A stretch of 64,000 bases of DNA, taken from Octopus vulgaris. Lineage: Eukaryota. Position numbers and translations under genes: made by a program. Below the pieces are notes generated by a model. The model was not told where the DNA came from, did not search any database, and saw only the letters and a list, made by a program, of their open reading frames with translations. The stretch lies in assembly GCA_951406725.2 (NCBI GenBank), contig OX597817.1, positions 127,472,001-127,536,000 on the forward strand, in the 5' to 3' direction. Shown piece after piece: positions 1-64,000 of the stretch (positions are counted from its first letter, which is position 1; each line of letters begins with the position of its first letter).

Positions 1-183
1 GTAGCAAACTTCTTGCCACACAGTCATGCCAACGCCTATGAATATTTATATATATATATATATAAGATGTATGTACTGTACATGTAATTTACATAATATT
101 TGTATATATCATATAGTATATATAAGTCTTATATAATCAATATATAGTATATAAAAAAATTATCTTTCTCTCTCTTCCTCTCT

Positions 184-389
184 TTAATTTGGGACTAAAG
201 CGCAAATCCATCCGAATGCAAGAGTGAGCCAGATTCTATAAGCATCAACAACCAAGTGTTCTGTGACACAGAATGGTACGACAGAAGAAGTATAATCTGT
301 CACTCCAATTAATAGGAGTATTGTAAATCTGATGAATTTGAGGTTTGTTGACCATGCTGAAGTCATTTTAGCCTTCACGAGAAAGCTAT
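184..389 (-). other. Possible terminal coding exon (unassigned)
   Basis: Acceptor-like TTATTTTACAG ends at 390 on the minus strand. One frame stays open to TAA at 184 (..SFLVKAKMTSAW...GWICALVPN*). No recognisable family. Confidence 0.2.
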
Positions 390-1130
390 CTGTAAAATAA
401 TTTGTCTACCATTTGCTTAACGGCAACGGTGATTATTATTCATCAATTGTTAACTCCTTTCAAATATATATGAAAGAAATACATATCATGTCACTAATGT
501 AATATTCCATTGAACATCCTCGAAAGATAGTGTATTTTAATCCCGAAGAATGAAAAATTAAGTTGACTCTGTACGATATTGCCTTTATGATTTTCTTTTG
601 TTCCGGGAGACCTTTGATTGACCAGAACTATAATCAAAGGCATTCCAACCATAGCAATATTGTCTCTTGTAAAATGTGGTATGACATGATGGTGACTTGT
701 ACTATTCTCTGACTAGCGGAGCGACTCCGTGCTCGTATTTTCAGAAGAGTTATTTGTTAGGTTTAAAAAATGGAATGAACGTATAAAAATTTAATTCGGG
801 TATTTTCTTTTTGATCGCTTCCAGATGAAAAGTAAGATATTCACTGATGAGTTAATATTACTAAAAGGGATGGTCCTAAATAATACAGCAATTCATGCTG
901 TCATAAAGAAATTTTTGACTTAATTCTTAGGTTCAACATGAAAATTTTAAAGTAATCAGAGTTGTCGATTAAATCATATTTCACTAGTATTTATTTCAGC
1001 GGGTTTCAGGAAGATTAACGTCAAAGCTGATCCTTACAGAGTTCCAGTTCATAGAGTAATGAAGTAAGTAAATACGAAACAAGAATATTTCATCTATTGC
1101 AATAAACAAACAACCACCAAGTAAATACTA

Positions 1131-1581
1131 GTTTCAAATTTTGACATAAGACCATCAGGTTTCGAGGGTGGATGGTAAGTAAATGTAAAGCGGCTTTTCG
1201 AGTCACACAGACTGATAAGGGCCTGTTTTCCGGTTTCATGGCGTATATATTTCCCACTTAGACGGGACGCCGTTCCTTTGCAGGATTACTTATATTTGCC
1301 AGCTGAGTGGACTGGAGCAACGAGTCGCCCGGTCCAGCAATCGAAACTACAATCTTACGATCATTAATCCAGCAACCTAACCACTAAATCATGCGCCTCC
1401 ATGGAAGGGGTAAGTCGATTACATCGACTCAAGCACTTGACTTGTACTTATTTTATCGACTCCGAAAGGATGAAAGGCAGAGTACACCTCAGAGAAATTT
1501 GAACTCCAAACGTACAGACGGACAAAATATTACTAAGCATTTTGCCCAAATTGCTAATGATTCTGCCAGTTCGCTGCCTTC
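1131..1581 (-). mobile_element. Nin-domain tRNA-derived SINE interrupted by a second SINE
   Basis: Minus-strand GCCTTTCATCCTTTCGG-GTCGATAAAATAAGTAC Nin-type core at ~1445-1480. Its 3' part (1131-1180) is separated by the insert at 1185-1401. Confidence 0.7.
1185..1401 (-). mobile_element. tRNA-derived SINE nested in the Nin-SINE
   Basis: Minus strand starts TGGAGGCGCATGATTTAGTGGTTAGG (A-box-like), followed by a GTTTCGATT B-box-like motif. Confidence 0.7.
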
Positions 1582-1599
1582 CTTTACTCCCAAGTAAAT

Positions 1600-1935
1600 A
1601 TTGGCAGAAAGTCTACAATTTCGAGGGATAACAATAAGTCGATTACATCGACCCCAGAGCTCAAATGGTAATTATTTTCTCGACTTTGAAAGAGTGAAAA
1701 GCTAAGTCGATCTCGGCAGAATTTGAACTCAGAACGTAAAGTCAGACGAAATGCCGCTAAGTGTTTTACCCAGCGGCTTTCTGTCCGCCTTTGCGGTCTA
1801 AGTTCAAATTCCGCCTAGGTCGATTTTTGCCTTTCATCCTTCCGGGAGCCGATAAAATAAATACCAGTCATGTACTGGGGAGGATATAATCGACTCGCCT
1901 CTTCATCAAAATTTCATGCTTTATGATTATAGTAG
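1600..1935. mobile_element. Two Nin-domain SINE copies in inverted arrangement (1600-1775 minus; 1777-1935 plus)
   Basis: GAATTTGAACTCAGAACG on one side and GTTCAAATTCCGCC...GCCTTTCATCCTTCCGGG on the other. Confidence 0.65.
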
Positions 1936-2107
1936 AAAAAAAATTCCAAAAAGGTCCGCGGTGGATGAGCACGCGCACACACAACCGTGAGGGACCAACC
2001 GCGTTTGAAAAGGTTACAGCACACGTTTAAACATGCATATGCTCGTACTTAGGTAGTACAGATTCGCTATATAAGCTTTGTTTAAAATCAAGCTATGATA
2101 TTCAGAG

Positions 2108-2402
2108 TGGAGGCACATGGCCTAGTGGTTAGAGCAGCGAGCTCGCGGTCGAGCGATCGCGGGTTCGAATCTCAGACCGGGCGATATGTATGTTTATGAG
2201 CGAAACACCTAAGCTCCACGCGGCTCCGGCAGAAGGTAATGGCGAACTTCTGATGACTCTTTCGCCACAACTTTCTCTCATTCATTTTTCCTGCATCTTG
2301 CAGCTCACCGGCGTCCCGTCCAGGTGGGGAACCTATACGCCAAGGAAACTAGGAAACCGGCCCTTATGAGCCAGGCGTGACTCGAGAAGGAACAAATAAA
2401 CA
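2108..2402 (+). mobile_element. tRNA-derived SINE (resembles octopus OR-type)
   Basis: TGGCCTAGTGGTTAG A box and GGTTCGAATC B box, AAAC-rich tail. Head is homologous to the copy at 50825. Confidence 0.8.
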
Positions 2403-3204
2403 AACATGTTATTCAGGGACATGCTGTATTGCAACAGCTATTAAGATGCACTCGACAAAAGGTTGGCTGAACGATTACATGTGGTTGCAGGGTCTGTGTA
2501 GCACCATAGTAAACTGAAAGCAAACTTCTAAGATACATATGCTTAGTTGTATGCGTGCGTGCACGTGTACGTACCATATTTCATTGTCTCTGTTTGTATT
2601 TGAAGCACACACAAACTACTCTTGTGCATTATCGCCTTTCATTTTTCCGTATATTCATGTGAATACGTGAACATTTTTGCTATTGAATGTTAATGTGTTT
2701 TCAGTGTTCCAATTTTCTAAGCGACAATTATCAGATTATAACGTCCAAGTCGTATAAATTATGACTTCCATTAAAAATCTAGAAACCCATAGAATAAAAG
2801 CGGAAGAAAAAAAAAGGAAAGGAAAATAAAATATGCAACAATTTCGGAGTTCTCACAAAATAAAAATCAATGTCAAACTATAATTACGTGCGAGATGGGG
2901 GAATAAGTAATTTAAGAAAGGAAAGTGGTATGTAAAGTTTTCTTCTGTAGAGGCAAAGCACGGATTATTTTTGTAGTGCACCATAGGTATACTCAGTTAA
3001 TGTGGGCCCCAATTTAACGACAGTTCAACATTTGTAACATGTCAATAGCCCTATTCATATCATAGTGCGTCGGTTTAAAAGGATCATGAGAACATCTGAG
3101 AAGAAATTTAGTGAATTCGTTCGTCATGTTTTGTTCATTGTGTTTTTATTTTGTTTTTTTGGGGGCGGGGTTTGCAGATTAAATAATGATTTTATTTATT
3201 TAGG

Positions 3205-3680
3205 AGTATCGGCGTAGTACGAATTGGTGCTGTATTGTGGAAAGTTTGCTCCCCAACTACATGGTTCCGCCTTAAGCAAGTGCCTTCTACTAGCTCAACA
3301 ATCGATCTGTGAGTGGACGTAGTTGACGAAAACTGACAGAACCCATCGTATGCACACAAACACACACACACACATATATGTGTGTGTGTGTATATATATA
3401 CAAAGAGAAAGAAGATATTGATATTTATGTATGTAAATATGTATGTATGCATATATGTATGGGCGTGTGTATATGTATGAGTGTATTTCTGTTCATCTTT
3501 GTCCTCCATCATCACTTCATAACTGGTGTTGGATTCTTTACATACCCGTAAAGACATTGACAGAATAAATGCCAGGTTTTAACACTTGGCAATGCGATGG
3601 CTTCGTTTGCCTAAAACCCTACAAGATGGTGCACCAAGATGGTTGCTGTCTAAAGAGTGAAAAAGTAAAGGCAAAGATGT
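3205..3680 (+). mobile_element. Decayed copy of the microsatellite-containing tRNA SINE
   Basis: Degenerate matches (CATGGTTCC, GCAAGTGCCTTCTACTA, ACAGAATAAATGCC) to the copies at 17716 and 28838. Confidence 0.5.
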
Positions 3681-3789
3681 TTTGTCTCATCTGACTCTTC
3701 CACTTTTTCACCATCACTATCATCATTACTATCATCATCATAATGATTATCATCATAATCATGAATAAAGTCCTTTCTTTTCTAGCTAC

Positions 3790-4450
3790 CTTGAGCTAGG
3801 CTTTACATTCCATTTCACCATCACATGCATAGAACTCGCACCTCTTAGATGGTAGATCTAACATGGCACTCAGTTTAAAACCAAGACATACTCGACATCT
3901 ATTTCGTTGACATTTGCATCCAGTTCCTTCGTCCTGCGTTGTTAATAAAGAAATTTCTTTGCGAATATTACGTCGGAGGTCAGCCAAGCCAATCTCTGCA
4001 ATATGAGTTTCAGCTGAGCCAATATATGCAGTATCGGGAACCATTAGATTCATTCTCTAAACTGAGCCAATCATTGTGGTCATGGTATCAGCTGAACTAT
4101 AATATCTGTGTCCCAAAATCACATGAAAAGTATAGAGTCACAGCATCGACTACATGAGTCTCTACTTTTTGAGCATCAGCAAAGCCAAAACTCTGCCGTA
4201 GAAGCAATCATCAAGCGCACTCGTAACAATCAGGGTAATAACTGAGAGCAATTGCAACAGGAGCATCAACTGCATCAAACCCTGCAGTTAAGAAAATTCC
4301 TGAGCCCTAACCCTACACTCAGAATATCAACTGAACTAGATATGAACTGACTCAATCTCTAGACTATTCTCCGCAGTATGAGCAGGACAAGACTACAAAC
4401 GTCATGGAAGTCACACCCTGCTCTCTTGATTATCTGTATGGAAAGTATTA
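3790..4450 (-). mobile_element. Highly decayed LINE (possibly RTE) 3' fragment
   Basis: Minus-strand translation loosely resembles an RTE C-terminus (..RRNIRKEISLL..). Many stops. Confidence 0.3.
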
Positions 4451-5359
4451 CAGTTGCCATTTCCATTTGCATTAAAAGCATGCTAAGAAATTTATTCAGA
4501 GACACGTTGTACTAAAATAGCGCTGCAGTTATTCTCTTTCTCGCTAGTTTTATTCAATCTATTAATCAAAAGTTCTGCTTCTCTTCTATTTTTTTCACTT
4601 CCGATTTGCTTCTTTTGTTTTTGGATTTTTGGTTTTAGTGTTTTATATATATTTTCAGCAGAAACATTCAATTATATCTCATGAAGTATCATAGACAAAA
4701 AGTTGTAAAATATCTCTATTCTTTCAACGTGGCTTCGTGTTTACAACCAACAGAGAAAAAATGATTTTCATACAAAAAAAAAAAAATTACCCGCTTTTTT
4801 CTTTTGTTATCTGCATTTGTTGCTCACCATTTAGCATAGTTAAAAATATTTTCTGCATAATAATGTGTTAAATGTTTAGACTACGAATACCACTTGAGAG
4901 AAAAGTGCTCAAATAATCATATATGAGCAAATAATTATGCTTAATATTATATGATGCGATTGGTTGAGTTGGACATGAACGAATTACATTATTCAGTTTA
5001 TCTAATTTTTTTTCTACTTTTCGTTAAGCTGGCCAAACGAGTACAGTTTAGTTCTATTCGTAGCTATTAATGTCCTTTCATATATCCAAAATAGATAAAC
5101 GTCTTACAAGAACATGTAGAGATATACAGACGAGTTAAAATATCCGAACATGGACCAGAGACGTTAGACACCGTACTATGAATTATTTCATCATTACACA
5201 AGTAAGAAAAAGAAATATTTTTTCTAATATAGATATAAGGACTGAAATTTCTGGGGAAGGGGGAAGGGTCTCGTCGATTACATCGAACTGTGCACGATTG
5301 ATACTTCTCAAAAGGGAGAAACGGAAACTCAACTTTGGAAGAATTTGAATTTAGGGCAC

Positions 5360-6133
5360 ATAAAGGCCTCCTGCCACAAAAGAGTGATTAAGTTGGGAAA
5401 CCTACGACTCTCACCTCATTCTGCTCTTATGTACTCTTCTCCAGCTCTGCTGACACTTACGATTGATGCCTGAGAAGTCCAGAAGGAACGAACCTAGCTA
5501 TATAAACTTTCTTCGTATACTTCTGAACGAAACATTTGGTTTCTTTTAACTCTTCTGTTTGTATTGTCCAGCAATTCTTGTAGCACCATTAGAATATTTT
5601 ATCTTTAAGTCCTAGAAGCTGATCCGTATCATTAAATTCAAACCCTTCTGAAAGAATACACTAGATCTGCCTTTTGGTACTGGTCGTCTTGGAGATAAGT
5701 AGATCTCGTATCCACTGAAAATGAGCATAAAAGCTTACGGATCGAAAACTCTACACTAGCTGATGTCCACCACTTCTATATCTAGAAGTCTGACGTCAGT
5801 GATCAGGTGGTTCTACTTCCATGACAAATACAGACCACGTGTGATCACAGTACTTGTTCTTGCGATAGCTATGTTCGACAAGACTGACCACTTACCTTAT
5901 TTCAATGGAAGGAAATGTATTCCATACTTCCGGATATTTGTCTTAATAGGTGCTTCTGCAAGCAGTTCTTCATAAAGTATTTTATTAATAATCCTTTGGA
6001 GATCTTCTATTCCTTTGGGATATTTTGTTTACAGGTTATTATATGTTTCTTGGCTCATTTTGTATGATTCTTGGTAATTCATTCAGTCTATTTGTTAGAG
6101 TTTATAATTGATGAGGTATTTCGGTTTGAGAAT

Positions 6134-6228
<95 letters not shown>

Positions 6229-7630
6229 GCGTTCATTGTGTTGTTTTCGTTTATTGTGACTTTTGTAATGTTTTGTGGTGTTTCTAGAGGTGGATATGTT
6301 TGTGGTTGTGTAGGTTTTGGAGGTGTGTGTGATTGTCAAATTATGTGTAGCTTTATCTCATCTGTTCATTTTTGTATGACGTAGTGTATTAATATATTCT
6401 AGTTTCTGTCTTCCCCTTGACAAGCATCCATTCTGTCGAGTCGTTCAAACTTGTTTCTTCTCAAAATGAGTTTTCGCTGTAAGAGAAATCTGTGGTAAGA
6501 AAAGAGATATATCTGCAAAATTGAGTATGTTGTATTTATGTTTGAAATTTGGTTGACTGGTGTGGGTAGGGCTCTTCTGGGTTGTGTTGCAGGATAAATT
6601 TCTTCCCAGGTAATGGAATTAGTGTTTGCTTCTGATGTTGAATGTGATTTTTGTTGTTCTGTTTGGTACTGCTATTGCTGGTATTGTTGTTGCTGCTCTT
6701 GCTTCTGTCGTTAGGGGGAATGCTACTACTTTTGTTGCCGGTGTTGCTGTTATGATGGAGTCATCAGCTGCAGATAGGGGTATTCCCATTTTTTTTTTTG
6801 TTTGTCATATGGACAGAAACCTCTTAAATCTTTGCGTCCTCACATATATAGCAACTCGGTCTTCTGCCTCAACTATTACGAAATGCTAAAAACTATTTTG
6901 TGGGGCTGAACAAATCAAGAATCACTTATATGCGTTCTTGATCATTTTGGATTAATAGTACCATTTCTGTGCCTGACCAAATTTTTTTCTCAAGTTTATG
7001 GAATTTCAGAATACTTGTTTCATTTTCGATATCATATATTTCGGGCTCCACAAAGAAGAGGGTATCTATTTTTGTGGTGCCTCGCTTACTTTTATTTCTA
7101 CCGCTCTCCGGCCGGATTAGTAGTATAGTAGTTTATTTGAATTAGAAGCAGCTTGTCACTTTTAAGCGTTGTTATTGAAATGTTCTTCACTTTTTCTCCG
7201 GTTTGAATTCTTACCTCCACTGTTTCAAACCTTCCCCGAACTACACAGGTTCTTACGTCCCTGACTGGTTTAAGCTGAACCAGAGTTGCTCGCTTGAAAT
7301 CATCACAGTTTCAATTCATCACATTTGTATATTATAGTTTTTCTATGAATTTCCTGTTGAATCTCAAGCTGTGTTCAAGTGTACTGATTTCCACTTTTGG
7401 TGAGATGAACTTTTGTATTTCAAAGTCCCTCTATGAAATGCAAATGTTTATCTCAAAGAGGTGGTCTTTTACTTCTCATAAAAGAGACACTTCTCTATTT
7501 CTGCATACATTTGCAATCCTGTTTTCACTTTGTTCGCTAATATCGGTGTTTACTGCAATTATTGTATTGATGTTTGTGGTACTTGGTAGTTGTGGATGCC
7601 GTATTTGTTTCAACGTTCTCCATGCCACAG
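5360..7630 (-). mobile_element. Decayed ORF1/gag-like retroelement (CCHC knuckle), no RT seen
   Basis: Frameshifted minus-strand peptides VRTCVVRGRFETVEVRIQTGEKVKNISITTLKSDKLLLI and IVE-GRRPSCYICEDAK-LRGFCP (~6810-6880) parallel the protein at 16160-17400. Contains an internal (GT)n. Confidence 0.55.
6139..6225. repeat. (GT)n microsatellite
   Basis: Direct reading. Confidence 0.97.
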
Positions 7631-8174
7631 AGAACAAAAACTTGTGGGGAGACACAACAAAAGAAAAAAAACTATATTATTTAAATTTTGTACAAGTAAA
7701 CTTCTTTACATTAAACCTGTAGGTAATAGGTCTGTCTATCCCATTATGTGAACTGATAATTATAAGCAATATAAAACAGTGATTTGAATTATGAATACTA
7801 ACAACACTCTGTATGTCATTCGGAAAATGACAGTTCAAGTAATGTATTTTTTATAATTAATGTTTCATATATTTTGTATGTAAAATTGTCAGTGCAGATT
7901 TAAATTAGTCAACAATTCGTAATATTTTGAAATGACAACTTCTTGGAAGCAAAATCTTATATTTAATTATTAATGGAAGTCTATTTTGAATGGTACACGT
8001 TTAAAGCGAGTAGCTTTGCCATGGTCAAAATAAGAGTAAATGAACATACAATAGAGCTAACAAAATGAATAGAATGAACCGGTCTTTTGCTTATAGGTAT
8101 AACATATAGAAATAAAGTTGTATAAATTGTAAACTTAACTTCCGTTCTCGAAATATGCAGCTGTCAAGGGAGGC

Positions 8175-10590
8175 AACTTTCAAATGATCAGTACTGAATA
8201 TCTGACTATTGCTTTTGGTGAGTATTACAAAATACTTTGGATCCGTAAACGATCATATGGCCTACCTTCTTATAATCGAAAAGGCACTTCAATACAGAAG
8301 TAGTGTTTCTATAGATTTTGGGACAATCGTCGTACATTGTGCAATATAAGTAAAATGGCTATATTTAACTTTTTATTTGTCTCTGAGCAAGGCCTGCACA
8401 ACTTTTTGTTCTTATATTCTCCTTACCTAATCTATCAATTATTTTGTCCATCCCTGCATCTTTTCTACCCACACCCAAAGGAAAACGCAAAGGCTACTTT
8501 GGTATAGTACATAGTGTTTATTATCGATATATAACGTCAATTCTATGTATTAAAATCTGTGTAGAGACGAATATTGAATGCAACATGTTATCGATAGTAT
8601 ATAACTAAGGTATATAACTGTCAAGAATCTAATTGACATGAACTTAGAAGAGTTAAGAGATGAATTACGCAAAATTTGAAATGTAATTGAAATAACTTCC
8701 AGAGAAATGATAAATTATCTCCCCTGCTTCTCTGAAAGTCACTGAAAATTGTTTGCGCGTCAACCTCATTTTTTAACTTCAGCTCAGGGAGAAATTTTCA
8801 TCAGTTGATCTTTGTTTTGAATGAGTCATTCACTATATCAAACCAGAAATTGCTATTCTATTCCCATGTGACCGCGAAGTTAGCCGATAAATAACATACT
8901 ACTCTATTCCTATTCCTATTTCTATGGGATGGTAAAGCTAGTATGTACGAAGGTGGGTTAGAAAGTAATGCATTTTTTAATTGCATTGCAATTTGATTAA
9001 TCCTCGCAAACAGGATAGTATCAATCAAAAAATCATTCAAATAAAAATTGCATTACTTTATGATTGATTCTCGTAAATTAGTTTTAAGCTTCAATGAAAA
9101 TTATGTGATAGCGACTTGCTTAACAAGGCCGCATGAAAAAGCATTCTGAAAAGAAGTTAGAAGATTCACTCCACCTTTTCTTTCATACCAGCGAAAATAA
9201 TGTACAAACGGAATAGTCTAAAAAATATCGTAAAATTAGTTCATTTCTTTTGACTAATCTTCAGAACTGCTTTAATCGGGGAAATGACACTGGTGGCATT
9301 TTTTCCCAACGAAATGCACCGTTTGAAGTAACTTTCAAATGATCAGTACTGCCTATCTGACTATTGTTTTTTGGTGAGTAGTACAAAATACTTTGGATCC
9401 GATGAACGATGTCATATGGCCTACCTTCTTATAATCGAAAAGGAACTTTACTACAGAAGTAGTGTTTCTACAGTTATGGGACAATCGTTGTACATTGGTT
9501 GTGCAATATACGTAAAATGATTATATTTAACAAAATCCAAGCAGGTTAGGATGAACATTGACGCAAAAAGTATCTATTGAAGCAACTTCTATCCTTTAGG
9601 TAAATTCAAAGCGCCTCATTCCACGAAGATTATCCATCTGGATTTGCCTACAGGGTATATTCGTGAGTCGATGTAGACAGTATTCAAATGGTGAAGAAAT
9701 GTCTTGCTGACAGTTTTAGAACCACTAAAACTTTTCTGAATACACTAAACTTCGCTTCTACAAATTTCTGTTTTGTAATAAAAACAGTGCAACTGTAAGA
9801 ACATCACCTGAGTATTGAATCACAACCGGAGACTTTCTGCTGTATTATTTCGTTACTGGTTCACATTACGTCATTACTGATCAGGCTTGCTTAATCCCGT
9901 AGGTACTGGCTCGAACGATGTTTCTGCTAAACCACGTCGGATCATCACGTTCAGTATTAGAGTAATTTTCTGATTCAACATACGGGATGATATATTTCGT
10001 TTTGCTTTATCGACGCGCAATGTCAATTCTATATAATAAAAAGTGCATAGATGTAGAACGTAACAAGTAAACGACATACTCTGCAAAAGAGACTTACGAA
10101 GCCTGTAGATAATGTAACGGCATGATAATTCCCTTCAAGTTGGTTTAACGCTTATGGAAGTAGAGTAACATAATGAAAACTGCTAAATTAATGCAATTGT
10201 CTAAAATGACACTCAGTTGAGAAGAGGGAAATGCAATAACATTTAATCATAATAAAGTTATAGGCTTATAAATGGAATAGTTTTTAAAATAGTCCATTAG
10301 TTCTGGTAAGTAACCATGTGTTACATCGTGGACATCGCAAAACAAACTTTCAAAACAATGTTTCAGGGAATACATAGGATGAAATTAATTGTCATTGTAT
10401 AAGTAATTGTTAGTCAGCTATTATAAAGGTGCTCTAAGTGTCCTATTCTTGAGTAATAATTATTCTGGAAAAGGACACTGGAAAAGGACACTGGTGGCAT
10501 TTTTTTCCCAACGAAATGCACCGTTTGAAGTAACTTTCAAATGATCAGTACTGCCTATCTGACTATTGTTTTTTGGTGAGTAGTACAAAA
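8175..10590 (+). repeat. Three dispersed direct repeats (~8175-8369, 9286-9530, 10487-10590)
   Basis: All share AACTTTCAAATGATCAGTACTG..TATCTGACTATTG..TTTTGGTGAGTA.TACAAAA. Copies 1 and 2 extend together for ~195 bp. Copies 2 and 3 share the upstream GACACTGGTGGCATTTTTT. Confidence 0.9.
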
Positions 10591-12101
10591 AATATTAACG
10601 ACGCAGAAGGAAAAATAACAATCTCTTCAAAATAGAATTTTTCATATCTTTTCCAATATATATTTTATTAAAACACCCAGGTAAATAACTGGTATTTAAT
10701 ATGTTGACCCTGGAAAAAAAAAAGTAAAAAGTCGAAGCACTGTATATTTTCATCTTTCTAAGATTCATTAAGCAGGCGTTCTGATAATTGTCACCCGTAA
10801 ACAAATTGAGAAGCTATATATAAAGCGATAGCGAAATAATTTTCTTTTTTAAATTAATGTACCCAATAATGTGACTACGAGTATGCATTTCTATTGTAGG
10901 TAGATGATTAAGATATTTTGAGGACCTTTCGAGAAAATAATAGAATTTAATCTACGCTGATTGAAAGATAATTAATTTGCAATAGTAATTATAGTTAGCG
11001 AGAAAATGAAGAAAATGTATTCTCATACCCATTTTTTTTATTGTCATTATATCTTTTTTTTTTCTGTGATTTTTTCCACGATTTCATTTCAGTCTACTTA
11101 AATAAGCAAAACAAAAGGCATCATAATTTACAGCTATATATTTCGATGGTAGCACATGGTTCCGGGTTCAGTACTCCTGCATGGCACCTTGTGCAAGTGT
11201 ATTCTATTATATTCCCTCGTCCACTGGCGACCAAAGCGTTGTGAATGGATTTGGTGGACGGAAACTGAAAAAAAGGTTATTTTTGATAAGTCAATGTAGA
11301 AGCCGCTTCGTAGTCGCAGTACTTAGAAGAAATAGCAGTTCAATTATTTCGTATTACACCCCGCAACCTTAAAATAGTCAAAAAGATATACTGAAGAATG
11401 AAATCCTAAATTATTTTTGGATATAAATAGCATCATTTACAGGAAATGTCACCTTGGATAATGCAATCTCAGATGCATTACGTCTGGGAAAATAATTAAA
11501 GAAAAGATGACTGCGATTCGAATGACTTTCGTCATAGGCTTTTCTCGTTCGGTGCTGACTGGTATACAATAGTACGAACGACAAAAAAAGTTTAAATAAT
11601 TCTATAGTACATCAACCTCACCTCATTTGACATTTAACTACATTTCCTCATATTCAATTAATTTCGATGAACGCTATATATATTAGATTCTACCTTCAAG
11701 GAATACATATATATTTCTCTTCTCGCGAGCGTTTTAGTACTTCACTGTGAAGACAGTATTGATATTAAGGAGGAAGTTTGATCTGAAGACCAAATTTTAA
11801 TGAACTTTCGATACTTCATCGTGTTATTGCAAGCAATAAATTTTGTCGACAGAAATAATAATTTTCTTACGCAAAGTTATTCATAAATAAACAATAATGT
11901 TTAAACGCATATAAATTTATATTCGGCGTGTAACATTACAATACGACAATAGTAAATGTTCTTTAATTTCATTTCGAACATGATAATTTGACTTCTAATG
12001 TTCTTATTTTATTTGTTTGCTACTAATTCAATTTTACGTGAAGATATCTTCCTTATGTTATTGATCATATATCAAATGGAAAATCTAATCGAATCTACGC
12101 T

Positions 12102-12182
<81 letters not shown>

Positions 12183-12269
12183 ATGCTATTGTAATCGAAT
12201 GGGAAAATTTGCGTCGTTATAATGAGATTTTGGTTTGATCCCACGTCATAACACTTTGAGCTGAACTTT

Positions 12270-12271
<2 letters not shown>

Positions 12272-12334
<63 letters not shown>

Positions 12335-12392
12335 GGTGGTGGTGGTGGTGGTGGTGGTGGTGGTGGTGGTGGTGGTGGTGATGGTGGTGGTG

Positions 12393-12428
<36 letters not shown>
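12272..12428. repeat. Compound (AGT)n(GGT)n(AGT)n microsatellite
   Basis: Direct reading. It generates the poly-S/G/V/P/H/Y ORFs. Confidence 0.97.
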
Positions 12429-13149
12429 ATGTTGCCCTATGTTGTACCTGGCTGCTCTGAACATAAATATTCCAGTGGTAACAAAACCGTTTTGCTTGCA
12501 TGCATATGACTACGCTGTCTAATAGCCATTTCTTTATTAAAATTCTGGTCAAAAATAGAGTCTAATTTATGAGAAATTGGTTATTATTTCATGCATTTCA
12601 ATTGACAACATAGTTTATATAGGTTATCATTTTAGTGAATAAGTTATGGTTTAATCCCAAATCGACGCTGACTGAGCAGATCTGTTAATCAATAATTGTC
12701 GAAAAAGTGTTAATTCTACTATTCTTTTCACTCAGATTATATTATCCAAAGCAGTCATCCATTTTTCAGACAGTAGGACGTGATTTGAGGAAGATTTAGT
12801 TGCTATTTTTAACACCTCGAACGACTACATATAGCATCCTTGTATCGTCATTGAGAAGGCAGATGTGGTGGAATGCTATTAAAGTTAAATGGTTTTTGTA
12901 AGGTTTTATGCGTTTAGTTGTATCAATCTGTATTTCAATTCAAAAACCTTTTATGACGACAAAGTATGAAGTAAGTACGAGTAATAAAGTAGAATTAATT
13001 CATATAAATTTCTTTCTTATTAATATTGGACTTGTACCAAGCCAAAACAAATTGCACCCACAAATCTTGGAGTTGTGCCAAGTCTAAACAAAATCAATAC
13101 GTGACTACAGCAGATTTAAAACGACTGATTGAATATGATATGCGCTTTG

Positions 13150-14020
13150 TTTTATTTGGACTCTGTACTTAGTTGTGTAGACACATAAATCGTTTTGTTA
13201 TGTCTTCTATTAGTTTATAGTTGTCATCATAGATAGGATCAAAGACGACCTATGCTCATACATTCCGATTTCCCAAGCTGCTTATCCATCAAGAAGAAAA
13301 ACATCAAACAGATAAAATTTCGAAAGTCACCACAATTGAACAGACCTCTGCATGTTATATTTATTGACTCCACTAAGTCCTGTGATAGCGTAATATTTAT
13401 TATGGGTCGTTTATTTAAAAGTCTCTTATATTCTACATTTACATCACTATAGCTAACGTAAGAAGTTTCAAAAATGTTGTAATTAAGCGTGCTATTCACA
13501 TTTCAAGAGCAATAACTATGCAGAAAGAAATAAAACAAACAGATATTTCATCCAATGCGATCCTTTTAAATTTGTAAGATATACTTGGAGCCGGGGTTGA
13601 CTGATATTTCTAGGAAATATGATAGCTACATGAATTTTCTTTCTTTTTTTTCTGTTAGATGGGAACAGTTTACTCCGTGTTGCATGAAATATTTTATATG
13701 CAAACAAAGTTTGATCTGAAAATTGCCTTCCTTCAGTAACCGACTTTCGGAGACTTTCTCAACAGGACGTTCTGATACACACCACATATAATGATTTTCT
13801 GTATTTTACGTAACCGTAATTACAAAAGAAGAATTACATACAATAAATTTAGTGAAAGTTTGGAGTTCACTGATAATAAATTCCCAGCTTCCAAAGTTCG
13901 TGTAGTTAGATTTCGGCTTAAAATTTTTTCATCAGAAACCAATTTCGTCAATTTATTAATACTTGACTTCTCGGCTAGATTTAGAAATCTCATCTCCTGA
14001 CCCTTATACCTTTATCAACT
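13150..14020 (-). mobile_element. Possible very old LINE RT remnant
   Basis: ORF 13239-13499 contains ESINITCRGLFNCGD, loosely like the RT 'I...RG..QGD' motif. The rest is degraded. Confidence 0.25.
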
Positions 14021-14469
14021 TGATGAAATTAAATTTAGAATTACATTTGATTGCTGCTCGCCTCTTGAACCCTAGAGAATATTATCTCATATTCCGATCA
14101 CACTCAATGGAATCAACATCCGACTCACGCACATAAAAGATCGACAGTTCTAAATATCACTTTCAACAAACGAATGACAATCCTTCCCATTACAGAAGAC
14201 ATAAAAACTAAAGCAAAAAATAGTCAACCTTAATACACTATGACAAAACTCACTACTATACTAACCTGTCTAACTTACAGAGCAACAACATTGATTTTAT
14301 TTGTAAAAGTTTTCATTAATATATAAACTTCATCGTTAAATATAACATTTATACTAAAGATTGAATGAGGAGACCACTTATATGGTCATAAGACATACTA
14401 GAAATACTAGCCAATTCCCTCAAATAAAACTTTACATTTAATAACGAAAGTAAACACTGAGTAATACTG

Positions 14470-14795
14470 CTTTCAAACTTTGGCAAAAGACCAGCAATTT
14501 CGGGGGAGTTAAGCCGATTATCTCCATACAGCGTTCAACTGGTACTTATTTTATCAACCCCGAAAGGATGAAAACGTTTTTCCAGCGCGGTAACGATTCT
14601 ATCTACAGACTAGCTTTATACTATCGGTGTCAAATTTTGGCATAAGGCCAACAATTTCGAAGTAAGTACCATCTGGTACTTATTTTAACGGTCCCGAAAA
14701 GACCTCAATGGAATTTTAGCACAGGACGTAAATATGGAGTAAATGCCGCTAAGCATTTTGTCCGGCGTGCTAACGATTCTGTTAGCTCGTCGCTT
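14470..14795 (-). mobile_element. Two tandem Nin-domain SINE copies
   Basis: TTTTGGCA.AAG.CCA.CAATTTCG...CTGGTACTTATTTTA occurs twice, with a GCTAAGCATTTTG head. Confidence 0.65.
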
Positions 14796-16159
14796 TATAC
14801 CTTATATTACATGGAAAACTTTTCTTGTTCTGTACTTTACCAGATGTAATGAGTTGTCCTGAACTTTTCCAAGTGTAATAACTTGTCCTGTAATTTTCCA
14901 GGTTTATAATCTTAAGAATATTATTTCTCTTGCTCGGATCTTTCCATGTAATTCGTGATTTTTCCCAGGCTATGCTATTATGTTAATTGATAATGTGATG
15001 TGTCAAATGTGTCAATTACCGGTGTCGTTGATAATTATTCCCATACCTCAATGACGCTGGTGAGATAGATATATTAAAAGTCCCCTTGTAGAACTATATT
15101 TAAAAAATATAGTTGTTGAGAAACAAACGCTAATAACTTTTTCTTTTAAAATTTCATTGCATGAGATTTATGCCATGAAATTCTTCGACTTCAGCTCTAT
15201 CATTTAAACTTAATTAAAATACAGTTTGTCTTTAAAATATAAAATAAGGTAATTATACTTAAATCCAATTTTTTGCCTTATATTATTTTCATGATATTTT
15301 ACGTCGCAACTTTTGATACAAATTTTTGTTGCATGAGACCAATGAAATTCTACATGCTTTTTTCTGTCATTGAATCTAAGATAAATATGTTTTTCTTTTA
15401 AAATTAATTTTTTTTTTAATGTTACTTAGGCACAGGAGTGGCTGTGTGGTAAGTAGCTTGCTAACGCACATGCGCAGTTAGTCAGTTGCTTCCTGTTCAG
15501 CCAGAGTGGACGCGAGTCAACCAGCTCCGTCCAATTAAAGAAAAAAGACCAAAAACGGCAAGTTGTCGAGGTAAGTGATTTTGTTTATTGTGAGTTGGGC
15601 ATAATTTATTGCGTGCCAATTATTATTTCAGTAAGTTGTGTCCAACTCTGAGACAATTTCGCCTGCTCTCGGCGGCTGCCGTTTTTGTGTTCATTGAAAA
15701 AAAAAGAAAAAACAGTGGAGGAGCGTATCCTCGGAATTCAATACAGTTACTGTTAAAATTACCGTTGGCGGTAGCCAGTGCTGTGTTTGGGTTTGTTGAA
15801 TTTATTCCCTTGTCAGAGTACTTCGCAAGAAAATTATAAAAATAAGCCACTATTGGATTACCTTTCGGACCCATTTTTGTGGAGGTTGTGTTGCAGTTGC
15901 GGCGTTCCAGGTTCAACCCAGGCCGGGAGTACCGCAAGGCCAGAATATTTTTGCTGTGTTTTTCTGTTTATTAAATTTCTTTTGAACTTCATTTAACCCC
16001 CCTTTTGTTTTTTTCTTTATTGCGACTTTCCGTTGATTTCTTCCCTTCTGTTGTGCTTTCTCCTTTTTGTTTTTTCAAAAATCTATCAAATTTTATTTGG
16101 ACTTTTGAACTTTTTTCTTCTTGCTTTTTGAGTTTAATTTGAATATATTTAAAAAAAAC

Positions 16160-17400
16160 ATGGCAATGAAAAATAACAAAATTTTGGAGTGGGAAATCAT
16201 ACCACCTAAAAAGTGGTTAAAAGACCGTGAAAATAGGACGGTGGTGTTGAGAACCTACTCCAAGGCACTCGACACCATCGCCCTATTCGAAAAGACGGCA
16301 ATTGAAAAGGAGTTGGAAGAGTATTTGCCAACAATTAAATTCATTTCCAGGGGTGTCAAATATGCAACGGTGTGGTTGCTATTTGACACACCTGAAGAGG
16401 CTTGCAAATTTGCTAGCAAACCCCTGGAGGGTAAGGAAATATTATTCCTGCCAACGTACAAAAAAAAAAGAAATTGATGAAAGCTTGGATCTGCGGGCTG
16501 CCACCCGACATAGAACCCGAGTGGATAGAGGAGACTATCCGCCGGGGTCTGGGTGGCAGCGAAACTAAGCTCCTTAATGTAAAAGTTCTTCCTGTGGCTG
16601 CTTGGGTTGGGTCAAAAGCAATTTTGACCCTGTGGACCCAATCAGCCAATCTGGTTCTTCCAGATTTTTGAAAATGGCCGGGTGCAGGTACCCGGTGATG
16701 CTTGAGGGTCGCCCCCCTAAGTGTCATCGGTGCTTGGAGTCCGGCCACATAAAAAGTACTGTCCCCGGGAACAAAATAGGATCCCGGAACAGTTAAGTAA
16801 AACCCCTCTAGAAGAGGGAATGATAACGGCCGAGAAAGCAGAGGACTCCTCAAACAGAGGCCGAAAGAGGAAGGTGAGCAACAATGGGTGCTCACCAAAG
16901 GATAATAGGGATGAGGAGAGGAAGGCGAATCTTCTGGCCACGGAGGAGACGCACCCTCCCTCAGTTGAAAAGGGAAAAAAAAGAAAAAGAGGAAGAAAAA
17001 CAGGACATTGCCGGCTGTCAGTGACATAGCACCGGAATGTCCCGGAACTACGTCGGTTGGGGTTGTGCCACCGACAAGAGAAGGAATACCGTTGGCGGGA
17101 ACTGTGCCGCCAACGAAAGAACTGAACGTATTGGTCCTCTTCTATAGAGGAGGCGAAATTGAAAAGGTGATGGAAGAGCACCACAAGGGAGCACCTTTAG
17201 CCTTCACACAGAACCCCGAATGGCCTCCGCAGGTAGCTGTGGAGGCCGTGGCGTTCGACGTGACGCTTGGGCTAAAGGAGCTCAATGAAGATTATAACTT
17301 GGTCCCGGGCGACGCAAACTCGGAACTTGATTACGTTCTGAGGGAGGCGTGGTTGATGGTGGAGGGCGCGGGCACAAGCTATTTCGAGGTCGATATGTAA
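16160..17400 (+). pseudogene. LINE ORF1-like nucleic-acid-binding protein (~410 aa reconstructed), four frameshifts
   Basis: ATG at 16160. Joining frames at homopolymer runs gives EGRPPKCHRCLESGHIKKYCP (C-X2-C-X4-H-X4-C), a basic linker and a C-terminal domain ending YFEVDM*. Confidence 0.7.
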
Positions 17401-17421
17401 TTATTGAACTGTTATTATTAG

Positions 17422-17542
17422 TAATGGACTGCTAAGTCCAAAAATTGAAAAATTGTAAGAGGTTTAATACCTCGTTTTGTAATAATGGACTGCTAAGTCC
17501 AAAAATTGGAAAAATTGTAAGAGGTTTAATACCTCGTTTTGT
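17422..17542 (+). repeat. ~60-bp tandem duplication in the 3' UTR of the ORF1-only element
   Basis: TAATGGACTGCTAAGTCCAAAAATTG(G)AAAAATTGTAAGAGGTTTAATACCTCGTTTTGT occurs twice. Confidence 0.9.
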
Positions 17543-17866
17543 GTTTATCTTTAAAAAGAACAATGTTTTAGAGAAGCGAAAGTCGGCGGGCGCTTTTTGT
17601 CTTCTCCCATCCTTATCATCTTTCTTTCATTATCATTCACTTCATTAATGTCCTCGTCCAGCCCGCAAAGCTAACTTAATCTGTGTACTGCCTTTATGGC
17701 AAATGTTTTGAAATAAAGTAGCTTGCTAACCAACCACATGGTTCCGGGTTCAGTCCCACTGCGTGGCACCTTGGGCAAGTGTCTTCTGCTATAGCCCCGG
17801 GCCGACCAATGCCTTGTGAGTGGATTTGGTAGACGGAAACTGAAAGAAGCCTGTCGTATATATATG

Positions 17867-17899
<33 letters not shown>

Positions 17900-18578
17900 C
17901 TGTGTGTGTATATGTTTGTGAGTCTGTGTTTGTCCCCTAGCATTGCTTGACAACCGATGCTGGTGTGTTTACGTCCCCGTTACTTAGCGGTTCGGCAAAT
18001 CAGATCGATAGAATAAGTACTGGGCTTACAAAGAATAAGTCCCGGGGTCGATTTGCTCGACTAAAGGCGGTGCTCCAGCATGGCCGCAGTCAAATGACTG
18101 AAACAAATAAAAGAGTAAAAGAGTAAAAAGATCTAAACGTGATTGATGGCGTTACTTACTCTCCTATAACGTTGCTATAAATTTTGATGTTTGACTTTTT
18201 TCTAATAGATCAAATCTCAGTTCTTTATGCGAAAATGTATCTAGGGATCAGTCCTCTTCAAAAAATATTGATAGTTTTCAATTTGGATAAGAACTGAATT
18301 AGCGAAAAGCTCTGAAACATGTTGCGTGTGAGTAAATTGCGGCCTTAAGAATATTAGTCAACTACTACCGTAGTTGAATTAATAATATTGGTTTAAAATC
18401 AAAATATATCAAGTGAAGGTAAATAAAAAAAAATTGTACCAGCTGTTGAACCTCTTCTGCCAGCCTAGTGGTAAATATTGATGCGTTTTCAGTTTTTTAC
18501 TGATTTTATCTATCTGCATGACATCATCCACAAGGTAATAAAGGGACCTCTCGAATGACAAGAAATGACAGATAAAAA

Positions 18579-18840
18579 AAGGCGGCGAACTGGCAGAAGC
18601 GTTAGAGCGCCGGGCGAAATGCTTAGCGATATTTCGTCTGCTGTTACGTTCTGAGTTCAAATTCCGCTGAGGTCGACTTTGCCTTTCATCCTTTCGGGAT
18701 CGATTAAATAAGTACCTTTAGAGGTCGATAAATTAAGTACCAGTTACGCACTACGGTCGATGTAATCGCTTAATCCCTCTGTCTGCCCTTGTTTGTCCCC
18801 TCTATGTTTAGCACCCTGTGGGCAATAAAGAAATAAGAAA
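18579..18840 (+). mobile_element. Nin-domain tRNA SINE, near full length
   Basis: GGCGGCGAACTGGCAGAAGCGTTAG head, GAGTTCAAATTCC B-box-like motif, GCCTTTCATCCTTTCGGG core with a short internal duplication, AAGAAAT tail. Confidence 0.8.
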
Positions 18841-19436
18841 TGGCAGACAAAATCCACTCAGGTCTCACTGTATGTCTTAAAATAAGAACGCATTGGAATA
18901 TTTACTACCAGAATAACTATGACAAGATCGCTGCTGTAGTACTTTAGATCGCTCTTCTGCTCGATTAGTGTTGACGTGTGACTAAACGATCATAAAAATT
19001 TCAAAAGTGCTCAAATATACTTAACCAGGAAATAATGAAGAAAACACGGATCAACGTTTCAGAATTTCTATCAGACATCCTGAATTAGAAAAGACAATAT
19101 CTTTACAGCTCCATTTAATTTCTACTTTATTTATTTCCTTCGCTTATTTGAAACACATTTTGCAAAAATCAAATTCGTAGTTTACGCAAATTTTATTTCA
19201 TGAATTTCTTTTAAAATCATAATACATTACAGACTCTCGATAAGATTGACCATTAAGACTCCAGACCTATCTATTTCAATTACTATGACAGAGTTCATTA
19301 TGTTTCCCAACCAGGAAATTTAGAAGTAAAGCAGCTGTGAAATATTTTCAGGACAGATCAGAGGTGTTCATACTCACAACTATTCTCCCTTAAACTTCAT
19401 AAAAGCCATGGTACAAGTGTATGAGTTTGTGTGTGT

Positions 19437-19477
<41 letters not shown>

Positions 19478-19676
19478 TGTGTGTACGTGTGTACAGAGAG
19501 AGAGACATATACATACATATAAAGCGGTGCTAACTTTCGTTTATGTGCATATATACGAATATATAAGAAATAGAAGTACAGGAGTTTAACGTAACACATT
19601 CAGACATCTGAAGCATATAATTAGAAACTATTTTATTAATAGCAAGAAATCAGACCTTACAAGATATGTGAATACA

Positions 19677-19711
<35 letters not shown>

Positions 19712-19754
19712 TTATAAATATATATATAGAGAGAGATAGGTAGATATAGATATA

Positions 19755-20475
19755 TCTTCACTCCCACCCACCTCTCCTCTCTTGCTCTGACACCTACTTC
19801 CTCTCTTCACTCCTACCCACCTTCCCCCGTCCACCCTCTACCTTCCTCGTCACCCCACCATCGTTACCCCAGCCTTACACATTCCAACCTCACCATCCCT
19901 ATACATCCCACTCCACCCCATCCCACAAATTCCACTCCCACATATTCCACGCCCACAAACCCCACTCTTGCTTACCCCCACCCTCGCCTCCCCCACACCC
20001 CAATACCACCACCTCACCCCACACGCCAACACACCACATCTTGTCACACCACACAACACCACCATACCACACCACTGCGCACACACTGACCACTTCCCAG
20101 TACCCACACCATCAACCACACACCTACACATGCACACATGCACACGTCAAGGTCACCTGCCCCTATACACATGCACATACACGCTCTCACATATATACGC
20201 ACGCGCACCTTCATTTTGGTATCACCACTACTTTATTATCTCCCCTTCTTCCTAGCTCTCCTGTCCGACCACCTGTGTCCGGCATTCGCCATAATTGATC
20301 GCTAGCCACTAAACGTTTTTCTCTCTCCTTATTTCTATGTTCCTTTCTGTTGAAGAGCAGAGGCTCGAAACGTAAAAGAATTTCTCACTTGCCGAGTGTT
20401 GAACTAATACATCTGTTTGTTGTTTACACACCCGTCTTCGCCTTTTGTTTTGTATTTTTGTAAATTACAACTATA
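19755..20475 (+). mobile_element. Probable Penelope-like 3'/pLTR remnant with C/A-rich tract and hammerhead-like motif
   Basis: Flanked by TA/TG repeats. 20343-20379 reads CTTT-CTGTTGAA-GAGC(AGAG)GCTC-GAAACGTA-AAAG, a hammerhead-like layout with a non-canonical core. Confidence 0.4.
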
Positions 20476-21336
20476 TATGTGTGTGTATGTGTATGTGTGT
20501 GTGCGAGTGTGGAAACAGAGAGAGAGAGTGTTTGTGAAAGAGAGAGAAAGGACGAGAAAAGGTCAACAGGTTTTACACTTTCACACGTGTAAATTTTCTA
20601 TTAAAAAACAAAAGAAAATGCTTTGCGAATTTTACCACAGTTAAAGGTAAGAATTTTTTTTTAAATATACTACCGGTTTCAATCTGTTATACTATGATTT
20701 ATAGTCATGCTGAAGTTAAAGCTACAGTAGATTCAAAAAAATTAAGCTTTCGCAATACTAGCTCTGTAATATACGTAGATATGAATTTTTATCTACCACC
20801 TTATTACCATAAAACAATCTAATGTAGCTAGTATACAAATAATTAAAACCACTGGGAATTCACAGTTAAGTTCCAGCTGCCGATAATAAATTAATTACTG
20901 TCAGATAGCCTCCCAAACCCTAATTTTCTATAGCTATAGATTCCCTATGCCCACAGAAAGAAACAAATCACAGATAAAGTCAGTAAGAAAGTGCTATATG
21001 TCCTGAAAGTGGAGGGTCAGGGTGATATAAACTACTTCTATTATTATCAGTTGAAGTGGCATAAAATAGAAAACGAAAATCATCACAATGAGATCTAAAT
21101 GGACATTAACGGTATAAGGGAAAAATATAACCAAAGCGTAGCAAAATTTATATATCATTATATTTTGTATAATAAAAGTTAAAATTTTAAAAATTTATAA
21201 AGGGATATAAGGGCAAGTAAAATAAGAAGGATATATAAACCAATATAAGACCAAAAGAAATTGATTATTCCGAACTGTGCGAATAATACCGGACTGACTT
21301 CGTGCCTCAACTTAAGTACCTAATTATTAATTATTT

Positions 21337-21364
<28 letters not shown>

Positions 21365-21372
<8 letters not shown>

Positions 21373-23543
21373 ATGTTACATTACTCGGTAGTCAAGATAA
21401 AACTCTGAGTTTCAGATGCCGAAGTGGAAATCCACAACACCATCTCTTCGGTTATCTGGCTATTTGAAAACGTTATGAAAAAATACCGTTAAAAATGAAG
21501 GGAAATTACTCTGTTATAACTCTGCTTTGCCTGCGTACTTATACATCGCTCGCATTTTTCGTCATAAAAATTATATAAAAATACATAAAAATATATAAAA
21601 TTATATAAAAATATATAAACTCTTCTTGGGACATAACACAGAAAGCATGTTCTATCCGTTTTCTTTAGGGGACCAAAAACGTAACAGAAATTTAGTCACA
21701 TGTGGGCATGATCCGAAAAGCTCTGTCCTTGTATTTAGACATGTGGTAGGGTCTAAGCTGCTTTTCCAGATAAGCCATCTCTCCATGTCGCATAAACCGC
21801 ACCTTCCGCTGCCGTTAGTATAGGGCTTACATCTGGCCAAAATCTTCCATTGTATGTTATAATCGACACCTTTATCTCTTAAAGACCAAATATGATTGGA
21901 TAATTGTGTCGCTTTTCTTTTGTTCCAGTGCCTAAAGCTCAAAGTGTGGTTATTGAACCTGACCTTGAAATTACCCTCTGTCAGGCCCACGTATTTCTTC
22001 GTCGAAACGGTGTCTTTAGTGGTTATAGAGTTTACGGTAGCTTCATATATGATGGTCTTGGACATGCAAGCTCCATTTAGCGGGCACAATTCTTTATTCC
22101 TGCATGAACAGCTGTTTTCTTCTTGTGTTTTTTGTATGTTATGATTGATTATGTTTTTAAAATTGGTAGTTGAACTAAAACTAATTTTTAAATTGTGTCT
22201 ATTGAAGAGTTTCCTATAAGCATGGTTAACTGGAAAATGTCTATCTATCAGTGCTAGGAAATATTTACCTATATTGAAGGCCACTTCGGGTGAGTAAGGG
22301 GGCGTAAACCAGATGACCTTCCTATTTCTATTATTCCTTTTCCTTATTGTTGGGCTGGTGATAGGGGTATATTTTATTTTTTCGCTAAAACCACTATCTT
22401 TTAAAGCTTTATTATAAACTGGGGCAACGCTATTGAAGATGTCCTCATTAGATGAGAGGCTAGAAATGCTCTTACTAATATTTTAAACTAAATTTTTGAA
22501 TACTATAGGGGGATGGCATGAACCTACATTAATATAACTTAGTCTATCATTGGGCTTCCTATAAGGCTTATAAATATTATTATTAAGATCTAAGGAAACG
22601 TCTAAGAAATTGACAACCGTCAGGTTAGTGTCTATAGTTATACTAAGTCCGAAGTGTTTCATTAACTGGATAATATCCTTCCTAAAACGATCTTGTGCTG
22701 GTCCATTTGTATTAGCTGTTAAGGCGAGGGCATCATCTTTGTAGATGGCGAAATGTACGTTAGGGAATGTCTTACCGAAGGTATCTAGGAGAAAGAGTCC
22801 AATTAGATCACAGATGCCTGCCCCATCATATGAACCCATGCTCACATCGAAAGCGCCCTCCGTGTCGGTGTTTTTTACCCACTTTGCATTCTCACTGAAA
22901 AGTAATGTCTTTCTAGCATGGAAGATTATATCCTTATCATTGGTACTAATTTCTATGAAGTCACTAGCGAAGATTAGGGCTTTATCTAGCAGTTCTTTAG
23001 AGATAGAGGCATAAAAATCAACAATATCGAATTGTGTAAACCTCGCTTTTTTCTTATTCTTAATAGCTTTAAACCAGTCTACGACTTCTATACTATTGGA
23101 CCATTGCACTAGCCTAGTATCGGTCTTAATTTTCGTATTTATTTTATCTAAAATTTCTTTGCTAATAATCCCTAGTTCTGACTTGGCTGGGTTGATAAGC
23201 CTACATTTAGGGTTGGAAAGGAAGTTTTCTTTGTGGTCTTTAATAGTAATAAAGGCCTCTTTTTGGGGGAGGGTTTCTATTTTTTTATCTAATTTAAGTT
23301 TAGCGGCGATGACGCTAGCTTCTTTATTAATTTCGTTATATGTCTGTGCCCTAGCCTTAGTATAATTATTAATGATGCTGTTGTGTAAGAGTTGTGTGTA
23401 TTTGCTGTTATCTACCAGGTATAAGTTCTTGGTTTTATCCGAAAAAAGTGCAGGTCCGCTTCGAAATCTTCCAAGCCTTTAATCCTAGGAGGGAATTTTT
23501 GGATTTTATCCGATAGCAAATGTTTTCCTTGGTGTTCGCTTCT
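21365..23543 (-). mobile_element. Penelope-like element (Naiad-type), 5'-truncated, left palindrome arm
   Basis: SDKTKNLY, IKDHKENF, CRLINPAKSELG, FDIVDFY, MGSYDGA, YKDD, FLDV, then CSC-X5-CPL, IIY...YVG and CGLC. One in-frame TAA at 22483-22485. Confidence 0.93.
21391..21460 (-). ncRNA. Type I hammerhead ribozyme (left arm)
   Basis: Reverse complement of 25631-25700. Confidence 0.65.
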
Positions 23544-23552
23544 TTTTGACAC

Positions 23553-25792
23553 AGAAGCGAACACCAAGGAACACATTTGCTATCGGATAAAATCCAAAAA
23601 TTCCCTCCTAGGATTAAAGGCTTGGAAGATTTCGAAGCGGACCTGCACTTTTTTCGGATAAAACCAAGAACTTATACCTGGTAGATAACAGCAAATACAC
23701 ACAACTCTTACACAACAGCATCATTAATAATTATACTAAGGCTAGGGCACAGACATATAACGAAATTAATAAAGAAGCTAGCGTCATCGCCGCTAAACTT
23801 AAATTAGATAAAAAAATAGAAACCTCCCCAAAAAGAGGCCTTTATTACTATTAAAGACCACAAAGAAAACTTCCTTTCCAACCCTAAATGTAGGCTTATC
23901 AACCCAGCCAAGTCAGAACTAGGGATTATTAGCAAAGAAATTTTAGATAAAATAAATACGAAAATTAAGACCGATACTAGGCTAGTGCAATGGTCCAATA
24001 GTATAGAAGTCGTAGACTGGTTTAAAGCTATTAAGAATAAGAAAAAAGCGAGGTTTACACAATTCGATATTGATTTTTATGCCTCTATCTCTAAAGAACT
24101 GCTAGATAAAGCCCTAATCTTCGCTAGTGACTTCATAGAAATTAGTACCAATGATAAGGATATAATCTTCCATGCTAGAAAGACATTACTTTTCAGTGAG
24201 AATGCAAAGTGGGTAAAAAACACCGACACGGAGGGCGCTTTCGATGTGAGCATGGGTTCATATGATGGGGCAGGCATCTGTGATCTAATTGGACTCTTTC
24301 TCCTAGATACCTTCGGTAAGACATTCCCTAACGTACATTTCGCCATCTACAAAGATGATGCCCTCGCCTTAACAGCTAATACAAATGGACCAGCACAAGA
24401 TCGTTTTAGGAAGGATATTATCCAGTTAATGAAACACTTCGGACTTAGTATAACTATAGACACTAACCTGACGGTTGTCAATTTCTTAGACGTTTCCTTA
24501 GATCTTAATAATAATATTTATAAGCCTTATAGGAAGCCCAATGATAGACTAAGTTATATTAATGTAGGTTCATGCCATCCCCCTATAGTATTCAAAAATT
24601 TAGTTTAAAATATTAGTAAGAGCATTTCTAGCCTCTCATCTAATGAGGACATCTTCAATAGCGTTGCCCCAGTTTATAATAAAGCTTTAAAAGATAGTGG
24701 TTTTAGCGAAAAAATAAAATATACCCCTATCACCAGCCCAACAATAAGGAAAAGGAATAATAGAAATAGGAAGGTCATCTGGTTTACGCCCCCTTACTCA
24801 CCCGAAGTGGCCTTCAATATAGGTAAATATTTCCTAGCACTGATAGATAGACATTTTCCAGTTAACCATGCTTATAGGAAACTCTTCAATAGACACAATT
24901 TAAAAATTAGTTTTAGTTCAACTACCAATTTTAAAAACATAATCAATCATAACATACAAAAAACACAAGAAGAAAACAGCTGTTCATGCAGGAATAAAGA
25001 ATTGTGCCCGCTAAATGGAGCTTGCATGTCCAAGACCATCATATATGAAGCTACCGTAAACTCTATAACCACTAAAGACACCGTTTCGACGAAGAAATAC
25101 GTGGGCCTGACAGAGGGTAATTTCAAGGTCAGGTTCAATAACCACACTTTGAGCTTTAGGCACTGGAACAAAAGAAAAGCGACACAATTATCCAATCATA
25201 TTTGGTCTTTAAGAGATAAAGGTGTCGATTATAACATACAATGGAAGATTTTGGCCAGATGTAAGCCCTATACTAACGGCAGCGGAAGGTGCGGTTTATG
25301 CGACATGGAGAGATGGCTTATCTGGAAAAGCAGCTTAGACCCTACCACATGTCTAAATACAAGGACAGAGCTTTTCGGATCATGCCCACATGTGACTAAA
25401 TTTCTGTTACGTTTTTGGTCCCCTAAAGAAAACGGATAGAACATGCTTTCTGTGTTAAGTCCCAAGAAGATTTTATATATTTTTATATATTTTTATATAT
25501 TTTTATGTATTTTTATATAATGTTTATGACGAAAAATGCGAGCGATGTATAAGTACGCAGGCAAAGCAGAGTTATAACAGAGTAATTTCCCTTCATTTTT
25601 AACGGTATTTTTTCATAACGTTTTCAAATAGCCAGATAACCGAAGAGATGGTGTTGTGGATTTCCACTTCGGCATCTGAAACTCAGAGTTTTATCTTGAC
25701 TACCGAGTAATGTAACATATTGTATAGATAAATTTCCTCTATTTACATAATATTGAGGTCTCTTTCTTTCTTTTGTTATCTTACCGTTTTAT

Positions 25793-25795
<3 letters not shown>
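23553..25795 (+). mobile_element. Penelope-like element (Naiad-type), 5'-truncated, right palindrome arm with ~70-bp longer 3' tail
   Basis: Same RT and GIY-YIG motifs (ORFs 23985-24608 and 24807-25439 are one frame broken by TAA at 24606-24608). Ends in (TA)n. Confidence 0.93.
25631..25700 (+). ncRNA. Type I hammerhead ribozyme in the PLE 3' pLTR
   Basis: Stem I AGATAA/TTATCT; core CCGAAGA (U4C variant); stem II GATG...CATC with inner GTGGA/TCCAC; GAAA; palindromic stem III ACTC-A-GAGT; GUU cleavage triplet. Confidence 0.65.
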
Positions 25796-25860
<65 letters not shown>

Positions 25861-26063
25861 TGATTCGAATTTGTGTGAATGCGTATAGAATAATATAGCA
25901 GTCAAATAAAGTTAAAACAGTCTGCTTTTCACGTTTTTTATTATGGCATTTTAACAAAATTAGCGCTTTCATTCATAGTGTACCCATCAAATTTCAAATG
26001 TGTTCAACTGACAGTTGATTTCTGGGCAACTTTACTACCTCTTAGAACGGATATACCTTATCC

Positions 26064-26100
<37 letters not shown>

Positions 26101-26104
26101 TACT

Positions 26105-26151
<47 letters not shown>

Positions 26152-27419
26152 CTACATATACATTTATAAACATTAATATACATATATACGTCTATACATA
26201 CACATACATTTATATAAATATATCTCTTTCTCTTCCTTACTTTTTGTGTGAGATAATTGTATTTATGCATGTCAAGTATAAAGATACCACATAAATGTCA
26301 GATCAACCAAGACAGAATATAGACAAAGCATAAAAGAAATAGAATATAACAATAATTAATGAATAAGCTAAAGAAGAAAATTCCTGATTATAATTATGTG
26401 TCAACATTCTAGGAGCAAAATTCCAAAAGATCAAAATGGTAATCTATAGCTCTGTTTCAAATACAGGATTTCTAAGATCAATAGACAAAAACATTATAGA
26501 ATAAAATACTTTGATATCACATGATATACTATGCAATACAATAATCATTTGATATGAAAACCCACGAGAGATGACAGGAGCCATTATCTTAAAAGCAACA
26601 TTGTTGGTATGACATGTCATATTAATTATTTCACTTATAAAACAAAACAAAAAATATTTCAAAAATCAAAGTAAGTTCTATATCTGATTCCGTGTATAGT
26701 TTACATATTTTCTAAAAAAAAATATTATAAAACTTCTGAGGAAACATGAGAATCATTCATAATCTCAGATCTCTTTACACTGTTGAAATATATTCGATTT
26801 CGAATAAGAGTAAGAGAAAATAATATATGCCTCACTAATGACTGCTTTCGAAATTAAAGATGCTTCTGTTGTTCCACTGTCAAATATCTTTAATACATTT
26901 TGGGCCTGGAAATTATGAGCAAAATCTCTAGCTCGGAAGGATATAAGGGCGTTAGAACATTGCCCAGTCTTCCACAAACGTCATATTCACAAACTAATAA
27001 ACGTATATGTATATTTATATCCGGGTATGTGTTCCTCGACTGCTGCTTCTTAAACCATCAAACTTCAGAAACAACTATATATATGCACCCATAAATATGA
27101 TTTTTCAAATCTGCTACTACCCACCTTACTAGCCATAACAAAGGAAGAGAGAGAGGGAGAGAGAGAGAGAGACAGACAGAGACAGACAGACAGACACAAA
27201 AAAGGAAAATACCCTACCTATTTGAAGACTATTGAAATATTTACAAAACATTTAATTCAATTCTTTTTTTCAATGTAATTGTTTCTCTTTTTAATTAATA
27301 TCCAACTTTGTGTTACTCTTAGTTGAAAAAGTCGAGAAAACAGAAACCGGTACTAACCGCTACGAGATATATTTGTGAATAAAATTATTTTAGCATTTTC
27401 TACCTTGTCTTATTTTCCT

Positions 27420-27630
27420 TATATTATCTTCAGCGGTCGGTGGCATTTATCGCGCCGCTGGATTTTCTCCTCCCAGATGTCTGGGAAGATGCTGGCGTCT
27501 GTCAAATGTCTTTTCAGCACATCCCTTCATCGCAACCTCCTGACACCACGTACTGCCTGCCCTGACATAGTTCAGCTTAGAAAACAGCATCTGGGAGCTT
27601 GCTGCTTTTCTTCTGCAAACAGTAACTCAA
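27420..27630 (-). mobile_element. RTE-clade LINE C-terminal remnant
   Basis: Minus translation ..RLR*RDVLKRHLTDASIFPDIWEEKIQRRDKC fits the RTE 'D.LK..L....I....WE....R..W' tail. Confidence 0.55.
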
Positions 27631-28837
27631 TAGTAACTCAGGCATGAAGACAGTAAAACGTACGGAGGAATGGAAGAAAAAGATAGGCGGAAATATTGTG
27701 AATAACTAATGAGAAGTGGAAAGAAGAAAATGCCATGCAGTATAAAAGAGTAGTTAGTGGTGAAATATAATAAAATAACTGAGGTATGAGGAATGACTGA
27801 ATGATGAAGACACTGATAGTGATAGAAAGAGAAAGACAGAAAAAGAAGGAAAAATTTTAGTCTGATACTGAAAAGGGGAGGGAGACGTTGGAAAATGAAA
27901 AGAAAAGATAGAATAAAAGTTTCATAGAAAAGCTAAAAGAGAATTATAAATGGTGTTTTGTGTTTAACAATTTCTTGGATGCACACCAAAATCTATCAGC
28001 CACGAAATATCATTTACAAAACATATCTTTAATTAATTTTCCAGTTAATATATATTCCCGGTTACACTTGACCTGATACTATATATCAAGATAATGGGCA
28101 GCAGAGAAATTTGGAAAAATAGGATTCAGCGATTATGGCTACCAGTGTTTGTTAATAGTTGTTTTCTTTATCGACCCAGGAATGATGAGTATCAAAATTT
28201 ATCTCGATAGGAATGGAACACAGAACGTAAAGAGCCTGAACAAGTGCTGACGCACTAAAGTCTCTGAAATTAGACAGTCATCGCTTAAAGAAATATTATC
28301 TCGTTATCTATTTGCACAACGTGCACAACAACCTTCAATGGAAGATCCTGGATAGGGTTGTCCTATTAGAGTAGTTTTATATACATGTAAGGCACAGGGT
28401 GAATCTGCTCTAAGAAGTTAGTTTCCCAACCAGATGGTGGCACCTTGGGCTAGTGTGTTCGGCTATAACCTCGGGCAGACCAAAGCGATGACTGTGTTTT
28501 GGGTAGACGGAAGCTGAGAAAAGCCCGTCGTAAATGTGTATGTGAGTGTGTCTGTACGTGTGTATGTGTATATGTATGTGTATATGTATGTGCGTATACG
28601 TGTGTGTGTGTATGTTTGTGTGCGTGTGTTCGTGCGTCTTTATATCTGACGACAGGTGTTGGTGTGATTACGTCCCCGTAACGTAGCAGTTCGGCAATTT
28701 TTTTTTTTTAATGACAGAAAGAATACCAGGCTCAACATAGAATAAGGACTTGGTTCGATGTATTCAACTAAGATTGTTCAAAGCGTTGTCTCAGCAGACA
28801 AATGATTAAAAACGATAAATATAATATATATATGAAT

Positions 28838-29212
28838 AGGCGCAGGAGTTTCCTGTGTGGTAAGTAGCTTAGTTACCAACCACATGGTTCCGGGTTCAGT
28901 CCCATTGCGTGGCACCTTGGGCAAGTGTCTTCTACTATAGCCTCGGGCCGACCAAAGCCTTGTGAATGGATTTGGTAGAAGGAAACTGAAAGAATCCCAT
29001 CGTATATATGTATATATATATGTGTGTGTATTTGTCCCCCCCCCAACATCGCTTGACAACTGATGCTGGTGAGTTTACGTCCCCGTAACCTAGCGGTTCG
29101 GCAAAAGAGACCAATAGTATAAGTACTGGAGGTCGATTCCCTCTTCTAAATGCGGTGCTCCAGCATGACCGCAGTCAAATGACTGAAACAAGTAAAAGAG
29201 TAAAAGAGTAAA
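28838..29212 (+). mobile_element. tRNA-derived SINE, preceded by an older copy at ~28390-28820
   Basis: AGGCGCAGGAG..TGTGTGGTAAG, GGTTCAGTCCC, CACCTTGGGCAAGTGTCTT, AAAAGAGT tail. Confidence 0.88.
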
Positions 29213-29541
29213 TGTATTATCACTTATTTACACTACTGACTATAATCAAATGAATGTTGTAAATTTCTATCATAGATAATGTATAATCTGTAAACATCCA
29301 GCTGAGCAATAAAATTACTAAAATTAGTGGCTTAGGCAGGAGCTATTAAAAGAAATTTTCAGTCAGATACCTTAAACATTTCTTTAAGTTAACATCGCTA
29401 TTATAGGATTTCGCTCAAAAACTAACACAAATTTTCATTCAAACTTCTTTAACATTCTTGTAAAACTTGTTTTCCCATCAGGAGTTACTGTTGTACTTAG
29501 TTAAAGCAAAATAAAACCTATATGTAGATCGTTACATGGAA

Positions 29542-29583
<42 letters not shown>

Positions 29584-29693
29584 GTATATATATGTATATA
29601 TGTACTAAATTTATGTGCGTGTGAATGTCTGCTTGTATAGATATACGCCTGCCACCACCATATATATATACATATATATGTATACAGATATAT

Positions 29694-29755
<62 letters not shown>

Positions 29756-29822
29756 TATATATATGTCTATATAAATATATATATATATATATACAGATAT
29801 TTATTCATATCTCTTTCTCACA

Positions 29823-29868
<46 letters not shown>

Positions 29869-30285
29869 GCGTTTATTAGCCAATATTTGTGTCGTGTATT
29901 ATACATGCACTGAATGTTAAAACTGATAACAGTAAATTCTTTTCGCTTGCACTCAGTCTAACTTCATTTTCAGTGTGTATGTACATGCATGTTTATGTGT
30001 GTGAACGTGTATGCGTGTGAAAGCGAGAGTGTGCGCGAACGTGTGTGTACGTATGTACATACGTACACACCTCACACCTATTTATGTATATGAACATGCA
30101 CATATATATATATACTTTATATATATATATATATATATTGTACATATACATACACAGAGAGAAAGAGACAGGAAGACGTAAATATAAGTGTGTGTTTATG
30201 AGTAAAAAGATAGGTGAGATGTGTGTGTATATATATACAAAGAGAGAGTGAGGGGTGCATATACATGTATGTATGAGTGTGTGAG

Positions 30286-30343
<58 letters not shown>

Positions 30344-30623
30344 TATGTGCATCTATGTGTATTTACACTATACATATACACGCAAAGATGCATACGGTTG
30401 CATCACCTGTTATCTTTCTCATCTTTTCACATATATGTCAATAAGTTTGTAATTTCAATTTTTCTGCATTTCTTTCTCTTTCTCAAAGACGTAGAATATT
30501 GGGTTTTTCCAGGTTTTGACTTCTTTCAATTTCTCGTTTCTTTACTTTGTAATGTAAGTTTTTACACTTCACCTGTTCTAATCTTCTTCAGCGTTGTGAT
30601 TTTTCGTTTATTATTATTATTAT

Positions 30624-30712
<89 letters not shown>

Positions 30713-30952
30713 TTAACTTAAATCTTAAATTCTTTAAATTCATTTGTAGTTTTTCGACATGACTAAAAGAATTCGCTGCATATGTTGAATTCACTGATAC
30801 ATGAACACGCGAGAAAATGTAGTCTTTAAGAATATGCATGCGATTATCTATGTATCTCTAACTTACTCTTTATTGATCTCTCTTTCTTTCTCTCTCTCTC
30901 TCTCTCTCCCTTTCACATTATATATATAAATATATATATACATACATACATA

Positions 30953-30991
<39 letters not shown>

Positions 30992-30994
<3 letters not shown>

Positions 30995-31345
30995 CGCAGG
31001 AGTGGCTGTGTGGTAAGTAGCTTGCTAACCAGCCACAGGGTTCCGGGTTCAGTCCCACTGCGTGGCATCTTGGGCAAGTGTCTTGTGAGTTGATTTGGTA
31101 GACGGAAACTGAAAGAAGCCTGTCGTATATATGTATATATATATATGTATGTGTGTGTATGTGTTTGTGTGTCTGTGTTTGTCCCTCTAGCATTGCTTGA
31201 CAACCGTTGCTGGTGTGTTTACGTCCCCGTTACTTAGCGGTTCGGCAAAAGAGACCGAATACAAAGAATAAGTCCCGGGGTCGATTTGTTCGACTAAAGG
31301 CGGTGCTCCAGCATGGCCGCAGTCAAATGACTGAAACAATTAAAA
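30992..31345 (+). mobile_element. tRNA-derived SINE with two internal deletions, inserted in (TA)n
   Basis: Colinear with 17716-18130 but lacks the CTATAGCC..GCCTT block and part of the 3' block. Confidence 0.88.
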
Positions 31346-31636
31346 GAGTAAAAGAGTAAAGAGTATATATGTATGTATGTATGTATGTACGTATGTATGT
31401 ATATATATATAGGCATGTTTGTACGTATGGTATGTGTACAATCACATACACATGTATTACGCCTGTGGATATGTATTTATACTTCGTGTTATATACGTAG
31501 ACATATGTGTGTATATGTGTGTGTGTGTTAATATTATATAAATATATTCTTTTCTTCTTTTACTTGTTTCTGTCATTTGATTGCGGTTATGCTGCAGCAA
31601 CACTTTAAAGGTTTTTAGTCGAAGAAATCAATCCAA

Positions 31637-32065
31637 GTGTTGTTAGACCATGTGAACTCAATAAAGCCATCCATACAGTTCACAATTGAAAAAGAAAAAG
31701 CCAATCAGCTAGCATTTCTTGACGTATTAATAACACGCACCAAGTATGGATTCAGGACATCCGTATACTTTGAGAATTTGGCTTTAGGATCAACACCTCT
31801 AAAAACCAACCCTATGGCTGCGATGTGTTGATGACACCTACGTACTCTGGCCCCACCAGGAAGATGTCCAAGTGGTGTTAGATCATGTGCACCCAATAAA
31901 GCTATCCATACAGTTCACAATGGAAAAAGAAAAAGACAATCATCTAACATTCCAGAACGTATTAAATAACACGCGCACCAAGTATGGATTCAGGGCATCC
32001 GGACACCGCCAAGCTGACCTTCACTGGACGATATCTCAACTTCAGCTCTCCCCATCCATGCAGTG
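31637..32065 (+). mobile_element. Penelope-like RT fragment, partially tandem duplicated (a family other than the Naiad)
   Basis: LLDHVNSIKPSIQFTIEKEKANQLAFLDVLITRT..FRTSVY occurs twice (31637-31768 and 31872-32000), then KLTFTGRYLNFSSPHP. Confidence 0.8.
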
Positions 32066-32176
32066 TTCAGAAACACTTGGATACAAATATGCATATTTAT
32101 ATATGCACACAAACACACACACATACATACAGGCGTGCACACCACACACACAGATATACAGGCACACGCAAACATT

Positions 32177-32235
<59 letters not shown>

Positions 32236-33129
32236 GCTGTTCGACGTACATCTATACATATCGATACTTAAGTAATTCTAGCTGTTACGTAAAATGTCTT
32301 TAAGCTACGTAGGTTTTAGTTCAAAATCGATTATTACCACGCACACCTTACTCTACAGTTTCACTATATATAATGCACATTCATAATTGAAAATATAGGC
32401 TTCATAGTATATATTACAGCAATGAACATTATATATGTACAGAGGCACACAATCAACATTCATGTGGGCACTCAACAAATGCAAAGTCATGTACATTAAA
32501 GCATAAATATATACATATATCTACATCTACTTTTATATATCTCTCAGTGTGTATGTACAGAGGGATGGAGATTGGGGATCAAGTACAAGGACGGAGATAA
32601 ATATACTGTTGTGCATTTATGCATACATGCATTAATATAACTATATATATATATGCATATAAGTGCGTGTGTATACGTATTTGCATGTAAGCATCCTTCA
32701 GTATTATACATACACGCACATACATAGCCTTGTTGCATGTACGTTTGCTGTGTACGTATGGTATTGATAATGAAGATTGTGGAATTTGTGTTTATGCATA
32801 CATATATTTACTTAGTGTGTAGGTATGTACATTTAAACATGTATATATGCGTGATTTTGTTTGATTGTACGAATATATCTATCGGAAAATTTCCACAAGG
32901 ATCACAGTCAGCCGACACGCCGCACTGTTGGAGTCATAACTAACTGAATCTCAATTGCTTTTTGACATTCTAGAAACACTATTGGTATGATTTTCTCTAC
33001 TGGTTAAGTTCGGTTACGGGAACAATACCATGAACATCATATGTCACCATTACACGTCTTTCTATGACCTCATTGTGTAATTTGATTCTATAGAGACTAG
33101 AGATCCGTAAAAAGTATTGGCCAAACGTG

Positions 33130-33501
33130 GGTCATAAAATTTCATCGAAATAATGCGACTCCTGCAATCAGCATTTAAACTGAATTGCCATGGTAATCTT
33201 CCGTGATACAACAGTTTGAATTTGAAGTGGAGTAAAACACATATTTGTAATTGTTCCCACGTTGTTTTCCGTTTGTCCCTCAGCTATTCTCGGATTCACT
33301 GTAGGTAAAATATCACCAAATGTCCGTCCAGATCTTATAATGAACAGATAGCCAGTTATTCCGACTTTAAACACACCGTGCAAAACGAAGGAGTGCGACT
33401 GCATCATAATTAAAATTTCAATATGCGGACGAGTTAGAGTCACTTCATTAGAAGTACTTGAGGCTGTTATCGACATTTTTACCGAGAGCATAAATTTAAC
33501 T
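33130..33501 (-). pseudogene. Possible decayed F-type lectin (fucolectin/F5/8C-like) exon
   Basis: Acceptor TTTGCTTTTAAG, then frameshifted YALGK..TASST, W-SV..DLDG and MCFT...IQFKC in the expected order. Confidence 0.25.
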
Positions 33502-33649
33502 CTTAAAAGCAAATAAAACAAAGTTTTGCATCACAATCACCCTAGAAGTTGGAAATTGGTCTTACCATTCTGGTACACTGACAAGGGGAAATACAAAGGA
33601 CATTCAATCTCTGCAGAGTCTCCAACATTATATGCAAATATTCCTTTCA

Positions 33650-33855
33650 AGATTTGGTAGACGGCCATCAATTTTGAGGGAGAGATAGGTCGATTAGATC
33701 GACCCTAATACTCAACTGGTACTTTATTTTATCTACCCCGAAAGGATAGAAGGCAGAGTCGACCTCAGCAAAATTTGACCTCAGGCGGTAGAGACGGACG
33801 GAAAGCTCTTAAGCATTTTGCCCTGCGTGCTAACATCTCTGACAACTGCCGCTTC
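33650..33855 (-). mobile_element. Nin-domain SINE
   Basis: CTGGTACTTTATTTTATC.ACCCCGAAAGGATAGAAGGCAGAGTCGACCTC. Confidence 0.7.
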
Positions 33856-34843
33856 ACTATATGCAAATATTGATATGAGAAAATCTAATACCAGACAAAA
33901 TGTGTCAAAGCCTCTCTTTTTGTTTGTTTGATAAGAGACGTATATGGAGGTGATGATCTGAAGCAAACAAATATACTTATAGTGTATAAGGCAGCTTTCT
34001 CTCATACGATTCTGAAACCTGGACAAATTATCGGTAATATTTTCAGCTGGAAATACACTATCACAGCTATCTGAGGCAAATCTAGAACATCAGATGGCAG
34101 AAGAAATGGAGAAACGTCAGATTGCTGGCACAAGATAATATCTTCTAAAATGAAACCATGATTACGCGACATAAGCTTAGATTGTTTAACCAGACAACTG
34201 ATTTTTTAATGATTACACAGAAACAAAAGATCTCACTTGAAGCGAAAGATCTTCTTTATTGACCTATTCAATCAGAGAGAGGCCAGCAAAAGTCAAAACG
34301 GATGGACAATCAAGAGTATTTTTCGCATTCTTCAGGGAATGTCGAATATATTTTTACAATTTGTTTTCATATGCTTTCAATAAATTTATATAAAAAGAGT
34401 CAAGGTAGAATTTTTGCTCACTACTTTACAGGCATGGTCAATTACCCATACCTGAAACATGCCGAGATACAGACATTTTATTAAAAACAATATTACAGAA
34501 GAACATATATGTTTAACATTAAGCCTGGAGGAAGAAGGAATTTCAAAAGTGTATTAGAATTGAAAATACTCAGTAAGTATCAGCATTGGAATAAAATATT
34601 TAGCTATTGGCAGCTGAGTTTTAAGCTTCTAAGTCTGTGCTGTATAATCTTCTTTCTTTGGCAAACTCTGCAACTTTGTAGGATTCACATAATTCTGCAT
34701 TATGTATTAAAATTGATAAACTGCATCAGTTTTCGATATTCTATAATCGGTAATTCAATAGCAATGCGACTAAAATACTTATAGCAATGTATCTACTTCA
34801 GTAACGTCAAGACTATACACATTCACACACAAACACACACACG

Positions 34844-34878
<35 letters not shown>

Positions 34879-35129
34879 GTATGTGTGTGTATATGTGTAT
34901 ATATATATGTGTATATATGTATTTATATGTATGTATTTATATATATATATATACATATATATACATGTATTTATGAATATATGTGTATATATATGTATAT
35001 ATATGTGTGTGTATGCATATATATATATATATGTGTGTGTGTAGATATATATATGTGTATATAAATATATATATATATATATGTATATACATGTCTATCT
35101 ATCTGTTTATCTTTCTATCTATCTATCTA

Positions 35130-35178
<49 letters not shown>

Positions 35179-35997
35179 ATGTGTGTGTGTATATATATTC
35201 ACACACATTCTCAGAAACAAATACGTCGCATGTAATGCTATAAAGCATATACATGAATACATACTTTGGACGCATATTCAACATACTGTATATACATATC
35301 CGGATTTATAGCATGTCTGCAACCAAGATTCATTCATGCACACAAATAACGAACCAGTCATATATATATATACCGGCAGAAAATAACGTGTATACTGTTA
35401 CACACACACACACAATCACGCGCGGGCATACAAACACAGGTGCGCATAATCACACACACGCATATAAATGCTCTTCTTTATTAGTAAATATGCTTATAGT
35501 AATTCCCTTAGATATTTTCAAAGAATCCCAAAATAGTTCTGACGACATGTATTTCTTGTGATGTACGTTTGTACATGGTATTTCTTTGTTACATATATGT
35601 ATATGTGTTTGTATATATATATGTATATACGCTTATAATTTAAACATATACTTACACATACATACATATGTATATATATATATATGTATGTATTTATGTA
35701 TACACGTACATATACATGTATGCATACATGTATATATGCATGTATATGCACAAGTATATATATACATTCTATGTACATGTGTGTATACATATACATGCGT
35801 GAATACATATATACATGCGTGTACATATATATATATGTGTATGTGTGTGTATGTATGTATGTATGTATTATGTGTGTGTATGTGTGTGTGTGTGTGTGTG
35901 TTTGTGTGTGTGTTTGTGTGTGTGCTCGCTTTGTAATCACGTGGGTCTGGGAATTTGTCAGAAACTGTGGAATAGCTGCGAACATAAACAGACGCAC

Positions 35998-36282
35998 GTT
36001 TTTCTTCCTCGCCTTTCATCCATCCTGTATGTGATATCTGAAGAAAGTCAGTACTGCACATGCGCACTGGCTTGTATTCCTTAGGCCGTAATGAGTACCA
36101 GTTATTGAGCTTGTGGCACATTCACTTCCTTCAGTAACCACACACTTGTTCTTCGGTGGATCGAGTGGACTCCGGCGTAAGATATGCAACATGTCAGGCT
36201 GAAGATACAGTAGAGGTCTCATACACAACATTCCATCCAATCAAACTATGTGATTGCGAAGCAAAGTTCTTTGCTATACATT
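35998..36282 (-). pseudogene. Possible decayed phase-1/phase-1 exon (PAN/apple-like)
   Basis: TTTATTAG acceptor and GTGCGT donor bound 285 nt, giving ECIAKNF..VVYETSTVSSA*HVAYL..VCGY*RK*MCHKL.. with three stops. Confidence 0.25.
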
Positions 36283-37237
36283 CTAATAAATGTATATACA
36301 AGGAACATCTGCACCGCTTCCTAGAGCTAAATTATATTCGCAAATTAGTGGTCAAATAAAAGGATACAGAAAAAAGCACCTGCAAAGATGTTATGCATTG
36401 GAATCGAACATAGAACTACATGGTTGAAAATCGAACTATTTAACCTGCTCGGACATATGCCATTACGTCTGAAGGAAAAATTACTAACTGATCATTAATG
36501 AAATTTCTTTTATCATCGCTCTATTCAAATCCAACGAGTCTGGTGTCAATGTTCAACAGCAGCAAGAATCACAACCAAACTCGTGAGAATGAGTGGTGGC
36601 AAAAGAAAACAGAAACATAAATGACAAGCAGGGAACAACTACAGGGTTGTTTGATGTAAAAGACATAGCAGCCAAATATCCTTCAAATTACACTGACTTG
36701 AAATTGGAAGGGCACTGGATAATGTAGTACTTGCATAGTCTCAACTGAATATGCATCAATATTATTTTATGGATTAGTTAAGGGAGAAAGCAGCGCCCAT
36801 ACCCATTGTAGGGCCTCAGAGTCTTTTGAGTGCATTGTGGAAAGAAATAGGCACAACTAATGCGTTGCTTGCATGAAAAAAAGTAGCATCCCAAATATCG
36901 GTTTCAAATTTTGGCACAAGACCAATCCCAAATACTGAGTTATCTTTACACAAAGGATCAAATCTCCATGTCAAGTACTTATTCTCTTTAGTAAGAAGGA
37001 CCAAGTTTAATTGCGGTGGGGATTGAGACTAGATTGGATAACGAAACTAAATACTAGTGCATATTATCTGCCACACTACCATTGTCTTGATAGTAATTAA
37101 AAATAATCAATCCAAAGTCAGACATTTATTTAGGTCAAAGGTCAAGCATATTCAACTAAACTGATCAAGTACATTACTGTAATGTACTTGATAAAATCAA
37201 ATCAATTATCATTAGTTTTGACTACAAGAGCTGAGAG

Positions 37238-37280
<43 letters not shown>

Positions 37281-37287
<7 letters not shown>

Positions 37288-37428
37288 TTGTTTCAGTCAT
37301 TTGACTGCGGCCATGCTGGAGCACCGCCTTTAATCGAGCAACTCGACCCCGGGACTTATTCTTTTGTAAGCCCAGTACTTATTCTATCGGTCTCTTTTGC
37401 CGAACCGCTAAGTAAGGAGAGACGCAAA
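37281..37428 (-). mobile_element. 3' half of the tRNA-derived SINE
   Basis: Reverse complement of ~17975-18115. Confidence 0.85.
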
Positions 37429-37962
37429 CAATTTCTATAAAGCTCCCAGTCCTGCATTTTGGTAATAGATTCTTCGTCAGGATTGAGGACTGGCAGTCAG
37501 GTGTTCGAGCAACTAAATTTCTACACGAGAAATTAACCTTTAATCAGCTGAGCATACTACAGACACGTTTACATATAAAGCAATTTTCTGGCGGAATCAG
37601 AGAGACAATATAAAAGGGCTGAACCCCCGAATTACAGGTACAATCAAGAGGGGAAAAGCGAAAGTTAGAGAAAAAGAGAGAAGTATTGGTTATTGACTCC
37701 AGTACAATTCAGAATGGTTTATTTATCGACCTTGAAAATATAAAAGATGAAGCTAACAGGTGGGACTGGAATTCAGGAATAAAGAACCGGAAAGATTATT
37801 TAAAGGCACCTCATCCCGCATCCTAAATCTCTTGCCAATTCACTGCCTTGCATTTCTATGAATACTGCAATTGGTTATACGGATTTATTATATTGATAAA
37901 AATCATCAATTTTAGATATTAGCGGATCATTATATTTGACCGAAACTTATCTTTTTTCATTT

Positions 37963-38351
37963 TAACTCTGCGCTCGTAAGCGAAAGAGGGTATTGTCATC
38001 ACTCGTCTTCCTATGTTTGTCTCTGTGTTTACAACATAAATGGAAAACGGCTGAACAGATTTTCACCAAATTTGGCAGAAATAGTCATTGGGAGAGTGGC
38101 TCGAAATAATGAAAATTTGGTTTAATTATCTACAAACATGCATAAATACAGACATAGTTCTCCGACTCAGTGTGTCTTTGTGTGTGTGTGTATATATGTG
38201 TGTGCGTGCTTGTGTGTGTACAGTGATGGATTCGAAGGTTTCGTTTATTTACGAGTTGATTTCTTAATTTCACCGGAATATAAATACCTTTAATGCTGAT
38301 ACTTAAAAAAAAATTATCTGCGCGCAGGGTATGCATTGCTCCTCCAATGCC
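37963..38351 (+). mobile_element. Helentron-associated non-autonomous element (HINE/DINE-1-like)
   Basis: Subterminal inverted repeats TAACTCTGCGC / GCGCAGGGTA, a GTCT-like tract, an ACGGCTGAACAGATTTTCACCAAATTTGG core, a 3' hairpin GCATTG-CTCCTC-CAATGC, and T-run flanks. Confidence 0.6.
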
Positions 38352-40355
38352 TTTTCTTTTGTTTTTCATTTATTTTATTTTTGCTGTTATTCATCCTTTG
38401 GTCAGTGTTCAATGGGTGAACCTATAATCAAGAAGTATACCAGACATGACCATTACATATTTCCTTTGGACACAATGCATTCTCCCATTTCTAAAACCGT
38501 TTCGAAGTAACATGGAGATGATTTGGCTACTATATTTAGCAAGTCAAACAACCACGTAAAATCTCCCTCGTTTAGTCAACACTTAGTTATCTTACTTTGC
38601 TGATTCTGTCGACTCAAGAAGATTGAAAACCGATGAAAGTAATATTTTGTCTGGTAGAATTTGAACTCGAAACGTAATGTGATATGACTAAAACTCGCAA
38701 AGAAGTCGATCCGTCACGTTTCCGTTTCTATCACTCGCCGCCTTTGCAATTCTTTATGTTGTTGCTGCTGCTGTTGTTGTTGTTGTTAAGCAACAAGACG
38801 GGTAAGGGTGATTAGGTGATGGTCTAGGGCTTATGGGTGGGAGACCCCAGACCTTGGGGATAAAAAAAAAACTTTGGTCGTCTTGTTTTAGTCGAGGGCT
38901 CCTCGTTAACGCCCGACACCACTGGAAGGTGGCCCTCAAAGTCGCTGGAAATGGAGATCTCCAGGTCCAAATTCTTGAACGGCTGTTGTTGTCGTTGTAA
39001 TTGTTGCTGCTGTTCTTGTTGTTTAAAATCCAAATTGTCTCTGGTCTAATGTGTGATTTCCAGTCTTACCTATTTATGTGTTAACATTTTTGCAAAGTAT
39101 AATGTATCAAAGAGTAATTTATCCAAACTGTATATCATTATAAATTTTCAGACATTACGTTGCCATCTGAGAAAGACTTAGTCGCTACTTACAGCAGGTA
39201 TTGCGACCGTATAGTCTATCTCTCTCTCTCTCTCTCTCCCTCTCTCTCTCTCTCCCTCTCTCTCTCTCTCTCATGCTCTCTCTTTAGCTAGCTATATATA
39301 TGTACTTAAGCAGATGTTTGACGTACATTTCAATCTTCCGTAAGTTGTAGTAGTTCTACTAATATCTTAAGAGTAGGCGTTGTCGAATGAAGATTTCATT
39401 AGACGTTAGGTATACGGATATTCGGGTAGCGGTTTAACTATGCGAGCGGGTAAGTGGGCAACGAATTGTGATCAGCAGGAATGCATGTAGGCGTCTATAA
39501 ATGTAGATATGCAAGGAGGGAAGATGTATGGCAAGTGGATTAAGATTGAAGCGATGGACAGAATAGGATTGACGTATTCTAAAGACGTCAGAGAAGAAGA
39601 CTCATAAAAGACATTTGGTATATAGACGCAAGTTTTAATTTTGTGATAGAGTATTCCAAACGCACATAAACACGCTAACAAAAGGACTGAGAGACACATA
39701 GAAGTAATATAATCGTGCAAAGAATGCAGTTATTAAAATGAAACATAGTCATAAGCACACTTCAAATACATAAATATATGTAAATTATTTCACAAACCCA
39801 ACCTAATATACTAACAAAATAATTCCACTAAATGTCTCGAACCATCCATCTATCGTTTGCCAGGTTTTTGATTACATGATTTCAAACCAAGGTCAAATAT
39901 ATTTCGTCTTTACAAAACCTATAAAGTAAGTATAATACAAAGTAATAAGGTGGATATAATTGATAAAAAACATTTTAACGTTTTGCCTCAGTTTGACTGC
40001 AATCAAATATGCAAGAACTGCAATAGATATACACACATATTAATGTGTCTGTGCGCGCGCATGAGTGTATGCTTGTGTGAGTATTTTTGTGTGTATGTTT
40101 ATGTGTGTGCTCGCACGCGTATGTAAAATGCATTTTGTTTTATATATAACTTGTACTACAGGGCATTGCCTCCTCAATAATTCTAGCAGGATTGATGGTT
40201 CCGGAAAATGTTGATACTTGCGTGGTTTTATTCTAATTCATAGTCTAAAAAATACGTCGGGTGCTTTCATTTTGAAATCAAAACAGGATATGAAAATTTT
40301 CAAGCTAAACGAATACGTGGCGTTATTATTGTTGTTTTGTTGTTGTTTTATTGTT

Positions 40356-41754
40356 TTTGCACAGCTTCTAACGCTGGAGATGTATTAAGGTGTCAGCTGT
40401 TCACTACCATTGAACTGAGGGAATACTCCTTATTTTTCAAGCACCACCCGGAGTATTCGAGCGGTTCCAAGCAGTGCTGTTTTCTGCAAGAAGTGCTCCA
40501 CCCTTGTTGCACCCCATATTTGTTCCATGTACTTCTGAAGATTTTTACTCACTGTTCCCAGGGATGCGACAATTTTAGTATTTATACCACATTTTTCATC
40601 GACCACAACAGCTTAACCTCCCAAGCTAAACTGTTATATCTATCGACATTTCTTTCTCCCTTATCGCATACTTTGTTGTCTGCTGGGCATGCTATATTTA
40701 TGATCCAGCATCGTTTGCTTTCTTTCTCAGTTAAAACTATCTGGTTTCCTATTCTCTATCTTATGATCGCACTGAATCATAAAACCCCATAGGATCTTTG
40801 TTTTGTACTTTCGATGTTGCCTTCGGGTTTATGCTCGTACCACTTTTTTTTGTTCTGTGAGTCCATACTTGTTGTAATGTGTCCAATGACGCCTTTTATA
40901 TTCTTTCTGGGCTAGTGGCGCACGTTGACTGGTAATATGCCATACAGTTTCACCGTTTTGTCCACAGATTCTGCACTTATCACTTTCTGATGTGTTTTCT
41001 ACTCTGTATATGATATAGTTGGTTCTTAATGCTTGCTCTTCGGCAGCACAGACTAGAGTCTCTGTTTCCGGTTTTAATTCACTTTTAGCCATCCATAGCC
41101 ATCTTTTTTCTCTGCCTGTCTCATCTTCAACATCCCTATGAAATTGTCCATGCATTCTTTTCTTTATCCACCTATTTTCAGTTTCATTCATTCTCAAGTG
41201 CTTGTACACTGATTTATCTTTGCAATCTTCTATCCTATACAAGCCAGACCTTCTTGCTTCCAACAATAGGGATGTGTGGCATTTTTTACATACCATGCTA
41301 TATTGTTTTCTTCTGTTCTTATGCTGTGTTCGCATCCAATCAGTCTTCTTCCCCTTTTTTCTTGGTAGATAGAGTTTGTCTGTGTCACTTTTTCGGTGGA
41401 GTATCCCATATCTTGTTAGCAACTGCTTTGTTTTCCTGTCTAAGCGGTTCAGTTCGTCTACTGTCGATGTGATTACGCCTGCTCCATATCTAAGGCCTGA
41501 AACCGCCCGGGTGTTGATAGCTTCAATCTTATTCCGTCCATTTAATTTCGATTTAAGGATCAGTCTTAGTCTCTGCAAGTACTCCACCTTAATTTTTTCT
41601 GTCATTTCTTTCTCCATCAAATTATCCATTTCCAGTATCCTCAAGTACTTATAACCCGTCTCTTCTATCTGTTTCATAACCTTCCCCGAAGTTATTGCTA
41701 TCGCCTCCATACATTTGATTTTGCTTCACTTCAAGACTAAGACACCACACTTTT
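40356..41754 (-). mobile_element. R4/Dong-type RLE non-LTR retrotransposon, 5'-truncated
   Basis: YKYL, NKIEAINTRAV, CRICGQNGETVWHITS, KEYKRRH, ILWGF and LQKTALLG. 3' end abuts TTA/TTG repeats. Confidence 0.88.
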
Positions 41755-41769
41755 GTTATTTATTCTCTT

Positions 41770-41876
41770 TGAACAGCTTTTGACGCTGGAGATGTACTAC
41801 GGTATCAGCTGTTCACTATCAGTAAACTAAGAATACACCTCTTGTTTTTCGAGCACCATCCGGAGTATTCGAGCGA
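41770..41876 (-). mobile_element. Extreme 3' fragment of the same Dong-like family
   Basis: ACAGCTT.T.ACGCTGGAGATGTA...GCACCA.CCGGAGTATTCGAGCG matches 40360-40465. Confidence 0.85.
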
Positions 41877-41925
41877 ATTGTTGTTGTTGTTGTTATTATT
41901 ATTGTTGTTGTTGTTGTTGTTATTG

Positions 41926-41985
<60 letters not shown>

Positions 41986-42073
41986 TTTTTGTTATTGTGT
42001 GAGAGAGCTGTGCATGCCATCAAAGTGACACTGAGGTAAAGTATACGAAGTCTCGTATAGTCATCATTAACAA

Positions 42074-42157
<84 letters not shown>

Positions 42158-42161
42158 TATT

Positions 42162-42752
42162 ATTCAGTAGTTTTATCTTTATAACGGGCTTTGACTGCAC
42201 TACCAAGTGCAGCTCGGTGTGTTTGGATATGTACTGTAGTTTGTTGTGATGCTTTTTTAGTGGCTGTATTGAAAGAGTTTTACATAGGATGTGTGCGGTG
42301 CCTAGTAGTGCTATTTACTGTATGTTATATATATTTGTAAGTCCTGGTGTTTTTGCTATGTACTTTTCTGAATATGTTGTTATCATATCTAATGCGACCA
42401 CTATGATAAGTATTGTTTCTGTTTTTAGACTCCACATTTGGGTTACCTCTATTTCCAGGTCTTTGTATTTGAAAGTTTCTCCATTTCTTTTATAGAAACG
42501 TTATCATCTGTTGGTATTGAAATATCAATTAGAAAGCGTTTTTTTTTCTTCATGGTTTCTGACAACTATCTCTGGCCTATTGGCCTTAATTTCTCTATCT
42601 GTGTGTATTGGCATATCCCATAGCGTTGTTGCCTTTTCATTTTCTGTGACCTTTTCTGGCGTGTGCCGATACCATCTTTTTTCTGTTGTTATTCTATAGT
42701 ATTGGTATAGCTTCCTGTGTATATAGGTCCAATTCTGTCGTGTCTGTGAATA
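42162..42752 (-). mobile_element. Second Dong/R4-like family, 3' RLE region
   Basis: KRWYRHTPEKVTENEKATTLWDMPIHTDREIKANRPEIVV. Lies between (TTA)n tracts. Confidence 0.88.
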
Positions 42753-42837
42753 TATTATTATTATTGTTGCTTTTGTTGTTATTATCATCATCATCAACAC
42801 TATCATCATCATCATCATTGTTATTATTATTATCATT

Positions 42838-43592
42838 GCTTTGCACAGCTTCTAACGCTGGAGATATACTACAGTGTCAGCTGTTCAATACCAGTGAACT
42901 AAGGTAAAAACCTCTTATTTTTCGAGCACCTTCCGGAGTATTGGAGCGATTCCAAGCAGTGCTGTTTTCTGCAAGTGCTCCACCCTTATTGCAGCCCCTA
43001 TTTGTTCCACGTACTTCTCGAGATTTTTGCTCACTGTTCCCAGGGTTCCGACAATTATTGGTACTATTGCTACCTTTTTCATCGACCACGGCTGCTTAAC
43101 TTCCCAAGCTAACCTGTCATATCTCTCGACTTTTCTTTCTACCTTATCGCATACCTTGTTGTCAGCTGGGCATGCTATATCTATGATCCAGCATAGTTTG
43201 TTTTCTTTCTCAATTAACACTATGTCTGGTTTCCTATTCTCAATTTCATGGTCGCACTGAATCATAAAATCCCATAGGATCTTTGCATTTCTATTTCCGA
43301 CAATGCCTTCAGGTTTGTGGTCGTACCAATTTTTGCTCTTGTTGCAAAGTGTCCAATGGACAAGCCTGGCTATATTGTCGTGGCGTCTCTTATATTCCTT
43401 CTAGGCTAGTGCTGTACATTGGCTGGTAATATGAAATACGGTTTCACCGTTTTGTCCACAGATTCTGCACTTATCACTTTCTTCTGTGTTGTCCATTCTG
43501 TATTTTATGTAGTTTGCTCTTAGTGCTTGCTCTTGGGGAACACAGATTAGAACCTCCGTTTCCGGTTTTAAATCACTTTTAGTCATCCACAT
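42838..43592 (-). mobile_element. Dong/R4-like LINE, 3' part (zinc knuckle + RLE)
   Basis: CRICGQNGETVFHITSQC, RKPDIVL..CWIIDIACP, KVERYDRL and LQKTALLG. Confidence 0.9.
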
Positions 43593-43615
43593 TAGTGGGT
43601 ATCATTGACCACAGT

Positions 43616-45790
43616 AATCGTCTAGTACTTTATTATATTTTCATCTCTCTGGGATCGATGGAATGAAGTACACAACAAGAACTGAGGTAGATGGTGTCGA
43701 CTATTCACTCCTCTCGAAATTGTTGACTTTGTGCTTAAATTACAAAGTGTCCCTCGTAGTGTGAAGACTTTTGTTCTTCGACCTGTCTTCGAAACATGTT
43801 TTATTCGAACATTACTCAATGATATTTACTTTAAAGTAATTGTAAAAAGAACTAAAATTTCCTAAGGTGGGACTGTCCTCAATACCTGGTAAGAAAGAAT
43901 ATAACAGAATATAACAGAAAGAATATTTGTCTCACAAACTTTTAAAACTTCTTTTGCACACAACTTATTTTCACATCCGAAATGATTTCCAGACATAATT
44001 ATACCTCACGACAAAACACCAAAGTGACGAAAATTCAACAAAATGAAAAATACAAAATGAAAAGAATTGATAGAGTAGTGAATAATTATTAGAAGAAAAT
44101 AACTCCAAATACTCAAACAAATACTTTGGAAGGCACCGACAATAACTAAAATAGCAGCAACAGTAGCAAATATAACTCTTAAACCAATTCCAGAAATAGC
44201 TGTTCGTTTATAGAGCAGATTTTTGAAAACAAAACTTCCTTCAGTATAAAATGAATAGATGGAATTTTTAGCATATCAGAATTACAAGAAAACATGTACA
44301 CAAGGGAATTTTGTAAAACCCAACAGAATTTTTTTATCAAAGAGATAATCCAAAAATGGGCAAAGATTAAAATTATATCTCCGCTCACGAAAAAGTGGAA
44401 ACGGATTGAATTTTATCTCACATCATGAAATACAAGCCCACCAGGATATATCGAAAAGAAGAATTATCTCAATTAAGAAGGCGAAAAAGCAAAAATTTTG
44501 ACAACATTTTAAAACTAAAATAATTGCCAAAATTTGGGCTGAAATTGTAAACTGTGGTCAATGATACCCACTAATGTGGATGACTAAAAGTGATTTAAAA
44601 CCGGAAACGGAGGTTCTAATCTGTGTTCCCCAAGAGCAAGCACTAAGAACAAACTACATGAAATACAGAATGGACAACACAGAAGAAAGTGATAAGTGCA
44701 GAATCTGTGGACAACGGTGAAACCGTATTTCATATTACCAGCTAATGTACAGCACTAGCCTAGAAGGAATATAAGAGACGCCACGACATTTCGTGTAATA
44801 GTACATGGATCATAGAAATACAAGTCACCTATAAGAAACAGTGAAGATGACATAGACTTATGTCTAGTAGTGAGTTATCTTTGTGTCATTATAAAAGAGA
44901 GTAATAAAAGCAGGCATAACTGATAAACTACCTATTAGCAGAGATGGCGTCACGAACAACGTACATGTCTTAATGACTCCAGAGGTTCGCAGACCCATAC
45001 TGGTAACCGAAACAAAGTGTATGAGATTCATGGTACAAGGTAGAAAGCCCAAGTGTATTAGTTAATTAGTTAAAGTAAAATATACATTAGAGCTGAAGAA
45101 CGGAAACATTAAGCAAAAACAAAAGAAAATAAAAATAATGAATTTCAACCGCAACAAAAATAACAAACCAGTTTTAGAGCACCATTAGCCGAAACTCTGG
45201 GGAAAGCAAAGGAATTATCTTTAAGTCTAATATCACAAATAATTCGTTTCTTACCTATACAAACCTACAGTAACATATTTTCATCTTGAAGTGAGGAAGC
45301 AATAAATAAGAGAAAAAATTACAGACAAAACAGGCATAAAATAAAAGAACAAAAACATAGGACTACAATGTCTTCAAAAGGACAACGAAATATTTTCTTT
45401 AGAATATAATAAAGAAAATGTAGAAGACAAAGATGAACTAAGATCACTGTTCTTTGAAAATCAAACAAACAGTTAATAGACAAAATTATGCATCTATTGT
45501 GTTGCAAGCTCTATCAAGAAATTAAAATGACTGTTTATAAACACCATGCAAAAAAATAGACCACAAGTAAATACAAATTAAGACATCATATGGAACTTTC
45601 GAAAGAATGCCTTCAAGATGTCGGTATTGAAAAGAAATGTCTCAAAAAAATGTTTTGCAGTGCATTCAGTCACATTCGAACATTATTTGAGAAACGGTCA
45701 AGTGAACGGGGTCGCAGGGTGCTCAGTTAACTTATTCAAACAGCTTCGATGACTTAAATATCGTCTTTTAACTTTTGTGGTAATTTTCAT
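43616..45790 (+). mobile_element. Decayed ORF1-like retroelement, interrupted at 44551-44788
   Basis: Peptides KIKIISPLTKKWKRIEFY (~44360) and MVQGRKPKC (~45030) parallel IKFISRGVKYATVWLLF and MLEGRPPKC of the 16-kb element. Boundaries uncertain. Confidence 0.4.
44551..44788 (+). repeat. Inverted duplicate of 43376-43615
   Basis: Near-identical reverse complement, including the shared TAG in ALA*KEYKRRHD and ~23 bp beyond the recognisable LINE sequence. Confidence 0.92.
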
Positions 45791-45884
45791 CTCCTTATAA
45801 ATATGTGTGTATACGCATACATAGGTATGTGACTATATGCGTAAATATATATATACATACATAGGTATGTGACTATATGCGTAA

Positions 45885-45916
<32 letters not shown>

Positions 45917-45989
45917 ATGTATGTCTAGCCATATATGTGTGTGTGTATGCGTGTAAGTGCGTGTGTGTATATGTATAAATATATGTGCA

Positions 45990-46930
45990 TCTGGATTTTT
46001 TTTTATCTAGTTTCAGCTCACGAGCTGTGGCCATGCTGGGGCTCCACCATTTGGTGTTGCTACGTGATTTTACTTCACGAATGCTTTTTAGCAATTGCCA
46101 TTTGGTGCATGAGAGAGTTCGATGCAGCTGCCCTCATCTGCACTTCCTGTAGTGAAGTTGGTTCATCTGGGATACCTGACAGGAAGAGATCCAGTTGTAT
46201 TTTAAAGACATCTGCATCCACCCCATGCAGGTCTCTCAGGTCCTTCGGGAGGATATAGAAGAGCTGTGGGCCTCTGAAGCCCAGGCTATCACAGTATCTT
46301 GTCCTACATCTTGATCGCAAATTTGGAGTCCTTGGCACTATGCAGTGGCGCCCAGTTCTAGTATTTGGGACAAGTCCTTCTATGATCTTCCAGATGTATA
46401 TTATGGCATATCTTTCTCGCCTACGCTCTAAGGAATAGAGTCTTAATCTCTTGAGTTTTTCCCAGTAGCTTATATGCTGCACAGAGGCTATCTTTTTCGT
46501 GTAGCTTCGTTGGATCGCCTCAAGTTCTGTGATTAACTTGACACTGGATGGTGACCATAGCTGAGAGCAATAGTCAAAGTGGCTTAGAACAAGTGTCCTC
46601 CAGAGGACCATCATGGTTTCCTGGTCTCTTGTTATAAAGGTTCTAAGAATCCATCCGGTCAGCCGCCTACCTTTCATTGCCAATTTAGCAACATGCACAT
46701 GAAAGGCTGCATCATTACTCATGTAAATACCAAGGTCTCGCACTGAATGTGCCTCTGGGATTGCAATCCCTCCAGGTCCAGTGTATTTATTGGGTATTGC
46801 ATTTAGTTTTGCATGCTGATAGCATAAAGCTTGAAACTTTTCAGCATTGAACTGCATGCTATTCTTTTCAGCCCACTTGTATATTTTGTCCAGCTCATAT
46901 TGCAGGTGCATAGTGTCTTCAGGGTTCTGG
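45990..46930 (-). mobile_element. CR1/L2-group LINE, 5'-truncated RT C-terminus
   Basis: LQYELDKIYKWAEKNSMQFNAEK, VRDLGI, VLSHFDYCSQLWSP, LEAIQR and LYSLERRR. Frame remains open. Confidence 0.88.
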
Positions 46931-47122
46931 ATATATATATAATATAAATAATATGTAAATATATGCATATGGGCGTCTGTGTATTATTTTGCGTCTGTAA
47001 CTTAAAAATTTTTTAAACATCATACTATATATTGTATACGGTGTCTTGCACGGGGAACGCTGCCTTTGTCTCTGAAAAGAAGCAATTAAACTTGTTCTAT
47101 TTGTAATTACTGGGAGAAAAAG

Positions 47123-47189
<67 letters not shown>

Positions 47190-47232
47190 TTTATATATAT
47201 ATATACTTACTGTGGTTATATCAACCCGGGAC

Positions 47233-47274
<42 letters not shown>

Positions 47275-47321
47275 ATATATATATACTGACATTCACGTCG
47301 TTGAATTTTTGAAATTCTGAT

Positions 47322-47436
47322 TTCTTCTTCTTCTTCTTCTTCTTCTTCTTCTTCTTCTTCTTCTTCTTCTTCTTCTTCTTCTTCTTCTTCTTCTTCTTCT
47401 TCTTCTTCTTCTTCTTCTTCTTCTTCTTCTTCTTCT
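47322..47436. repeat. (TTC)n microsatellite
   Basis: Direct reading. Confidence 0.97.
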
Positions 47437-49758
47437 TTAGAGGATTTTGATATTGTTGATCATAAACACTTACAATGAATTCGTTATTTTATGTAAAGTT
47501 TGCTCGATCAGTCTTCGGCATACATATTGGGATGTTTTGTGTGCCTTTAGACGAGTGTACTGATGATTTTTTTAAAGCTGATAACATGCGTATCTACAGC
47601 TAATTCAATTGATTTCAGACACTTCTCTCTTACAAAATTTTCTTTATTAAATAAAGTTAAGAGTAAATGTTTACTTAGTTAAATTACCGGCTCGTAAGTA
47701 AAAGTTATAATCAATGCTCACAGCTATTACTGTTGCAGGGTACCTGTTTATGTTTAACTTGGCAGAATCTAATCTTCTCTCAAGTAATACACTTAATTAC
47801 TTGTAGAATTAGCTGATTGATGTTTGCCAATGTCTCATTAAGTGCTATTCTACTTCAAATCCATGTTTATTCTGTTAGTCACCTATTAAAAGCTCATTCA
47901 CTATCAAAATTATAGAATACTTTTACATCATTGCTTTTACATTGTAATGTAGCCTGCGAGCTGTCAAAGTTTGTTCTTATCACAAGTTATCAAAATAATG
48001 CGAACAAAAGGTTTCAAGTTTTTAAGCGTCTGTAATTATTGATCTAAAGGATTAGAAGTCAGAGACTTTACAACATTACAATGATTAGTTACTTGTTATG
48101 TTAACTATTAACTTGAGAAAGTAAATTGCCATTTCTCTTGTAATGTAATAGCTCCGCCTGTCAGAGATGCCCGTGCTTCTACTCTTTGAAAATTCCTCTA
48201 CATTATGTAATCCGGGGTAATTTTGTTTCTTTTTTCTTTTTTCTTTTTTTTTTCAAGATATCAGTTGTTCATGCATCAGTAAGTATCTCCATTCCTTAAA
48301 CATGGCTTAGTTGCCAGCGTCTGGGGCAAGACATTGTTACAAGGAGAAGCACTGTTTTTTCTCAGTCTTTTGACATTTTGTGCCACTATGAACTTAGAGT
48401 ACAGGGTCACCGCCCTTCAGGCCCCAACCTGCTACACCACTACTTGTCTCTATACTCTGTATGTTTTTCGAGACAGGGGTCAATGCAGATTTGAATCATT
48501 GATACTTGCAAGCAAACTCAGAACGTAAATAACCAAGACAAATAACGCAAAATATTTTACCTAATTCGCTAGCATTTCCTCCAATGTTATCTGCCAGGGA
48601 CGTACTTTTATCGATTACTGATGCATGAACAGCAAAGTAGACAGCAGCAATAGAGAGCAAGAACATATAATGCAGATCATTTTGTCATCCATCAATTCTA
48701 CCAATCCACAGTTTCATAATTTATCATAAAGTCAAGTATATTTCGTAAGTCACATGTGTCGTTGACTCAATCGATGAAAAGGTATTATATCTATCATCCT
48801 TCCGATATCTAGAATTATGATCCTCCGGGTTTTCCAACCAAAGGGATAATGGAATTAAACCCAATATGTAAATTATTGTAGTTTAAAGAACCGCTAATTC
48901 AGCTGTCACACTACCTGTGAGAAAATACGTAATTATTTACAGCAAACTTACAGATTCAAGAACTGCATATAAAGTACAAAATTAAACCAGTTATCACGTA
49001 GAGAAGTCATCATTTAATCCCAAGTGAATTCTGATCAAGTACACCCGTGATAAAAGTGTGCCATCTACGATTACCTCGTCATTTTATATCAAAGTCTATA
49101 TTATCCAATAGGTCGCTCCTTTTCCTGTAAAGAGTAATTTGAGGTAAATTTGACTCCGATGTCTAGTTCCTTGATTATTTATCGTTGCTTTTGTTTAACC
49201 CAGGTTAGAACTGACTAAGCAGAATTGTGATCTATGGTATCCAGCTTCTGACCAACCGTTTTTATTTTTTCAGACATAGTATGTCTTGAACTACATTATT
49301 CGATGTGTCAACCCTTGTTTTGCTTTATACAGGCTTCGGATCAAGTTTGCCACCAAATAGGAACAATGTCTACGATAGACTTCCATACAGTTTATGTATA
49401 CTATATTTCACACAGGCTTTAGTTAACCCCATATTATGGTAAAATAAAGCCTGGAATTAAATAGTTCTGAATCGAAATTCTAAACCACACAACCATGCCT
49501 GGAGATCCGCTTTCAAAAATCGACCATAATATGCCAAGCATTTATTTCACCTTGGTGCATTATTATCTGCTAGTAATCAAATTTATGTTCTTTCTTAATT
49601 TAAGGAGACGTAACTCGTCTTATCGCTTTACATTCTTATTTGCAAAGCGAGACACAGTCACCACAATTCGCATGCACAAACTCATACATATATACACACA
49701 CAAATACACGCATATACATACATATACACACACATATACATGCGTGCGCACGCACACA

Positions 49759-49851
<93 letters not shown>

Positions 49852-50678
49852 GTATATATAACGTGATGGCTTTACACCCAAATACCATCAACCAAATTTC
49901 ACAAATTCTCACAGATATTTGTCAAGCAATGGCCATTATACAAGAGATTTGTTCAAGATGCAGCGCACTGGGATTGGACCTAGACCCATGAGGCCGTGCA
50001 TTAACCAATAATCATCTTTATTCTTGGGGAGATTATTTTGTTACTAACTCAAAATCACAGCTCACACCACTTGAAGAATCTGATTGCATAATGTAGGAAG
50101 AACCATATATACAAGTATCAAAGTGTGTCCAGGTAAGGTGAAACCTCAATGAAGTGGGTCACGATATTACATTTACATTGTGCCCTCAGGAGTAAAATCA
50201 AAAGAGGAGCTCACAGTTATTTGAATGATGCCATATTTCGCAGCGACAGAAGAGAATGTTACACGTTAAATACTAGAATTGATAATATCCATTAAACGTT
50301 CCTCCTAAATGCATAGCCGTATTTATTTGTGTGAAATTAATTTAGAGTAGGTCTAGCGACTTTGGAAATTATCCTTAGTTTAGGCTATACTGACCAAAGG
50401 GCTTTCAAATATTATCAGATATCTATTAAAGCACAATAATAATCAACAGTTGTAAGTGAAGCCAATTTTCAGCCGCTTCGACGTTTCTACAAATGTTAGT
50501 CAAATATTCCTCAAAGAACAACTTAATATCTTTTAAATGAATTTATTGGATAATGCCATCGAAGGTAGACTACGACTGAATATAAAATCACCAAGTTAGT
50601 GAACGAAACGTCTTTCATCATGGATATAGTCGAGTATGGCTGGCTTGAAGCAAACGGGAATAAGACGTTACGGTCGAA

Positions 50679-50781
50679 GAATTAAGGAATATCCTTAGTA
50701 AAAGATCACAGTAGTTATTAGTTCCATCGTCGATAGAATTTGTAACTACTGTTAACTTTTACTAAGGATATTATTTAACTC
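50679..50781. repeat. ~100-bp imperfect hairpin (foldback/MITE-like)
   Basis: AATATCCTTAGTAAAAG..ACAGTAGTTA pairs with TAACTACTGT..CTTTTACTAAGGATATT. Confidence 0.8.
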
Positions 50782-50824
50782 TGCAGCGATAGAACTAGTA
50801 ACTAATATCCTTTATTAAGTAACT

Positions 50825-51214
50825 TCCGGGGGGCGCAATGGCCCAGTGGTCAGGGCAGCGGACTCGCGGTCGTAGGATCGCGGTTTCGATTCCCAGACCG
50901 GGCATTGTGAGTGTTTATTGAGCGAAAACACCTAAAGCTCCATGAGGCTCCGGCAGGGGGTGGTGGTGATCCCTGCTGTACTCTTTCACCACAACTTTCT
51001 CTCACTCTTACTTCCTGTTTCTGTTGTACCTATATTTCAAAGGGCCGGCCTTGTCACTCTCTGTGTCACGCTGAATATCCCCGAGAACTACGTTAAGGGT
51101 GCACGTGTCTGTGGAGTGCTCAGCCACTTACACGTTAATTTCACGAGCAGGCTGTTGCGTTGTTTCGGATCAACCGGAACCCTCGTCGTCGTAACCGACG
51201 GAGTGCTTCCATCC
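50825..51214 (+). mobile_element. Full-length tRNA-derived SINE with 11-bp TSD
   Basis: A box TGGCCCAGTGG and B-box-like GTTTCGATTC. ATTAAGTAACT at 50814-50824 and 51215-51225. Confidence 0.88.
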
Positions 51215-51675
51215 ATTAAGTAACTAATATCCTTTATTAATTCTTTATTAAGGACATTCGTTAATTTTTCGTTTCTGAAGAGGGAATAGTTGGCTTAAAT
51301 GGAAATCTTCGTTTAATGGCCTATGCACAATATACACAGCTATTCTAGAAACACCTCTAAAAGTATTTATGCCTTACTTCATGATCCCTTATTTACTCTA
51401 ACAACTATGGAATTACGTTTGAATTATAAATTGCATGCTCTAAAGTGATACGAGATGTTTTATTAGTTCATTCATTCTTTTGTATATCTCCCTGCTCAAT
51501 GATGAATCATTTATAGCCATTATTTGCTAGGCAGCTACAACACCACTGCGGTTTTAGTTACAGCTCAAGTTGTAGTTTTAGAAGTAAACCAGCCAGAATG
51601 CTTATCGTTCATACCTATTACATTACGTCACTAGAAGGAAATATTATTTATGTACTGATATATGTATATACATTT

Positions 51676-51708
<33 letters not shown>

Positions 51709-52272
51709 ATACTAAACAATATAAATAATGCTTCATCGAAATCTACATTTATTATTTGATATACCGTTAACAGTTTCCACTCAAAAGAACAGAAAGTCAG
51801 GTTAAGGTCAAGCTATTTCGTTGTTGAATTTACGTAAGTTATTTTCAAATATCTGTAATGTAATTAAATGCGTATTTTTATTTTCTTTATCGGAAATACT
51901 CTACAGCATCAAGTTTGTCTCTTTGTTTATCTAGTTCTTTGTGTATTAGTTTTGGTTTAATTTGAGTTTGTTCTCGTTTTATTTATTTATTGTTTTAGCT
52001 CTTAGTTGTTTAGATTTGAAGGAGGGGGAGTTGTTGTTTTATACCAATCATTAGCATTAATCTTTCATTAAATCAACGAAAGAAATTCTTCAAATGAGTG
52101 CACCAAGTATAAAATAAAGCCATTTAGAGTAAGGCATCTAATTTTCTTAAAAGAAAACAAAGAAAATTAAAACAAAATCACCTCGCGTTCTGCAGTGCAC
52201 CAAAAGTATTTGCTTAAATCTCATCACGGCAATCTTAAGAGTAAATACTAAGTGAATTAAAAATGATCTTAG

Positions 52273-52346
<74 letters not shown>

Positions 52347-52363
52347 ATATATATATATATATG

Positions 52364-52399
<36 letters not shown>

Positions 52400-52750
52400 T
52401 GTATGTATGTATGTATATAGGTATGTATGCATGTACGTATATCTTGGCAAACTTAAAGATTGGGAGATATGACATATCACTGCACTAATGAATATGAACT
52501 GGCATTGCAAATAACTGTCGTTATCTCAAGTTTTCTTTTTCAAATACTTTGATTTTTTTTTTTACACTCACGCTCACGCACCTACACACTCACACACACA
52601 CACACACACACATATCACATCACATCACATATATAACTGCAATATGTCAGAAGAAACTTGATAAATTAATACAAAGAACCATATTGATTTTTAGTCATTT
52701 TTTTTGTTTTTGTTATTTGTTTCTCGAAACATTTGAAAATCATGCGACAC

Positions 52751-52864
52751 GAAGAAGAAGAAGGAGGAGGAGGAGGAGGAAGAAGAAGGAAGGAAGAAGA
52801 AGAAGAAGAAGAAGAAGAAGAAGAAGAAGAAGAAGAAGAAGAAGAAGCCGCCGCCGCCGCCGCC
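52751..52864. repeat. (AGA/AGG)n-(GCC)n compound microsatellite
   Basis: Direct reading. Confidence 0.95.
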
Positions 52865-53354
52865 TTTCAATAATAAAGCGACACTTCACATCCTCGAGAA
52901 TTAGAAGAGTGCAAAACGGGAAATGGGAGAGAAAATCGAATTTAATAGAAAAAAAGGGAGAGAACTGTTAGAGAAATATGAATTTTGTCGCTTAAATTGT
53001 AATAGACGAGTGAGCCATTTTTCATGAGTAAGAGGGAGGAGGAGGGGAATTGATGTGAGGAGCATAGCTAAGGGAAGTGCTACAAGCAATGATTTACAAC
53101 CGGGGTCTCTATGCTCCTTGTGGATCCTAATAAGATTTGGTTGTGAAACTTTATATGTAATAAATTGCATATACTTCTACAATACGCAAAATATTTGAAT
53201 TTTTTCAAATACAATTCCTAATGATATTTAATTGTATAAATACAGCAGATTTTTTTTAAATATACATTGGATGGCTACGGAAGTTTAGTGGAGTAAAATA
53301 CGGGGTGTGGGTCCTGCAAATTCCCAAGCATTAAGGGTGTCGTGAAAGACCTGG

Positions 53355-53519
53355 TGGGAGGCCCAACGTTCCGAGTTCTTTAACAGGGCTTAGAAAAACT
53401 GAAGGACTGCTGCAATAAGTGTGTGAATCTGAGAGGGAAATATGTTGAATAAAAACACAACTGATCCTCTTGTATTTTCTTTTACCCAAATCCAGGACCT
53501 ATTCAGTACCCACTCATAG
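53355..53519 (+). mobile_element. Tc1/mariner 3' end remnant
   Basis: GLEKLKDCCNKCVNLRGKYVE* matches the mariner transposase C-terminus. Followed by a TIR-like end. Confidence 0.65.
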
Positions 53520-53594
53520 TAATGAATGTGGTTCATAAGCAAAACATTGTTGAAAACTACAGGGTTAAATGATTGGTACGTTTATAGCAGATTA

Positions 53595-53850
53595 TTTCTT
53601 TATTGCCCACAATGGGCTAAACATAGAGGGGACAAACAAGGACAGACAAAGGGATTAAGTCGATTACATCGACCCCCGGTACGTAACTGGTACTTAATTT
53701 ATCGACCCCAAAAGGATGAGAGGCAAAGTCGACCTCGGCGGAATTTGAACTCAGAACGAAACGACTGACGAAATACCACTAAGAATTTCGCCCAGCTTAC
53801 TAATGTTTCTGCCAGCTTGAAACGTACGGCGTTTCTGCCAGCTCGCCTTA
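53595..53850 (-). mobile_element. Nin-domain SINE
   Basis: Reverse-complement homolog of 18579-18840. Confidence 0.8.
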
Positions 53851-55758
53851 CGTTTATAGCAGATGTCATTCAGAACGATGTGTTTTTCCGTCCATCATAC
53901 ACGCATAAAATTTGGCACGTGCTAAACCTTTCCTCACTAAATTTCTCTTCAGCACGGCTCTCTCCTTCCTTTCTCTAAAACAGTTAACAATTAAAACACG
54001 ATAGACAATTTGTATTTTAAAGAAATCCTTATAGCCGTCATTCATTAAGATACGTTATTGGCTGAATTGTAATTTTTCACATCCTCTAACCACTCGAATT
54101 CATTACAAAATTCCTATTCAGAACTGAGCGCTTAACCAAAAAGTTTCGTTTGCTTCAGTAACGTATAAATATTCTGATCATTTATTTCCAGACTATGATT
54201 TGGCCTTTATCAAAGCCTCCCAGTCTTTCAAATTAAAGATGTATGCCGATAATAAACTTAAACTTCTCCTAGCCAGATTCCGAAACGAATGAATATGCAT
54301 ATGATATTTAACCTTTAATTCATTGACTGTTAAACTTATACGTATTGTTGACTGTTAAACTTATAAATGTATTATTGGCTGTCAAACTTATATTTAGAAG
54401 AGGGAATTCTAATGTTACATTTATATTCTAAATTATTAATTAACTGATTTGCATCTAATTGACAATTATTCTTATTTACGCAATTGCAATTTGCATTACA
54501 GTTATAGTCATAAGTTACCGTATTATTTTTAGCTAGATTCTATGAATAATGCATAAGTTTCAGTTATAAAAATGGGCATAAACGTCATTGGATTCTGCTT
54601 TTGATTTAAATTATAATAGTTGTCTCGCTTGAATTAGACGTCAAGAGTTTGGCTTACCATAATCATTGGGTCTTCTCGCATGTCCAATTTTAATTAATCA
54701 ATATTTCTTGGCATACATTATACATGTTAGTGCTGAATTTACGATCATTTTTCTGAGTATTTTGACTAGTCAGTTTTATGCTTTACCCGAATTGACTGCG
54801 TACTTGATACATACGTTATACTAATAAGATCTGGCTTTCGAAAATGCATGCTTAAAATTATTATTCTAAAATTAAACAACGAAAGTAAATAACTTATCGA
54901 AATATCAATGTATTTTTGACAAATTTATATAAAAGAAAATAATGCCACCTATTCCATTTAATTAAAATTTATGTATTTCTAACACAAAGAAAATCTATGT
55001 ATCATTATTAATTTTAGAAAAATAACTACGTTTGTAATAACCTGATTATTTAATATGCATATATCAATAGGCTTTTTATTCATAAATCCTTGCACGTCTA
55101 CTACTCTTTACTGATATTTCAATAGCTCTTTATATCTGTAATAATTATAAACGGTATATAATCTAGATGCTAGAGAAAAAAATTAATTTAATCATTTGTA
55201 GCAGATAAAACAACCTAATTCTCAATGCATTAACATTATATATATCATATATGTATATATCTAAGTCCGCATTATAAAGTGTGAAAAGGAAGGGGAAAAA
55301 ACGTACTCAACACTAAAAGTTGAGTTATATATAAAACTTTACTGGATGACGAATACTTCAGATAGAATTATACATAAAACATCACAAGAGAAGCTTGGAC
55401 GAAAAAAAGGAAAAAAGCAGGAAAAAAATTGGAGTAGAGAAAGAGTTTGGCGGAATGAGAGGTAGATACAATGGGAGAACACATTGTACACACGATAAAC
55501 TACATTTTTTATTAAACTTGAATACATAATTTTTTATTACATCACAGAAGCTAATTAAGCTCTCTCCTCAATTTATTGTATGTATTAAAAGACAACGGTC
55601 ATTGGAATCCTGTCAAGGTCTATTATGCATTTCATCCATTTTGCGTTGACATAATGTATTAAACATGAATTAGAGTAGGGTGTATTTAAACGACTAACTC
55701 CTTTCCAAATTGCAGGTATTGTGCCTAGTTTGGAAACCATTGTCATTATTAGCCATTA

Positions 55759-55811
<53 letters not shown>

Positions 55812-55818
<7 letters not shown>

Positions 55819-56254
55819 AATTGGAGATAAAACCACTATTATACAACTCAAACAGTGATAGACATAAACCAAAACATAAATAACAAATAATATATATTTT
55901 TATAAAACATATAACTTATAACTAGGTCTCAAAAAGTTATAAAAATGAATAATCAATATATAATATAATATATAATATATACTTATTACAATATGTATTA
56001 TATTATATTATATATACAATATATAATATATACTTATTATATTATATATTGATGATTCATTTTTATACTTTTTGAATTTAGTTATCAGTTATGTTTTATA
56101 AAAATACATATTATTTGTTATTTATGTTTTGGTTTATGTCTATCACTGTTTGAGTTGTATGATAGTGGTTTTATCTCTAATTTATATTAAATACTGTGAA
56201 ATTTGATTTAATACTAAATTGAAATTATCCCTGTAAGTTTGGAGTTATACTCCC
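55812..56254. repeat. AT-rich palindrome (55812-56189) with a 65-bp one-sided tail; probable PLE end
   Basis: GAGATAAAACCACTAT.ATACAACTCAAACAGTGATAGACATAAACCAAAAC and its reverse complement. Sits between (TA)n and (TTA)n. Confidence 0.8.
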
Positions 56255-56278
56255 TATTATTATTATTATTATCATTAT

Positions 56279-57296
56279 TCAGTAGTTTTATTTTTATAGC
56301 GTGCTTCCACTTCACTACCGAGCGCAGCTCTGTGTGCCTTGGGTATGTGCTGTGATTTGTTGTGATGCTCTGATGGTTATTGTATGGAAAGTGTTCTGCG
56401 TAGGATGTGTGCAGTGCCTAGTAGTGCAATTTTCTGTATGTTATATGTGTTTGTAAGTCCTGGTGTTTTTGTTATGTATTTGTCTGAATATTTTTTATCA
56501 TGCCTAATGCACCAACTATGATAGGAATTGTTTCTGTTTTCAGATTCCACATTCTAGTTACCTCTATTTCCAGGTCTTTGTATTTTGAGAATTTCTCCAT
56601 TTCTTTTAGAGACACGTTGGCCAAGTCTATATCTCTATTATTTTCCTTCCATATTTTATATGTATGTGTTGTTGTATTTTCATTTTTTGGGTAGAGCATT
56701 GCTGTGAAGTATGCGTGTAAGATAGAAATGTATTCCTCACGTGTCCATTTACGTCTTTTGGGTTTTATTTGCGGGACATGAGGTACAACGTCCGTCCCAT
56801 TATTTTGACGGTCGTCATTTTCGTAGGGTACCGGTCCGTTTATTTCTGTTGTCACATTATTTCGCACGTGTAGTTTTTCGTACATTTTTTGTTGTAAGTT
56901 TAATGTACGTACCGCTCGATTGTTATTCTTGGGTTGAATAGTATCGGTGGCATTTAATTTCTTCGTAGTTCCTTTGTACATGGTGTTTGAGGTCGGGGAT
57001 GATCGTGATGTTCCACGCATGTTTACATGTGTTGTGTTAGAGGTGGAGATAATATCGAGTCAAATACATCATTTCGTTTCGAAAATAGTAATAAATTTCA
57101 ATTAGTATTACTTACTCGGATACAGTCCAATTCTTTGTTAGTAAATATTTGGCTCCATAGGATGTCCTTGTTTTCGATGTTTGTGGATAGATTTCGGAGC
57201 TCTGTATTTTCCTTCTTACATCTTAAACGTCCCCGGTGTTCTCTCTTAAACGTCCCCGGTGTTCTCCCACGTCTCCGGTGTTCTCCTACGTCCCCG
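56279..57296 (-). mobile_element. Internally deleted Dong/R4-like element retaining both ends
   Basis: N-terminal KRRKWTREEYISILHAYF is fused in frame at ~56618 to the C-terminal NVSLKEMEKFSKYKDL..IPIIVGALG. The 3' end matches 42162-42500. (TTA)n on both sides. Confidence 0.82.
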
Positions 57297-57355
<59 letters not shown>

Positions 57356-57380
57356 CATTATTATTGTTATTATTATTATG

Positions 57381-57442
<62 letters not shown>

Positions 57443-57449
57443 ATATTAA

Positions 57450-58403
57450 GTATGGTATAGAAAGTATGGGCTATTTACGGAGTGCTCATGGAGAGCCAAT
57501 GCGAAAAAATACAGAGAAAATTGAAAACGGAAATCATAGGCAGTCAAACAGATTCCCGAATGTATAAATGAAGATATTCAATAAATGCAATTGAAACATA
57601 TATATTTATACACATCAACATAAATCATGCATGTACAGGTGTAAAGATTCTTCAAGTGTATAAAGAATAAAACCAAACATACATAAAAGTAGAGAAGAAA
57701 TATAAAAACATAAAATACATGTAAAATTACATATAAATAAAGATTATATGTAAAGAGTTATGCGTGATAAATATAGCAGGTGCAAAACGATAAATACAGG
57801 AATAAAAATAGGAATATAAGAATAATATATAGGAATAAATATAGGAATTAAAACGTCAGCCTTCAAAATAGCAAACCGCCTAAATCGTCTAAAAATGTCT
57901 TATACATCTAGAATATAACGTAGAAACTGCATTTATTGAATATCTTCATTTATACATTCGGGAATCTGTTTGACTGCCTATGATTTGCGTTTTCAATTTC
58001 CTCTACTCTGTATTTTTTTGCATTGTCTCTCCATGAGCACTCCGTAAATAGCCCATACTTTCTATACCATACGTTATACATCTAGAAAACTAAATGGTGG
58101 GTGCCATCGTACGATGGACATCATCCTGATGATAGGGACAGTGCATATATGGAGTATTTAATTTTTACCCATAACCGGTAATGTACCCATGAAACGGCCG
58201 TAGATGGAACACCCTCCAATATTCGGATCTTATTCTATTCATTTTTCTAAAATAATATTCATGCCATTTTTCAATGGCAATACAATATAACATTGGAAAC
58301 TGAAACAGCTGTTAGATGGGCTACAGTCTATTCGTATTGAATTAAAACGTAATTATTGATATTAGTCAATTGTTGTTGATCAATATTTCTCCATTTTATG
58401 CTT

Positions 58404-58410
<7 letters not shown>
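57450..58410 (+). mobile_element. Penelope-like pLTR remnant with inverted repeat (57450-57589 / 57928-58072)
   Basis: ~140-bp inverted repeat followed by a hammerhead motif. Microsatellite flanks. Confidence 0.65.
58121..58207 (+). ncRNA. Type I hammerhead ribozyme
   Basis: Stem I CATC/GATG; canonical CTGATGA; long imperfect stem II (GGGACA/TGTACCC); GAAA; palindromic stem III ACGGCCGT; GUA cleavage triplet. Confidence 0.72.
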
Positions 58411-58470
<60 letters not shown>

Positions 58471-58826
58471 GAGATAGGCAGACAGGCAGAGAGGGAAAGA
58501 GAGATAAAGAGATATATCTATACATACATATATCTACATACCTATTTATAATTTATATAAATTTATATATACATGTACATGCGTGGTGTGTGTGCAAATA
58601 CATATATACGCACACACAGACATATATATATATATATATATATACATAATGTATATATATATTTATACATAATGTATATATATGTACATTGTATACATTA
58701 TTTATAGAATATGTAAATACGCATAATTATGCACGTGTGTGTGGTATGTGTACATACATATATATACATACGTTCATACATACATATATATATATATATG
58801 TATGATCTGAAGCTATATATATATAC

Positions 58827-58886
<60 letters not shown>

Positions 58887-60559
58887 TGTGTGAGATATAA
58901 ATATAAAGAAATATAAAATATAAAACTTATATAAGAGTGATCTATAATTAGCAATATTCTGTCACTCAAATATCGTACATAAACGTACTGTATACTATAA
59001 TTAACATTTCCTATTAGATTATTAAATTTTAAACTATAATTTATAAATCATAATTAATACCGTGTTTTTTTTTTATTCAAATGCAGACAATCAGTCTGCA
59101 ATCATTAACATTATTCTTAAATGCTACGAATTTGTATTCATCAATATTATTTATAGACTTACATCCGTTTTCAAAAGAATATTAAACTCAACTAAGAAAG
59201 ATTGATATTTAAGAGACTGGTAGATTTAAGTTCTCAATACTTGCTGGTCCTGGAGTAGTTTTAGTGGAGTTCATTCTGCTGCAAGGTTTTCTCCAGGGTT
59301 CCAGTTTTAGGAAGATTTGCTCTTTCCTTCCCAACTGCCTCGGAAACCTTGAAAAGATTAAAGATTTGCGCATGTTGCCAACCTTTCTCTGATGAAACGG
59401 CTAAAGTGATGTGCTGTAGTAATTTTGTTAATGATCTAGAAGGTACAGCACTTACAAAGTTAGGAAGAAAATGTAGCGAATTTGCTATTGTTTCTGCTGT
59501 TGTTGCTGAGGTGCTGCTTTGCACAAACTCAGTTTTGACAGAGTATATATATGGTCATAGAAATTCTAGCACGAGCCATGTCCTGTTGTTGTTTGTCTTT
59601 GGTTTTGTTCTTTTAGGAATAGTACATCCCATATTATTCAATGTCACCTATTTCAAGACTAACGTTTTTGATAAGTGATCAGACATTCAAATTCTAATCT
59701 GACAGAACATATTAAAAAGAATGCATAAAATATTGTGTGGATTTTGGATGTTCTGCGTGTACCCCTTGAAATATTATCTGTTTGCCAGAGACCCGCACAC
59801 ATCAGCAAATAATTTGTTTGCTGATTTTTTTTAAAGGAGACCTCATAGCCTTTTTACATTCATGTGTCTTGCGAGGCGGGTTTTAGTAAAAGACACACAA
59901 TTGGGTTGAAACATGAAGGTGTCACAAAATTTCCTTATACAAGTAATTTGCCTCTATTATGAACGTACATTGTGTGAAGAGAAGAGGTGTTGTCCGATGA
60001 CGGAAAATAACCATCAGTAGTTTATATTCGAATCTGCCACAACGTATTGAAAATGAATACATACGTGATTTCACGTATATATTGTTTTGCCGGCATTTAT
60101 TTTATAGATCTCAGTGAGGTTTTGTCTAAGAATGTAGATGGGGAAACTTAAAACTGCAATACCACAGTATTCTTACAAGAAATAACATTGCCCGAAACGT
60201 TTATCTTCTCGTAATCTCAACGAAAGACTACGTAGTTACTCCACCTCCTAGAAATAACAGCTATTTTCACTTCAGACCATGGCCACTAACAGATTGACAT
60301 TGTTGAATATATTCTTAAAAGCAAGACATATTGCATAATATAATTTTATCTACGGCATAGCTTTAAAAATTGGGATTGTAACAGCTGAAATGTTTCGATC
60401 AGGAATGGTTGTATCTGGGACACTTTTTGCTTAATTGAGACTAGAAAATGTGGCAGCTAAATTGAGTTGACTTTTCTTATCATATCTGACATTAATCAAC
60501 AACATAGGAGAAGGCGCGGCAAGCTGAGCCAGATTTTGATCTAGGAAAGTTAGGACTGA

Positions 60560-61800
60560 AATAACTGATGATCTTGCATATCTTGCTCGTCAATGTCAAC
60601 TTCATCATTTTGATATGAAACTAGATGTCAGAAATCAAATCAGTTAAGTTTCCACACTGATTAGACACAGTTAAACACAAGCTGACCAGAACAACTGGCA
60701 GAGCTGACAATGTTTTCAAGCTGTGGCAGCTTATACACAATGTATTCCAGTTCAAAGCTTGCTTCAACCATTGGGTTTGGAACAAACACTGGGTTGTCAA
60801 GTCCCATTTTTCGAGCAACCTTTTGCAGGAAGACATCTTCAAACTGAAATTCCTTTTCATTGTATACAATAACCCGACCAAGTAATACACAAATTGTGAT
60901 TTCCCAGAACATTTGACAACCACAAAGTCACGTTCATTGATATCAGTGTCACTGCCCTCGTCCGAATTGACATCGTACTCAACTTCTGAATTATCATCTG
61001 CCTCATTGGAACTAGGAATTTTGGAGCTTAGAGATCAAGCTTTTTAGATTTCAAGTTAGATTTCAAGAAACATCTCTTTGGCTTCTTGGTAGATGCCTTC
61101 TGTTTGTGGTTTTCAGATAAGGCTGCAAGCTCTTGGCATTCTGGGATGTCAGTCAGAATCTTTGTGCTGTCATTTTTGCAACCGGCTTTCTTTTCACGCT
61201 TTTGCTTTCGGAAATCGGTGAACATCAGACGGTGATACTTATGGCCGAGGCATGACATTCTGCAGATTGGGTGAATCAGGATTGCCGGAGGTGAATGGTT
61301 TAATGTCATCTGCTCGTTGTAGATAAACAACATCAGTTGACAAGGCAGCAACTGGAGTCTCTCTGGTTGCATGGCATTTTCAGGGGTGGCATTCACCTTG
61401 GTGCCATCAGCAGCAGCGTCACCTTGCTCACAATCAGTTAGAGAAGCAGGGGCAAAGCCTGTTTCACTAAATAAGTTCTGTTGAATGAATGGATATCTGT
61501 CACTTCAAATAATGTTGGATGGCGTCGCGAGCATCATTTTGGCTTGGTTCACCAGAGTTGGAATTTCGAAGATTGCCTTAAAGTAGCCCATATATTGTTC
61601 GATCGAGAGGCTGAAGGTTATGTGAAGTGTTGGGTGGTATTATCAGCTGGAAAACACCATGACACCTTGCAGTGTTAACAGCATTGACAGATATATATGG
61701 GTGTTATGGTTGTCTGAACTTCCTGAGATTTCTTCATATACAAATATAAACCATCCTATACATCATTTATGTGAAAGGTTATGTCAAGCGTTGGCACCCA
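60560..61800 (-). mobile_element. pogo/Tigger-like DDE transposase remnant
   Basis: Frameshifted PLDRTICGLLKA and FEVTDIHSFNR (cf. QPLD..VY.PLK and F..TGI.PFNR), then KILTDIPE, an acidic stretch and a DFVVVK C-terminal region. Confidence 0.7.
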
Positions 61801-62699
61801 TACCTGGAGTAACAATTGTCATCTGATAGCTGCATCATATCTATGCTGCATATGCAAGAAACATGCACTTGCCTGTTTCACACATTTTTTTACTTTTACG
61901 TCTAAAAATACGATTTTTCGCTCAGTAACATTAGTTTCTATTACAATCTAGAAAACGATATGGTGGGGTTTGAAGTAATGTAATTGGCCGTCCGTAAATG
62001 GTATTACCACTCTGGTTGACTCATTCATAATTGGCTGGGAGATTTTGGCTCTACTTAACCCTATGGTCAACTTTCCCCGCCTTCCTCTACATTCACTTTT
62101 TAAAAATTTTAAATTAGATTTTGGTTGACACGAACCATCGCTAGCATATTAGTGCTAGTAATTATCTTTATTTAAATATTATAACTCCTACAGTAAGCTG
62201 TCTGTTATCTCGAGTATGCCAACGATTCTTTCGATGGAAAGTTGTTGGTTTTAGTATGAAAACTAATCTCGTGAGTTACTTAGGTTCTTAAAAATATACT
62301 CTATATATTTTTAGTAAGTATATATTTTTCACTCAAGCAGCAGTAAAGTTTAGTTATTTTAAGATAACATACTGAGCTAACACTTGAAATAATACTGTTT
62401 TGACCTTATTGGACAATCGATCAATTACGATGAATTTTAAAATTACAGAAACTCTTCTCAGTGGGACAGTCTATATGTCAGTCAATAAATTACTGATGTT
62501 AAATTACTCAGATACGTTCACCATATGAAAAATAATAGTGTTCGCGACTATAATGTAGTAAGCATTAAAAAAAATCATAGAAATACGCGGAAAAGGAGAG
62601 ATAGTTTTGGCTTAATGACTAATGCTAACGTAATCCATCCAGGTTAAATCTTTTAGTGAAATAAATTTGATGGAATAAATATCAATGATGCTTTGTCTA

Positions 62700-62990
62700 A
62701 AGCTGATACTACAGAAGCTACTTTATCATGTCGTTGGTACTTTATCTTCATGGTGATCAGAGTGTTCACCTTAGCCTATAGATTCGCCTGATTGAAGCAC
62801 CGAAGGTTAAATTAGCCTTCGCTTACAGCAGGTTTTCACACACTGAACCTTGTCAACAGTTTCCACCTTCAGTTAGCTTCAGCCGATATGGCTACCTGAA
62901 CCAGTAGCATTTTTTCAAGATTGGACAAAGCAGGAAACTTCGGCTGTCAGAGTCAACAGAGTAAACGACTGAATACCGATCTTAGCTTTG
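62700..62990 (-). mobile_element. hAT transposase C-terminal (dimerisation) fragment
   Basis: KFPALSNLEKMLLVQVAISAEA resembles the FP.L..LA..LL....S.A..ER motif. Confidence 0.45.
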
Positions 62991-63100
62991 TTCAATTGGT
63001 GACAGATATCAAGTTTTTCTTCCCATTATTCTTCGCATAAAACAAAAGATGATTGAACATATTAATTAACAGTGACTTTACTCAACTCAAAGATATATTT

Positions 63101-63363
63101 GCGACGCCATCCAACATTATTTGAAGTGACATATATCCATTCATTCAACAGAACTTCTTTAGTGAAACAGGCTTTGCTCCTGCTTCCCCGACTGATTGTG
63201 AACAAGGTGACGCTGCTGCAGATGGCACCAAGGTGAATCCCACCCCTGAAAATTCCAGGCAACCAGATGAGACTTTAGTTGCTGCCTTGTCAACTGATGT
63301 TGTCTATCCACAACGAGCAGATGACGTTAAACCATTCACCTCCAGCAATCCTGATTCACCCAA
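63101..63363 (+). repeat. Inverted, diverged copy of pogo segment 61267-61528
   Basis: Reverse-complement match with multiple substitutions. Confidence 0.9.
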
Positions 63364-64000
63364 CAAGGAAGCTGCTATATAGTCTATTGACATACTATAA
63401 ACTGCAGCCAAATTGCCCTCAAATCGCTGTAAAAAAAAGATAAAATAAAACTCTGGATAATGTAATCCTAGATACAATATATCTGATAAAGTTAGAAAAA
63501 ATAATCATGTTTGGAATTCTTTGATCATAGTTTTACTCAATCAGTGCTGACCTGTGGTTAAACAACAGCGATAACAATGTGTTTGAGCTACTAACACAGA
63601 AAAATATTGCAGATCAAATAACCGCGATGATCAAACCATGGTTCTAATTCTGGCATGCTAAGTGCTTTCACATAAATTCATTACATGGTTCACTATATTT
63701 CAGTGCTCATTAAAAGTCATGTGATATGAGCAATGTTTGTATGCCTGAAACTTCAGGAAATTGCACTTCAGCCATATAGCAGATGTAAGCAAGTATTTCA
63801 AATATCAGAGAGTTATGTGTGCACAAAACACGCTTTTCGTTCGTGATAGTATTTCAAATTGTTTGAACATGCTGCACAATAAATGCATTTTAAATACGCA
63901 ACTATTTGAATGGACAAATGAACTGATCAATCAGAGATCACAAGTGTAGATCGTAGCTGATAGTTATTTATTTAAGATGTTTTCAGGGAGAAACTTAAAT

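Follow-up and report, generated by a model that had tools for sequence, protein, structure and literature searches.

Within the Penelope-like elements (PLEs), members of the Hydra clade carry a reverse transcriptase (RT) followed by a C-terminal GIY-YIG-like endonuclease (EN), the DKT motif, CxCX5C, CxxC and CxH motifs and a hammerhead layout, insert into (TA)n and are shorter than 3 kb (PMC8557442). Naiad PLEs, by contrast, have an N-terminal EN, DKA, a CCHH motif and a CxC domain, and lack a canonical hammerhead; a (TA)n target, inverted truncated copies and a tail are what they have in common with the element described here (PMC8557442). The canonical PLE insertion unit places two copies head to head, with an inverted copy at the 5′ end, a tail on one side and a palindrome at the junction, as in Penelope-13_HM and Adineta Pen2a (PMC8557442; PMC3846280). 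The inverted copy of Penelope-13_HM is 966 nt long (PMC8557442 File S1), and in the cases compared such copies measure 181–966 nt, far shorter than their partners, while published tails measure 30–40 nt. PMC8557442 and PMC11167929 both call the formation of the inverted copies unsettled. Self-priming by a cDNA 3′ end before the 5′ junction forms, with antisense sequence next to the target, is documented for cDNA snap-back in insertions by R2 proteins (PMC11371274) and for L1 foldback and twin priming (PMC11702581). These are, however, other retroelement classes in engineered or tumour-model systems. A copy of nearly the whole cDNA is not described in the available text of either paper, and L1 twin priming inverts non-overlapping parts without duplicating the insert (PMC11702581).

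Here, we analyzed a window of 64,000 nt from the Octopus vulgaris assembly (contig OX597817.1), in which two broken PLE copies stand head to head in a mirror-image insert of ~4.4 kb. The insert is an unusually symmetric case of the known PLE arrangement, and what stands out is its length and symmetry. As in the canonical unit, an inverted 5′-truncated copy adjoins the 5′ end and the tail is at one end only; here, however, the inverted copy is 2.18 kb long and only 9 nt shorter than its partner at the 5′ end, and the tail has 69 nt. A preliminary description of the sequence overstated the novelty of the arrangement, since a paper of 2013 had already shown head-to-head inverted PLE copies with palindromes at the junction and interpreted them as self-priming (PMC3846280). 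Our literature search, which lay outside most subscription papers and bioRxiv supplements, found no account of near-symmetric whole-element PLE palindromes. Among 79 metagenome loci of relatives, 15 had an inverted match of 28–218 nt and none had kilobase arms; most contigs are too short for these loci to test kilobase arms (median 2558 nt, with 12 of the 79 reaching 4.4 kb).

Domain layout and clade of the element

By domain layout and motifs, the element is classified as a Hydra-clade PLE. The preliminary description had labeled it Naiad-type, a label that we rejected because the GIY-YIG-like domain is C-terminal and Hydra-clade motifs are present. In protein P0001, YxDD lies at residue 232 and the EN motifs at residues 443–579, so that a single ORF encodes the RT and then the EN. 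The motif SDKTKN has DKT in place of DKG, a Hydra feature, and not the DKA of Naiads. The CX2-5CxxC linker of Naiads has no match in P0001, which has CxCX5C instead (CSCRNKELC, residue 443), followed by CGLC (546) and CPH (577). The stretch from the IIY to the YVG core motif is free of cysteine, and thus there is no CCHH, as in Hydra. Insertion in (TA)n and a length below 3 kb agree with the same clade.

Homologs with the same layout gave 1275 protein matches, and none of the best 120 of these exceeds 52% identity, so the element represents a separate family, known here from a broken and truncated copy. Judged by eye against the supplement of PMC8557442, Hydra-1_Obim is the nearest named member and has the uncommon residues FITIKDHK, ICDLIG and DDALA in common with the element. 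In that supplement CRLINP is found 11 times, and the three places listed are Hydra entries. The motif RxRW[KR] is found in 108 of the 241 proteins compared, and the RWK region was lost from the window copy by 5′ truncation. A sequence search of the PDB returned 0 matches.

A hammerhead model built from 20 relatives (drawn from 30 loci that matched the pattern; two rows, L070 and L079, are misaligned) hit only two sites in the 64 kb, both weak, one in each arm where the motif is expected (Table 1). The tgaa-actc-a-gagt-t part of the motif is identical to Penelope-3_HM (File S2, PMC8557442). Free folding did not reproduce the hammerhead structure (z −1.77), and the Rfam search had no hammerhead match. 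Its only matches, to microRNAs (sub-threshold; hairpin center and (TA)n) and to one bacterial sRNA (E 4.3), were taken as chance.

Table 1 Features of the palindromic insert and its borders, in window positions
Feature	Position	Strand	Remarks
(TA)15	21339..21368		Left remnant of the microsatellite target
Left arm	21365..23543	-	5′-truncated Hydra-clade PLE copy (predicted) without tail; 3′ end merges into (TA)n via TATA microhomology
Hammerhead-like motif, left arm	21388..21461	-	Weak (13.2 bits, E 0.63); layout agrees with PMC8557442 File S2
Broken RT-EN frame, left arm	21652..23543	-	Frameshift; ~100-bp deletion at ~23450–23451; premature TAA at 22483–22485
9-nt spacer TTTTGACAC	23544..23552	+	Coding sequence native to the element, reading in the frame of the right arm (..FDTEANTK..)
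Right arm	23553..25726	+	5′-truncated Hydra-clade PLE copy (predicted) with three extra small deletions
~100-bp internal deletion junction	23645..23646	+	2-nt microhomology; both arms; ~34 aa missing relative to homologs; loose ends in X3 and X5
Premature TAA	24606..24608	+	In both arms (left arm 22483–22485); 97–99.9% of family depth has another base
CxCX5C linker and C-terminal GIY-YIG-like EN with CxxC and CxH	24981..25439	+	Extends to the ORF stop; Pfam GIY-YIG match (E 0.016) falls short of the curated threshold
AT-rich 10-mer repeat, 3′ UTR	25471..25519	+	Left-arm counterpart 21564–21619
Hammerhead-like motif, right arm	25630..25703	+	Core CCGAAGA ... TGAAAC; cleavage predicted after 25690
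69-nt PLE tail	25727..25795	+	Right arm only; ends at the family's usual 3′ end
(TA)33	25795..25860		Right remnant of the microsatellite target

The two arms and their common defects

An inverted-repeat search of the window found three abutting inverted segments that pair 21358–23543 with 23553–25733. Global alignment of the right arm with the reverse complement of the left gave 2179 columns with five substitutions, five gap columns and 99.4% identity over 2.2 kb, far above chance. The search and this self-alignment, a check that the preliminary description had proposed, bore out its outline of reverse-complementary arms around a 9-nt loop, formed by 5′-truncated Penelope-like copies head to head inside (TA)n, with (TA)n on both outer sides and some 70 bp of extra 3′ tail on the right arm. 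Its list of arm differences (a 3-bp indel, two 1-bp homopolymer indels and a few substitutions) was likewise confirmed.

The substitutions lie at 23524/23572, 21633/25458, 21620/25471, 21601/25490 and 21569/25522 (left/right), four of the five in or beside the AT-rich 10-mer repeat. The three indels are all losses in the right arm, namely two 1-bp losses of C near 23822–23825 and a 3-bp loss at 24069 that turns DIVDFY into DIDFY, and are absent from the left arm and from the family by contig depth. Located in homopolymers or a triplet repeat, they look like long-read consensus errors. A 1391-bp block of the arms is free of any difference (block length p 0.003–0.09, depending on how events are counted). 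No inverted match connects the flanks within 5 kb on each side, and the mirror thus ends at the element. The insert lacks the capacity to encode an intact protein; judged from its sequence, it would fold into a hairpin if single-stranded, and read-through would yield dsRNA of 2.2 kb. Elsewhere in the window there are three more inverted duplications, without this element.

We compared positions 23544–25794 alone with contigs from 4 of 24 independent sequencing runs (X1, X2, X3 and X5). The contigs show a family of very high copy number, with hundreds of copies and thousands of contigs. At 24606, 24623, 24725, 24806 and 25129, five of the 40 rows listed out of 64, both arms carry the same base where 85–100% of family depth in each run differs; one of these substitutions makes the premature stop. 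Both arms have also lost 1 bp near 23595, where all X2 and X3 depth has the extra base, and both contain the ~100-bp deletion. The last two defects were overlooked in the preliminary description and bring the common defects to seven. Since these defects are common to both arms and absent from most family depth, the two arms likely come from one template. All five common substitutions fall in the difference-free block (chance 0.11), while the defects at 23595 and 23645/6 lie outside it.

An intron at the ~100-bp gap was rejected, as the loose-end letters lack GT/AG ends. Departures such as FYAS were rejected as signs of decay, since a loose end in X3 shows that the family carries FYAS. Leftover depth at 24725 (X1 125.9, X2 51.2, X3 0, X5 32.7) might point to an allele with both arms in X1; its letters are not given and we do not count it as evidence.

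Center junction and outer ends

The spacer is native element sequence: record 9 of run X2 (depth 487) aligns from 23544 and extends 39 nt further. The right arm is therefore 9 nt longer and the arms differ in their 5′ truncation point, so that, of two features the preliminary description gave as common to both arms, the premature TAA stands and the identical truncation point does not. By calculation, two independent uniform stops would land within 9 nt of each other in about 0.8% of cases. The native sequence that lies upstream of the spacer was found neither in shorter proteins (best 64%, partial query) nor in the supplement of PMC8557442.

The strand-change joint 23544/23553 is not among the 15 of 28 joints listed from the contigs of the four runs, with X1 and X2 covered to ~80% and 76%, and the window allele at 23595 has zero depth in X2 and X3. 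The missing joint is weak counter-evidence because contigs drop rare or hairpin variants. The center junction is thus seen in the assembly and is not independently confirmed. Opposite-strand joints are common in the family, with five among the same 15 of 28.

In each of the four runs, 27–65 contigs continue into (TA)n at 25790, at the tail end; a target-site duplication would be indistinguishable inside (TA)n. In L014, a distant Hydra family (44% identity), the inverted copy, inspected by eye, also ends at TTGTAT, ~33 nt past the hammerhead cut compared with 36 nt here, and the forward copy has a 71-nt tail followed by TA repeats. The tail on the right arm only, together with the same geometry in L014, points to formation of the palindrome at integration.

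Models for the origin of the palindrome

Our leading, though tentative, model is a single insertion event in which one cDNA folded back and was copied again. The protein of an intact family member would nick (TA)n and reverse-transcribe the RNA of a slightly decayed copy from the tail end (25795), stopping near 23544. The 3′ end of the cDNA would then pair with a few bases 9 nt behind and prime synthesis on itself. The second strand would end at the tail-less 3′ end of the element (25726) and join the other (TA)n end via TATA microhomology, after which repair would fill in the opposite strand. The eight differences between the arms would have arisen later, or be consensus errors. The preliminary description had proposed the same self-priming; the common defects back its single-template origin, but its certainty was overstated.

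Several observations count for snap-back besides the common defects: a native spacer of 9 nt has the geometry of a fold-back loop, the outer ends are ends of the element and not arbitrary points, the mirror stops at the element, opposite-strand joints are common in the family, and R2 proteins provide a precedent. Five common substitutions in 2.2 kb seem, by estimate, too many for polymerase error alone, so that a trans-mobilised decayed donor must be assumed; trans-mobilisation by PLEs is reported in PMC3846280. Against snap-back, this donor was not found and the stem needed for the fold-back could not be read.

The tail-less end would be more directly explained by the two RT start sites seen in vitro (PMC11167929), which leads to a somewhat unlikely alternative: the EN cut both strands of (TA)n, and priming took place from both target ends on the RNA of one decayed donor, with a tail start site at one end and a tail-less one at the other, both cDNAs running off the same RNA 5′ end before head-to-head joining, in which one of them lost 9 nt. 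A lizard PLE protein does cleave and extend both strands, with two start sites that define the tail, according to the same text, although that work concerns the Poseidon clade and not Hydra. Two-ended priming would give a tail on one arm only and match the geometry of L014, and one donor would also account for the common defects. It requires, however, that the 5′ end be identical in two RNAs or two passes, which the ~0.8% figure for independent stops disfavors, and two RNAs from one rare defective donor among hundreds of copies are less likely than one cDNA. An origin at the DNA level, which we regard as unlikely, would dispense with a dead donor: a truncated copy acquired its stop, frameshift and deletion in place and was then duplicated by a replication fold-back that came back through (TA)n, or conversion between the arms made an older head-to-head pair alike. 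Both inverted duplication by fold-back and arm conversion are known processes, and the window has three other inverted duplications in which this element is absent. Gene conversion also fits the confinement of the common substitutions to one difference-free block, but the two common defects outside that block speak against it. Nothing would make a DNA fold-back stop at the tail-less end, the same relative site as in L014, an objection that the TATA microhomology weakens but does not remove. The palindrome is also unlikely to be very old, since long palindromes separated by a tiny spacer are unstable.

It is quite unlikely that a fold-back read or a misjoin of near-identical copies made or perfected the mirror. 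The center joint is missing from the joints listed, the family agrees with the left arm at the right-arm-only deletions in short repeats, thousands of family contigs are available for misjoining, and fold-back reads make up ~0.55–0.6% of nanopore genomic reads (10.1101/2025.07.15.664946). But in a fold-back read the tail and flank would be mirrored too, whereas here the mirror ends at the natural tail-less end, followed by a (TA)n of its own and by unrelated flanking sequence. Common rare bases out to 25129 would not result from a misjoin to another copy, and two separate errors would be required. Even so, polishing could have increased the likeness between real arms.

As a single unconfirmed locus of known architecture, the insert is a useful example and not a new system. 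Its rare defects common to both arms argue for one template and offer a simple genome-wide test of snap-back against two-ended priming. It also urges caution, as such palindromes are hard to detect in short-read contigs and hard to polish. It is tempting, though decidedly doubtful, to extend the snap-back model and suppose that near-perfect kilobase palindromes recur in this high-copy Hydra family because snap-back is the normal PLE route to the second strand. If so, second-strand synthesis in PLEs could be tested from genome sequence alone through the rare bases common to both arms, and inserts of this kind would be ready-made hairpin-RNA loci silencing the family to which they belong. None of the listed sequencing runs with the element is recorded as RNA, which says nothing on expression; seven runs labeled 'RNA?' contain 0.36–0.40 of the query words.

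Structure and identity of the palindrome

The inverted repeat reported in the preliminary description was recovered by both repeat search and arm alignment and is a genuine feature of the assembly; the palindrome is probably real in the animal. The arms, head-to-head copies of a Penelope-like element (PLE), differ by 5 substitutions and 5 gap columns over 2179 columns, and are separated by TTTTGACAC. The TA repeats on both outer sides and the extra 3′ tail of ~70 bp on the right arm were also confirmed. The 5-kb flanks gave no inverted match to each other; all that they share is a directly oriented dispersed repeat. No further copies of the element were found in the 64-kb window. A cruciform or dsRNA may form from such a sequence.

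Features of the palindrome and other inverted duplications in the window
Feature	Position	Description
TA repeat	21339-21368	(TA)15
Left arm	21365-23543 (-)	
Spacer	23544-23552	9 nt
Right arm	23553-25726 (+)	
Joint cluster	25621-25634	Just before the hammerhead motif; one side of several opposite-strand joints from other family copies; probably marks the pseudo-LTR start
Tail	25727-25795	69 nt, right arm only, at its outer end
TA repeat	25795-25860	(TA)33
Retrotransposon duplication	43376-43615 / 44551-44788	Non-LTR retrotransposon fragment duplicated in inverted orientation (240 bp, 98%); encloses 935 unrelated bp; same ~23 nt starts both arms
TA repeat	55761-55818	(TA)29, directly followed by the AT-rich palindrome
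AT-rich palindrome	55808-56193	386 bp, 88% self-complementary, TA-rich centre
Inverted duplication	61267-61528 / 63101-63363	263 bp (93%), ~1.6 kb apart

In the available text of Craig et al. (PMC8557442), Naiads are defined by an N-terminal endonuclease (EN), DKA and no canonical hammerhead. Hydra elements are defined by an EN at the C-terminus, the motifs DKT, CxCX5C and CxxC/CxH, a hammerhead, and insertion into (TA)n. The left-arm translation (594 residues, X at the stop) contains the YxDD of reverse transcriptase (RT) at residue 232 and CxCX5C downstream at residue 443. C-terminal to the RT lies a GIY-YIG-like core (Pfam E 0.016, under the cut-off), followed by CxxC and CxH in the EN region. 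A hammerhead covariance model based on 20 relatives, with 92% of its cells paired, found two sites only in the 64-kb window, one in each arm 3′ UTR, both weak (E 0.63) with a variant core. Homologs comprise 1275 of 7997 candidates (best identity 52%), and the nearest named element, compared by eye only, is Hydra-1_Obim, a likeness that may point to a cephalopod-like host. With its C-terminal EN and DKT, the element departs from Naiad and shows the Hydra features testable in sequence, along with a weakly scoring hammerhead-like motif; judged by its motifs, the palindrome was mislabelled as “Naiad-type”. The Hydra RWK motif falls in the region removed by 5′ truncation.

Defects shared by both arms

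Of the 24 runs listed, 20 contain part of the stretch, and these come from 9 studies. Contigs from four runs of four studies (X1, which may be the source sample, X2, X3 and X5) were aligned to 23544-25794; since 2833 to 11485 aligned per run, the family is very abundant. The alignment of one X2 contig (record 9, depth 487) starts at 23544, and the contig continues 39 nt beyond. Therefore, the spacer belongs to the element's own coding sequence and the right arm exceeds the left by just 9 nt, so that the reported common 5′ truncation point holds to within 9 nt but is not exactly identical.

At 24606, 24623, 24725, 24806 and 25129, the left arm has the right-arm base (5/5), and another base makes up 85-100% of family depth in every run (among 40 of 64 rows listed); the residual 1-15% at three of these sites could be a minor subfamily. 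Near 23595, both arms lack one base carried by all X2 and X3 depth and 88% of X5, and present in X1 mostly as loose ends; the window's allele has no depth in X2 or X3. About 100 bp at 23645/6, present in homologs and family contigs, are missing from both arms. Because these defects are common to both arms, they point to one template. At the three arm indels the family matches the left arm, which makes the right-arm state either derived or erroneous.

At the tail end, 27-65 contigs per run continue into (TA)n. Among the 15 joints listed of 28 in the four runs, 5 are strand-changing joints elsewhere in the element and none is the centre joint. The missing centre joint and the lack of depth for the window's allele at 23595 count against the palindrome. 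Since rare variants are lost from contigs and hairpin junctions may be hard to amplify (PMC5932611, available part), they neither confirm nor refute it.

Possible origins

We tentatively place first the proposed snap-back, in which one cDNA folds back to prime its own second strand. The single template and the native spacer, which fits a fold-back loop, favor this proposal, and the chance of independent stops as close as 9 nt is ~0.8%. Fold-back would require a native stem at the pivot, and within 2243 nt of the element short stems are frequent (4 bp at 96 sites, 5 bp at 21). A decayed donor copy mobilised in trans would also be needed as the template, and none was found. The available portions of the sources document cDNA snap-back with R2 proteins (PMC11371274) and trans mobilisation of PLEs (PMC3846280).

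Priming from both target ends, at two RT start sites, best accounts for the tail (PMC11167929, available part) but requires a common RNA 5′ end, and we consider it rather unlikely. Slightly less probable is a later DNA-level duplication or arm conversion, which is favored by the location of all five shared substitutions inside a 1391-bp identical block (p 0.11). An assembly artefact would take two separate errors and is the most doubtful origin, even though the right-arm deletions resemble errors and nanopore fold-back rates reach ~0.55-0.6% (10.1101/2025.07.15.664946, available part).

As earlier stated, PLE insertions often carry an inverted truncated copy: the textbook unit in the available text of PMC8557442 combines an inverted, 5′-truncated copy located at the 5′ end with a tail on one side only, and the Hydra clade has it too (Penelope-13_HM, 966 nt). 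The palindrome here is longer and more symmetric; the architecture is already known, and the palindrome is new as an unusually long and symmetric example. The literature search, whose coverage excludes most subscription journals, turned up no paper describing near-symmetric PLE palindromes that span the whole element. The available part of Arkhipova et al. 2013 (PMC3846280) interprets junction palindromes as self-priming of an antisense RNA template, in contrast to the cDNA proposed here. The available portions of PMC4209133, PMC11702581, PMC12910113, PMC13282606 and 10.64898/2026.07.22.740005 do not alter this reading.

Inverted pieces in relatives and elsewhere in the window

An inverted match of 28-218 nt occurs in 15 of the 79 metagenome loci carrying relatives. 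In L014 (a distant Hydra family, 44% identity), L021 and L024, which are related and count as one family, a truncated forward copy has, at its 5′ end, an inverted 3′ piece of 183-188 nt. By eye, the L014 piece stops at TTGTAT, ~33 nt beyond the hammerhead cut site, and the forward copy of that locus has a 71-nt tail, then TA repeats. In the window, the left arm likewise stops at TTGTAT, 36 nt beyond the predicted cut, and the tail measures 69 nt. The outer end of the left arm thus looks like a programmed end of Hydra elements, which ties the palindrome to integration.

One composite joins an inverted 3′ piece to a forward copy whose truncation lies near residue 74. It recurs at L014:790-3076, L021:169-2450, L024:2512-4800 and L020:3-2210, where the left flanks are of at least 2 kinds, as though the inverted unit had itself been re-mobilised. 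Near its junction is an imperfect native hairpin, more perfect in the inverted copy. The 5′ end of the Hydra element at L043:711-904 reads (TA)n, ~45-nt inverted piece, hammerhead-bearing segment and forward copy of the piece, and thereby forms the head-to-head unit in shortened form. At L028:1-4943, a Hydra element is tandemly repeated in full, head to tail (2538 bp at 99.6%).

Elsewhere in the window, the AT-rich palindrome does not match the protein of the PLE and is possibly a MITE or foldback element. The duplicated retrotransposon fragment, presumably RTE-type, resembles an inversion whose breakpoints were duplicated.
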